From: Phoronis australis
Lineage: Eukaryota; Animalia; Phoronida
Reading direction: 5' to 3'
Length of the DNA: 64,000 nt
Assembly: GCA_002633005.1 (NCBI GenBank)
Contig: NMRA01000328.1
Location: 185,195-249,194, forward strand
Part shown: piece after piece, positions 1 through 64,000 of the stretch
Numbering within the stretch: the first letter of the stretch is position 1
Layout: the number at the start of each line of letters is the position of its first letter
Made by a program: the position numbers and the translations under genes
The notes under the pieces: generated by a model
Databases searched by the model: none
The model's input: the letters and a program-made list of their open reading frames with translations, nothing else
What the model was told of the DNA's origin: nothing

Positions 1-2155
1 GGGAAAAACAACATGATAATAAATAAATAACAAATAAGCATACACCTCAACCCTTTTTTGCTCTGATTACAACACGTTCTCGAAAAAGAACAACTAGCGA
101 AGCATAGCACTGACCAATTGGATGCACTGGCAATGGGGCATCAGAAACATTCCCCCTACCACCACTTTTGCACTTCACGTTGTTTGCTCCCTCCGTTGTT
201 GTCCATTTTGCTGAATTCTCCTCATAATACTTCATTGTAACTACCGGTAAGACGCCAAGTAACATGGATTTTCAATGGCAAACAAGTGTAGTGGACAGAA
301 AGAAAAAAGTCATCTATCCCGAGTTATTTATGCAGAATATTTTTTATTGAAATTGAACAGTGGTCACTACTTGAGTGGTTGCAGCAGGTCATTGCCTGAA
401 GGTCATTGCACCAGTCATGGCCTATCCAGGGCAGGATTATGACTAAATAATAAAAATGACCAATTATCTCCTCTGTTGCCAAACCTACACACTAGCATGG
501 CTTCAGAAACAGTAATCAATAGGTTGACCATACTGGCATCACCCCATGAAACAGGAAGAGACAAACAATTTGTAAATGTACCTGCCAGGTAATCACCCCC
601 AGTTATTCACTATCAAGCACAAACAGGAATATTATCTCCACTAAAACAGGTATTGTAAGAGCTTTAGATCTGATGTAAAGCACTTGGATTTAGGGTAAAC
701 CAGCGCCTTAAAGGGAACTTTCTACGTAAGTTCCAACAAGTAGCAGTATAAATGCTTCTACAATTTTTAAAACCTTTAAAAAATCTAGTATTTGTGTATT
801 AATAATGGCCATTGTAGATTTTTGCAGCATTAACACTATATTCACTTGCAGTTCAGTTGCATAAATTATCACCTTGTATATCAGCAGTTGGTCAGTATCT
901 GGCCATATGAATATTGTCATGGTAAAACTCTTCATTTCCAGAAAGTGACACTATAAACTTATTTTTTGAAGCAGGCAATGTCTCCAGTCCACAGTAAAAT
1001 AAACACTTTCAAAAAGGTTTAAGTGGTTCCCTTCCATCACAAAAACAACTTTTGATTGAGACCACTTACCATTACCATATGAAATTGGTTGTTGATTATT
1101 CCTTAATCATAATAAATGAGATTTCTGGGCATAAAAAATCCGATTTGCCATGACATGTCATTTTTCTCCCTCCAACATGATTTCAAGCTAACAAACAGCC
1201 AGGACTAGCAAGACCAAAAAATCACTTGTCATGTATGCAAGTTGACTATTAGGTCAATGTTACAGGGTAGGTGGTCAAAATCTACAGGTAAGTTCTTCAA
1301 TAGTCATTAAGTTTACCTCAGTCCAATATCTTAGATTGAAAGTAACATGTAGGTATAAGTATTTCACGATGGCATTTAATTCAAGTAAAAATTGCAATTC
1401 ACAAAAAAGAAAATTGACCAGGTGCTACTTTCAGAATTTTACTATCTCCAACTTCAGTATTTGAAGAATGTCTAACTCTTTGGAACTTATCCTCGCCTTG
1501 AGAAATGACAACATGAAACGGGTTGTGAGGGTACTGTGTTCTGATTGTAATTGGAATAAGCTTTGGTCTAGACTGCCTCTTGAACCCTTCCCATCAAGGG
1601 TTTTGGTGTGACTCGTCTTCACTCAGGTATAACATTGTTAGTACACTAATTTCAAAATCCCAAGAAACTGTCCGACCTTACTGTCAAAAAATGCAACAAA
1701 AATGCCACTTGTAGCTTCAGTTACTCTCCTGGGGCAGTTCCAAAGATCATGTCACAACAATGACCCCATAGTGCAGTACAGTTACTACCTGAAGGCCATG
1801 CAGACTCTCAACATCTATGCCTAATGTATCAGTTTTGAGGACTGTTGCATCTAGAATTTTTACTTGTGAACTCCTAGACCTTAAAGGAGAAGGCAACCTT
1901 TTTCGTGTTATTTTTAGTAAAAATAAGTTTCGTTGATTATCCCAGATATATTTTTCATTCAATAATGGCTTCCTGTAATTTTATTATCTAGTCGTGCCTT
2001 ACTCCAGAAGTGACGTTTAAGGGTTAAGAATTTCCTGCCATTTTGTTTTCATGTTATTAGTCTGACTGTTTGAGCTCTCCAGTCATTCATTGTTTTCATT
2101 ACCTGGGTTGTGATAAGTTCAGTGGTAGTATGAATTTGTTTAGGAGTCAGTCAAC

Positions 2156-2832
2156 ATGCCACATTGTTGCTGCATAATGAGGTGTACTCATTATGGTCTC
2201 ACTCACACTTTGGTAATGCCATTACACCGCTTTCCGAAAGATGACATGCTCTGCCGTACTTGGCTCATTTCTGTAAAGAAGGCACTGTCATCCTACACGC
2301 AACGTACAAAGCAGTGGAGAATTACCGAGTGTGAGGCAAGCATTTTCTGTCATCGCATTACGAAAGGGATAAGTACGTGGAATTGGTGTAGGTTCCTGCA
2401 AAACAATGTAGATGGGTGCCATACTGTCATTGCTGATTCCCCGCAATGCCCCATCGCCACCCCTGAGAAGAGTATTTTTGAAGCGAGTAGCCTCACGAGC
2501 TGTGTCCTCTACAGCGACTGGAAGCCCTCCCGGACCGAATTTATCCCAGAGCGTGCAATTCCTGGAACTAGCAGTGATTGACCCTGTGCTAGTGTTGTCT
2601 CCAGCCCGGCCAGAACCTGTAAGCAGCCTGGCTGCAGCGATGTTGACTAAGTGAATACAGGTCCAGTGCGACACCTTGAGTGGGGAGAACAGTTGCTCGT
2701 CCAGTGATCTGGCCGCTGAGCCAAACTTTGATAAGTTTATTACAGACTTGACTAAAGTACTGGAGCTAGAAGGTGCCAGGTGTGTGGCGAGGGAGTCACA
2801 CAGCGGAATTTAAGCAGCCTTTGGGTGCTCAG
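2156..2832 (+). pseudogene. Frameshifted N-terminus of a THAP-domain Kolobok transposase
   Basis: MPHCCCIMRC...LHRFPKD...RTWL is a THAP start. The better-preserved paralogue at 53712 gives VCGKHF...LKKSTIP. No DDE region is retained. Confidence 0.75.
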
Positions 2833-3099
2833 GCCACCATCCAGTGAGAACAGGATAGGCTTTCCACTGAGGTCGGCATAAAAGTGCACACCGTGCACTT
2901 GCACCAAGACAAGTCCCACCATGTCTGCTCTCAACCTCTGCACTGCTGTCTGTGCATATCCTGTCTCACTATACTCGGGCTCAAACATATATCCACCCAC
3001 TGACTGTTCGTGAAAAATTTCCCCGTCACCACTGCTATGAACAATGCCTCCGTCACTCATGTCACTGTGTCTGTGATATGGGTCGCCCAGTCCAGCCAT
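2829..3099 (-). pseudogene. KolX-like (P2X7 ballast/Cys-rich-like) N-terminal remnant
   Basis: GGYMFEPEYS is followed, after a frameshift, by SWCKCTVCTFMPTSVESLSC (WCxCxxCxxMPTxxE pattern). Confidence 0.65.
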
Positions 3100-5995
3100 T
3101 TTCAAGCTACTAAAAACTATACAATCCCTTAATCCAACGTAACTGAGTTCTCTAACAACCTAGCTTGTCGTATAATACTCGTGGATGGGAAGTGGTGACG
3201 ACAATTTTAGGAGACCAGCACAAAAACAACAGTAGAACAGATCCTCACAGTAAACTTTAATGCACTAAGAAAAAAAATGGTGGGAAAAAACCCCTAAATA
3301 TCACTTCTGGAGTAAGGCACGACTAATTAATAAAATTACAGGAAGCCCCAATTAACGGAAACATATGTCTGGGATAATTAACATACTGTGTTTTTACTAA
3401 AAATGACATGAAAAAATGTTGCCTTCCCCTTAAACACCTGGAGGTTTATGGTCCAAATCCTGACCAATCATGATGCAAGAATTTCATCATTCCCGGCTGT
3501 ACACCTGTCAAGTGGTAAAATGTTTAGCACTTGAGACAATGTACTCATTAAGCATTTGAAGAATAACTTGAAAAATGACAAATTTCTCAACATTAGCACC
3601 GTCAATTAATGTGAAGAACAGCATTTTCTCACAACTTAAGACTACAGTTATAATCTGTTTTGTAGCTCTCTCATGTAACTGATTTGAACCTATATTCTCT
3701 TCAAAGTATACAATATAGTTTAAAACTGCAGTTTGTCTAGATTAGGTGCTCCAATATTAACAGGAAACCCCACCGAAGATTGATAAGTTAAATGCTAAGC
3801 GAGGTAGCTTATAAAAACAGCAAACCAGACAAAGAAGCAGATGGTAAGAGGCACTAACATCAAAAATAAATAACACAATTTCTTCTATGTGCTAAGGTAA
3901 CACAGACTGTAAAAGAACTAAAAAGAACAAAAAATGAAAATAGTCTCCAACGATCATTAGATAAATCAGCTTTTTGCCTCATGTAAGAGGTTGATATCTA
4001 CTGTCTGAAGGTTCAAAATAGGTTCCTTGGTCTGAAGGTTCTATAGTCCAAAGATTCGATATTCCAACAACAAACCTTGATGGAAGGTTCTTTATTCTGA
4101 AGTTCTATAGTCCAAAGGTTCTATAGTTGGTTCTATGTAACATGAACACTATGGACCACTTTTTTGAAATAGTTTGAAGTATAGAAGCTTTGGACTATGG
4201 ATACACAGTCCCCGGGTAAGAGAGCTACTGAATATTTAAGAGAGTAATGGATTTGTATTCTAAGATATCACCACATTTGTTACCCGGTATGTGATGCTAC
4301 TACAGTAGACAATAGGGTGTTGACTAAAAGACAAAAATCAAATTGGACCTTTTATTCTTATACAATTGACATCAATTTTCCTTTTCCTTAACAAATCGTT
4401 GATTTTATTAAAGTTTGGTCAACTCTGAAGTTCAAAACTGGCACATAGGGAATTCTATTAAAAAGATGTCAGTCACGTGACAATTATGACCATTTCTGTG
4501 AGCACACAAGGCTAACGACACCAGTTGACTTAAGTTGTAGTCATGACGTTTTATACACAACAAGATTAAGGCTTGTAGTGAATGAGGGACAATCCCATGA
4601 CAGATATTTTGTTGTCCTAAGAAGCTCAGAAATTTACTTAGCAACTCACTGGACATCAATTCGGGCTTCTTAGATATACTAATGCTTTTTAAAGGCATGA
4701 AATCATTGGATGAAAGGTCAAAGTTTATAGTGATCTTCAGCAGGACAGAATATGAAATGCAGCTTTGGAATAGTTAGTGTTAATTTACATCTAAATTTAT
4801 CATTTCTATGCAATGTTGTATTGTATTGTTTTGTATTGCATTATTTTTTTTCACATGGACATATGTAGTTATTTTATGTTAACATATGGATATTGGTGGA
4901 GCCTGTGTCTGCAATAAGGTTCTTCATTCTTTCATTCATTACACTATTTAGAGGTGAAATTCGTTTTACCAAAGTTTCGATAAGTGGGAAAATTTGGTTA
5001 ACTCTGGTCGTTAATTTGCAAGTGAAAATAGTACGACTTAAAAGCGAAACCTCAGTGTAGCGGGAGCAGCCAAAGTGAAGTTTTGCCGAAGTTATCAGTA
5101 GAGGTCGCAGCAACGATATACAATCATGTGAGATTCACAAAACGCGTTCTTTGATATTGTAGCGAAGCCGATGCTCTCTCAACTAGACAGACGTAAATAA
5201 ATCAAAGAAAGCATATCAGATGAAAAACGAAACTGATCGTTTTCATAAACACTTGTAAATGGCAGGAGAACAATTTTCAGTTAACCTCCAACTCACTACT
5301 CCATATTCGTTTGAGAGTACGAATGAACAGCATCGTCTGGTGTCATAACGATAACTTTGATATAGCTGTTGAGTTCGAAAAGTAAGCGAAGTTTCAGTAA
5401 AGTATCAGTGAACTGAAGTTCCCCAAATGGGAAAGTGCCTTTACACAGCTCATTAGAAGCTTGGTAACAGTTGTAATTGGCTTCTCCATTAGGTCATCAG
5501 TGACCATTAATTCTACTGTCTTGACACAATGGTGTAAGCACAATTATACAGCTACACCAGAGCATTTCATTTTGTGCACTCTCATAGCCTAATTGACATT
5601 GTTTAGAGGGTAATTCTTTTGTGTGCCAATCCCTTTGACAGTTAGGGTCTTGTGTTGCATAACCTTCTAAAAGAATGTTGACCGTATTTTCAGCAGTTAA
5701 CAGAAAATGGCACCAATCACAGTCAGGAGGACTGAGAGCCACCATTTAACTGCTTTCAAAATGCCCCAGTAATCACTGTATGTCATTCTGATTTTTAAAT
5801 TAAAACAAGAAAATATGATGTTTAATCAACAATGCAAAATGTTTAACAATAGCAACGGCTGGCAGAACGCTGAAGTGTGCCTACCATGTGCACAGCATAA
5901 ACCGCATATACTAAATGGAGCAAAATTGCTCGTATATTTGAAATAGCCTGTATTAGGGGATGCACAGCAATTCATCAGTGGTCTCCTCAGCAGGA

Positions 5996-7426
5996 ACACA
6001 CTTGTGGCAAGACCAAAAAACTGGCACTCGGGGGGCACAGTGGTAGTTAGATATGTCCAAATGTCATCATCTGTTGTCACGCTCATAGAAATACACTTGC
6101 CACATTTCACAAAGATCCAGCAGGGAAAAACAGAAAACGCAAAAAAACCAAAGCTGCCACTAGGGGATGCCACAGTAGTCACATGGTCCAAAAATCATCA
6201 AAAATGCTCTTCCCACTAGGAACACATTAACCAATTTTCAAAACAATTGTTAGAGTGGTTTGTCCAATAGAGATGGACGACAAAACCTGAGACTAAAACA
6301 TAATAAAAAACTGCCAATGGGAAGCGTACACTATGTCAAATCCATCTGAAAATGAAAAGGTGTCATTGCCTCATTAAATTTCATAAAAATCCATCAAGGA
6401 ACTCCAAAAATACAGAGGAAAACATAAAAAATAAAATTGCCAGTAAAGGCACAGCAGGATCCGTCTGAACATCATCATCACCATTTTTCATCTCCATATT
6501 AAATTTAATAAAGAACCTGCACATGGTTTATGAGATACATCCCCGGATGCAAAGAAAACAAAACTGCCACTAGAAGTCCAAAAATCATTGTCAGCCGTCC
6601 TCTTCCCAGTAAGAACATATTTTTAAATTTTCATAATCATCCTATTTAGAGTGGTTTGGTCGATGCCAAAAACAGACTCAAAAATAATAAAAGTGGCCAC
6701 TAAGTGGCATGCACTGCGTCAACTCCATCTGAAAACAGAAAGATATCATCACCTCCTTTAAAACAGAAATCAATTTTGCCAAATTTCATAAAAATCTGTC
6801 CACGAATTCCAAAGATATAGAAGAAATTGGGAAAAAATGCTACTAGGGGGCACAGAGGCGATTGGATCCTGTCCGAAAGTGATCGTCATCAGTTGTCATC
6901 TTCATATTAATACACTTGCCAAAGTTAACAAAGATGCTGCAGATGGTTTAGGAGATACAGCCATGGATGTAAAGAACATAACTGCCATTAGGAAGAGCCA
7001 CTGTAGTTGGAGCTGTCTGAAAATCATTGTCGGCCGTCCTCTTTCCAGTAGAAACATACGGTATATGCCAATTTTCATAATAATTGGCCTATAGAGGGGT
7101 GGGTGGCAAAAACAGACTAAAAAATGCTAGAAAATGGCCACTAGGTAGTACAAAATACGTCAAATTCATTTGAAAATGTGAATGTGGCATCATCTTCCCA
7201 ATAGATACCTATTTGCCAAATTTCATGATAATCCGTTAAAAATACACGAACATAGAGAGGCAAACGTAAAAAATAAAATTGCCACTAGGGGGCACATTGG
7301 TAGTTAGATATGTCCTAAAATTTGCTCGTGCTGTCCCATCCATGAGAACACATCAGGAAAATTTTATGAACATAATAGCAAGGGAGGGAGGGATGGAGGG
7401 AGAGGGAGAGAGAAAGAGAGAGAGAG
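5996..7426 (+). repeat. Dispersed repeat built from degenerate subunits rich in GCCACTAGGGGGCA, ending in a (GGGA)n(GA)n microsatellite
   Basis: Recurrent motifs GCCACTAG(G/A), CCAAATTTCAT(A/G)A and GGTTTAGGAGATACAGC. Same family as 42050-43130. Confidence 0.75.
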
Positions 7427-10271
7427 CTTCCTTGTACTGACACAGTTTGCTGGCTATGACAATTAGATGACATAACCCAAACACCAAAATGGCATTCTAG
7501 AAATGTTCACAAGAGACAATCTGAACATGGCAGACAAAATGGCTCTGACTGGGGGTCTTGGTGGGCGCTGGAGCATGAAAGGGCTTTTTAAAGACTTCCT
7601 TTTCAACCGATAAAGGCAGTGATCAAAGGACTAGTGAGAATTTGAGAACAGCAATCATTTGTTTACATTTAATATTCAGTGGTGACAGATAACAACACAA
7701 ATATTTTCAATTGGATGAGTCGAGTGAGGAGGTCTAGTTCACTGTTCTTACCAAATATTATATACCAGCATTTTGGTTTACAACCCAAGAAAACTGGTGT
7801 AAACAGAAACTAACTTTGTGGTTCAACTTGAGAGTTGGAAGTTAATGCGAAAATTGGTATATCTTATGTTTATTGAGAGACTCATTAAATCTAATTTAGA
7901 GTTTCCCTGCAGCTGCAATTTTTGAGGACATAACAATCTAATATGCAATCCTTAAGAAAATTGGGTGTTGGTTAGCGTTGGTATTTTACTGGTATTTGAA
8001 AATATATTACAAATGTTTGGATAAAGTGTTCCTCTGTCTATAACAACTTTTACACAAAAGCTGCATTGTGGTCATGTGAAACCTGTGTTGAGTAGCATTG
8101 AACTACAATTTGAAACTTGCTGTTCCTAAACCATGATTCTGGTTTAATCGCAGCTTACTTGGTTCTGTGTGTTTTCATTACCCCTATCTAAGTGTATAAA
8201 GACAGTAAACTATGCCCCAGATGAATACTTTCTTCTTTAGACCTGTTCCGCAAGTTAAATTCCAAAACTTATTTCAAGTCATTTGGAAAATAGATGACAA
8301 CTACAATAAAAGCACCTTCTCGCACTCACTACTTGCACAACTTTATTTGCAAGAATTACAACCAGTTCACTAGTCCAAACATAAGTACTGAGAAAAGCAG
8401 AAGTCACTTCAGTCTAGACAAAATCACACTGTCCATGTTTCAAGTACAATTCTACAAGTTGCAACAAAACCAAAGTTTGCCACATGTTCAGTGCTGTGGT
8501 GGTAAAATTATAGGTAAGTAAGTGCCGAAAGCCCACCGTATCACCTTGAGCACTGAACGTAAATTACGGTGCGTAGGCGCAATGTTCAAATACCAAAAGG
8601 TGGTTGACTGCGCCTACGTGCACCTATGCCCCACTACAGCACTGCACATGTTTGCTGGAAACAGAAACATTGTTCAGTTACACCTTTTGCACGCATTTCT
8701 ACAGGAGTGGTGCATTTTTATCCCCAGAACTCTAGCAAAGCCCAATGTCACAACATCAAATGCCTGAGACTCCATCCAATCCCTCACTTGCCAAAGGCTC
8801 AGACCTATTGTTAGAGGTGGTGAGGCTTGATTAAGCCTGATCTTATCTGGTCATAAACAGTGGTAAACAACTCAGGCCTAATTTACAAAAGCTTCAGACT
8901 AAAAGTTCGAAAAAATAACCTATAGTACAAGATGTTTTTCCAGGCAGCAAAAAATTAACAGAGTTGAGTCTTTGGTTTGCAAAAATCCCAAACAATCAAC
9001 AGAAGCCAAAAACACAACTTGAATAGCACCCAAAAGACTTTAGATTTCAAAGTACTGATTACATTTCCACTTCCTTACTTTAAAGATCTCCACATACAAT
9101 AGACAGGTTCAATAGGCCTTGCAAACATTTTGTATTTTCAGAAGGCTTTGGGGGTAACGGATGTTAACGACAGAAACTCTTGTCATGAAAGACTCATCTG
9201 ATTAAAGCGATTTTTTATCTCTGTAGAAAAATATGACAAAGATAAGATTCATTCTGCTTATTTTTAGCATTTGACATTGGAGAGGCTGCAGTGTAACATC
9301 TTTGTATGAACCAGACTTGATGTATTGTTCCAAAGTTACAAATATTTTCACACCTGAAAACACCCACTTTCACACTCTCTACAGTTTCACCAACTATGAA
9401 TGGAATGTGATGGCACCATGGTGCAGCTATTACTTCACACCCTTGGTCAATAACCCTGGCTTAGTTTTAAAAACAACTTATGACCCTAGCTGCCTGTCTC
9501 AGAACAAAGGGGTGACAATTACACTTACACAAAAGAATGTGTTAAATCACTGGTAGCATTCAAGGTTCTATGGTCCCATTAAGTCATTAGTAGAGCTACT
9601 GCTGGTGTCACCTTCAATGACATGACGTCATCATACTTGGACCAATGTGTAATGCAGTTTGCAACATCCTACTATGACATCCCATGAGGTCACCTTCAAT
9701 GACTTCAAGTTATCATTCACAAAGTCAGCATCCATGGACCAATGTGTTACACTGCAAGTAACGCCTACTGTCAAACGGGCTAGGGTCCCATTACTGGGGT
9801 CACCTTCCATGACTAGAAGTTATCGTTTACAAAGCAAACACTTACAAAAAATCGCTGAAATATTAGTTAGTCAATGCTTTGTGCCAAACGGTCATATAGG
9901 ATGGCATGGTGATTACAAATACGGTAATACATGCGTGACATATGTCCTCAATAATATCATAACAGGTCACGGCCCACCAGTACAGGTTGCATTCTTCAAG
10001 GTTAGTGTATTCTGATGACATCACAAAGTTGATTTTGTCGCTTTATTGCACCTGTTTAGGTCCAGTATTAAAAAAGTGAATTTGGTACCTTCAGATATAC
10101 CTTGAATCCAGATCTTAGATAGGCTGAGCCACTGTAACAGCTAGCTTATGGCTGGCAATTCTGAGATCATTTGGGATGGGGTGCAATTTTGATTGGATTG
10201 ATTTGATATCACAAAGCAATGTATTCGATAAAAGCAAAACATCCCATGGTTAAACACCCACATTTTCAGAG

Positions 10272-10341
10272 TTTGACTTATAAATTTGACTTACAAATTT
10301 GACTTATAAATTTGTCTTATAAATTTGACATATAAATTTGT
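10272..10341. repeat. 13-bp minisatellite (TTTGACTTATAAA) x~5
   Basis: Seen directly. Confidence 0.9.
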
Positions 10342-12543
10342 CCAACTTTGCAAATTGGACTTGGCATAAAACATATTTAAAAGCAATGTAATTAGATGTC
10401 CATATCAGCGCCATACCAAAAATAAATGGTGCCTTAGTAAAACATTTTATTTCTTCAAAAAGATTCAACGGATGATGAAGCTGTTACTCTGATACCTGTG
10501 GTGGATTTTGTGTTTTATGTGTCTACCTGGAATACTTGAGTCAAAAACATTCAAAAGCATTCACAAACAATGCCAAATAACTAAAGAAGGAAACACTATT
10601 CAGAGGCAAAAACTAGAAGTATGTTTTAAAGTTAATTTACAGGTCCATTTAACATGTTAGTTTAAAATATGAATTTCATCAATTTCTATTTTTTTTGTAA
10701 TTTTTATTAAACTCAAACATCTCAAAATATGTAAATATGTCTCTGTTCATTTAGCAGATTTTTCAGAAAGCTTTATTAAACAAATTTTGTAGTGTTTGGT
10801 AGATTTGTTAAGAATTTGCCCTCCCAGATCAATTCAAAACAACACAATGGCATCTAGAATGTTAATTTCATGTAAAACACAACAGATATGCGTAAATAAA
10901 ATACACTAAAACCAGATGTTATTACTTGCAAATTGCAATCTTTGTTGAAGAAAATTGGCAGCATAAGGAAAAATGGGGGATATAGAAGCATTCAAGTGGA
11001 ATTATGAAAATAAAATGGCCGCTATGCTTCTGCCATCAATGATTGGACCGCGATGAAACACAAAAAGGCATTAAAGATTCAGATGTTGCGTAAACCTCAT
11101 GCCTGAATTAGACGAGAAATGCGACCTGTTGTGTGCGAAACACACAAAATTATTCACAAATGAGATGGACAGAGTGGCATACTTGATGCAATTTATTGCC
11201 CCAACTTATAAGAGTCCTGAGCAGGCTGCCTGGAACCATAAGTTTGTCATTTTGAACTTGGAAGGGGTAACTACTCTGCATAGTGGCTAAGAATTTTGCA
11301 AACATTTATAAATCATGGGTGTTCTTCACACACGATGGGCCTTTTGAAATTGATACACCATAAATGTCTCAGCAGACCTGTATGAGTAAACACAGCTTAA
11401 CAAAGGGTTTATGGTCCAGGCTAAGGTGATAATTGTTTTATTACCTCCTATGGGTTTTGAAAAGCCAAGCCCAGACCATCCTAAATGGCCAGCACACTTA
11501 CTTGGGATGGTCGAAATTCTTGAGCAAACAGCAAGCCTTTCTTCAGTGAATGACAAGCGATTTCACGCCCCTACACTTTTAAAGCTGATAGTGTCAAAAC
11601 GACAAGAGTTACCAAATGAATTAAGACATTTGTTATCAGTTTTTGACTATGTTGCTAGAGTCCAATCAAATATTAGTGCAACCAGTTTTATTTCTCTCAG
11701 ATTGCAGTCACAGCCATTTTGCTGACTCAGCCAAGGCGTAGAATGAACACACGTATCCACGTACACACAATGAAGACCAAGCACTTTGATTACCAGGGAA
11801 CAAGTGGGTGTTTAAGATAAAATTGGGCAAGTGTTTGTGTGGTCAAAGAAGGCCATAGCTCATGCATAATCCATGATAGATTGTTGATGACAGCCACAAG
11901 AACATGGCCAATTTTAGGTTGTTGTGTTTAGGCAGACTGAATTTGGCAACATACAGTAATGCAACAGAAAAACGACTTTAGCAATTAAAGCTACAAATTT
12001 TCTTGCATAAACCTGACCTTTTAACATGCTGTATGAAAAATTGTTTAAAGCTGCACATCACCCTGTTTAGGTGGCTAAAAAGTAAATTAGTAAATTTTTC
12101 AGTTACACCTTTTGTACACACTTCTATATGAATCTGTGAATTTTTACCCCAGAGCCTCTAAAAAGTATCAAGTCACATTCAAATCCTTATAGACTCCAAT
12201 CCCTCACATGTCCAAGGCTGATCTATGGTTAGTGTGGCAAGTCTTGATGATGTGCAGTCTTATCTGGTCATAAACTGTGTTTTACAACTCAGGCCTCATT
12301 TACAAAAGCTAAAATTCATAATGTCTTCCAGCAAGAAACATGACATGGGAATAGCGTTTACAGACTGCTAAACCAAGACTAGGCTAGGAGAGGTGCTTTG
12401 CCCTACACGGTGTCACATGACATCAAAGCATTGTTCTGGTAACAGCACGGTACACCCCAGCCAAGCAGGAAGTTAAACCTTTTTATAAAGAAATGCTCCA
12501 TTTACACCGTAACTGAGCTTGTAAATTTCAACTGCCCCTTAAC

Positions 12544-12994
12544 CAAGGTACCTAAACTACATGGTTAACGGACTAATAAACACGGCCCACAGACGCATGA
12601 ACACGACTCACGGACCTGCAAACACTGTCCACTGACTCACAAACGTGGGAACGGACTTACAAAACATGATCCACGCACCCAAATACATGGGACACGGACT
12701 CATAATCCCAAGGAAACACGGTTAACAGACCGCCAAACACAGTTTACGGACAAAATGGAGATGTCAGCTGACCCAGGAAGCCGATGAGTCCGTGATCTGT
12801 GTTTGGCGGTCCGTTAACCGTGTTTCCTCGTGAATATGAGTCCGTGTCCCGTGTATTTGGGTGCATGGACCGTGTTTTGTGAGTCCGTTCCCATGTTTGT
12901 GAGTCAGTGGACGGTGTTTGCAGGTCCGTGAGTCGTCTTCATGCGTCCGTGCCCGTGTTTATGAGTCCGTTGACCGTGTAGTTTAGGTACCTTG
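12544..12994. mobile_element. 451-bp foldback (palindromic) MITE
   Basis: CAAGGTACCTAAACTAC ... GTAGTTTAGGTACCTTG. The ~205-bp arms are reverse complements made of ~20-bp ACACGGACTCACAA-like subrepeats. TTAA lies next to both ends. Confidence 0.85.
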
Positions 12995-13513
12995 TTAAAG
13001 GTTAGAAAATAGTGGGCCAGTACATATTTCTACCAGATTAGCGTTATTTGTTTGGAAACACAAAGGGTTGGGTCATGGGCTATCTGCAGATGATCAGGGT
13101 GAGTGGGGTGATGGTGTAATTTGTAAACACAAGTTTTAAGTCATGAAATTAACACATCAATTGGATCTTTGATTTTTTTAAAATTGGTGAACTATTCAGA
13201 CTCAATTCGTAATAATTTTAAATGGCATTGGAAAGACCTCAACTTGCCTACTGCTGATTATCATGTTTCCATTTCATTAGTTTTGGGGTCTCCACATACA
13301 GGTTCAATAGGCGGTGCAAACCTCTCAGGATTTTCAGAAGGCTTTGTAACTGTAGAAAATGTTGCCATGAGGCCTTATACTCTCATAAAATTGGTCTCAT
13401 ACAGGCCTTATCACAACAATATTCTATTTCTGTCACCAACAAGAACATAGAAACCATCAGTGACACAAGCGCTTCAGAGGTTATTGGGGGCTAAGCAACT
13501 CTAAAATTGCACA

Positions 13514-13558
13514 CATTACCTTTGACTTCATTACCTGTGACTTCATTACCTGTGACTT
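13514..13558. repeat. 15-bp tandem (CATTACCTGTGACTT) x3
   Basis: Seen directly. Confidence 0.85.
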
Positions 13559-14974
13559 GAGTTGGTAAGGGAAATGGAATCTTATCACGGTAAGACATAT
13601 TATGATTTTATGAGAGTAAAATACACAATTCAATTTTCATTTATAGCTACCTAAACAGGGCCAAAGGCAGTTTTAATTATTTTCATTTTCTTAATCTAAG
13701 ATAAACGCTCCTCTATCCTCCCCTGTCCCCTTCCTTGTCGCAACTAGTTCCAATTTAGAGAACTGAAAGAATACTTTCTTTCAAACCTATTTATGAATTC
13801 CATTTTATATTCTCATTTCAACAACAAAACATTCAAGGAATATTTGCAGGACTACTGTTAAAGCACCCTTGTAGGGGAAACTCATAAATAAATGACCCCC
13901 TGTGTAGTTAATATACCAGCAAATAATAATCAAGGAATGTAAGACTAAATAGTTTTATTTAAGAATTATCCCAAGCTGTTACAACTAATCAGGAATAAAT
14001 TACTTGTTGCAATTGTATGTGTACCATTTTATAAATAAATGATTGCCAGAGACTTGTTAGTTGGGTCACACTTTCCAAACATAGTACATGAGAAAACCAA
14101 ATTATCTCCCTTGCTCAGAATCCTCATCATATTTCTCAATGGAAAAACATCATCACAAAACAGAAGAACTGAAATGCAAACGAAACAATCCCAAATGTAA
14201 ACAGGTTACTGCACAAAAGCTAAATATCTACGATATGCCAGGGTGCTAGCGAAAATGCTAGCTTTTTGTGAATGTGGCATGAATCCAATTTTAGAATGAA
14301 AGGTTTCATTTGCTTTAACTTCATGTGTCATACACTTGAAAAAATGTTGTGCTACTCAGGGAGCATGTAAAAAGTACCAAGCTGACACATTGCATCCATC
14401 AATGCATAGTTGCCAATACTTTCTAAAAGGAAAAAACAGGACACATGACTCAACAATGACCACCATGATGAAAATGTAAGAATTCTCCATGTAACTCTCA
14501 GAAATGGAATGCTGACAGCCTTTTTCCCACTTTTTGGTTGGGGATCTGGGAAATGGGGGAAACATGCAGCACAACAATGTATGTAAATACAGACGCTTGT
14601 GTCAAAAACTGGGACAATTGGTTGTTGTTGTAGGATGTGGGACGAAGTTCAAAAAGCAGAAACGTTGGAAAGGATTCTTCGAATTTAAGAAACAACGCAC
14701 ATTATCTGACTGAAAGGTTTATCAGTGTTGCATGCGTCGCCACCTTTTGGTGATCAGATGAACTATCATAGCTTTAAGTGATTTATGGACATTCAGTCTT
14801 GATGGTCCAAGTGCAACTTTCGGAGGTCGCCTTGCTAGAATTACCATCTAAGGTAGTCCTGGCTCAGGTTCTGAGAATCTGAAGATCTTGTCAGCTAATG
14901 TCCATGTGAACCAGTGGCTATAAAAGATCCAGCATCATGTTTGAGAGAGGCCGCCCAGAGTCTGCATTAGACTA

Positions 14975-16000
14975 GCGTATTCGTTCTAGAATGTGCTCAT
15001 GCCCCAATAAGCGCCCCCCACGAGTTTCCACACTTCGCTGAAACAAGCACCCAGTCCATGAAAGTGTGCCTGCAAAAAATGTCTTACCTACAGTAGCGTC
15101 TTCAATTTATCAACAAGATCGGCAGTCGTGAAAAAAATCATTGTGCATGGAATTTCTAGACCACCAGCCTTGCTGCTATGTCGGTATTTAGCCATGACTA
15201 TACACTTCAAATTTCCGCCGTGCTTCAAAAACAACCTAACAGTTTTGTTGATCTTGCGAGGAACTTGTCCCACTGTGGTGTGGCTTTTCAGAACAGACAC
15301 AGGGATTGAATCTTTCACGTAGTTTCCAATTCTCCCTGAACAGGATTCCAAATTTCTTTGTACATGTGAAAACCGTGAATTGAACTGGTACACATTCAGC
15401 TGACGGCTGTCTCACGACTAAAAAACTTTTGTGTTAAAAGCACATGGCCAGGAAGCACGCGCTGCATATACATTCCAGTCAAAACAAACTTCACATGACA
15501 ACACGATTGTGTTTTCCGAGGGGTCTGTCCAGAGATTTTTCTCATATTGTGGGGTACAATCTTGCCCAAAATTCGGATCTAACCTGCTCTTAATCCGGAC
15601 TCCACAGGAGCTTAAAAATCTTAGAGGCGCTATTGAAAAACTTAAGTGAGGACTTAAGGTTATTTGTTGAGTCGAAATTGTATTTTCATTCAAGTTGTCA
15701 TATCGATAATTGCAATGCATTGACATATCAGCGAGTTCTCACCCTGGGATTTCAGCACAATTTTTGGTAAAATGATAGCAATTTAACAATGAAGTTTGAT
15801 AGCAATGCACCACAGTTTTGTAGAAAGTCTGTCATAGGTTAGAGATAAACCACAGAATGTAAATTTGATGAATCCCAGCTTACGATCTCACCCCTTTCGG
15901 AGATTGGATTTCAACCGTCGTAGGTTATAATAACCACCCCCAGCCCTGAAAAGAATTTTTCTAAGCGCTGATTTCTAGGTGCTGATTAGGCCAAACACGG
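14975..16000 (-). mobile_element. Second, inverted and more decayed copy of the HIRAN-carrying element
   Basis: Reverse-complement similarity to 44212-45743, without its ~0.5 kb internal segment. ORF 15088-15393 has TVGQVPRKIN..LFLKHGGNLKCIV..GGLEIPC..LVDKLKTLL. Confidence 0.72.
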
Positions 16001-16908
16001 CCACTTGAAATTAAATCTACCTTTCCGTGTGTTAGTTACACTAGTTACGCATTTTACACACTCAAGTTAGCTAATTCTTATCTTTTTCTTTAAAATGTTC
16101 TGCAGTACAGTTCGTCATGCTTGTCCTGTGTTTGCTGTGCTCAGACAATTACTTTCGACCAAGATGGTCTTAAATTGTCTACCAACCCACTCGGGCTGAC
16201 TCTCGCAAAGTCACGCTCAGTTTTTGTCACCGATTCCTATATTGTACTACCATGTCCTCAGACTCTGTGTGAGTATTTTCATGATTCCTGTACTGTGTAT
16301 CAATTATTTTACCTTGTATTTAAAGTACGAAAATCATATATTTATATTTTTAGCTCTGTATCAGGTTTTTCTAAACGCATCAAAATCAGAAGATACCAAC
16401 AAGATGGATTCATACAAAAATACAGAACAAGACTGCGAACAAAAATGAAAACCTGGCATGTTACACAAATTATTCTACTTCAAACCACAGTGATTATAGG
16501 TGGCTACAAATCTGATTCATACACAACTAAGAAGACTGCATTAAAGGTGACAACAGGAAATTGACCAAAACAACCAGAGTGCACAGCACCTCTGGGCTAG
16601 AATCTATTGTACTGATACAAATTCCCTTTGGAACAGTTGCAAGCCTGTAATTTGTTGTGAGACAGTACACCCACTCATGTCTGGGCTATGAAACGTACAA
16701 TCCCAGCACCAAGTGATAACACATCCAATCAAGCTTGACGGACAAAAGGTGCCACCTATAGGAGTCAAGTGACAATGGAGGTAAGCCAGTTGTTACTGTC
16801 CAAAACTCCTTCTACAAAATGAGAAAGAATCTTGGAGATAAAGAAATGGGAAGACAAAAGATACAATGAACTTCGATGAAAGTCAAGATATGTCGTTTAA
16901 GTCTAAAC

Positions 16909-17045
16909 CAACTCTATATGCATAGCCTCCTCTATGAGGAGCCTGAGGGTGGCATTATCCATGTCCGAAATCTGAATACCAGAGTAATCTGTAGTGTGAC
17001 TAGTTGTTAATGCTCCCCATAAAGGAGGCTATGCATATAGGGTTG
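16909..17045. mobile_element. Small MITE-like inverted repeat
   Basis: CAACTCTATATGCATAGCCTCCTCTATGAGGAGC versus the reverse complement CAACCCTATATGCATAGCCTCCTTTATGGGGAGC, 34-bp arms. Confidence 0.7.
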
Positions 17046-18773
17046 AATCATGCTGAGCAGAATCTGAATAGAAACATTGGTTGATTTAAGCTCCATCTGT
17101 TTTAATTTCTGGTCTCTCCCCTCAAAATGCATTTTGATGTGTACCTGTGCAGTCTGTGATCCACCTGTGTCACCTGACTGGAATATTGTGAACTTTTGTC
17201 TTGAGAATGATTCAGAGACAATAAGTTGAAACGTCGAATAGTCTGTAGTTGTTCACATATGCGCTGATTTTAAAGTTTGTATGCATATTTTGGCCAAAAA
17301 CAAATGTAGTTGATTTCACTATGAAATTTGTATGCAAAAGGTTTGTCTAGTTAGCAAAAGGACAAGCAAAACTTCCGATGAGAAAGAGCTATGGGCTACT
17401 AACTTCTAAAATGCCTGAACTTACAAATACACACAGAACCAACTTGGCAATATATTCCCTGTCACAGTGGAAGTTTAGGTTTGAGTGTGGCCATCTTTAA
17501 GGAAAAACAAATTGCTGCTCAATTTCAAAAACAGTCTTCGTTGTGCAATTGTAATATGTTTATGACAGTGTTAAAGAATTAATACAACTTCTGTCAGGCA
17601 CACATTCAGGATCCAGAGAGCTGTGCTCAAATTTGAGGACATTTTTGCAACAATTTCTACAAAGACGAGCACAAAGTTCATACCAGCCTGCAAATAGCAC
17701 CCCATAGCAGCAGCGTAAACTGTCCAAAATCATCAGCCTGACGGTTTCCATCACTGACAGAAACACACTAGTAAAAAATTTTGTATTCTTCAAACTGTTT
17801 AGGAGACAGATATACGTAGCCAGAAGCAGACACAGATGCCAGAAACGGACACTGAAATACTGATAGTACCTGACTAGGGGGCAGAAAATGATGAGGCAGG
17901 GCCAATCTTTTTATAGAAACACATCTGCCAACTTTCATAAGTTCTGTCAAGGTACTAGTAGTTACAGAGGTTGACGCCAAAAGGTAAAATTGCTGCAAGA
18001 GGGCTTAGCAGTAGTAAGAACCAACCAAAAGTGAATGTAAGCCTAGCTCGCGTTAATAGGGACAGGTCTACCAAATTTTATGATACTTTAAATAATTTGG
18101 AAGATATCGAGACAGCGAAGTTCAAAAAACAATTCTGCCAATGGGGGGGGGGGGGGGGGGNTGAAATATATCTGTCAAATTTCACAACGATGCTTCATTG
18201 ACCTTGGTAAATTATTGAGTTGAGAAACGCATAAGAATCTAAACCCACCACTACATGCACAGTGGTATTTTTAATCGTTCTGAAAAATCTACATCAGCAG
18301 TGGTCTTGTCAATATGAACATATTCCTCAAATTTTATGGTGATCCTACAAACTGGCAGATTGAGAGGATGCAAAAAACGAACATCAAATTAAAGTAAAAT
18401 TGCCACCAGGTAGTCACCATTTTAATAATTAACTTCAAAATCAGCAGAGCTTGGAAAAATAGCCCATGGCTTGTGAGACATTATCAAATTAATTTTTACA
18501 TATAAAAAGAAAAAATGCAGAATTTAAAAAAGCGAGGCTGACTGAGTTTTAGACATATAGGCATTAACTTAGAAATTGTTTGAAAAATCCTTGGCATTCA
18601 GTAATTGTAATCAAAAGGTTGGAGTTGTTACCAATGAATAGTTAATACACCTCTTGAACAGAAGTAAGGAATACTATGAAAGCCGAAATCAAAATATTAC
18701 ATCTTAGCTATGATTCACTATATGGAAATCGGTACAGCATTTTGAACAAGAGCAATGCACCCGTTGTGTGCAT

Positions 18774-18826
18774 TGCATACAGCCTGCATACAGACTGCAT
18801 ACAGACTGCATACAGCCTGCATACAG
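18774..18826. repeat. 11-bp tandem (TGCATACAG(A/C)C) x~5
   Basis: Seen directly. Confidence 0.9.
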
Positions 18827-19657
18827 AGATGATCATCATTTTAGACATTCCCACTTAATGGAGCAATGTTACTTTACTTAATAATAATAGTAAATTAGTA
18901 GTTCTTTAGACGTTACAAAACAAATAAACAACATCGCCAGTCATTTTTAAAGGATTACTTCGCTGCAAATAATCAAAACTTAACCAAGAGTAGTTTTATG
19001 ACATCTATGAAAAACAATTGCGGCTATATACTAAAATTTTTGTACTTGTCATCTTTATGAGAATTATTCGAATGTCCCACCAGATCCTATTCATAACATA
19101 GAGCAAGAGTCCTGAAAAGATTACAAACTTAATTTTATGTTATATGACATAACAGGATGGATCTTTCTGTGTAAACACTATTATGAGATGTGAGTTCTAA
19201 AACCAACAAATGGAGCTTGTACAGTCTGGCTTTTGAGTCACCCGTGGGATCTGTTTTCATTTGGGCGACTTCTAGGGAAAGGCAAAAGGACCTGTTTAGC
19301 TCTATGTTTTTGGACCAACAAACTTCTATGCAATATCTGGTGGTGAGCTGTAATTTTTGATTATATCAAAGCATTCAGGCACTCAAGGGATTACATAAAA
19401 TTTACTCATGAACTTTTCATCACTTCCACTCCAAGGAATGTTCACCCAATCTGCTCATAGTAGAAATGAATTTGAGCATCAACATAGTTACACAACATCC
19501 AAATACTCCTGATGCAAGAAGCAGGGGTACATTTCTTTGTTACTGGATGTTGTACTTTAGTGACAAATTTTACAGCCACTTGCACTCTAGTCATGAGGAC
19601 AGCTTTCCAGTATCAACCAACCACCCCAAATCAAAATTTGATACCTCAAATATAAAG

Positions 19658-19953
19658 TGCCACACAGATTTCAAATGCAATACGTGTGAGGTTCAACTTG
19701 ACAAGTTTGGCACATTTACTAGGAATATGACCAAAGAACATGTTACTAGACATTCTTTACTTCTTTCATTGCAAGATACACAAACAAACAGTGCGTTTCT
19801 GAAATCCACTGGGTTTGTCTCAGTACACTCAACACACAGTATGCAATACTTTTGTTAGGTTGAAGTATCTGTGACAAAGACATAGCTACAATTCCAACTG
19901 AGCCTAAAACAACCGTAACTGGAAGGTGATGGCACTCAACTTCCATATTCAAG
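19658..19953 (+). repeat. 296-bp segment duplicated, identical by eye, at 22775-23071
   Basis: TGCCACACAGATTTC...CATATTCAAGTC appears twice. The ORF track gives identical peptides for both copies. Confidence 0.92.
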
Positions 19954-22289
19954 TCTGTAAATTTCCAAAACAGGTCTTACCAGGTATATTCCCATGAAAG
20001 CCCAGTTGGATTAACATACTTGAAACCCATTTAGGATTTGCTTCATGTATTTCAAGGATTAACAATTTATTCTAAACCTTTCAACCTTAAATTGGTCACT
20101 TGATATCTGAGGGGTCACCACAGACAAACTCTTTTATTTCTGACAATGCTTAAACACCACAGCTTTATATAACACAATTCAAAGGAACATTGCATACTAA
20201 TGGCAAGTGACTTAAAATATATTATCTAATAGACATTTCATTTTCTTAAAAGAAATCTTAAAAGGGGTTTAAATCTGCAAGAATCTAGCAAGCAAGCCTA
20301 CGATGATACCATCAGCTAGAACTACAAAAAGGTGCGGTGTAGGAAATGATAAAAGGAAAATATAAATTGCAACCAAAAAACCGATTCTGAAGATATGCTC
20401 TAAGAGGCAAGAACTCAAATGAACACAAAGCATAAAAGAAAATTCCAAGGGCTCTGAATAAAATTTATACCAGTAGAAAATTGTAAAAAAGAATGTACCT
20501 CAAAATTCAATCTAAATTTTGAAAATATCTGAAGATCATCAAATGACATTTATAACTTTATGATATTTCAAATTAAAAAAGTAAGGAGCCCTTCAACTCC
20601 CCTGTTCAAAACCCAGTGGGTTCTTAAATAGAGTTATACCAAGTGTGGTTTAGGTGATGAGACTGCTTTCTCGGGACATTCCAATTTCATACAATAACGA
20701 GGGTCGAATGTTTTGATTTAATGTCGCGATGGTCACAAAATACCAAGTTGAGAAATAAGGCAAGTTAACACATCTTGTTTTCTATGCGGGTTAAAAAATT
20801 CCAGTAGGAAAAGAACTCATCTTGGTTATTTTTGTCTTCATAATTGCCTTTTGAAAATTTCAAGTTAACAGTAACAAGAAAAAGTGATCAAATGAGCAAT
20901 ATCATTCTAAATACAGTACGAGCCAATCAGATAAAATACAGTTTTCCGTTATGACAGCTAGTCTGTTAATGCCAACAATCGATGACTGGTAACAACTACT
21001 GTGGTGGCAAAATTCTAATTACAGAATGACCAAGCCACCTTACTGACTTTTCTGTTAATTTCCCTTCGTTCTTAGTCATCAGGGGAGACTACTCTGATGA
21101 AGCATTCGGCTTCCACCCAGGTGTTATGACAGGGCATTCAGGTCATTTTGTCTAAAAACCCTTGGCTGTGCTATAACTACCATACTCAGTGCAAGTGCTT
21201 CTGATCAAAGCACTGGCTTCTGCCAATATACACAAATACCCAGTAGTTAAAGGAGAATGCCACCCAAAAAACAACCTGTTTTGTATCAATTTAGATCGAG
21301 TAGTTCCACTCGATAACACCAAGCTCAGTTGTTTTACCCGACACCTAACGGCAGACAGAGGTGTTGAAATTAACCAATGACGTAATCGGTTCGAACGCAG
21401 TCTGTTCAGCCGTTCCCAACACGCTTACTGGTGTCAACTTATCGCTTGAATTCATCGTTTTACACCAATAAATCATCAAAATTCGATGTAAACCCCTTAC
21501 AAATACACAGTTCTTGAACAAACGTGTTGTTTTATTTCACTGTAAAAGGTATTTGAACGTACCGTAGTCTACAGAGTTCGGTAGGACAATTTACCATGGT
21601 CGGTCGCGGGAGTTTGGGTCTGTTAGGTGATAAATTCGAATCATTCTTCAGTGAAATATAGACGGGGGCACATAGCTATGTGCTGTACTTTTCGACTTCC
21701 GATTTTTCAGTTCTAAACACACAAAGCGCTTGATACTCCTCGCCAGTGGCTTGGAACCCAAACATAAACCAGCTTAAGTTGGAAACTAAACCTCCAGTCA
21801 CGAAAAGACTATAATAGTGAGCCAAAGAAATAAAATGCACGTAATTATTTAGGTGAATTAGCCACGAAACTGAAAATCTACTTACTTGTCGGCTGGCAAC
21901 ATCAAGTTTTCCTTCCACACAACTGTCAGTGCAAAGGTTGTACAGTAACAATGATTTGAATAACGTATTTATTTTGTATATCTAAATAAAGATTCCCCTA
22001 ACCTGTGACAATAGCATATAAGATTGAGTTATTGTTTCACAACAGCTTTCCGTCAGCAAACACAAAATTAGCATGCGCTCACACGGTCTCAGTGCCTAGT
22101 CGATTACCTTTCACCCATCTAAAGCCGGTACGCAATGGATTATTCATTGCTGCAGTGGCGGATCTAGGATATCACAAGGGGGGGCCCAACATTTTGTCCG
22201 GCTGTAAGCATTTGCGCACACTGACCCACGATTGTAGATGCGCATAGCACCGAATGGGGGGAGGTCGCCCAGGAAATTTTTCTGTTTTT

Positions 22290-22774
22290 NNNNNNNNNNN
22301 NNNNNNNNNNNNNNNNNNNNNNNNNNNNNNNNNNNNNNNNNNNNNNNNNNNNNNNNNNNNNNNNNNNNNNNNNNNNNNNNNNNNNNNNNNNNNNNNNNNN
22401 NNNNNNNNNNNNNNNNNNNNNNNNNNNNNNNNNNNNNNNNNNNNNNNNNNNNNNNNNNNNNNNNNNNNNNNNNNNNNNNNNNNNNNNNNNNNNNNNNNNN
22501 NNNNNNNNNNNNNNNNNNNNNNNNNNNNNNNNNNNNNNNNNNNNNNNNNNNNNNNNNNNNNNNNNNNNNNNNNNNNNNNNNNNNNNNNNNNNNNNNNNNN
22601 NNNNNNNNNNNNNNNNNNNNNNNNNNNNNNNNNNNNNNNNNNNNNNNNNNNNNNNNNNNNNNNNNNNNNNNNNNNNNNNNNNNNNNNNNNNNNNNNNNNN
22701 NNNNNNNNNNNNNNNNNNNNNNNNNNNNNNNNNNNNNNNNNNNNNNNNNNNNNNNNNNNNNNNNNNNNNNNNNN
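22290..22774. other. Assembly gap (N run); single Ns also at 18161 and 59354
   Basis: Seen directly in the sequence. Confidence 0.99.
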
Positions 22775-23288
22775 TGCCACACAGATTTCAAATGCAATAC
22801 GTGTGAGGTTCAACTTGACAAGTTTGGCACATTTACTAGGAATATGACCAAAGAACATGTTACTAGACATTCTTTACTTCTTTCATTGCAAGATACACAA
22901 ACAAACAGTGCGTTTCTGAAATCCACTGGGTTTGTCTCAGTACACTCAACACACAGTATGCAATACTTTTGTTAGGTTGAAGTATCTGTGACAAAGACAT
23001 AGCTACAATTCCAACTGAGCCTAAAACAACCGTAACTGGAAGGTGATGGCACTCAACTTCCATATTCAAGTCCCCCTGGGCCCCCCCTAAATCGGCCTAT
23101 GTGCTGGCTTCTCAAAACATTTCTACTCACGAATACTCCAAAGGCATTACAAATTGAATCTAATGAGACAGACTTTGTTTCAGTTTTATAGCATTGGTTA
23201 GGGTGAAAATAATTCATTTTGAAACATAACGCAGAATAATAAACGTCTACGTGGCAACTCGCCCGGTGCCAATCCCGACTTAGTCGAG

Positions 23289-23432
23289 AGCTCATCCGAC
23301 GAAGACTTAATTCACGGATCGGATCGTTAGGTTTCACAGGCTATCAGTTCGAACCAGAATACACTGGTCAAGAAATACTAGAGAGGCGCGGTGAACATGC
23401 ACAGGCAACGGAACGTATGGATAGTTCTTTGG
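23289..23432 (+). pseudogene. KolX-like first-exon remnant of Kolobok family B
   Basis: SSSDEDLIHG, then a 5-bp GGATC duplication, then SLGFTGYQFEPEYTGQEILERR, ending at a GTAAGT donor. It shares the Y-x-FEPEY motif of the family A copy. Confidence 0.6.
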
Positions 23433-23451
23433 TAAGTTGGAATTCGTCAGA

Positions 23452-23663
23452 GAAATCATTGTGGACGAAATGCCGGCCACAGACACGGAGATGTTTCACA
23501 GCCTCATACTTGCTATTAACAGCATACTTTTCATTCTTCACTACTGTGAGTCACTTCCTAAGCATTTCGGGCTCTCAAGGAAGTTGAAAAAACGATATAC
23601 CCGTTTTCTTCGCAGCTTCATAGTTCGGACAAGTGGGAATGATGCACCGCAATATAGCACCAT
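23452..23663 (-). pseudogene. Decayed THAP domain of Kolobok family B
   Basis: Hand translation RCIIPTCPNYEAAKKTGISFFQLP*EPEMLRK*LTVVKNEKY...HLRVCGRHFVHNDF. The C-x4-C, F-x-x-P, W (now TGA) and CxxH positions are present. Confidence 0.75.
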
Positions 23664-24964
23664 TCACTTTGCAGATGAACCACTGACGTCGCTGCGTCGT
23701 TTCTTATCTTCCTCACAGGTTAACGTGACACCTCTCGGCAAGGTGAGGTCGACCGTATAAGAGGTGATGATATAGACCGATTAAGACGGTAAAAAAGGCT
23801 AATTAAATTGTGTGGCATTCTCCTTTAATATACTTTTGACATGCAATGGGTGAGCTGGCCTTTACAGTCATACTCAACTGGGAATCTGAACAAATAAAAG
23901 CAAAATGAGCAATGTATTCTTTAGGTTATGAACAGAAAATTTCAGGTCATGACTTACTTAGGGTTCTACAGATTTTTTGCCTTGTACTTGAGAAATGCTA
24001 ATGTACTTTAATGACATTGGTCCACAGTTACATGACATTTGAGACATGTAAATTAACAGCAGGAAAGGCAAAGGTTATCAACTTTTACCTAGACACACAA
24101 ATTCTTAGAAACTGCTATCAACTACAGGTATCAAAACTAGGGTAAAGGCCATACTACTGGAATGATATGCTATTAGAATTGCCATATATTTCTTATCTGC
24201 GTGGTGTAGTCACCCTGCTTGAAGTGTTCATCAATGACATGGGATCACTCACTGAGTGTGAAAAATACAGGCTAGCAGATAACAAAATAAAAACTGCCAT
24301 TAGTAGACATTCTTCAGCTATAATAGGACCAAAGCAGAGCACTGATACGCACCCATGTGTGTAGCTGCAAACAGTAGATATTACACAAGCAATGTAGAGC
24401 ATTGTTACGCACCCACTACAGGGCGCAGTGCAAGTCAATTCGAAAACTGGCAAATGCAATCCACAAAAAGGAAGATTACCATCAAGTGGCATTGCAAGAC
24501 TTTGATCCATTCAATCATCCACGTCACTGAATCATGCTTTCGGCCTCTGTCAAGAGTTTAAGCAGACAGAGAGATGGATAAACAAAAGTAAAAATAAACC
24601 AAAAATTGACACTAGACTGCACGAGTAGAAGGTGGCAATGTCAGAAATTGGGCAAGTGTTGTCCTCTCTGGATAATAAATGTCAGCCATGTATTAGGAAC
24701 ACCGTCTTAAAACTTCAGGACGATCCTTCCTTTTTTATAAAAACCTATCTACCAGGTTTCAATGGAGTCAGTAGACATAAAAGCAAATGAAAAAATGCCA
24801 CTTAGGCAGCACAAATGACCACATGTCCAAAAACAATCCTCATCCACTACCAGATTTATAGACCTGCCAAAGTTAACAAAGATCCTAGTGAGTTTTAAAG
24901 ATACAGCTGTGTACACCAGATTCATATTGTGAGGAACGCCAGACTCAGACGCCATGATAGATGA

Positions 24965-25185
24965 CCTGTTTAGCGTACTATAAAACAAAAATTAAATTGG
25001 GCCTTTCATTCTCAGAAAATTGGTCTCGTAATAATATTCCTTACTGTGATAGGATGCTATTTCCGTAACCAACTCAGTCTTGTTGGTAATGTAGAGACAA
25101 TCCTAACACGATAAGGAATATTATAATACTGATTTCACGAGAGTAAAGGCCTAATTTGATTTCCGTTTTTGGTCAGCTAAACAGG
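24965..25185. mobile_element. Decayed palindromic MITE
   Basis: Nested inverted blocks: CCTGTTTAGC/GCTAAACAGG, AAATTGGGCCTTT/AAAGGCCTAATTT and AATATTCCTTA/TAAGGAATATT. Confidence 0.65.
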
Positions 25186-27552
25186 ATAAACTACAGCTCT
25201 AAAAATAAAGACTACTACCAAAATTAGCTTGGTCTCCTAATGCCTCCACATTGCCATCATCCATACACAGTATAAGAATCATGCGGGTGCCGTGCACACT
25301 GTTTTATGCAGTATGGGCACCATCTAATGAAAGTTTTCCTTAAAATGTTGTGCAAAGACTAGCAGGCATGTGGATTTTTTAGTTAATTTGATTCATTAAA
25401 TTATTTTACAGAGATTAAAACATTTAAACGTCCGAAATGACGACCATGTGGAGTTACACCCTTTGGAGCAATGGCAATCTGGGGTAATGACAGTTTGGAG
25501 TTTAACGGTCCCTCAAATTTACAACCCTTTGGAGCAATTGGATCCTTTGGTGTAAAGGCCTAATCATGATATACACAAATTTAAAGACCTTCAGATCGTA
25601 CACATTTCGAACCAAAGACTACAGAGTAACATCCTTCGAAGAAGAGACTTAAACCCTAAAAATTTCACTAGTTTAAAACCCCCGACAACAGTTTATTCTA
25701 AACCTTTGAACTTGGCCACATAAGCAGCACATCCAGGTTTTATCAGGGTTGAAAGGTTGAGCACAGGCAATCAAACTGGATATCTTAATGCAGTCCATAG
25801 TGTGAAGGGGGTTGGTATTTCATTTGGAAAAGTAATGAATGATATGCAATAAGATGTTATCACACACTTGAGTGTAATTAGCTGAAATCAGGCACAAACA
25901 AACAAGGTGTGGAATTTGATAGCCAGGCATCTTCATTCACAAAGGCTTTGTAATAAAGATTATATTGGTAAAATAAGTATGCATGTTTAATCAACCAAAA
26001 AAGAATAGTAATGGCTGAATCCCCTGAAACAGAAGATCTCTCCATCAAGTTTTACAGCTTTGCCTATGACTAAAGTCTTGCCAATTTACCACACAATGGA
26101 AGACAACTACAATCAGTTAACGCCTTTTTAATTTCTCATCAAGTTTTTTAAAATGAAGAGAAAATAACACATTCCCGAATCAGGCTGCCATGACGGATAA
26201 CTGTTCAGGATAAAATAAGATCACCATAACTCACCAAAGGGGAAGGAAGTAGCTTACTAATGAAAACTAATAGGTACGTAGTCCTATAACTTCTTTGTGT
26301 CATTAAACACAAGCTACAAAAAGGATATAGAACTTGATACAAGGTCATGCATTCGCTTTAAGTTATTTAATGATAAATTCCTTCCTGCATGATAACATGC
26401 ACCATGGACTTCACATTAAAAGCAACAGCAGTGAAAAAGTCAAATTCAAAGTAGTAGCTGTAAACCCACATTCCGTTGAAGAAACTAAATTTTCCAAGAC
26501 CTGGAATCACAGTTAACTATGTAGCCAATGCTCTAAACAGAGTTCAAGGTCGACCGAGGGCTTTTCATGCGTGATGTCATCAGTGGAAAATGTTGATCAG
26601 TTGACAGTATAAAATTATATGCAATGGCGGATAGTAGTGCCTTTATAAGTTACAAAGACTTAGAGGGCCACCACAACGAGTAATGTGAAGACAGGTAGGG
26701 GGTGCAAGACGACACTCAGGCCATGGTTAAAACAGTTGGACCGCGCCTCATCGGCAAACTTTGAGGCTCATCTGGCACTGGCACCTTTGATGAGTGAAGC
26801 CGAGTCGGAGCCTACTCTGTCTGCAGACAGTGCGGTCTGGGTGATAATTAAAGCCTTTTTTATATACATAAGTGTTGAGCAATATGTATCTCGAAACTGT
26901 AAATCTAACCGAAGTTTTAACCCTGACTGTCAAAGCCCAGTCATGAATAGCGTACACCGATTTCATTTCTTTAAATGTCCAGTGCAATTGCTAGGAATGA
27001 TCAAGACAGACCTAGTACAGGTGAAAATTTAAGTGAAAACCCAATCAAATTGATGAACTGAAGCGCAAGTTTTAAATACCACCATTCTCTGCGAACACAA
27101 ATGGAGATTCATCAGCCTGGGCTGCCAACAGTCAGTGAGGCACATATAGTTTTATGACATAATGAAGTGTGATAAAGGATTACATAGGTGACCAAAGCCA
27201 CATTTACATGCTGCAGCTGACATGGAACAGCTGTCTGGGTGCAAGTGTGTGTATAAATACGACTGACACGGAGCAAGTGATACCGAGGCGGTCACTTTTT
27301 GACACCGGTTTGATAGGTAGAGTGAGTTGCACTCGATCAGTTGCTCCAGTTTCAATTACATGTCTAAATACAACTGGGACAGGGCGAAAAAGGATCATCT
27401 TTCAATGCGCTTGCGCAATAGCATATATTCGGGTGATCAGCTGGCATTCCACGTGGTTTGGACATTCGCTAGTGTTAATGCGAGCATGCGCAGACAGTCT
27501 TCATGTAAGTGACACATTCTGATCTAGTTTGCAATCTAATGTCGTGACATTT

Positions 27553-27631
27553 GACAGACATGGTGACAACTGACGGACATGGTGACAATTGACGGACATG
27601 GTGACAAATGACAGACATGGTGACAACTGAC
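27553..27631. repeat. 19-bp tandem (GAC(A/G)GACATGGTGACAA(C/T/A)T) x4
   Basis: Seen directly. Confidence 0.9.
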
Positions 27632-30600
27632 TCTGGTGTAAAAGCGGCTCAAGCAGCTTTAAAGCAGCAGGACTGAATTTAATGGACTATTTGTGTTTGC
27701 ATTAAAAAACTCCAACCCTGGGAGGATCACCATCTGATGGTCAATTTTTACCTGGAGTGGGTTCCTTATGCATATCTAATTATAGAAATGCTAACTGGAT
27801 TTTATTTTTGGTAAATGATACTAGTTTCTACCTGGTCTGTTCCAAAATTATGAAAGCTTTGGACCATTGTGATTCTTCAAGTATTTTGGTTCAGTATCCG
27901 AATCCAGCCCTCTGTGCTGGCTGCGGTCGTCACCTCAACTATTTGCATGGTGTCTACATCCCATTTTCTACTATTGGACATTGACGTATGTGTGGATAGC
28001 ATGCATTCCCACAAGAATACACTGATGGAAACTAACTGCAATTACATTCATTATTTCAGTCACACAAGTTGAGTTACTAAAACCAAATGGATTGAGCTGC
28101 TACCTATCATCAACAAGCAAAAGAGAACTGAAACCTAACGAATCTGTCTTGGCTCATTGTTATCATACTGATATTTGCACCAGAATTCAGGTTTATCATT
28201 ACTAAAGTTACTTAGTTTCATTATAGTCCACGAGGTGGTGTTGTGGCCACTGGGTACCCATATTGTGTTTTTACTTAAACCCCAACAAAAAAGTCTAGTC
28301 AGTTCTCTTCGAATATTGTGTCTTCTCCTCATTAGCATTGGGTAAAAATTTTCCCTAAACCATTCTTAGGGGAACTTAATTTCTGAAGCCAGACAATTTA
28401 ATAATCGGTTATAAACAACCACATATCAATTTATCAATTTATTTTTAGTCAGAGTTTTATTACAAGGATATCATTGCTAATGCGAAAGTTCCCATATCCC
28501 AAAACCATCTCTCTTCATTTGTGGAGGTAGAAAAACTCTAGTATGATTAACCTAGTTTTAGGAATGTAGGGCTGCCAAAACACATCTGAGCCAAGTTAGA
28601 CAAGAATGTTTAATCATGCATTACTGAGGTTTTTAATTTTTTGGTCTGCATCTCATTATACAAATAGCAAAATTTACTCGTATCAAGAATACAACAAATA
28701 GAAAACTAATTTTAATGTCAAGAAGTGAATACTATGTCAGTAATGTACAGCTATGCCAAGTGCCACACTGATCTGTGGGTAAATACCGAAGAACAAGAGA
28801 GGGCAGTGTAGTATGGGAAGTGGCTTGCTCTGATCCACTTCACTACTTAGATCAGTGTTCCTGAAAAACAGGCTTCCTGATCACATCTGATCTTTTACAA
28901 ATCTCTTGATAAAATACCAAGGTGCAGTGAATGGGCTGGGTTTCTGATGACAAGTGTTATAAGAAACAGCTACTATTCACTAGCAAGTTTGAAAATGCAC
29001 TGATGAGCAAGGAATAGGGGAGAAAAGTGACAATACGTAAAGGTGCAATAAGCAGCACCTTCTGTCATAAACCAACAATTGATTCAGACTAAGGTCCCAC
29101 CTTCTTCCTTGCTCAGTTGATAAGTGATTTTAAACTGACACTTGGTTATTGTTTTAGACCATGTTTATTACAGAGAATGTGATGTCAATGCTTTGGAAGT
29201 GCAAATATGCCTGTGAAAAAGTTCATTTTTGACACCAAAACCATGATTTATGCTGTGAGCACTACAGACAATGTCTGACCAAACACAAGCAATTTTCATC
29301 ATACATGGAAGTGTTACTCTCTGAAATTGAATGGTGGATGGCTTTCATTTTTGGGGTTTATTTTTCAGTCTCTGTAACAATAGTCGCTTAAAGGAGTCCC
29401 CGATTTTGGGAACCAGTTCGGTGCACGTTATTCAGAGGAGAAAACTGGTTCTCAAAATGCAAATCTTCTGTGATTTAACGTCTCTGCCAATGAAATTGAT
29501 TATATGGCTCCATCTATTGCAAAACAAATACACACAACCAGAGCAGTATTTTTGTTAAGATAGCATAAGATAAAAATAAAATAGGATCTTTGAACGAATT
29601 ATTAATCATGTGCTCAGCAACACAAATAGAAAAAGCAATTCTTGAAGGAAAAACAAGTTGGGAAACTATTTTAAGAACACTCCCTGATTAATGCTTTCAA
29701 TAGACATACCACAAAACACTCCACTAATAAAAGCATTAGGGATGCATAAAACGGCATAGTAAGAGCTCGCCATGTAGGTGACATTCACAGTTCCAAATTG
29801 GTTTTATATTTGCCAACCTCGTTTTTTCCAATTAAAATATTTTTGAAACCACAAACCAATCCCGTGACTGGAGCTACAGGTTTCAGTTTCTATGCTGTAA
29901 ACACATACCAACATGCTTCAATAATCATTAGGTTAAAGATCAGACAAAACTAAGACCAATCCCACGGCAGGTTCCCACACCTACAGCAAATATGCAAATG
30001 ACCTTATAAATAATCAGCCTGAACATTGCACAGATAACCTATTTAACTCTGGCATAAGCTACGTGATCACTACTGAATTAAAGGCAAGATTTCAACCCAG
30101 GTGCACAGTATTTTTGGGGCAACATGCATTATGACATCAAATTTGACATCTTAAGAATTGTGATTGAATATCCAAGAGAAAATAAGACTAACGTCACATC
30201 TCCAAGCACCTAAGCCAATCGACTTACAGCATATTTTAGAAAACTACACTGGCGTTAAAAGTGAAGGTATCTTTCTCTTACACACATTTGCAATATCCAT
30301 AAGGGTCAACGTCTATGTTTCACCAAACGCCCAATCTCAAATTTTTTGAAATTTTACTTTTCAGAAATTGCTCAACAGCATTCAGTTTAATGGCACCCCT
30401 TGATTTGTAATTTCTCGACACTAGAAACGCCCATGGCAATGAGTAAAACATGGTATTTTTATGATAACACTCCACCCAGAGTCATTGTTTTTGTTTATTT
30501 TTTGGGAGTATAACCATTCGATTTGATTTTTACTATGCAAGTTGGTATTTCTAATTACACAACATGAAAACATGATTAATTCAAACACAAATATTCACCG

Positions 30601-31241
30601 CTGTGAATTTGATTTATCCATTTGAAGCTTGCAATTTTGGCTTGACCTAATTAGTTTCCTTATAATTACCATTGTACTTTTCAATTAATTACCTAATCTT
30701 CAATCAAATCATGTTAGCATCTTGTGTAAGAGATAAGTCACCCTCCACTGACACCATCCTTAATGTTGCTCAAATGTTTTGCACAAAAGTTACATGTACC
30801 TAAATTTGGATATATTAGGTGAAGCTTCCTATAAATTCAATATCATGCACATATGAAGAATGCAAAAGCAAAAACATTAACAATTTTTTGTAAGGGACTG
30901 CAAAAACACACAATTCTTAGAAAATCAAGAGGTGAATGGAGCGCAGAAGGACTTTTTAAAATATTTGCTACTATGCCCTATATTTTGTGAGGCTATTTTA
31001 CAAGCAATTTTAAGCAGAAATCTATCAATAAACAAATAAAGATAAATTCTGAAGTTACTTTTGAGGGTTCTTGACATTTAAAAAGGGACAAAAAGCATGA
31101 CAAACAATGTTAAGGAATGTCAAAAACTTCACCTACAGACTACCAAGGAATTCAAATGTGTACAAGTCCTCTATGAATTTACAATACAAAAAAAATCAAA
31201 TTGAAGAATTTTTTACCCTTCGGCACTTTTTAAATTATTAA

Positions 31242-31905
31242 AGCAACATGTATCAAATGCCACTGATTTTTTTAAGCAAATTCTACCAGACCTGGCTCAC
31301 AACCATATGTTAGTGAACATCTATTACAATACAGACTGCCCAATAGTTTATTCGTGTGCAAAATTCCTAAAGTATGGCCTTATGACATCACAAGTGGTCT
31401 GTTGTGATAGGAAAGACTTTCTATAAGCCAAATGGTCCCGTAATTGACCTACTGCAAGTTCCGCCCCCTTACGAAACATCGACAATCAAACAATAAGTTT
31501 TGTCAGGCAACGTGTTGTTTATGGGGTAAAATGGTGGCTTGAAAACGAAGGTGTGTCAAGAATGTTGCGTTCTGATTGGTCAGTTAAGCAGTCATTCAAA
31601 ATCCTGGCGATAGATCAATTTTTCACCTATTAAGCACACAACATGGCCGCCAAGTGAAAATCTACTTTGTCAAATTTCTTCACAAAAGTGAAGATTAATA
31701 AGAAAATGCCAGTCTATTACTAGCTTGGTTGAACTATATAGATGTCATAAAACAACTTTTGGTAAGGTTTTCGTTGTCAACAGCAATGCAATCGGCCTTA
31801 AAAGTTGGGAAAACAAGTTTTGGCAATTAATTCTTGGGAAATAAGTGAAGAATCACCGTAGTAGCTTTGCTATAAAACTTGCAGGTTTCCTTGGAACATG
31901 TTCCT
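31242..31905. mobile_element. Kolobok/T2-type MITE
   Basis: TTAA|AGCAACATGTATCAA ... TTGGAACATGTTCCT|TTAA. The TIRs match at 12 of 15 positions with a TTAA TSD. No ORF. Confidence 0.6.
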
Positions 31906-34900
31906 TTAATGAAGCAAATACTATTTTAGACATGGTGTCTCGCAACTCGCAAAAAAAATTATGAAATTCCTCAGATCAAATATTACGCTCCCAAGTTTGC
32001 ACCAATAGTTTTTATGTTTCAACAAAAGAAGCCCAAATGCATGCCAATAACTCACGTATATTTCAAAGTAAATATCGTGTTACCTTCCAGGAAATCAAGC
32101 CATTATCACTTTTTATACCTAACAACTGTATATACAGTTCAAGTTTTAATCTGGGCCATAACATATCATGACATCCAAAATTCAAATGTTGAGTCAGCAT
32201 TTCTTGTTCTACCCACCTGAGTTCCAGACTCCTGTATCAAACAAATATTTTTAGACTACGGTATTCATTCTAACCATCTCATTGGCCAAACTTGAGACCA
32301 GTAACTTTAAAAAGACCTGGAATGCAATAAACAGACTAATTGAAAGTGATTCTCTGCTACTGAAACAGAATTCAACATGCTCACCATGTATTTTTAGGGT
32401 TTGTCCGTGTAAAGATTAATTTCTGTTGATATCAAACCATTTTCTTTTACTTTCAAATTTCAAAAAAAACATCTGTCAACAGCTCGCCACTTCATCAATT
32501 TTTCTCTCCCATAGCAAAGCATGTCTCCTTATTTGGTATGGCAAGACATAGACATAGCACATTTTCCATACATTGACCTCAAGCGACTTCAAGCAACTGA
32601 CATTGAGAGCATTTATCATAAGTGAGAGGGAAATTAGAAACTCTGTGGTAACCACAGTTTTTCCTTCGCGTGTATTTCAAAAATCATGAATTTTGTGATT
32701 TTTTTCTGAAAATTTCCTCACGGGAAAGTGAATAACTCTGTACTAGATGTTGCGAGATGGTACTTTCATCAGGAATTGTTTAAAAGATAATTTTGACGAG
32801 CTTTCGTGTTCCATGCCTCTATATAAGTCTTCTTTACATTAACTGTGCGGATTTCCTTGTACATATCATATGGAAGGGATTTCACAAGAAATGATTTGCA
32901 AATGAACCTGGGTCGAGTTTCATTAATCGTCAAATCCTATCTAACCCAACTGGTGGCTGTGTGACTGACTTCAACTTGTACTATACTCAGGCAAGAGGAG
33001 ATTTCAACACTTTAGAAAAAGTTTCAAATGGCGGCATTAGAACTCTATCAAAAAAGAGACCCTCCTATTCAGCACATCAATAAGTATACCTCAGATCGAA
33101 AGAAACACTCCAGGATAGCATCTAAAATGTCTTTATTGTTATGACTGATTGTATGACACACTTGTTAATCAAATACCTTCACACAGGTGAGAACTGGAAA
33201 ATCACCTGCTTGGCTAGACAGTAGCATTTAGAAGGCTCTCTTAAATGAGACTCTTTTAAACATGGCTCTCTTAAATGATGTTAGGGAGATAAGAAGAGGG
33301 TCAACAGCGCAACCTGGAGACTAATAAGAAGGTTAAAACATCATCAGTGATGGAGTAAAAGAGACATGCTCGATTTTGTTAACTTTTGAAGTATTTGCTA
33401 TGACAGATTTTATAGAAATGCTGGCACACTAACGTCTAGTTATTGATGATTGATTGGTTGATTGATTGGCTTTCAGTGAACATAAGCAACATCGTAAAAT
33501 TGAGATCAAAGTCTTTAAAACTGCCAGGAACATAAAAGGATACTGATGCTGATGTCAGCAAATTGAAGCCATAACATGTGAACCCCTTGAAGTATCATCG
33601 CATACATCTGACACTAATTTTTGGTCAATTCCTTTATTTCTGAAAATTGTACCTTTTACGAAAAACACCAAAAAGCCCTGTAAATAATTTGCCTCTTTAT
33701 GAAACCAGGCAAGCTAATTGTAGTTCTGTGGACAAGCAGCATTCATAAAAAAACAGTAGGCAACCAACATGTGCTGAATTGTGATACCATATCCAAATTC
33801 TTAGACAAGTTATTTGATCCAAAACCTGGTTTTGGCAAATGCATGTGGCAACTAACTGCTGGGCTGTATTGCAAAATCTGTGAAACTTTTCAACACTATG
33901 GATATGCAGTTGGCGGGCCACAACAGGTTTGAGGCTCATGGTGCACACTAATTACTGAAGACAAGGTCAATATGCAACCTATATTTTAAAGTTTTTGTTC
34001 CATAGTTAATGGACCCCTGCCACTCTGTCCTTGAATAGGAAGATTTCTCATCCACAGGTCAAAGACATCAAGCACAGATATACAGACCCATTTATTTTTC
34101 CACTCCACCAAATGTATTATCTAATTTGTCAATAGATGCAATCTGCAAACATAGGTTGCACCAGTTTAAATAAAGGCAGATGGACATATTACATAGGCAG
34201 AATTTGAAAACACTTTGGTAAAAGGTTGAGATCTGATTACACCATCTCAAAGGAACGTGCAAGATAAAACCCAGATCAATTTTAGTACACAGTTCATGAT
34301 GTTTAGCTCCTTTCAGCAAAAGAGTCAAGAGGTAAAGCATGATGTGAGATGCAATGTCCAATGCTATCAGCCTGACTGTAAACACTAAGGAGCAGACAAG
34401 AGTTGTTCTGTACTGGTAGGCAGACATCCAACATCTCCCACCTGGGGGTAACTAGCCAATCAGAGTTTATCACAATGAACACTGCATTCCTGTACTCTGT
34501 TATCACAGATGTACCCAGATACTTAGTTGGAAGTGTTGGAATACTGGGATAGGTCAAGACAACACTCAAGAAATCTTAATTTAAAAACCTACACAAAAAG
34601 AATGAGGATCCTACATAAATCAGGTAACTTTGCAGGTAACAGGATCATTACAAGAATCTTTAAGATGTACAGTGTGGTCAATTAATATCATTGGAAATTA
34701 AATAAAATATGCTTGCGTGTCCATTATGACTCAAGTTTATTGCTACTCTGATATTCACATCCAGAAATCTAACTCAGGCATAGCTTGCAGTCTCCATTGA
34801 CAACATCAAGCACCTGGCCAAGACAGTTCAGTGGGCGCATCGGAACCACGTCCCCTCCTGGGTAATAACCAAAAGCAACATAAAACTAATGAAAGTTTTG

Positions 34901-37790
34901 GAAATATCATACCGTCCTTTCAAATACTAAATCTGCTTACACACATCTAACATTGCCGCTGAGAATACAGGAACCCAAATTAGGATTTTTAGTTTTATGT
35001 CACTGAATTGGTTAAAATCATAAAATAACTTATCAGCGACATATGACAGTAAAACTACCATCTAACACCTCTTGCGTTTCAATAATAAAGACAAGGCTAC
35101 GCCCTTTCTATCTCAATTTCAAGGGGTAACATGTGAAATGGGCAAATACAACCCACGCACATACCACTTAGATGATGTTGAGAAGTAGTAAATCTCTCTC
35201 ATCAATTGACAACATGCAATATCAGTACTGTATACTGTCTCAGAAGCGAGTGAAGAAACAGATGAAATGTCTTTAAGTGTTCTTCTTGTAAGCAAGATTC
35301 AAACAGGTAATAGGAAAAAATAAACAAACAAGCAAAAGCAAAATAACTGCATAAATAGATCGGAGGTTGGAAATGATAGAAAAGCACCATTCCAATTCAA
35401 AGGATTTGATTTCTTATACATCCGAGTATAAACGACCAGGTATAGTCCATATTTAAGTATTCTTTGAACAGAAATTTGCATTGTTTAATGACGAGGCTTG
35501 GTCAGGTAAAATGAAAACTTCCAAATGTGTCTTCTCTATCGCACCACCTTCACAATTCTCCAAAAAATTACCAACAAACCATGAAATGAAAAGCGAGAAA
35601 CAAGAATTCTACACTCAACACTTGAACCCCTTGTAATAATTACAATCAATTATGACCCGCGGGCCGCCATCTCCATAGTAGCAATGATGATAATGGCAGA
35701 ATTATAAACAAACAGACAAAGAAAAAAGTCAAATCACCCTAATACAGACAGCACTATAATACATTGTGAGTGGGTGTACATGCCTGCATACAAACAACAG
35801 AAAAATGATTACCACAAGAGGCAGGTACATTGTCCTTGGCTCATTAAGCCATTTGACCCTGATATAGGAGAATAAGGTGCAGACACAATTTAATGGCAAC
35901 AATATAACCTACATAATACAGAAGACTGTTATTGATTCCAATCACACACAACCAGAGATTTACAGTGAGACTCACACAGCTAACACAAGATGGCGTCACA
36001 CACCAAAACAACATTTTGTAAACAACTCAAAGACCAAAATCCAATGGATTAACCCTGAGGGAATTTTTTGCTGTTATATATGTACAATAATATAGTTTAG
36101 TATAGGAGGTTTCAGCATACCAAAGCAATGTAGCTGATACTTTGAGGACTGCATTCTAAAACTTTCCTGTAAGATTGGCGAGACATCACTGTGTATTACA
36201 AGTACATGACCATTTTCACTCACAAGCATTAGTATCTCCACCTACTGCAAGTTTATGAATCACAATACAAAGTTCAGAATACTGAATTACAGAGCTACGT
36301 TGCTATGTAAGTACAAGTTCATTTGTCACAGCACCAACATGAGGCATCTCTTAGACTAACATTTGGGGTTTTAATGTCACCCCGACCCCCAAGCGAGCCT
36401 AAGCCAGACTGAGACTGACCAGTCCAAATCGATTCACAAATTAATGCGACAACGATGAAGAAAACCTATTCACTAATTTCTCTCATAATGTATCGATTTT
36501 AAAAATTCAAAGACAGTTGCTATTTACTTTTCAAATTTAAAAACAGTCATGTTGGTCGTTTGCCTTACTTATTGGGGTAAACAGTGCACGCTTTGACGTC
36601 CACTTGCGTGCAAATCTTGTTAGTGTAAGATTTGCTAAGTAAGTCATTTACAGGGTTCCTGATTTCTATAATTTGCTATGCATAGACAGGCAGTGCAACG
36701 TGGGAAAATAAGAAGACACTGGTTGTAAACAGCAGGAAAACAGGTGAGTGGGATCACGGTGTCACTTTACATGTATCCTGTGTGACAATATTGGAAGAAA
36801 TCACGCGTATAGAGCAAGACACTGATTATACTGTGAAGATGAGTACCATAGCAAGACACAAGAACATGGGTGCTGTTACAATACGGCTTATATGGTCAAT
36901 AAAGACCGCTTTGAATATCACAAAAATATAGTATTGAATGAAGGCGGATGTAGTCGCAGTTCTCACATTCATTGGTTTTAATACGAATGCAGGCAACCGT
37001 GTATGTGCACTAGATCGTGCAAGAAAACCCATTCGTACTTTACTTAGCTTGTGGCTTGGCAACAATGTGTAAACACTACTGTTTTTCACTTCATATCTAG
37101 AAATGTTTGTCAACTAATTATCATTGGAAAAACAAGAGAATAAAAACACAAATCTGAGTTTTAAAATGCATAAAAGTGAGTATGAACATTACATATACCC
37201 CATGGTCAAGTCCAGTCTCATCGAAAGACAAGCTATCATTTAGAACTTGAAACAAGAATTTTAATTCCAGACATAATTTATTATTAATATGTATCAGTTA
37301 ATAAAATTGCTTCACCTGTTCAAAGGTAAAGTTTATAATCCAGCTATCAGATTAAAGTGCAGATATCAGGTGAACAAGTAAATTTAGAACGGATGTATAC
37401 ATCAATATATCTATAAAAGTCTCACACCCCAAGATAGACCAAAGTTTGGACAAACTTTAGGGACTAAGGGGAGGAAAATTGAAGAACCAATGTGGGAAAC
37501 ATGTCAAACATATCTGCATAAAAATGTCAAAATACAAAAACTACACTTAGGGATGAAGATAAAAATACTAATTCTTGACAATTCTTGTACATATGTTGCA
37601 AATGATTTTTCACAACATTAATGCATTTGCAATACTTGGACATTTTGATGAACCACATTTTACGAATAACCGACATCAAAAACATCAACACAACCAAAAC
37701 GAACAACCAGGGTTGGATAAGCAGATGCAACAATCTTGGAAAAAAGTAAAGCCACATGAATGAAGTGCAAGTGTTTCAGGAGAATACTTG

Positions 37791-37992
37791 CAAACACACT
37801 ACCATAACCTACTGGCAGCAATGATTTGTCGCAAACATACTACCATAACCAATGGCAGCAATGATTGGTCACAAACATACTACCATAACCTAATGGCAGC
37901 AATGATTGGTCACAAACATACTACCATAACCTAATGGCAGCAATGATTGGTCACAAACATACTACCATAACCTAATGGCAGCAATGATTGGT
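37791..37992. repeat. 41-bp minisatellite (CAAACATACTACCATAACCTAATGGCAGCAATGATTGGTCA) x5
   Basis: Seen directly; no spacers between units. Confidence 0.92.
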
Positions 37993-40096
37993 TGATTAGA
38001 TTGAAATGTTGATGGTATAGAATGCCATTTCCATTCCATAAGGAAAGGTTTCTTGGAACAAATGCATCGCAAATTGTGTCCATAGATCACATCCCATGCA
38101 GTTAGTTTACAACTTTGTAATGTAAATACATACTTTTGTGGGATTTACACAAACTTACCAGTGGAGGAATATTAGACCAGTATTCTGTCCAAGAAGCAAA
38201 CTTTCAATTTAGACCATTGACTGCTATAAAATTGATCTCAACTTGATGAGAAGTTGATTTCTGAGTTATGAAGGTAATGACACTTTGTTTACTGTTCAAG
38301 ACCGAATGCTTGGTGTTCAATATGAAATGCTGTGACAAGCCAACTTGTCAAGCCTGGTCTCAAAAATAATTAACTGCCAATTCTTTCTAAGCCCCAAAAT
38401 CACCTGTAATTTGATTAAGGAACAATTTGAGACTAATTTCATAACAGTAAATGGTAAACTCTAAGTGTAGCGGCTTACAAATTACAAAATCGTAACACAC
38501 TCAAGTCCACCAGAGGTCATTACTGCATGAATGGTGTAGATGCACAAGTCAGAGAACAAGGGCTTGCAGTTATTAAGATGACCATAATCAACTGATTCTT
38601 AAAAGCACTCCCAATGTTTGGTACGTACATAAAGAGCACACATTCATACATGTCAAGAAGGAAATAATACATGAAGGCAAGGTTTACGCATCATAACATA
38701 GATTAGAGTTATATGATGATGAGGTAACAAAGATTTGAGACAACCAAGCTTCCTCTGCTCCTCTGAAAGGAGTGTTAACCATGTGACAATAATGTCATCA
38801 GAGCCCAATGTGTCACAAACATTTGCTTCTTAAACTTACCACAAGAGGGCATGATGACACAGTGTCATATGTTATGGGATATGTGGGCAGACAAATTTAT
38901 CTCTCGACACTTGTCTAGAAATAACTTTGAAGGTAGAAGGTAAAAGCATGACAAACATGTCATGTCAACCTCGAAAATGTTTACCTAACGTGACAAAGAG
39001 TAACTTGGACTTTATAACACTAGGAAGAACATGAGTGTTAACTTTCTAAACATAAGACTATAGATATCCGAACTCAGTGTTCATTCATAAGCACACTGAG
39101 CAGTGATTGAACAGCAAACAGTCCACCACGTGCAACACATCCTTTACTACTTTACATTAAAATGAGTAAATATTAAAGCTAACAGCTCCATTACATGCAC
39201 AGTTTAGCTACTAAAGTCACTTTGCATACGCTTTACACTACAACATGGCCAAAATAACAATAGAAATATTGCCATGCATAGTTTACATACTAAGAAGTGT
39301 GCAAACTGTTAACTTTTCAGCTATGCCTTGAGTGAGCTATAGTTGCCAAGTACTGGCTAAAGACGACGTGGAAATTGGCCACCATGGACAACCCATACAA
39401 CACTTGAAGTACATTTTTCCAGCTATAAAATATTAAATTTTAATACTACTTAGACACCATCTGAAGACATAGATTTATGATTCAGGACAATGTGTAAAGT
39501 ACAAACGGCAGAAATGAGATGTAAATCAAGGAAACAGCCCTTAAAAATTACAAAATTCCACACAAAGCCTTCACTAAACAAAAAACTTGAATACAGCTGG
39601 GAACCTCTGACCACAAATCATATTTATCAAAACTGCTGGTTTGCAATGGTATTAACTAGGACTAAAAATTAACCCTTCAAACCCTTTATCACAAAACGTC
39701 AATACATGCAATTGATATGTTTAGAGTGCGTAGGCAATATTAAAATTCCACAAGTTTGTTTCAATATCTCAGTCACAGGACGTGCGATGTACAGTATGTT
39801 GTACATGAGATTTTTGTACTAAATCTTTTCTTATCCTAGGATTTGTCCCGTGAATTTTCCTAATGTCTGCTAGCGATCACTGATTTAATGGAAGTGTGTT
39901 TGTCTTGGAGGTAGTCAACAAACAAAGATGGCATAATTAAGTTAGCTGAGGTATGTTAAGACTGGATCTCAACATTATCTATGAGATGATGGTATATCAA
40001 ATTACAAGAAGATCTGCATATAGTGTTTGAGATTTGCTTGACAATTAGGTCAGACTGGACCATGTGAAAATGTAAATATAAACCTAATCCTGAAAT

Positions 40097-40203
40097 AGAA
40101 GTGGTGAACAGTGGGGTGCCCTACACAACAACAGAAGTGGTGATAGTGGGGTGCCCTACACAACAATAGAAGTAGTGGATAGTGAGGTGCTCTATAAAAC
40201 AAC
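40097..40203. repeat. 35-36-bp tandem (AGAAGTGGTGATAGTGGGGTGCCCTACACAACAAC) x3
   Basis: Seen directly. Confidence 0.85.
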
Positions 40204-41609
40204 AGAACATTCTTATTAACTGTACTTAGGATAAACATTGCGCTCCATTATAGTTGATGTGACTTGAAAAATGCTTTCTGCTTTTTTATTTATTCCTCTT
40301 TCAGTGATCAAATTCATAATGGTTCCCAACTTGTTCCCTACTAAGATTAAGAGACGATGCCGGTTTTACCATAGTAAATGACTCAAATCAGAAGTTTAGG
40401 GTTGAGTTGTTAAACACCTTTTAGTTTCCATTACTGCGCTACCTCAGCAAAAGCACACAGTAAATCTGCCTCGTCTTAAACCATAAATAACCAGTCATAA
40501 CAAGATAACTTCTGTTACATAAGAAAAGGTAAAACATGATAAAATTACAAGCGAAAACAATTTTATTATTTTGTATAACATCACAAAATAAGTCAGATGA
40601 AAATTTTATCAAATATGTTAACTCACTGAATAATAGATACTGTATACTATGTTGACTGGCTAAATTTTGATACGATAAATTTTCTAAACAACAAATGAAG
40701 TTAAACAATTTGAAAATAAACATACTGCAATAATGCCCAAAATGTAAGATAATTATAAGTATAATGAATGTATGACATGCATAACTATCAATTAAAACAG
40801 TCACAGGAATTTGACAACAGGTTGCAGCACTAACATATCAATTAGGGACAACACACCAAGTGTGTGGCCATAATCTCAACCTCTTTATTAACAAGATTGA
40901 GGTGACTGAGTGAGATGCATGACCTATCAGAGTTACATCATGGGTCTTCACACCTGATAAGGTGAAGTAGTTACAGGTAAATATTCCTAATATTTATCTG
41001 AAAACTAATAAGTGACGTAGAAAAAGGCTCAATAACACTGTTACAAAAATGCTGTTTGTATACGGTAGCAATTTTTGCCATCACCATGACAATAAACAGC
41101 TTATATTCCAAAACATACATATAACTGTGAGGTAGCTACAGATCCCCAAAATAACAGAAACAATTATGACAACTGAATTCATCGCACATTTAAAAATTAG
41201 AGAACTGATCATTTAATGCTACAGAAGTGTTAGTAATAGCTACATTTTTTAAAGTTTTTCCAAACAAAAGTGTCATAATTAAATTAGTACATTTATCAAA
41301 AAGACTTTTCTTAATGAGATGGACCACAAAATCTGACTACAGGCAAAGACACGATTTTAAAAATTCTACCTCTAAAATAAGTGCTGCTTGCTGAAAAAAT
41401 CAAATTCTGCTTTCTCACTCCTAGATAACAAGATATATTAACAAGATATATTAATCATTGTAGGGTATATTTAGTCGTTCTAATAAATTGTTAATTCAAA
41501 TTATTGAATAGTGACTAACTCTACGACACTTCACCTCTTTCCAGCCTCACAAACTCAGAGTCAAGTAGCAGGTCAAGTAGCAGGCCAATTGCGTCACAAT
41601 TGCGAAACA

Positions 41610-41688
41610 TTACCTGGCAGCTGTCAAATAGCGATGGTGCCTCAGTTCATAAAGTATTTCATTCTCAGCTGGTTCATGAAGCCCGCCC
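41610..41688 (-). CDS. TPCN2: Two-pore channel 2 last coding exon with stop codon
   Basis: ctttgtttag|G GGC GGG CTT...AGG TAA, 79 nt, phase 2. (R)GGLHEPAENEILYELRHHRYLTAAR* parallels TPC2 [26 protein letters not shown]. Confidence 0.88.
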
Positions 41689-41974
41689 CTAAACAAAGGT
41701 AAATAATGAACTACACAAAGGTGTCGTGAACAGTTTGTCAACGTAAAAACTATTTTTAGGAAAAAATCCTAAGGTAATTATCACACAAAGTCCTTTCACA
41801 TTTCATCAATAAAATTTTGGGAAGGTCATTTTCAACCCATAAAAGAATATACTTTCGTTATCCTTGCCTTAAGCCATCAGTCATGTACAACAGAATCACA
41901 CGAGTGACTTCTGCAAAAATTGACATTTTTAATTGCACACAAATGTACACAATGTTGCTCATGGGAAAGGAAAC

Positions 41975-43160
41975 GAGAGCAACACGGAACGTTGAAATGC
42001 ACCCACGAATGCACTGCAGATGGTGTGCTTCTAAGATTGTTTATTTGCATCATAAAAGTGACCACTAGATGGCATAAAAACGTCGAATCCATCCAAAAAC
42101 AGGGACATGCCATGGCTTCTATAATAGAAGGCTATTTACCAAATTTCATGAATATCTGTCAAGGAACTTCAGAGAAACAAAAGAAAACAGAAAAAATGAA
42201 ATTGCCACTAGGGGGCACAACTTTCATTGGATTCGCCTGAAAGTCGTCGTAGTCTGTTGTTAGCTTGACATAAATACACTTACTAAATTTAATAAAGATC
42301 CTGCAGTGGGTTTAGGGGTTTAGCAGATACAGCTATGGGCACAAAACAAAACAAAACAAAACTACCACTAAGAGCTGCCACAGTAGTCGAAGTTGTCATC
42401 ATCAATTGTGCTCTTCACACTGAGAACATACACTCAAATTTTCAAAATCAACCATAGACTGGTTTGGTTGATAGAGGGGTGGACGCCAAAAACCAGACTC
42501 AGAAACAGCAAAAATGGCCACTAAGTGGCAAAAAATATCTTGATTCTATCCAAAAACGGGAGGATAGCTTCATCTCATCAAAAGATGCTTATATTCCAAA
42601 TTATATGAAAATCCGTTGCGGGCCTTTGAAGATATAGAGGTATAAAAAACTAAGGGGGCACACCGGTAGTCACATTCGTCCAAAAGTCGTCGCCGTCCGT
42701 TGCCAAAATCATACAACCATGGGCGCAAAAAAACGGCCACTAGGAGGCATCACAGCAGTCGAAGTCATCAGAAAATCGTTATCAGCCATCCTCTTCATAG
42801 TAAGAACATACATGCCAATTTTCACAATCATCCTTAGAGCGGTTTGGTTGATAGAGGGTGGACTCCAAAACAGTAAAAATGGCCACTAAGATGCGCAAAA
42901 TACGTTGAGTGATGCCTACGTGCCAAGTTTCAAGAAAATCAGTAGAGGACCTTTGAAGATAGAGCAGTAAACGTAAAAAAATAACATTGCCACTAGGGGG
43001 CATACCAGTCGTCCGGTCCATCCGAAATTCGTCGTCATCCGTCGTCAGTGTTATAGGAACACATCTGCCAAATCTCATCAAGATCTTGTGAGGGGTTTAG
43101 GAGATACAGCTGCGGACACCAGAAGCCCGGACAAACAGAGATGATGACAACATGCATCCA
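41975..43160 (+). repeat. Second copy of the GCCACTAGGGGGCA-rich repeat, inside the last TPCN2 intron
   Basis: Subunit-level similarity to 5996-7380. Shorter relatives lie at 24790-24920 and possibly 17870-18450. Confidence 0.72.
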
Positions 43161-43400
43161 CATATTTATATGTGCATAAATATCTGAAAGATGGTTTTCT
43201 CAGCCATAAACCATAAAAGAAGTGTACAAATTTCATGCGAATCGACCACACACTAAAAGTAATGATTCGAAAAGTGCCGAAAATCAAAAGGCTTGAAGAT
43301 GACCAATAAAAAATGCCACATTATTGAAATCAAAAGAAGTCATGCGAACCAATTTGCATATTTGGTGCATAAATAAAATGTGTAAAGATTTTTTATGGTA

Positions 43401-43601
43401 TGCTGGACAATAATCACAACTCCTAGAACCTAGGAGGCAACCCTTTGAAGGAGGTGTGATGCCTCTGTGGTATCCCTTTGAAGGAGTTGTGACGCTTCTG
43501 TGGCATCCCTCTGGAGGAGGTGTGATGCCTCTGTGGCATCCCTCTGAAGGAGATGTGATGCCTCTGAGGTTCTAAGAGTAATTTGAGATTATTGTCCAGC
43601 A
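43401..43601. mobile_element. MITE with ~30-bp TIRs enclosing four 33-bp tandem units
   Basis: TGCTGGACAATAATC...TAGAACCT / AGGTTCTA...GATTATTGTCCAGCA. Internal unit CCCT(T/C)TGAAGGAGGTGTGATGCCTCTGTGGCAT. Confidence 0.75.
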
Positions 43602-44211
43602 GATTTAATTAGAGTACAATGAACTTTTGTGGATGGATCAACAACTACATTTTATTATTCTTTGACATGGGTAGCGATGAAAAATAAAGATATACAATTT
43701 TTATTTCAACTCAAAACATTAAATAAAGATATCTATGCCTCCAAAAAGAGGAACACGTTGTGTATTGGTGACTAGTGTGCGTAATATGCCAAAATGTACC
43801 TGTTTATAATATTTTATACTTTGGCCAGTAAGATGGCTATAATTCAAAATAAACTATATTTTCAATTTTCACACAAAAATGAATCATGATCTTTGATGAA
43901 AAGCACAAAAAATACGAGGCCATGTGTCTTTGCATTCTCTCACAATTGCGAAAAAATTTAATTGGGATTACTGGAAAAATCCAGTCTGGGATTATTTTTA
44001 GAGATGTGCGGCTTTGGGGATTTTTGTACCTGGACCAAAGATCATGATTCGTTTTGACATAATATAACACACAAATGAACTTCAATTCAATTTGAATTCA
44101 GCTCCCTTATAAGTAACTTTCGAACACCACTCCTCAGAAGTAGCGGCTTGGATTTACGTAAAACTTTCAGTAATTAAAATTTATGCTCTTTTTACCAAAA
44201 CACTGCTACTA

Positions 44212-45743
44212 CTGTTTTCGCCCTAATAAGCGCCCACGGTGCTTAGAAAAATTCACTTCAGGAAGGGGGCGCTTATTGTAGCCCAAAAGTGGTTGAAACC
44301 CGGTCTCCGAAACAGGTGAAATCGTAAGCTAGAATTCATCAAATTTACGCTCTGTGACAAATCTATAACCGATGACAGAGTTTCTACCGCTACAAAATTG
44401 CAGTGCATTGCTATCAAACTTTGTTGTTAAATTACGAGCATTTTTCAGAAAATCCCAGAGCAAAAACTCGCTGACTGATGGGTTGCTGCCTCGCGATCGC
44501 TGGCTATAGCTCAACTTGAATTCTTGAATAAAAATATAGTTTCGACTCAACAAATTACCTGAAGTCCTCCTTAAGTTTTCAAAATAGCGTCCCAAAGATT
44601 TTTAAGTTCCTGTCTAGTCGGGATTAACTGCATATTAAGTCGGAATCTGTGCTAGATTGTACTCTGCAACACGAGAAAAATCTCTGGACGAACGCGTATG
44701 TTGTTGTCACGTGATGTTTGTTTTGAAGTTCGTCTGCATATTGTTTGAGTGAGCGAGTGCGTGTCATCAGAGTTCACTTGCCAGAGTAAACGCGATGTAA
44801 CGATCTAGGTGTGCATTGTAACTAAGGAAATTAACACAAGCAGTAAAGCAGTAAAGCAGAACATGTTTTATTTAGCACTTCTTGATCTCATCTGCTAAAA
44901 AAAAATTTCGAGAATTGTCTCTGTAAGGCCGATGTCATAGAGTCGCCTGGTGACTGGATGCGTGACTAGATGCGTGACTGTTTAAGAGTTATTTTTCGGG
45001 AGATTCGGGTGGTGTAAGGGTTTGGAAGTGTTCACTATCAGTGGGTCATTTTGACTTTAAAAGCACCAATTATGACTAAATTAATAATCCCCCTTAAAAA
45101 TAACGCAAACGTTTTTTACGATACTAGAAACTTTCACAAATAAGGGCCAGTATATATTTCTTGCCAACGCTATGATACCCGTTTCATGAATAGATAGTTC
45201 CCGAAGACTAATCTTCGATGACACGTACTTGACTGAATGTAGCGTGCGCTTCCTGGCCACGTGCTTTTAACTGAACAAAGGTCAAGTTTTTATTAGTCTT
45301 TGAGACGAGGTTTTCACCTGTAGAAAGAAATTTGGATTCCTGTTGAGGGAGAAGATCTGTATGGGAAAGATACAATGCAATGCCTTTGACAAGTACGCCG
45401 GGTCTGTTCTGGAAGGTCAGACCATAATAGGACACGACCCTCGCAAGATCAGCACAACTTGCATTCTTTTTGAAGCACGACGGAAGTTTGAAGTGTACAG
45501 TCACGGCTAAATACCGATGTAGCGACGAGGCTCGTGGTCTACACATTCCGCGCACAATGATTGTTTCACGACTGTCAGATCTTATAGATAAATTGAAGAC
45601 GTTACTGTGGAATTTTGGAACTGTAGGTAAGGCATTTTTTGCATGTATACTGCGTTCAAGGACTGGGCGCTTATTTTAGCAAAGTCTGAAATCAAGTGGA
45701 GGGGCGCTTATAGGGGCAGGGGCGCTTATCAGAGCGAATGCGG
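44212..45743 (+). mobile_element. Tc1/mariner (pogo/Tigger-like) non-autonomous element carrying a HIRAN-like pseudogene
   Basis: TA|CTGTTTTCGCCCTAATAAGCGCCC ... GGGCGCTTATCAGAGCGAATGCGG|TA (19/24 TIR match, TA TSD). Bases 45300-45610 read RGFHL*KEIWIPVEGE..NAFDKYAGSV..IIGHDPRKIS..LKHDGSLKCTVTAKY..GLHIP. Confidence 0.78.
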
Positions 45744-46200
45744 TATTGTATATATCTGACTTAATGCACATCCTTGCTTATAAGGGAACTATTTATTATA
45801 AATTCAACAATAGATAAAATTGCATTTCATACAACATAGTACCTTTACAACACTTGACAGCAAATCAAAGCCAAATAGATTGGTGCAGAGCTAGTCATTA
45901 AAGTTATGCATAAAGACTTACCTTGCCATTTGCAACTTAGACCTCAACAAACACATAAAACTTCTGTCTTCTCAATCACAGCCTCTGACAAAACTTAACC
46001 AAGCGTAAAAAATGAAAGTACTCAGGACGGGAGTTTTGATCTCAACGCTGATTCATTCAATTACGAGTTGATCTAATGAAGGCTAAAACGGAATTTTAAC
46101 TAAAAGATCCACACAGACAAACATGTGTGTGGTTTAACTCAGTGTTCATAAATTCATTATGCACTGAAAACATTAGAAGGAATGAAAGAATGGACCCTAC

Positions 46201-46289
46201 CTGAACATGTCATGCACCGACAGTGATTCATTGTACTCGTTGCCAGAGGGCGATCTGTCTCGCTTCTGATCCCAGCGCATGATAAAATT
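46201..46289 (-). CDS. TPCN2: Two-pore channel 2 penultimate exon (C-terminal tail)
   Basis: ctctttgtag|AAT...TTCAG|gtaggg, 89 nt, phase 0/2. NFIMRWDQKRDRSPSGNEYNESLSVHDMF(R) matches TPC2 NFLHKWD...TVELLFR. Confidence 0.92.
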
Positions 46290-46543
46290 CTACAAAGAGG
46301 AGACAGTAAATTCATCCTACTACCGCTGCTGCAGCTATTATTATTTTATAGTATCATTACCTAGCAGGTATGGAGAATGTAAAATTACGTTCAGATATTA
46401 ACAGTGAAACAGTAAACCTTGGAATATTCTTCAAAATTTACGAAACAATTACAATTTGACAAATGCGTTTCTTTTTGGTTGCAAGAGATACACACAGTTT
46501 TCTCGGAAATAGCATTACACAATCTCTATTAGCAACAACATGT

Positions 46544-46668
46544 CATAATGCAGGCTAAGAAATGGATAGCTGGCATGATGCAGGCTAAGAAGTGGATAGC
46601 TGGCATGATGCAGGCTAAGAAATGGATAGCTGGCATGATGCAGGCTAAGAAACGGATAGCTGGCATAA
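46544..46668. repeat. 30-bp minisatellite (CATGATGCAGGCTAAGAAATGGATAGCTGG) x4
   Basis: Seen directly. Confidence 0.92.
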
Positions 46669-48026
46669 TTTTAGAAGCAGGTCAAAGCTGATACTGACCT
46701 TTTTGAGCATAGTTACCAGTAACACATGCAATGAACTAAGGAACGCATTTTGATGTGACGACAATGTCCAAGACATGTAGCTATGTGCATGGATGACAAG
46801 AGATTGCTCAAGATGCCAAGAGATTGTTTAAGATTCCAAATCTGCGTTGTGTGTGTATTTGTACAATAACTTTAGACAAGTTTACGTAAATTGACAGATA
46901 GCAATATTATTAAAAGCAGGAAGAGATAAACAAGAAGGGACAACTAGCTAAACCGACGTTTTTGGCCTCCTTCCCCAGATTAATTTCAGGACTTACGTTT
47001 CGTTTAAAAGGAAACAGATGATTTAATCAGAGAGATTAAAGCTTTTTCTATAGAAAGATATCAAAAAACTCACTTTGCAACCTTAAACAGTGGTGTAATT
47101 GTACTTTGAAAATATAGACTTCAGCGCACTCAATCGCAACTTCCCACATGCAGTCACGGTTATTTAAGCTTTTCCGTCGTTGTATAGATGGCGCAGTAGT
47201 CAAGTACTCCCTCATTTGCATATCAAATTTGCATGTGGGAGTTCTGAGACTCTCGTCAGTTGTTGGTCGAGCCCTTGAGTGAATATAGCAGTGACCTCCC
47301 GCTGAGAGCACGCGCTGATGAAGATATCACAGCGAACTCGATCGCTACGCAATCAGGAGGTGAAAACACTCTCATGACCGCACTTCTGAATTCCAACTAA
47401 GCAAGTCCTATTTCAAGGAGCGGACTTTGAATTGTATTCGTCCCCTGACAGTGGATTGCAGAGAAGATTAGAATGAGGTCAGCGGCTACCTATCGTGTTG
47501 ACAAAAGTTTGAAGTGTCAGAACCATAGACAGAGCGCGCGGGTTGTCTATGATTCCTGTTCTTCTTCAGTTGACGAAAACATTGCTATCGGCATAAAGAA
47601 TGACCGTGGCAAATTCATTTTGAGGTAGATACCTGTATCCAAGAATAAATATTAATACTCTGTTATATCTCACCCTCAGCGTTTCATTTCTTTGATGTTG
47701 TTTGAGGTTGCGGTATCGTGAAACAACGCCGTCGGGTGAGAGAAGTTGCACCGAATAGTTGGAATTGCCTGCAGTTCTTTCCTTTAGAATGCCCGGACTC
47801 AACTGTGCCGTTTCTTTGGCAAGTCTCTTGCCTGCCGAAATTTTTCTGAGCATTGAAGACATCGGCCTTCTCCTGCGCCAAACAACCTTTTGTCTGCTAC
47901 AGAAATGTTATGCCTAATTTTCTACCATTTTAGCACACTTTGTGGCTCTGCCATAATCGTATTTCTTAATTCCGCCACAGTATGCATACATGGAAGTTAG
48001 TTTTGCTAGGTGTTTTTCCAAGTTAA

Positions 48027-48343
48027 AGGCGAAGGCAACCTTTTTTCATGTCAGTTTTAGCAAAAATAAGGTTCGTTGATTATCCCAAACATATTTTTTC
48101 ACTTATTTACTGCTTTTCGTAATTTAATTAATTACTCGTCGTCTACTCAGGAAGTGACGTTTTGGGAGGCAAGAATTTCGCGCCAATTTCTTTTCATATA
48201 TTCTGACTCTGAGAGCAGTCGAGTCGGTCATTGTTCTACCTCGGTTGTGATAAGTTCGGTCGTTGTTTGCTTTTGCTTACGAGTCAGTCAACATGCCACA
48301 CTGTTGCTGCGTTCTGGGGTGTACTCATTATCGTCTCACGCAC
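48027..48343 (+). mobile_element. Left end of Kolobok family A (TIR and first THAP codons)
   Basis: TTAA|AGGCGAAGGCAACC, collinear with 1885-2205. ATG at 48293 gives MPHCCCVLGCTHYRLTH. Confidence 0.85.
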
Positions 48344-48596
48344 AGAGGAAAAACTGTCCCACTTGCCCGAGTGTCCCACGACACACTCCCACAAGAGGGT
48401 GATCTGAGCACCCAAACTGCTTACATCCTGCCGTATGACTCCCTCGCCACACACCTGGCACCTTCCAAATAGCTCCAATACAAGTCCACAATAAACTTAT
48501 CACACTTAGGCTCACCGATCTGTTCATTGGATGACGAACTGTCCTCCTCACTGGGTGTCGAACCTGTAATACCTGTAATACCTGTCACGGACAGGA

Positions 48597-51500
48597 TCAT
48601 TGGGGATATGCTGATGCACTATTCCCCTCCCCAGACCATCCCCGTGACAGCAGAAGGCGCAGAACTCCAGGGCTGACGTTGCCTGTAAGCATTTGATTTG
48701 ACAACACTCGGGCACGGCTCTTCTTGTGACTCTTCGCAGCATGGCCATAAATGATACCGGCTTCGAGCAGTCGGCTGCCATCATTGAACTCCGCCAGTTG
48801 GGATGCAGTCTGCTCGAGGTTGTGTTTGCGGGCCAGCAGCTTAACGTCAGCCGAATATAAGTAGAGGGGTTGGTTGGTGGTGCATGAGCCAGCGAGGTAA
48901 TCTGCACGCTCATTAATCAGGACACCGGCGTGGCCAGGTACGAAAGACCAGATCACCACATGATGAGGGTGGCGTGATCGGAAGACACCCCAGTTGGCTG
49001 GGAGGTTTCCAGATTGAACTTTCATCAACACTGCCATGGAATCGGTGGCAAAGATAATGGTGTGATTCTCCAGGTCTAAGAGTGACAGCTTGATTAGGGC
49101 ACGTTGTATAGCCTCAAACTCCATCCGCGTACTGCTTGTGTATACCTGGTGGCAGCCACTACCTTCCGCAATGACGTTGTTAGCACAGCGTATTTGATAA
49201 CCCCATCCCGCACGATTAGTTTCACCATCGAAGGATCCATCAGTTGCTACAATGATGGCATTAATACCGCCAAGATCACGCCATTGCTGACGGCACAATG
49301 CTTGGGCTACTCCTGGAGGCCATTCCCGAGCTTCCCTGTTGAACGCAATAATGACATTCGGTTCCTCACCAAGTTCTTGTACTGGCAGCCAAGCAGCATC
49401 TTGCGCGATCATGTGTTCGCCGATGAGACCCATGGTTGCGTTAACAGCAGCGACAGTCCACGAGCACCTGCTAAGTCTTTGGTAGGAGGCATTGCGAAAA
49501 GGTCTAGGACGAAGTCCATAAGTTACTGTTGCAGGGACGGGGTTCACGCACCTGTCAAGTGCAGTCTTCACTTGACTGTGTAAAGGATGGAAGGGGCTTT
49601 GAACAGCCTTGGCTAAAGTAATACCTTGTAGAAGAGATTGTCTGTCTGCAATGCTGGGAACACCGACAAGGTAACGTAATGCTGCGACTGACGTAGATCT
49701 CGTACATCCAGTGATGACGCGAAGACCAATGTTTTGGAGCCTCTCAAGTCTGTTGATTTGATTTTTACTGATGTTGATCATGGGGAGAGCGTAGTCGAAG
49801 ACCGAAGTGACCAGGGCTTTATAAAGCATGACGAGGTGCCTTTCCTCCGCCTTCCGACCAGCCGCAGCCCTAAGGGCATTGATTCCTCTGTTAGCACGGC
49901 TGATCATACTGTTAACTTGAGTTGAGAAGTTGAGCCTGCGGTCGAGTTCTACACCCAAGTGACGCATGTGGTCGGATGTTGCGATCAACTTCCCATCGTA
50001 GGTAGGGCAAGGGAAATCATCAACACTGAGGCGATTGTCCAGAGTACAAAAGAGAGCTTCACATTTGTCTCCATTGCAGCTCATTCCGCTGGTAGCACAA
50101 AACTCGCAGATTTCCATCAATGTAGACTGTGCTTTGTGTAGAATCTCATGATGTGTTTGTCCTTGAGATGACAGCAGCATGTCGTCTGCAAAGGTGCGAA
50201 GTCGGCAGTCAGCGCGGTTCAGTCTGGCGAGTGGGAGGGTGTAGATATTGAACAGCACTGGGGACAGAGGTGAACCTTGGGGTAAGCCTGTGTTGACAGA
50301 TACCCATTCTGAACGCCATGTGCGATGTTTTAGCATGCATCGCCGGCTGTTGAGGGCACTCATCACCCATCTAACGCATCGTACTGGAATACCAAGATGA
50401 AGCATGCCATCCGCAAGTTTTGGAAGTTGAACAGAATTGTACGCATCTTCCAGATCAAGGCCAACGAGGAGAGTGTTTTCTTTGTTTTCAAAACCTTGCC
50501 ATATCTCATCTGCAACAGAAGCTGCATTGGCCCATGAATCTCTACCAGGTCGATAAGCACCCATTCCTGGGAGGAGCCAGGGTTCAATTAACCTGGTGAT
50601 TCTTTGTGCCATGATCCTTTCAGGGATCTTTCCAATGACGTTCTGCATCACTATGATGCGATATCCCTTGAGTGCACGATGGTCTTTTCCAGGTTTTGGT
50701 ACAGGAATTAAGAAGGCATCTGTCCAGATGTGAGGGATGATACCAGTGGCCAGACTGACGTTGTAGGACTTCACAAGCTTGGCCAGCAGAGAGTCAGGCA
50801 AAGACTTGAGTGTCAGGACTCTCACGCCATCGGGGCCAGGGGCACCCTCTTTGCAAGTTTTGATAGCATCCGCAACCTGTGCTGTAGAGAATTGACTGTC
50901 CTGTTCAGCTGTGTTGCAAAGTCCATCTAGTTGTTGGATGAGGAGGTTTTTTTCAGATTCATCACTGTGGTCACTTTGCTGGATGAAACGCAGTAGAAAA
51001 GCCTCACCCTGTTCCCTGTCACTTCTGAGAATGGTGTTGCTTGCATTCAGTAGGATGGATCTGGGAGGAGCGCGTCTTTTGTCCATGTTACGATGGAAGT
51101 GCCAGAAATCTGTAGCTGTCAAGTTGGATCGGCTGCAAAGCTCATCCCATCGACGATTGGCAGCCTCGGATGCTGAGCGTTTGAACAGGGCAGTGGCCCT
51201 GTTTCTGGCTGTTCTGACGACCGTGAACTCTTCCGGTGTGCAGTTTTGGCGTGCACGATCAAAATCCCGCTCTTTGGAGCGCTTGTTGGCCCAGGCAGTG
51301 TCAACATCTTTATTCCACCAAGTAGGGGGGTTCTGCCTCCTGTAGTGGCATACGTGCTTATGTAAGCTTTTTGCGTGTCTGCACACTGATTTCCAGATTT
51401 CATCCCCTTCAGTATTATTGTAAGGCCGTTTATAAGTTGTTACAGGAGCCTTTAATTGGTGGTGTAGTTGAACTTCACACAAGTAGTGATCGCTACCAGC

Positions 51501-52391
51501 TTGACAACTCCTACGCCACTCAGCACGGTCGCGAAGACTGTCGCTGCTCAGAGCAAGGTCAATGCACGAGTCCTTGTCACCCGGTCTCTCAGCCATCCTT
51601 GTGGGTTCACCAGAGTTGAGAATATATAAATCTAGTTCTGGAAGGCATTCGGCGAGACCTTTACCATTTGGGTTCACACCGTAGACATCCCAGTTGGGAT
51701 GACGAGCATTAAAGTCACCAACAATGAGAATGTCGGGATAGATGTGAAGAAGATTGTGAAGAAAATTCCAATGGTCGCAGCTAGGGGAGGAGTTTCCCCG
51801 TATATACAGATTGACTAGTGTGAATGGGTCGTGGAAACCAGGATCAGTGACACTTATAATCTGTAGTTGCCTGTCAGTGGTAGTGAAACTGTGAGTATCC
51901 ACAAGCTCTACCATGGTGTGGCTGTCTTTGTTGATTGCGTACGCCAGGCCATTGGTGATGCCCTCTTTAGGAAAAAAGAAGCCTTCGAGTTCAAAGTCTG
52001 TTAGGTCCTTGAGTTTGGTTTCTTGGAACAGGAGAATGTCGTAGCCCGCACAGATTTTATCCAGTATATGTTTGCTGCCACGTATGCCACGTATATTACA
52101 GTAACCAATCCTGAGACGGTTGAGTTGAAGTCTTTCGTACTTGAGTTGTCGGGCACGTTTGCCAGCTCTTTTACCTCTGCGTTTCTTTCTAGGTCCGCGC
52201 TTTCTGGCGCCACGGCGGATGTTCTGTCCGGCTGCACTTTCCCAGTCGCGCCGTCCAGCATCCGTATGGACGTTTACTTCTGTAATAAATCTTGAAGCAG
52301 GCGATGGAGTAACGATAAGCCTGTCGAGGTTGTAACAACCTCTAAGCCCCCTACGCCCAAAGGGGCAGGCTAACCGCGGCGGGACAGTTCC
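48597..52391 (-). CDS. Retrotransposon polyprotein: basic leader, AP endonuclease, reverse transcriptase, RNase H (1264 codons stop-to-stop; first AUG only at 51914)
   Basis: APE motifs YCNIRG, FQETKL, GDFNARHPNW, CIDL and GSDHY. RT motifs GAPGPDG, LDLEDAYNSV, GLPQGSPLSPVLFNIY and FADD. RNase H motifs ATDGS, STRMEFEAI, ATDS and PGHAGVLINERAD. The frame stays open for 159 codons upstream of the tracked ORF, up to TAG 52392-52394. Confidence 0.93.
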   Translation of the reverse strand, partial: GTVPPRLACPFGRRGLRGCYNLDRLIVTPSPASRFITEVNVHTDAGRRDWESAAGQNIRRGARKRGPRKKRRGKRAGKRARQLKYERLQLNRLRIGYCNIRGIRGSKHILDKICAGYDILLFQETKLKDLTDFELEGFFFPKEGITNGLAYAINKDSHTMVELVDTHSFTTTDRQLQIISVTDPGFHDPFTLVNLYIRGNSSPSCDHWNFLHNLLHIYPDILIVGDFNARHPNWDVYGVNPNGKGLAECLPELDLYILNSGEPTRMAERPGDKDSCIDLALSSDSLRDRAEWRRSCQAGSDHYLCEVQLHHQLKAPVTTYKRPYNNTEGDEIWKSVCRHAKSLHKHVCHYRRQNPPTWWNKDVDTAWANKRSKERDFDRARQNCTPEEFTVVRTARNRATALFKRSASEAANRRWDELCSRSNLTATDFWHFHRNMDKRRAPPRSILLNASNTILRSDREQGEAFLLRFIQQSDHSDESEKNLLIQQLDGLCNTAEQDSQFSTAQVADAIKTCKEGAPGPDGVRVLTLKSLPDSLLAKLVKSYNVSLATGIIPHIWTDAFLIPVPKPGKDHRALKGYRIIVMQNVIGKIPERIMAQRITRLIEPWLLPGMGAYRPGRDSWANAASVADEIWQGFENKENTLLVGLDLEDAYNSVQLPKLADGMLHLGIPVRCVRWVMSALNSRRCMLKHRTWRSEWVSVNTGLPQGSPLSPVLFNIYTLPLARLNRADCRLRTFADDMLLSSQGQTHHEILHKAQSTLMEICEFCATSGMSCNGDKCEALFCTLDNRLSVDDFPCPTYDGKLIATSDHMRHLGVELDRRLNFSTQVNSMISRANRGINALRAAAGRKAEERHLVMLYKALVTSVFDYALPMINISKNQINRLERLQNIGLRVITGCTRSTSVAALRYLVGVPSIADRQSLLQGITLAKAVQSPFHPLHSQVKTALDRCVNPVPATVTYGLRPRPFRNASYQRLSRCSWTVAAVNATMGLIGEHMIAQDAAWLPVQELGEEPNVIIAFNREAREWPPGVAQALCRQQWRDLGGINAIIVATDGSFDGETNRAGWGYQIRCANNVIAEGSGCHQVYTSSTRMEFEAIQRALIKLSLLDLENHTIIFATDSMAVLMKVQSGNLPANWGVFRSRHPHHVVIWSFVPGHAGVLINERADYLAGSCTTNQPLYLYSADVKLLARKHNLEQTASQLAEFNDGSRLLEAGIIYGHAAKSHKKSRARVLSNQMLTGNVSPGVLRLLLSRGWSGEGNSASAYPQ

Positions 52392-52913
52392 CTACTGGCC
52401 TGGGGCTGCCAGGCTTAAGGCGGGCGGCAACTGACCAATGAGGGTTAAAGAACCCCTCCCACCGTCATGCGTGGCCCCTGACGCCCACCCGACGCCGATG
52501 AGGTGAAGGCTTAGAATCGGTAAACTGCCACGCACCGGTATGTTCACTGACACAATGTGGCAGCCGGGAGTGACCTCTCCCGGACCCCTGACCAAGAAGA
52601 CAATCCGTCGTCTCCTGCCCTTCTGAACGTTGAGTGCGTAGGACAAGTAAGGTATCCAACAGACACTTCGTCCACTCTGATGGGGGGGTCAGCTCCACCT
52701 GCAGCTCTTTGCAGTTCTTCTGACCGTGAGTGCCAGAGATGTGGAGAGCATCTGAAAGGCACCAAGTCTGCTCAGCCACAAAAAATAGTATTTTACAAGA
52801 CAAGGTAGTAAGTCTTGAGCCCAACCAATGAAGGGTGCTATTTGCCCATAGCTGGGAGTTAGGTTGGTGAACGCCAGAGCATATCCATACACCGATGGGT
52901 CATGCACGTTGCA

Positions 52914-53179
52914 CCTTTAAGAGCCTAACCTCTTCCGAGATCCCTTGCAAAATTTAGCCTGGGGCCGCAGGGTGCCCAGTTACCATGGTGTACCACGAGG
53001 AGGTACTGCAAGAGTCTTGATTAGAGGTAGTTAAAGGCCACCAAGGCGGGTCTTACACATGCCTTCCTAATTCGTCTCAGAGGACTAGGTGGTCGTAGAA
53101 GCTGAAAGCTAGAAAGTGCAAGCACTAACTATACTAAGCTACACTAACTACACATCTAACCCTGTGTCGAAGACACCAC
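52914..53179 (-). ncRNA. HDV-like self-cleaving ribozyme at the retrotransposon 5' end (long J1/2)
   Basis: P1 GUGGUGU (53179-53173) pairs with ACACCAU (52991-52985), including a G1-U wobble. P3/L3 is ACC-UCCUCGU-GGU. P1.1 is CC/GG. P4 is CUGGG...CCCAG. J4/2 is GCUAA with the putative catalytic C at 52957. P2 CUCUUGCA/UGCAAGGG is extended by ACCUCU/AGAGGU and CCUUUAA/UUAAAGG. Confidence 0.85.
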
Positions 53180-54639
53180 ACCACTGGGTGTCGAACTGGG
53201 ACTGTATTCACTACCACTACTCAACATCGCTGCCGGGCTGCTTACAGGCTCTGGGCTAGAGACAACAGCACAGGGCGAATCACTGCTAGTTCATGGAATT
53301 GCACGCAATGGGGTACGTTCGGAGGCACGGATGACAGTAGATGCAGTGCCTCCAGTCACTGTATATAGTGGCCACAGCTCGCGAGGCTTCTCGCTTCAAA
53401 AACGCACTTCTAGGGGTTGGCGACGGGGCACTGCTGGGAATCAACATTGGCGGTATGGTACTCTTCTTCAGGCGTTGTTTCGCAGGGACCTTCATCAATT
53501 CAGCGCAATCTGACGGCAGAAAATGTTTGCCACACACTTGGTAACCCTCCACTGCTTTGTACGTTGCGTGGACGGGTAGCGCTGCGTTCTTCCCATGAAC
53601 GAGCTAGCCAAGTACGGCGAAGTGTGTCATCCTTCGAAAAGCGACGCAAGGTACCCAAAGCGTGTGTGAGAGGATAATGAGTACATCCCGGCACGCAGCA
53701 ACAGGGTGGCATGTTAACTGACTTGTAAACAAAAGCAAACGACGACCGAACTTATCACAAACGAGGTAGAACAATGACTGACCGGCAGTAATCGTACTGT
53801 AATGTCGGCAGCTTCGCGGCTAAGTCTACAGCTAACTCCTGTTGAAATTCTCCATACTTCAAAATTCCTGTTTGCAAGTGCTTGGAATTGCCATTCAATG
53901 GTTTTCATAATAAGAGACTAGAAATCCGAGTTGTCACACACGCCCACTGGCCTGGTGCTGCCTTACATTTTCACTGGCCACCTTGCTACAGTCGACTTGC
54001 GCAATAGACGAATTAGTGTCCACATTTGTGGTCACGTGCCGGGCTCAGACCCATGAGACAAGTTGCAGCAACAAATTCAGTGCGAATCCATAAACCCTTT
54101 TACACACACAATTAAATGCGCAAAAATGCTCCTGAATATCTTAAACCTTTAATTTAATGCTCAAGCTATACAACGAGTGCGTGTTGAAACACAACATTGA
54201 CCTTGGACCAAAGATGGACTCCTTGCATCAGACCTTAGTAAGCCGGGGGAAGGCGAGTGCCACCCCCAAGAAATGCATGCCTCAGGTTCAAACCATGGCA
54301 ACCGACAAAGGTGTGGGGCTGGGGAAAGACAAAAAAGAAAGTCTTCGAATACTGATCAGAAAGAAAATTCAAGAGAACATTGACAACTCGGTATCAGTGT
54401 ATGGTTTACCATTTGAGGGCCCTCTCCAGTACAATTGTTGTTAGGGTCTCCGTTTTTGCAGCTTAGGTCGTCTAAGCGCCCTTGAAAATGTGCACTTAAT
54501 CATTCATACATGTATTTCGAAAATTCGAGAAAAGTTTTGCGAAGCGTATTAATTCAGTCCAAGTTTTTCAGTGGTCCATAGGCGGTGCACTACGGGGGGC
54601 TGAGAGGGCTTTAGCTCCCACTTTTTTCAGTACTGCGCC

Positions 54640-55100
54640 CTTTATACACCTCCGGCATGACACTGCCAATACACTCACGAGGGAAAGTTGAGATTCCAAT
54701 TTCATCAAAAACACAAAACATTCGTGCACAGCACAGAAGCTGTCTTGTAAGAAATGGCGATGCATCACTGAACTTAGTTGAAGCCTGAAGGCTGACTTGC
54801 AAAAATTCGATCTATCATCAGACCACCATATCGCAAAGAAGGAAACTAAACGATAACAGTGATATTCATGAATGTCGGGCAGCTCTAAATGCTTTATTGA
54901 ATTGAAAACTAGACTTATGAAATTCAAAAATTTACAAACCGTAGACCGAAAAAGAAGTTCAAGCCATTGCCCATAAATTTGGAAAGATTGTCTTTGCACT
55001 TCCTTGATGCTTGTAGTTCCCAGTAGTACTGTGCAGTGAATTTAGGTTCTTCTAAACCGAATCGTTTTATTGCCATCCCCGTGCATACTGCAAAGGCTGG
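54640..55100 (-). pseudogene. Possible decayed hAT (ZMYM1/Tip100-like) transposase C-terminal fragment
   Basis: Frame-broken segments FGLEEPK, LVFNSIKHLELPD, RLQL and VMPEVYK recall the hAT pattern LEEPxLPR..NSIKxRFxQP..QL..FPEVxKL. The similarity is weak. Confidence 0.35.
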
Positions 55101-55465
55101 ACACGTCATGACTCAGTGACGCACCCACGTTAAAAATAAGGTGTAGTCATGCAGTAGGCTGCCCGCGTAGAATCCGCGCACACTTGACGGGAAAAGAACT
55201 TGAACTGCACTGAGGGGTTGAAGTGTGTGCAGTTTCGGGACACGCGTTCATTTTCCCCGGCCGCCCGGCAGAAGCTGGACCAGTGGCCATGTTTCAACAA
55301 GGAATTTTGATACAGCTCTATAGGCCAAGGATTTCGGGATCATATCTTTCAAAAAAATCTTCAGGAAATGGCCGTATTAAAATGAACTTTTCCCGAAACT
55401 GGGTAAAAAAACGACCTTAGAGCCAAAACACGGGTATAGGTTCGAGTTAAGCCATACGTCTCAAA

Positions 55466-55623
55466 TGAATCATAGCGGAGCTGACCAGCGACTAGCATGA
55501 GTTCGTCGAATTGCGCATGAATCATAGCAGAGCTGATCAGCGACTACCATTAGTTCGTCGAATTGCACATGAATCATAGCAGACCTGACCAGCTACTACC
55601 ATTAGTTCGTCGAATTGCACATG
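55466..55623. repeat. 52-bp minisatellite (TGAATCATAGCAGAGCTGACCAGCGACTACCATTAGTTCGTCGAATTGCACA) x3
   Basis: Seen directly. Confidence 0.9.
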
Positions 55624-56386
55624 CATGGATCAGACTTCCCGGCGACGCCACGACACCGGCCACCGTGGCGGGAGCAGCTAATTTCATAACTAACACCTGC
55701 TACTAAATCTGGATTTAAGCAAAATGACGAAGTCCACGCATACACACATGCAAGCGTATCCAAATACAAGTAAATGCATTTTCATGTGAAACCATTCAAT
55801 GTTCTTTGAACATTAACTTGTGTGAGTTCTTAATTTTCTTAGATCTGCCAAATCAGGTAGAACCAATGAGATATATAACTCATTGGGTAGAACTGTGTTT
55901 CAAGTCATTCACTATAAGGCACCTGAGGGAAGCTCGCGCCGTATGACGTCGTATGACGTCATACGACATAGGAGATGCGAGCCTCATTTGCATATAATAG
56001 TGACATCTGTTGGTTCAAAAAAGAGGATCATGCCCGAGTACATGCCTGGGAAGAGACATCTTTTGGAAGGGTAAAACAAGTCATGTTCAAAGCATCCTAG
56101 TGCCATTAATATGCAGTCTTTGGGGACCAAAGTGGTGTCATTTTATAGATAAAGAGTTAAGCTTTCAAACACAATGCTTGGATTGCAGACGACTTTAACA
56201 TTTACGTTTGAAATCACCTTTGAAAACATGTTAAAATGCGCTAAAACAGTTGTCCCTTCCTGGTTATCTCTTCCTGTTAAAAGTCATCAATGCTTCAGCT
56301 ATTTTAGCGTTAGAAACAGGATGTGGGCCATCACATTTCTCAGAAACGGTGAGGCTGACACAAAATTTCTTGGAAACAAGTCATAC

Positions 56387-56468
56387 CTCAAGAATAAGGG
56401 CAGTAAAGAGGTTAAGAACTAGAATGACAGACAGCAGCCACCATACGATGAAGTAGATCATAGACCAT
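56387..56468 (-). CDS. TPCN2: Two-pore channel 2 exon (IIS6)
   Basis: catttcag|A...GAG|gtatga, 82 nt, phase 2/0. WSMIYFIVWWLLSVILVLNLFTALILE matches TPC2 [27 protein letters not shown]. Confidence 0.95.
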
Positions 56469-56918
56469 CTGAAATGTAAATAGAGTAAGACTGTTTTACA
56501 CAAACGTTATCAGTAATGCAGAACTAGTCATTGACAGGCAGGTCAACGATCTTTTGTATAGCACTAGGAACTAAGTCTTAAAACAACATTGATTCAAATT
56601 CATAAAACTTAGCAACAATAATCATCACTGGCAATGTCATAGTGTTTATGTTTTTCAGTTTTGCTATTGATTTTAGAATGTCTTAACTTACTGTTTCATT
56701 TTTTCACTGATGTTTGGCTTAGAATCATTTACATTATTATTTTATAATTCTGCAATTCCATTGCATAATTCATTTCATAATTTCAGTGTATAATGTAATA
56801 ATTTTTCATTTATTTCGTTCATGTCACGTACGTAGAATTTATTTCATATTTCTCTCTAGGCCCTATTGGAAATCAGTGTTCACACAATGAAGAGCCCACC
56901 CAGGCGTAAATACACTTC

Positions 56919-57027
56919 AATAATAATAATTATAATAATTATACTAATGATAACATTGATGATGGTGATAGTGACGGTGATGGTGAAAGTGATGGTGCTG
57001 GTGATGATGATGATAATGATAATAATT
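56919..57027. repeat. Compound trinucleotide low-complexity tract (ATA/GAT/GGT)
   Basis: Seen directly. Confidence 0.9.
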
Positions 57028-58337
57028 TACAAGACCGTTGTAAGTATAACACATACAAGCCCAATACAGCAAATGATTCATTTTTCATAGTTCCCACTCA
57101 TATTGTTTTCATTTCCATAAACTTTCCACCATATAACTTTCATTTTCCAAGACTTATTTTTCCCACTACAAGCAAAGCACAATAAGATGTGTTAATTAAA
57201 TCATTGTTGCCAAGCAAGCGTCTGGGTGCCTAAACTTGCAATGGGACTAGCCAAGTCAGGGTTGTTTTATTCTATGAATATCAACCTAATTATGACGTGT
57301 CCATGCATGGAAATGATTTCTATCATTTTCCAGGCTTTCTAATGAGAGACAGCCATGTTGTTGCTTTACACAAAGTAATCATAAGCCCACATTCCATGCA
57401 AGAAACAAACCTTTCATTGTTACGTCCAGTTATAAAATTGACCTCAACTTGTTCGGCACGCAAACAAGAAGTGATTTGTTATCTTGTAAAGAACTGACAG
57501 TTCATTTTTCATGCCTTGATATCACCTTTAATTTGGCTATGGAACAATTTGAGACCACTTTGATGTTGGTAAGTCGTCTAAATCACAAGTTGGTTTCTGT
57601 CACCATTGGAAGACGTGTTAATAGTAGTTATGAGTAGATGTACGATCACAATGACGACATACAACAGAACAATCCCCTCATATATGTAACTAATATACTG
57701 CTCACACCAAAGTGCTTGGAAATTTTAAAACTGTCTATAAGGTTATAACTCTCGGTCAGAACACAATCAAACACATTTTAAAAATTAACTGCAGCACAGA
57801 TATAACCCTCTGCAAGGGTAGTTTAGTCAGAGGTTATAACCTTTATATTTGACAGTAGCGCCACCTACGGAGTTATAACTGTTGCATGTAGTGTTAACTA
57901 TTCCCGTTGGAAACAATGGCACACCAATGCACTAACTGGGGTGAATGGCAAAGCGATTGACAACTAGTGACAAAAACCATGAATAGGGTTACAATAGTTT
58001 CAACTGTTTGAGTGAGCGGTAACCATTACATAACAGTTACAACTATAGAAATAGTGAAGACCAGATTTAGTTGGTCTGAACACAGCTTCACATAGTAAAT
58101 GTTGCAATAAACACGCATGAAATACCATGAAGATTTGAACAGCATTAAGCAAATGAGCTTCTCCTAACAAAGAGGTGAACGCTTCATGAAAGACATCATG
58201 CCTTGTATTTAGTTTTCATCCTTAATCTAATGATGATTCAAAGTGGCACATGTAATTGTGGGTAAAGTCACTAGTATTGTACTAACAACAATATATTCAC
58301 AAGTGAAGTCTTACAAACATTTCAATTACTAAACTTA

Positions 58338-58490
<153 letters not shown>

Positions 58491-58848
58491 TCAAACAGGG
58501 ACTAATGAACCAATGTCAAATGTTCAGTCATAAAAACAGCAGACAGCCAAATGTTAACTTTAACCGTGAAAGTCCTGGGGGTTCTCTTCCACATACTGGG
58601 TAGGGATGCCACCATACAACTAAAAATCAAAGAATACATTGGCAAAACCAACAATGGGCGCCCAAGATAATGTCGCTTTCCCACAACTCCCGTTTTGAGG
58701 AGTTTGGCCAATAGACATGCATAAACCCTGTCATCGCACCTCCTGTAGAAATGCATAAACCCTGTCATCGCACCTCCTCTTAAAATAAGTGGATTAAACT
58801 TCGGAGCTGTGAAAGTCCCCTCTAGTGAGAAAGGAAGAGCAACCACTA

Positions 58849-59490
58849 CAGGTTGTGACAGAAAACACATGTATTCAACTGACAGGTGATTAAATGCACC
58901 ACCTGGTGTTTTAACCAGAGAACTAGTAATAACTGCGACGTCATTTACCAAAGAGCAGTTAGCGGTAAAGTAACGGGAGTTATGATGGACTTTTGATAAG
59001 GGCTGTTCCAGTAAAATCTGTATGGGAGGGGGGGAAGGCACCTTTTTTTCGCACCCACCACCCATATTTTTCATTTATTTCTTCAGCCTACCACCCGTAA
59101 TTTTTTATAAGTTTGAAATGCAACCACCCGTAATTTTTTTTTTTGTTCTTGTGGTTGACTGCACAGGCGCTTGAGTTTATCTGTTCCTCCATCACCACTA
59201 ACGTCATTCATTACTAAGAAAACATATGTTTCTTATATATGGTTAATAGCCATCGAGAAATTCGAGCACCTGTGGTTAAATGGTGTTATGGGCATGCCGA
59301 TGAGGAGATCGGAGGGAGTGAAAGTCGGAGCTTTTTGCAAGTTGCATTTTTGTNCAGGTTGTGACAGAAAACAGTGTGAATTAAATGCACCACCTGGTGT
59401 TTTAACCAGAGAACTAGTAATAACTGCGATGTCATTTACCAAAGAGCAGTTAGCGGTAAAGTAACGGGAGTTATGATGGACTTTTGATAA
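58849..59490 (+). repeat. Direct duplication of ~140 bp (58849-58999 and 59355-59490) across an N
   Basis: CAGGTTGTGACAGAAAACA...GGACTTTTGATAA appears twice, differing by one indel block and one substitution. Confidence 0.9.
59000..59353 (+). mobile_element. One end of a MITE (PIF/Harbinger-like) inserted after TAA, truncated at an N
   Basis: GATAA|GGGCTGTTCCAGTAAAATCTGTATGGGAGGGGG. The duplicate flank at 59355-59490 lacks this insertion. The second terminus is not visible. Confidence 0.45.
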
Positions 59491-59814
59491 AGCAGGGAAG
59501 TGACACAAGAAATGAAATTACCAGTCAATATTTCTTTCATTTACCCACCCTAGACAATACCAGGATGTCAAAATACTCTTCCGAGAAGATATCTGAGGTT
59601 AAAGTAGCTACTGGAGACACTACCAAGGAGCAAAATACCTACCTGAGTTGACAGCATATCCCTACCAACCCCCTGTGGGATAACCCTGTGAAAGTGCCTT
59701 AAATTTTTAACAGGGTCACATCTTAACATACACAACTGGTATTATACCAACACAATGTAACATAAAACGTGTAAGCCATCTTGTATGTGATTCATCTCCA
59801 GCCTCAATACTAAC

Positions 59815-59894
59815 ACGTTGGTCTTGTTGCCAGGATACGTGATGACTCCTTCAAACAGTTCCATGCCCAATATTGCATAAGAATAGTAGAGCAC
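59815..59894 (-). CDS. TPCN2: Two-pore channel 2 exon (IIS5 and turret)
   Basis: ggtttcag|GTG...AACGT|gttagt, 80 nt, phase 0/2. Encodes VLYYSYAILGMELFEGVITYPGNKTN(V), with an N-K-T sequon in the luminal loop. Confidence 0.9.
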
Positions 59895-60674
59895 CTGAAA
59901 CCAAATGTGCAATTCAATTCAGTTCAGATAATTTTAGGGCAAGACAATTTTGACTGGATTTTTGTTTTGTAAAAGGTCAGAGCCTTAGCGACAACAAGGG
60001 GACAGATTTCTGGAGGCAAGTTATTTATCTTTTGGAAGTGGTAACGTGGCAATTAAATGAGATTTTACTACCATCTTACAGCCTAAAACTGAACATCATG
60101 AAACGGACTTTTTAAGCACTCTACAACAACAAACTTGTAATTAAAATTTTCTACCATCAAAAGAAACTGAGGGTACACTTGTGATTAACACAAAGCGGCC
60201 CAATTTCCACAGAACATTCACTGCATTTGCATATAAAGAGTGTCAAAGAGCCATCTGTTTGACAAGGTTGCCCAACATTTCCAACCTTATCAAACCGGAT
60301 GGCTTTTTGACACTTTACTTGACTGTATGAATAATCTGTAAGGGGATGCAACTGTTTGAGACATATATGGGGTGGTTAAGTTTCCTGGTGTTGAATAACT
60401 GTTTTCTGCAGTAAGAGAAGAGGTGTTGATGGATTTTAGCAGTTTACGTTAACAAAGTAGTCCTGGCACTTCAATGTTTTCTCATTTCAACATGTAACTA
60501 TGTCTATCACTTAACGATCCTGTCACTCCATTCAAAAGATTAATGCACACTCATCCATAAACTTACAAACAGTAAGAAGTGAGAGAATATGAGACAACAG
60601 AATGCAATTGAATAAACCATTAAAAACCTCTAAGGAAGCAAAATGATTTTTCTTACGTGCTGTTGTGAGCTTAC

Positions 60675-60746
60675 CACAAGAATGCCACCGAATGCCTTCA
60701 AGTTACGGATAAGATCCAGCAATGTGTTAGCCACCATGGACATGGT
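60675..60746 (-). CDS. TPCN2: Two-pore channel 2 exon (IIS4-S5 linker and start of IIS5)
   Basis: ttctgtag|ACC...GTG|gtaagc, 72 nt, phase 0/0. TMSMVANTLLDLIRNLKAFGGILV matches TPC2 NMRAFGGILV. Confidence 0.93.
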
Positions 60747-61146
60747 CTACAGAAGAAAAAGATTCCTAACTTACAACAGTCTGTTATAACCATAACTGAG
60801 ATTTAATTACACAAACCTAGAAACTTGAATGGAATTGGAGAAATGATCTGGAGACAGCAGCTATTCCACACTATCACCATTTGTTGAAATTCAATTATTC
60901 ACTTAATAGTACATGTAATGCCGAACCACAATTTATTACAAACAACTTCAGTGCATGTTCAAAGCAAATTGCCTTATACAAATCTTTGTTGTAATTAGCA
61001 TAAAGTGAATTTGAGAAAAAGGAAGCATGTCTAACCTTGTGCAAACACGAAAGTGCCAGTGGCCACCAGAGGGGGTACAAATGTCCAATACAGATACTAT
61101 AGCAATACAAGAGCGTCGGTGCCTAGGCATACAAAACAACAATCAC

Positions 61147-61252
61147 CTTTATTGCAGTAATGATTCTAAACATGCGAACTAGTATGAGGATATTGATGAT
61201 GCGTACAAGGTCCCACAATGATATCACTGTCTCAACGTTGTTCATGACAGAC
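61147..61252 (-). CDS. TPCN2: Two-pore channel 2 exon (IIS4)
   Basis: tgttttag|G...AAG|gtgatt, 106 nt, phase 2/0. SVMNNVETVISLWDLVRIINILILVRMFRIITAIK matches TPC2 [25 protein letters not shown]. Confidence 0.93.
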
Positions 61253-61568
61253 CTAAAACAAAGAAACAACAAACTGAATGTACTCAATTTGCAACCATAG
61301 TATGACATGTTTTGTATAGTAAAAAAGGAACTAGTCAAGTTAAAACAGTTTAAAGGTCCACTTACACCAATTTTATCAAGAATATTTTAAAAAAATTAAC
61401 AAGAAGAGAAATCTGTGGGATTAAGGACCAAAAAATAGCATCTAATGACCTACAGCTGGAAGTAATAGTATTATTCACCAAACAAAAAAGAAACTTACAA
61501 ACACCAGTTCTGCAGAGACTAAGACTATTGTTTAAGCAATCAAACTATTCATGTGCAAGTTAACTTAC

Positions 61569-61624
61569 GTATCATCACTACCCATAAATGGAGATCCATA
61601 AATAAGGTAGAGACATTCAATTAT
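61569..61624 (-). CDS. TPCN2: Two-pore channel 2 exon (end of IIS3 and S3-S4 linker)
   Basis: cttccag|ATA...GATAC|gtaagt, 56 nt, phase 0/2. Encodes IIECLYLIYGSPFMGSDD(T). Phase joins both neighbours. Confidence 0.88.
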
Positions 61625-62995
61625 CTGGAAGAGCCAGAGACACAAATCAATTGAATGCTGGGAACCAATATCAACATCGTATAACACAAAATGGATATTG
61701 GCGACATAAAATACATCCATAAGCCATAGGAGGTATACACTTTTGTCTGTGTTTGTATTCAAGCAGTTCAATATGTCACTGATGTTGTTTTTTCAATGCA
61801 TAGTGGGACATTAGTCAGCTCACAAACATCCGGTGAGATCCCACATGAATTGTGGGTAATTCGATTTACAATTTGAACTTGACGACAAGTGTCTCGATAT
61901 CCTTTCATGCAAAAAACTTGCTAATACATAATTTATGCATTTTGAGGCTCAGTTTCAATCACGCATTTTTGTATGATGGTTGTTCAGTCATACTCGCACT
62001 GAACAGTATGTTGTAGCGGACCCATGCTTTCATTTCTGGTGCCCTCTAGTGACAAGTATTGTTGTCCATCAAAGACCACAAATTGTCTTTGATGTCAGTG
62101 TAAGTTTATGGGTCAACAACCATCCCACAATGCATATGAAAAATGACAGCAGTGCCACAGATGAAATTCTCCAATTTAGCTATAAACAGATTTTGGTCAC
62201 AAGTTTTCAAAACAAAGTCACAAATGAACCAAACACCAAACAAACAGGTTTTGAGTGTAATATCGGGCATTATTACAAATAATATTGAGAAGCTGCATAA
62301 AAACATCACTTGTGTCTACGAGGGTAATATGCCTAAGCTCCTGTGCAACTGATGTACACTGAAACAAAATAGATGGCTGGGGATGGGCTTGTCATCTCAG
62401 TGCTTTCCAGGTGTTAACAAGACAAAACCTGTACAAGGAATGCTGGTACACCAGACTGCATTACTAGTTGGCTAGCAAGATACACGAGCCCGAAGACAGG
62501 GAAGCCTGAGGTGTGTTCATAGAACTAGTTTCTTGCAAGAAAACCAAAAAACTCGAAAGACTGTTGCCATGTATTGCAAGCGAAGTACGTTATTACATTA
62601 ACTTCCTTAGCTAGATTCTTGCGTCTATGAAACTCAGCCCTTGTCTCCATGCTCACAAATTTGAAGAGCATTCTTTTCAACGGTTCTTTTGGCAAGAACA
62701 AAATTCTTTTTTCATGAGCTGTACTTGTGTTCTCATGCATCACAATTTATCACAAACAGGTTTTTTTTTCAGGAGCCACCTTTTTTCATATAATGATGGC
62801 AGTGTTAAGCAAGAGCTAGGTACAGGCTATCAAAAGACTTTGTACACTACAAGATGGTCCAACTGGCTTGTCAGGAAAGAAGTGATTTCCTAAGAAAGGA
62901 ATTTTGATGCACACAGGAAATATAGATTGTAAGAAAGATCTGCGTTCATGAGTGCAGAAAGCTGGTTATCCCATAACTCTTTCATAAATTCTTAC

Positions 62996-63181
62996 CACCA
63001 ACAATATCGTGATAAGCCCGTCGAATACATTAGCAACGTCCCACATATAGAGTCTCCAGCCAAGCGCCCATATTTTTAGACACATCTCGATTAGATAATA
63101 CAAGATGAAGACGAGATTAGTGACACCTAGTGACAAGTCTTCCGCTTCCATGCGACCACCGATCTTACCATCCAGCTCCAC
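62996..63181 (-). CDS. TPCN2: Two-pore channel 2 exon (domain II S2-S3); first exon visible, gene continues beyond the window
   Basis: ccaccag|GTG...GTG|gtaag, 186 nt, phase 0/0. Translation VELDGKIGGRMEAEDLSLGVTNLVFILYYLIEMCLKIWALGWRLYMWDVANVFDGLITILLV resembles TPC2 YYLLEMLLKVFALG...NVFDGLLT. Confidence 0.93.
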
Positions 63182-64000
63182 CTGGTGGGGAATACAAAAA
63201 TATCAAGTAAAGGTAACAAGAACAAGAACCAGTAAAGGTAGCTGTACATACTAAATAATTATACAGCTTTGCGCCAATGTGAGTAAAAAATGGCCAAATT
63301 AAATCTGACAAAAATTAGTGTCATTAAAAACTACAATCTTCCTTGAGTAAACTAATTTATCGGTGTTGCAAAGAATGGTTTCCTACCATTATTTTTTGCT
63401 GAATCTTCTGTCAACAGTTCTTCTTCCGCAATATTGTGTACATGTCACAAAAAATTATTGGAATTGGTTTCATTTTGTTTTTTAGTTAATACCAGCAAAC
63501 CTAATTTCAAAACAAAACTTAGCTGCTATGAAGCTGCCCTCATCTCCCGAGAGATGTTGCAAAAAATTAGGAAATGGCGCGTATGTGTGTCACAAGCATA
63601 CTGTTTTCAAAACAACGACAGAACTTTTCGTTGCTACAAAAGGCTGAGAATTATGCATTGTGTTTATTCGATTGTTTTCACTTACAAGGCTGCAAAGGGC
63701 AGGGTAAGTGTCTGTTGACTCCCAGATTTTGCATGCACTCCAGCCAGTCATTAACCTTACATGTTGATACAAGTTTCACGGTGAGGTAACGAGCAGAACT
63801 ACCCAGGCTGAGTAAAATTTTGGGGTCAAACGGAGCTCAACACGCAGCGGTACCTAGCTAGCTGTATTTGACAATAGTCTTCATACAGCTAGCTGGCTAG
63901 CTACAGTGAAGGTTATTCATTCAGACATCAGAACACCAAGATCTTTGAACACACTTATTAGATTGATCAGCACTATTTGTGTGGAATATTAAGTATTCCT

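What the first reader, a model, noticed from the sequence alone, without database searches (positions are those of the whole stretch)
52914..53179. Complete HDV-like ribozyme whose P1 begins at the retrotransposon 5' boundary
Seen: on the minus strand every part of the HDV nested double pseudoknot can be assigned. P1 GUGGUGU sits 2 nt inside the TSD and pairs, across a ~160-nt J1/2, with ACACCAU. P3/L3 is ACC-UCCUCGU-GGU, GG supplies P1.1, P4 is CUGGG/CCCAG, J4/2 is GCUAA, and P2 has a long bulged extension. Known: HDV-like ribozymes process the 5' ends of R2, RTE and trypanosome L1Tc/Ingi RNAs. Inference: the RNA 5' end is made by self-cleavage before G53179, which agrees with the TSD-defined end. 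I do not know whether this family or ribozyme has been described.
Basis: partly seen in the sequence, partly recalled or inferred. Interest (0 to 1): 0.8.

Follow-up and report, generated by a model that had tools for sequence, protein, structure and literature searches.

The report
Self-cutting RNA heads animal retrotransposon

Summary
The HDV-like fold is real: 1 hit in the window, 0 full hits in 100 shuffles. A family at 47% protein identity (L002) has the same core with compensatory changes in P2 and P3. It heads a 4.6-kb single-ORF non-LTR retrotransposon (APE, RT, RNase H) with a target duplication, inserted in a TIR element.

The cut site needs correcting. The P1 5' strand exists in two overlapping registers. 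Other genomic copies leave into unrelated flanks at 53183-53185, none at 53179. The family starts at G53184, and the cut is likely just before it. The target duplication overlaps it by 3 nt.

The long J1/2 is predicted to form a P1.2 helix beside a 13-bp P2. A closer sister family (L004) has a target duplication but no ribozyme. A second covarying RNA domain lies over an ORF start with no conserved AUG.

Cleavage is untested, and the clade (Ingi-like, I group) is not settled. Ribozymes at LINE 5' ends are known, Ingi included. This scan noted ribozyme-headed Vingi elements on other DNA, but not this family. Verdict: new member of a known kind.

The parts
53182..53196 (-). 5' copy of the target duplication (15 nt; the last 3 nt overlap the element's first 3 nt, so 12-15 bp)
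   Evidence: the empty host site has one copy
53178..53184 (-). P1 5' strand, upstream register; G53184 is the family's first base and the predicted +1 after cleavage
   Evidence: predicted
53019..53161 (-). J1/2 peripheral domain, predicted P1.2 helix ending one base before P2
   Evidence: same closing helix in the L002 centroid fold; energy not beyond shuffles (z -0.67)
53005..53017 (-). P2 5' strand (13 bp with bulges)
   Evidence: 3 pairs changed on both sides against L002
52992..53004 (-). P3 and L3
   Evidence: A-U in the window, G-C in L002
52983..52991 (-). P1 3' strand (52991-52985) and the two G of P1.1
52959..52979 (-). P4
   Evidence: 7 of 7 pairs invariant in both families
52954..52958 (-). 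J4/2 with the predicted catalytic C52957
52938..52953 (-). P2 3' strand with a 2-nt bulge that is deleted in some copies
52833..52858 (-). motif that opens the RTE 5'-UTR / Ceph-type domain
   Evidence: near-identical by eye to RTE-3_BF from position 325 in the supplement of PMC5786205
52325..52610 (-). second conserved structured RNA domain over the UTR/ORF junction (approximate limits)
   Evidence: 59-70% identity among 4 families, 27 of 77 predicted pairs changed on both sides
48597..52391 (-). single stop-free frame, 1264 codons: APE endonuclease, RT, RNase H; first Met at codon 160, inside APE; no 2A motif
48562..48585 (-). 3' tail of 9-nt tandem repeats, overlapping the TSD by 2 nt
48549..48563 (-). 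3' copy of the target duplication
53662..53782 (.). one terminal inverted repeat of the host element that the LINE interrupts (partner 48223-48343, 90%)

Best explanation
This is an HDV-like fold at the first base of an intact single-ORF non-LTR retrotransposon (APE, RT, RNase H), and it likely cuts the element's RNA out of read-through host transcripts just before G53184. Shown: the fold's parts, the element, its boundary at 53184 in other copies, and a homologous core in a distant family. Inferred: the transcript starts in host DNA; as it is made, the hairpin and P1.2 fold first and hold the P1 strand next to a 13-bp P2; C52957 with Mg2+ then catalyses the cut, leaving a 5'-OH RNA of exact unit length. 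Reverse transcription copies to that end, and the second strand was primed here on a 3-nt match between the cDNA end and the target, which explains the overlap with the TSD. The uncapped RNA is probably translated from a non-AUG start set by the downstream structured domain; this is the weakest step.
For: Descriptor: 1 hit, 0 full hits in 100 shuffles. Family boundary at 53183-53185 in 6 of 8 listed contigs, with at least 4 different flanks, and a collapsed 63.8x contig ending at 53184; 3 of 3 in run X3. That base begins a perfect 7-bp P1 with a G-U first pair. L002 core: 47 of 48 cells paired, 4 of 25 pairs changed on both sides, against 19-55% paired when partners are slid. L002's P1 3' strand differs at 2 places and both changes still pair with the window's 5' strand (by inspection). 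Upstream register -82.9 versus -79.3 kcal/mol. Long J1/2 with P1.2 and extended P2 activates drz-Agam-2-1 (PMC4908430, first 10,000 characters read). J1/2 of 23 to over 700 nt, P1 fixing the cut site, and microhomology priming are described for R2 (PMC3774820, passages).
Against: No cleavage assay. Covariation rests on two sequences; 40 of 500 shuffles reach the observed values. L002 lacks a perfect P1 5' strand (best 3 sites have 1 mismatch); I read it as 5'-truncated but its TSD could not be checked. A sister subfamily contig (X4 record 16, rows assigned by depth) has three changes in the P1 3' strand, two of which would not pair with this P1; its own 5' end differs and could not be read. 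The J1/2 fold is not beyond shuffles (z -0.67 and -0.19), and the unconstrained fold does not form P1 (the tool cannot fold pseudoknots). No Rfam hit. One contig matches on to 53193. A closer family (L004) spread without this ribozyme, so it is not essential in the clade.
Confidence: 0.85

Rival explanations
1. Same ribozyme, but it cuts before G53179.
For: The 7-mer at 53179 also pairs perfectly; in the window's own flank both registers are partly paired in a local fold.
Against: No listed contig ends at 53179; 6 of 8 end at 53183-53185. RNA cut at 53179 could not give copies that carry the 5 upstream letters. This register costs the hairpin.
Confidence: 0.04
2. The fold is kept as a protective or protein-binding 5' cap, or is switched off by downstream pairing, while the RNA starts at 53184 from an internal promoter; cleavage is slow or unused.
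For: L1Tc's first 77 nt are both promoter and ribozyme, and downstream sequence inhibits cleavage (PMC3185411, passages). Here 52937-52913 can take the P1.2 strand. L004 does without the module.
Against: L3, P1.1 and J4/2 with the catalytic C are kept between families whose proteins are 47% identical, which is what catalysis would constrain.
Confidence: 0.09
3. Chance match to a short consensus.
For: No Rfam hit; the descriptor was written after seeing the sequence.
Against: 0 full hits in 100 shuffles; homologous core at the same place in L002 with compensatory changes; P1 coincides with the boundary.
Confidence: 0.02

Closest known systems
L1TcRz / Pr77 of trypanosomatid L1Tc and ingi (PMC3185411, passages; PMC6765202, passages)
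   Same: HDV-like ribozyme at the first base of a dispersed LINE whose protein has APE, RT and RNase H; TSD usually 12 bp.
   Different: L1TcRz is 77 nt; this one spans about 250 nt with a 160-nt J1/2. No 2A motif here. Host is inferred to be an animal (nearest named RT relatives are barnacle, 43%).
drz-Agam-2-1, large HDV-like ribozyme (PMC4908430, first part read)
   Same: Structured J1/2 (P1.2) plus an extended P2 of 12-13 bp.
   Different: The P1.2 here is predicted, with weak comparative support; no sequence comparison was made.
R2 ribozymes (PMC3774820, passages)
   Same: Long J1/2; P1 pairing fixes the cut; 5' junctions by microhomology when the cut is at the element's end.
   Different: R2 is site-specific in 28S rDNA with another type of endonuclease; this element is dispersed and APE-type.
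Ingi-3_AC and RTE 5' UTRs (PMC5786205, parts 1-3 of 5 and supplement passages)
   Same: [quoted passage not shown]
   Different: Only the opening motif of that domain is seen in the window. No Ingi-3_AC protein was available, so kinship is untested. The paper suggests recombination with a Ceph-SINE as one possibility; here the RTE-like UTR parts recur in 4 families of one clade.

Membership tests
HDV-like ribozyme | Nested double pseudoknot P1, P1.1, P2, P3, P4 in the right order | tested here: met
HDV-like ribozyme | Conserved L3 and J4/2 with catalytic C; G at +1 paired to U or C (consensus recalled) | tested here: met
   same letters in L002 except the last base of L3
HDV-like ribozyme | Compensatory changes in P2 and P3 | tested here: met
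   4 of 25 pairs, two sequences only, 40/500 shuffles as high
HDV-like ribozyme | Compensatory changes in P1 | tested here: inconclusive
   L002 lacks the 5' strand; the sister subfamily's 5' end could not be read
HDV-like ribozyme | Mg2+-dependent self-cleavage before the first base of P1, lost on changing the catalytic C | not testable with these tools
   needs an assay; RNA reads showed no end pile-up at low depth
Rfam HDV-type families | Score against a curated covariance model | tested here: not met
   so not filed under any Rfam family
Non-LTR retrotransposon, I group | APE, RT and RNase H domains; TSD; tandem-repeat 3' tail | tested here: met
Ingi clade | Single ORF with APE, RT, RNase H and no ORF1 | tested here: met
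Ingi clade | N-terminal 2A-like peptide (reported for Ingi, Tcoingi, Tvingi, L1Tc and Ingi-1_AC, PMC3708506) | tested here: not met
   no motif in 5 of 5 proteins scanned
Ingi clade | RT groups with named Ingi elements in a tree | not tested
   No named reference was held as a usable sequence. Two family motifs have 0 hits in the RTclass1 file of PMC3708506; the family is a separate cluster, 36 of 45,210 hits at E<=1e-30
Vingi clade | No RNase H (PMC13708176, passage) | tested here: not met
   RNase H present

The most novel reading that the evidence does not exclude
In this single-ORF, RNase H-bearing LINE lineage the 5' UTR is modular: a large HDV-like ribozyme sets the RNA's first base and can be dropped whole (lost in the L004 family), while a separate covarying RNA domain about 330-600 nt downstream, kept by all four families, starts translation without an AUG. 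That would split processing from cap-independent initiation, jobs so far credited to the ribozyme itself, and give natural ribozyme-plus and ribozyme-minus sisters for a direct test.
Probability: 0.3. Interest if true: 0.6.

Novelty: new member of a known kind. Interest (0 to 1): 0.33.

Why it matters
It extends ribozyme-defined 5' ends to an unclassified animal I-group LINE lineage and adds a natural large-J1/2 ribozyme. It shows that a TSD in one copy can misplace the cut site when the ends share microhomology. The intact ORF, the ribozyme-less sister family and the second RNA domain make the open question of how uncapped LINE RNAs are translated testable. The core finding is ordinary for specialists.

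Tried and rejected
Rfam: 0 hits at gathering score in the whole window; only chance hits by E-value around the site, in L004 and in L002. No genome is held for the window and the loci's assemblies are not held. No RNA holder was listed. Three RNA runs of the same species label (18-19% of each read) cover the UTR at about 0-9 reads per bin with first mates in both directions and no start or end pile-up: no evidence either way. My descriptors found no ribozyme in the 63 related loci and missed L002; L002 was found by alignment. The two-sequence model found only its 2 training sequences in 64 sources, and nothing better than E 0.1 with filters off in 16 of the 63 loci. Viral contigs hold no relative of the protein (0 of 118 candidates). 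Pattern scans of prokaryote and viral contigs gave 54 and 64 loci, which I did not link to this element. PDB holds only distant relatives. The careful tree did not finish; the quick tree was used. Ruminski 2011 and Kojima 2011 are not held, so I know them only as cited in PMC5786205 and PMC6765202; their supplements may already list this family or a relative. Six paper searches listed no paper that by title or abstract describes a ribozyme in an animal Ingi-like element; Repbase and Dfam could not be searched. No look-alike earlier finding by sequence.

Full report
The element. The minus strand carries one stop-free frame of 1264 codons at 52391-48597 with APE endonuclease, reverse transcriptase and RNase H. 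It ends in 9-nt tandem repeats and is flanked by a 15-nt direct repeat at 53196-53182 and 48563-48549. It interrupts a high-copy element with 121-bp inverted ends. A second copy of that host in the window and several hundred RNA reads per run show the empty site with one copy of the target, so the duplication is real and includes its last three letters.

The fold. A strict descriptor hit once in the window; 100 dinucleotide shuffles gave 1 core-only and 0 full hits. I wrote the descriptor after seeing the sequence, so this control is generous. Rfam has no match; a 160-nt J1/2 would be enough to cause that (inference).

The correction. The P1 5' 7-mer occurs at 53184 and again at 53179. Contigs from other copies decide between them. 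In one search, 18 of 29 laid records were listed and 8 reach past 53178: four end at 53184 (one a collapsed 63.8x contig), one each at 53183, 53185 and 53193, and one is the window's own allele. The loose ends show at least 4 different flanks. In one search, the 3 listed long X3 contigs that reach the end stop at 53184. These come from two samples of one study, and X1-X3 can repeat records. None ends at 53179. The upstream register also folds better, -82.9 against -79.3 kcal/mol, because it spares the hairpin at 53176-53164. So the family begins at G53184, the predicted cut is before it, and the TSD (12-15 bp) overlaps the element by 3 nt. Microhomology priming of this kind is proposed for R2 elements that cut at their own 5' end (PMC3774820, passages).

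Comparative support. Of 63 related loci, L002 (47% protein identity) has a homologous core at the matching place. On 25 pairs, 47 of 48 cells pair and 4 pairs change on both sides (3 in P2, 1 in P3); slid controls pair 19-55%; 40 of 500 shuffles do as well, as expected with only two rows. Its P1 3' strand differs at two places that both still pair with the window's 5' strand. Against: L002 has no perfect P1 5' strand; its similarity begins at the hairpin, so I read it as slightly truncated, untested. Within the host, some contigs delete the 2-nt P2 bulge. A sister subfamily has a changed P1 3' strand and another 5' end that I could not read, and two diverged copies carry changes in L3, P1.1 or J4/2 (rows assigned by depth).

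Architecture. With P1 fixed, J1/2 folds into a hairpin and a long P1.2 helix that ends one base before a 13-bp P2; L002's centroid fold has the same closing helix with different letters. This resembles the pinch that activates drz-Agam-2-1 (PMC4908430). The J1/2 energies are not beyond shuffles (z -0.67, -0.19), so P1.2 is a prediction.

The module is optional in the clade. L004/L005 is a whole element with a 13-bp TSD whose first bases are an RTE-like UTR. Three more insertion sites (L013/L017, L027/L028, L041) start within a few bases of it, and L032-L034 a little further in. No ribozyme was found in them. In a quick tree the window groups with L004 (SH-aLRT 98) to the exclusion of L002, which favours loss of an ancestral ribozyme; a module swap, or a ribozyme too divergent for a two-sequence model, is not excluded.

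Translation. The first Met is codon 160, inside APE, and there is no 2A motif. At the codon where L002 has ATG, the window and the 12 other loci anchored do not. About 290 nt over the UTR/ORF junction are 59-70% identical among 4 families, with 27 of 77 consensus pairs changed on both sides and 27 of 307 cells unpaired (the structure was derived from these sequences and no shuffle control was run). A role in non-AUG initiation is inference.

Classification and novelty. It works like L1TcRz and the R2 and RTE ribozymes and meets the testable features of an HDV-like ribozyme. [quoted passage not shown] The element has Ingi's domain layout but no 2A peptide, and its RT forms a distinct cluster whose motifs are absent from the RTclass1 set, so I call it Ingi-like, I group, clade unassigned. 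Earlier notes of this scan describe minimal ribozymes on Vingi-type elements in other genomes; I did not test them. Verdict: real, new member of a known kind, interest 0.33.

Noticed in passing
window 52325-52610 (-): Conserved, covarying RNA structure over an ORF start without a conserved AUG, shared by 4 families at about 50% protein identity; candidate initiation element.
   Followed up: partly
L004:603-1100, L013, L027, L041: Sister family begins with an RTE-like 5' UTR and has no HDV core; 13-bp TSD in L004/L005.
   Followed up: partly
window 48223-53782 and about 1881-2849: Host is a very high-copy element with 121-bp terminal inverted repeats, likely a non-autonomous DNA transposon; abundant in RNA reads in both directions.
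   Followed up: partly
window 53195-53188 and 53171-53164: The target site and the element's first hairpin share an 8-nt match; it could have helped cDNA-target annealing or be chance. It also lets this flank pair with the element's 5' end.
   Followed up: no
window 53133-53167 and 52934-53035: A sister subfamily in runs X1, X2 and X4 shares these stretches but has a different J1/2, P1 3' strand and 5' end.
   Followed up: partly
L118-L181 and L077: The strict descriptor gave 21 full hits in the 118 pattern-selected loci, 20 of them in viral contigs; probably phage HDV-like ribozymes, a class I recall as described. The loci were selected for the core, so this is no independent control.
   Followed up: no
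L004:894-990: A near-perfect local inverted duplication in this copy's UTR gives miRNA-like Rfam scores below gathering.
   Followed up: no
window 22144-22975: Open frames on both strands in several phases, probably a simple repeat.
   Followed up: no
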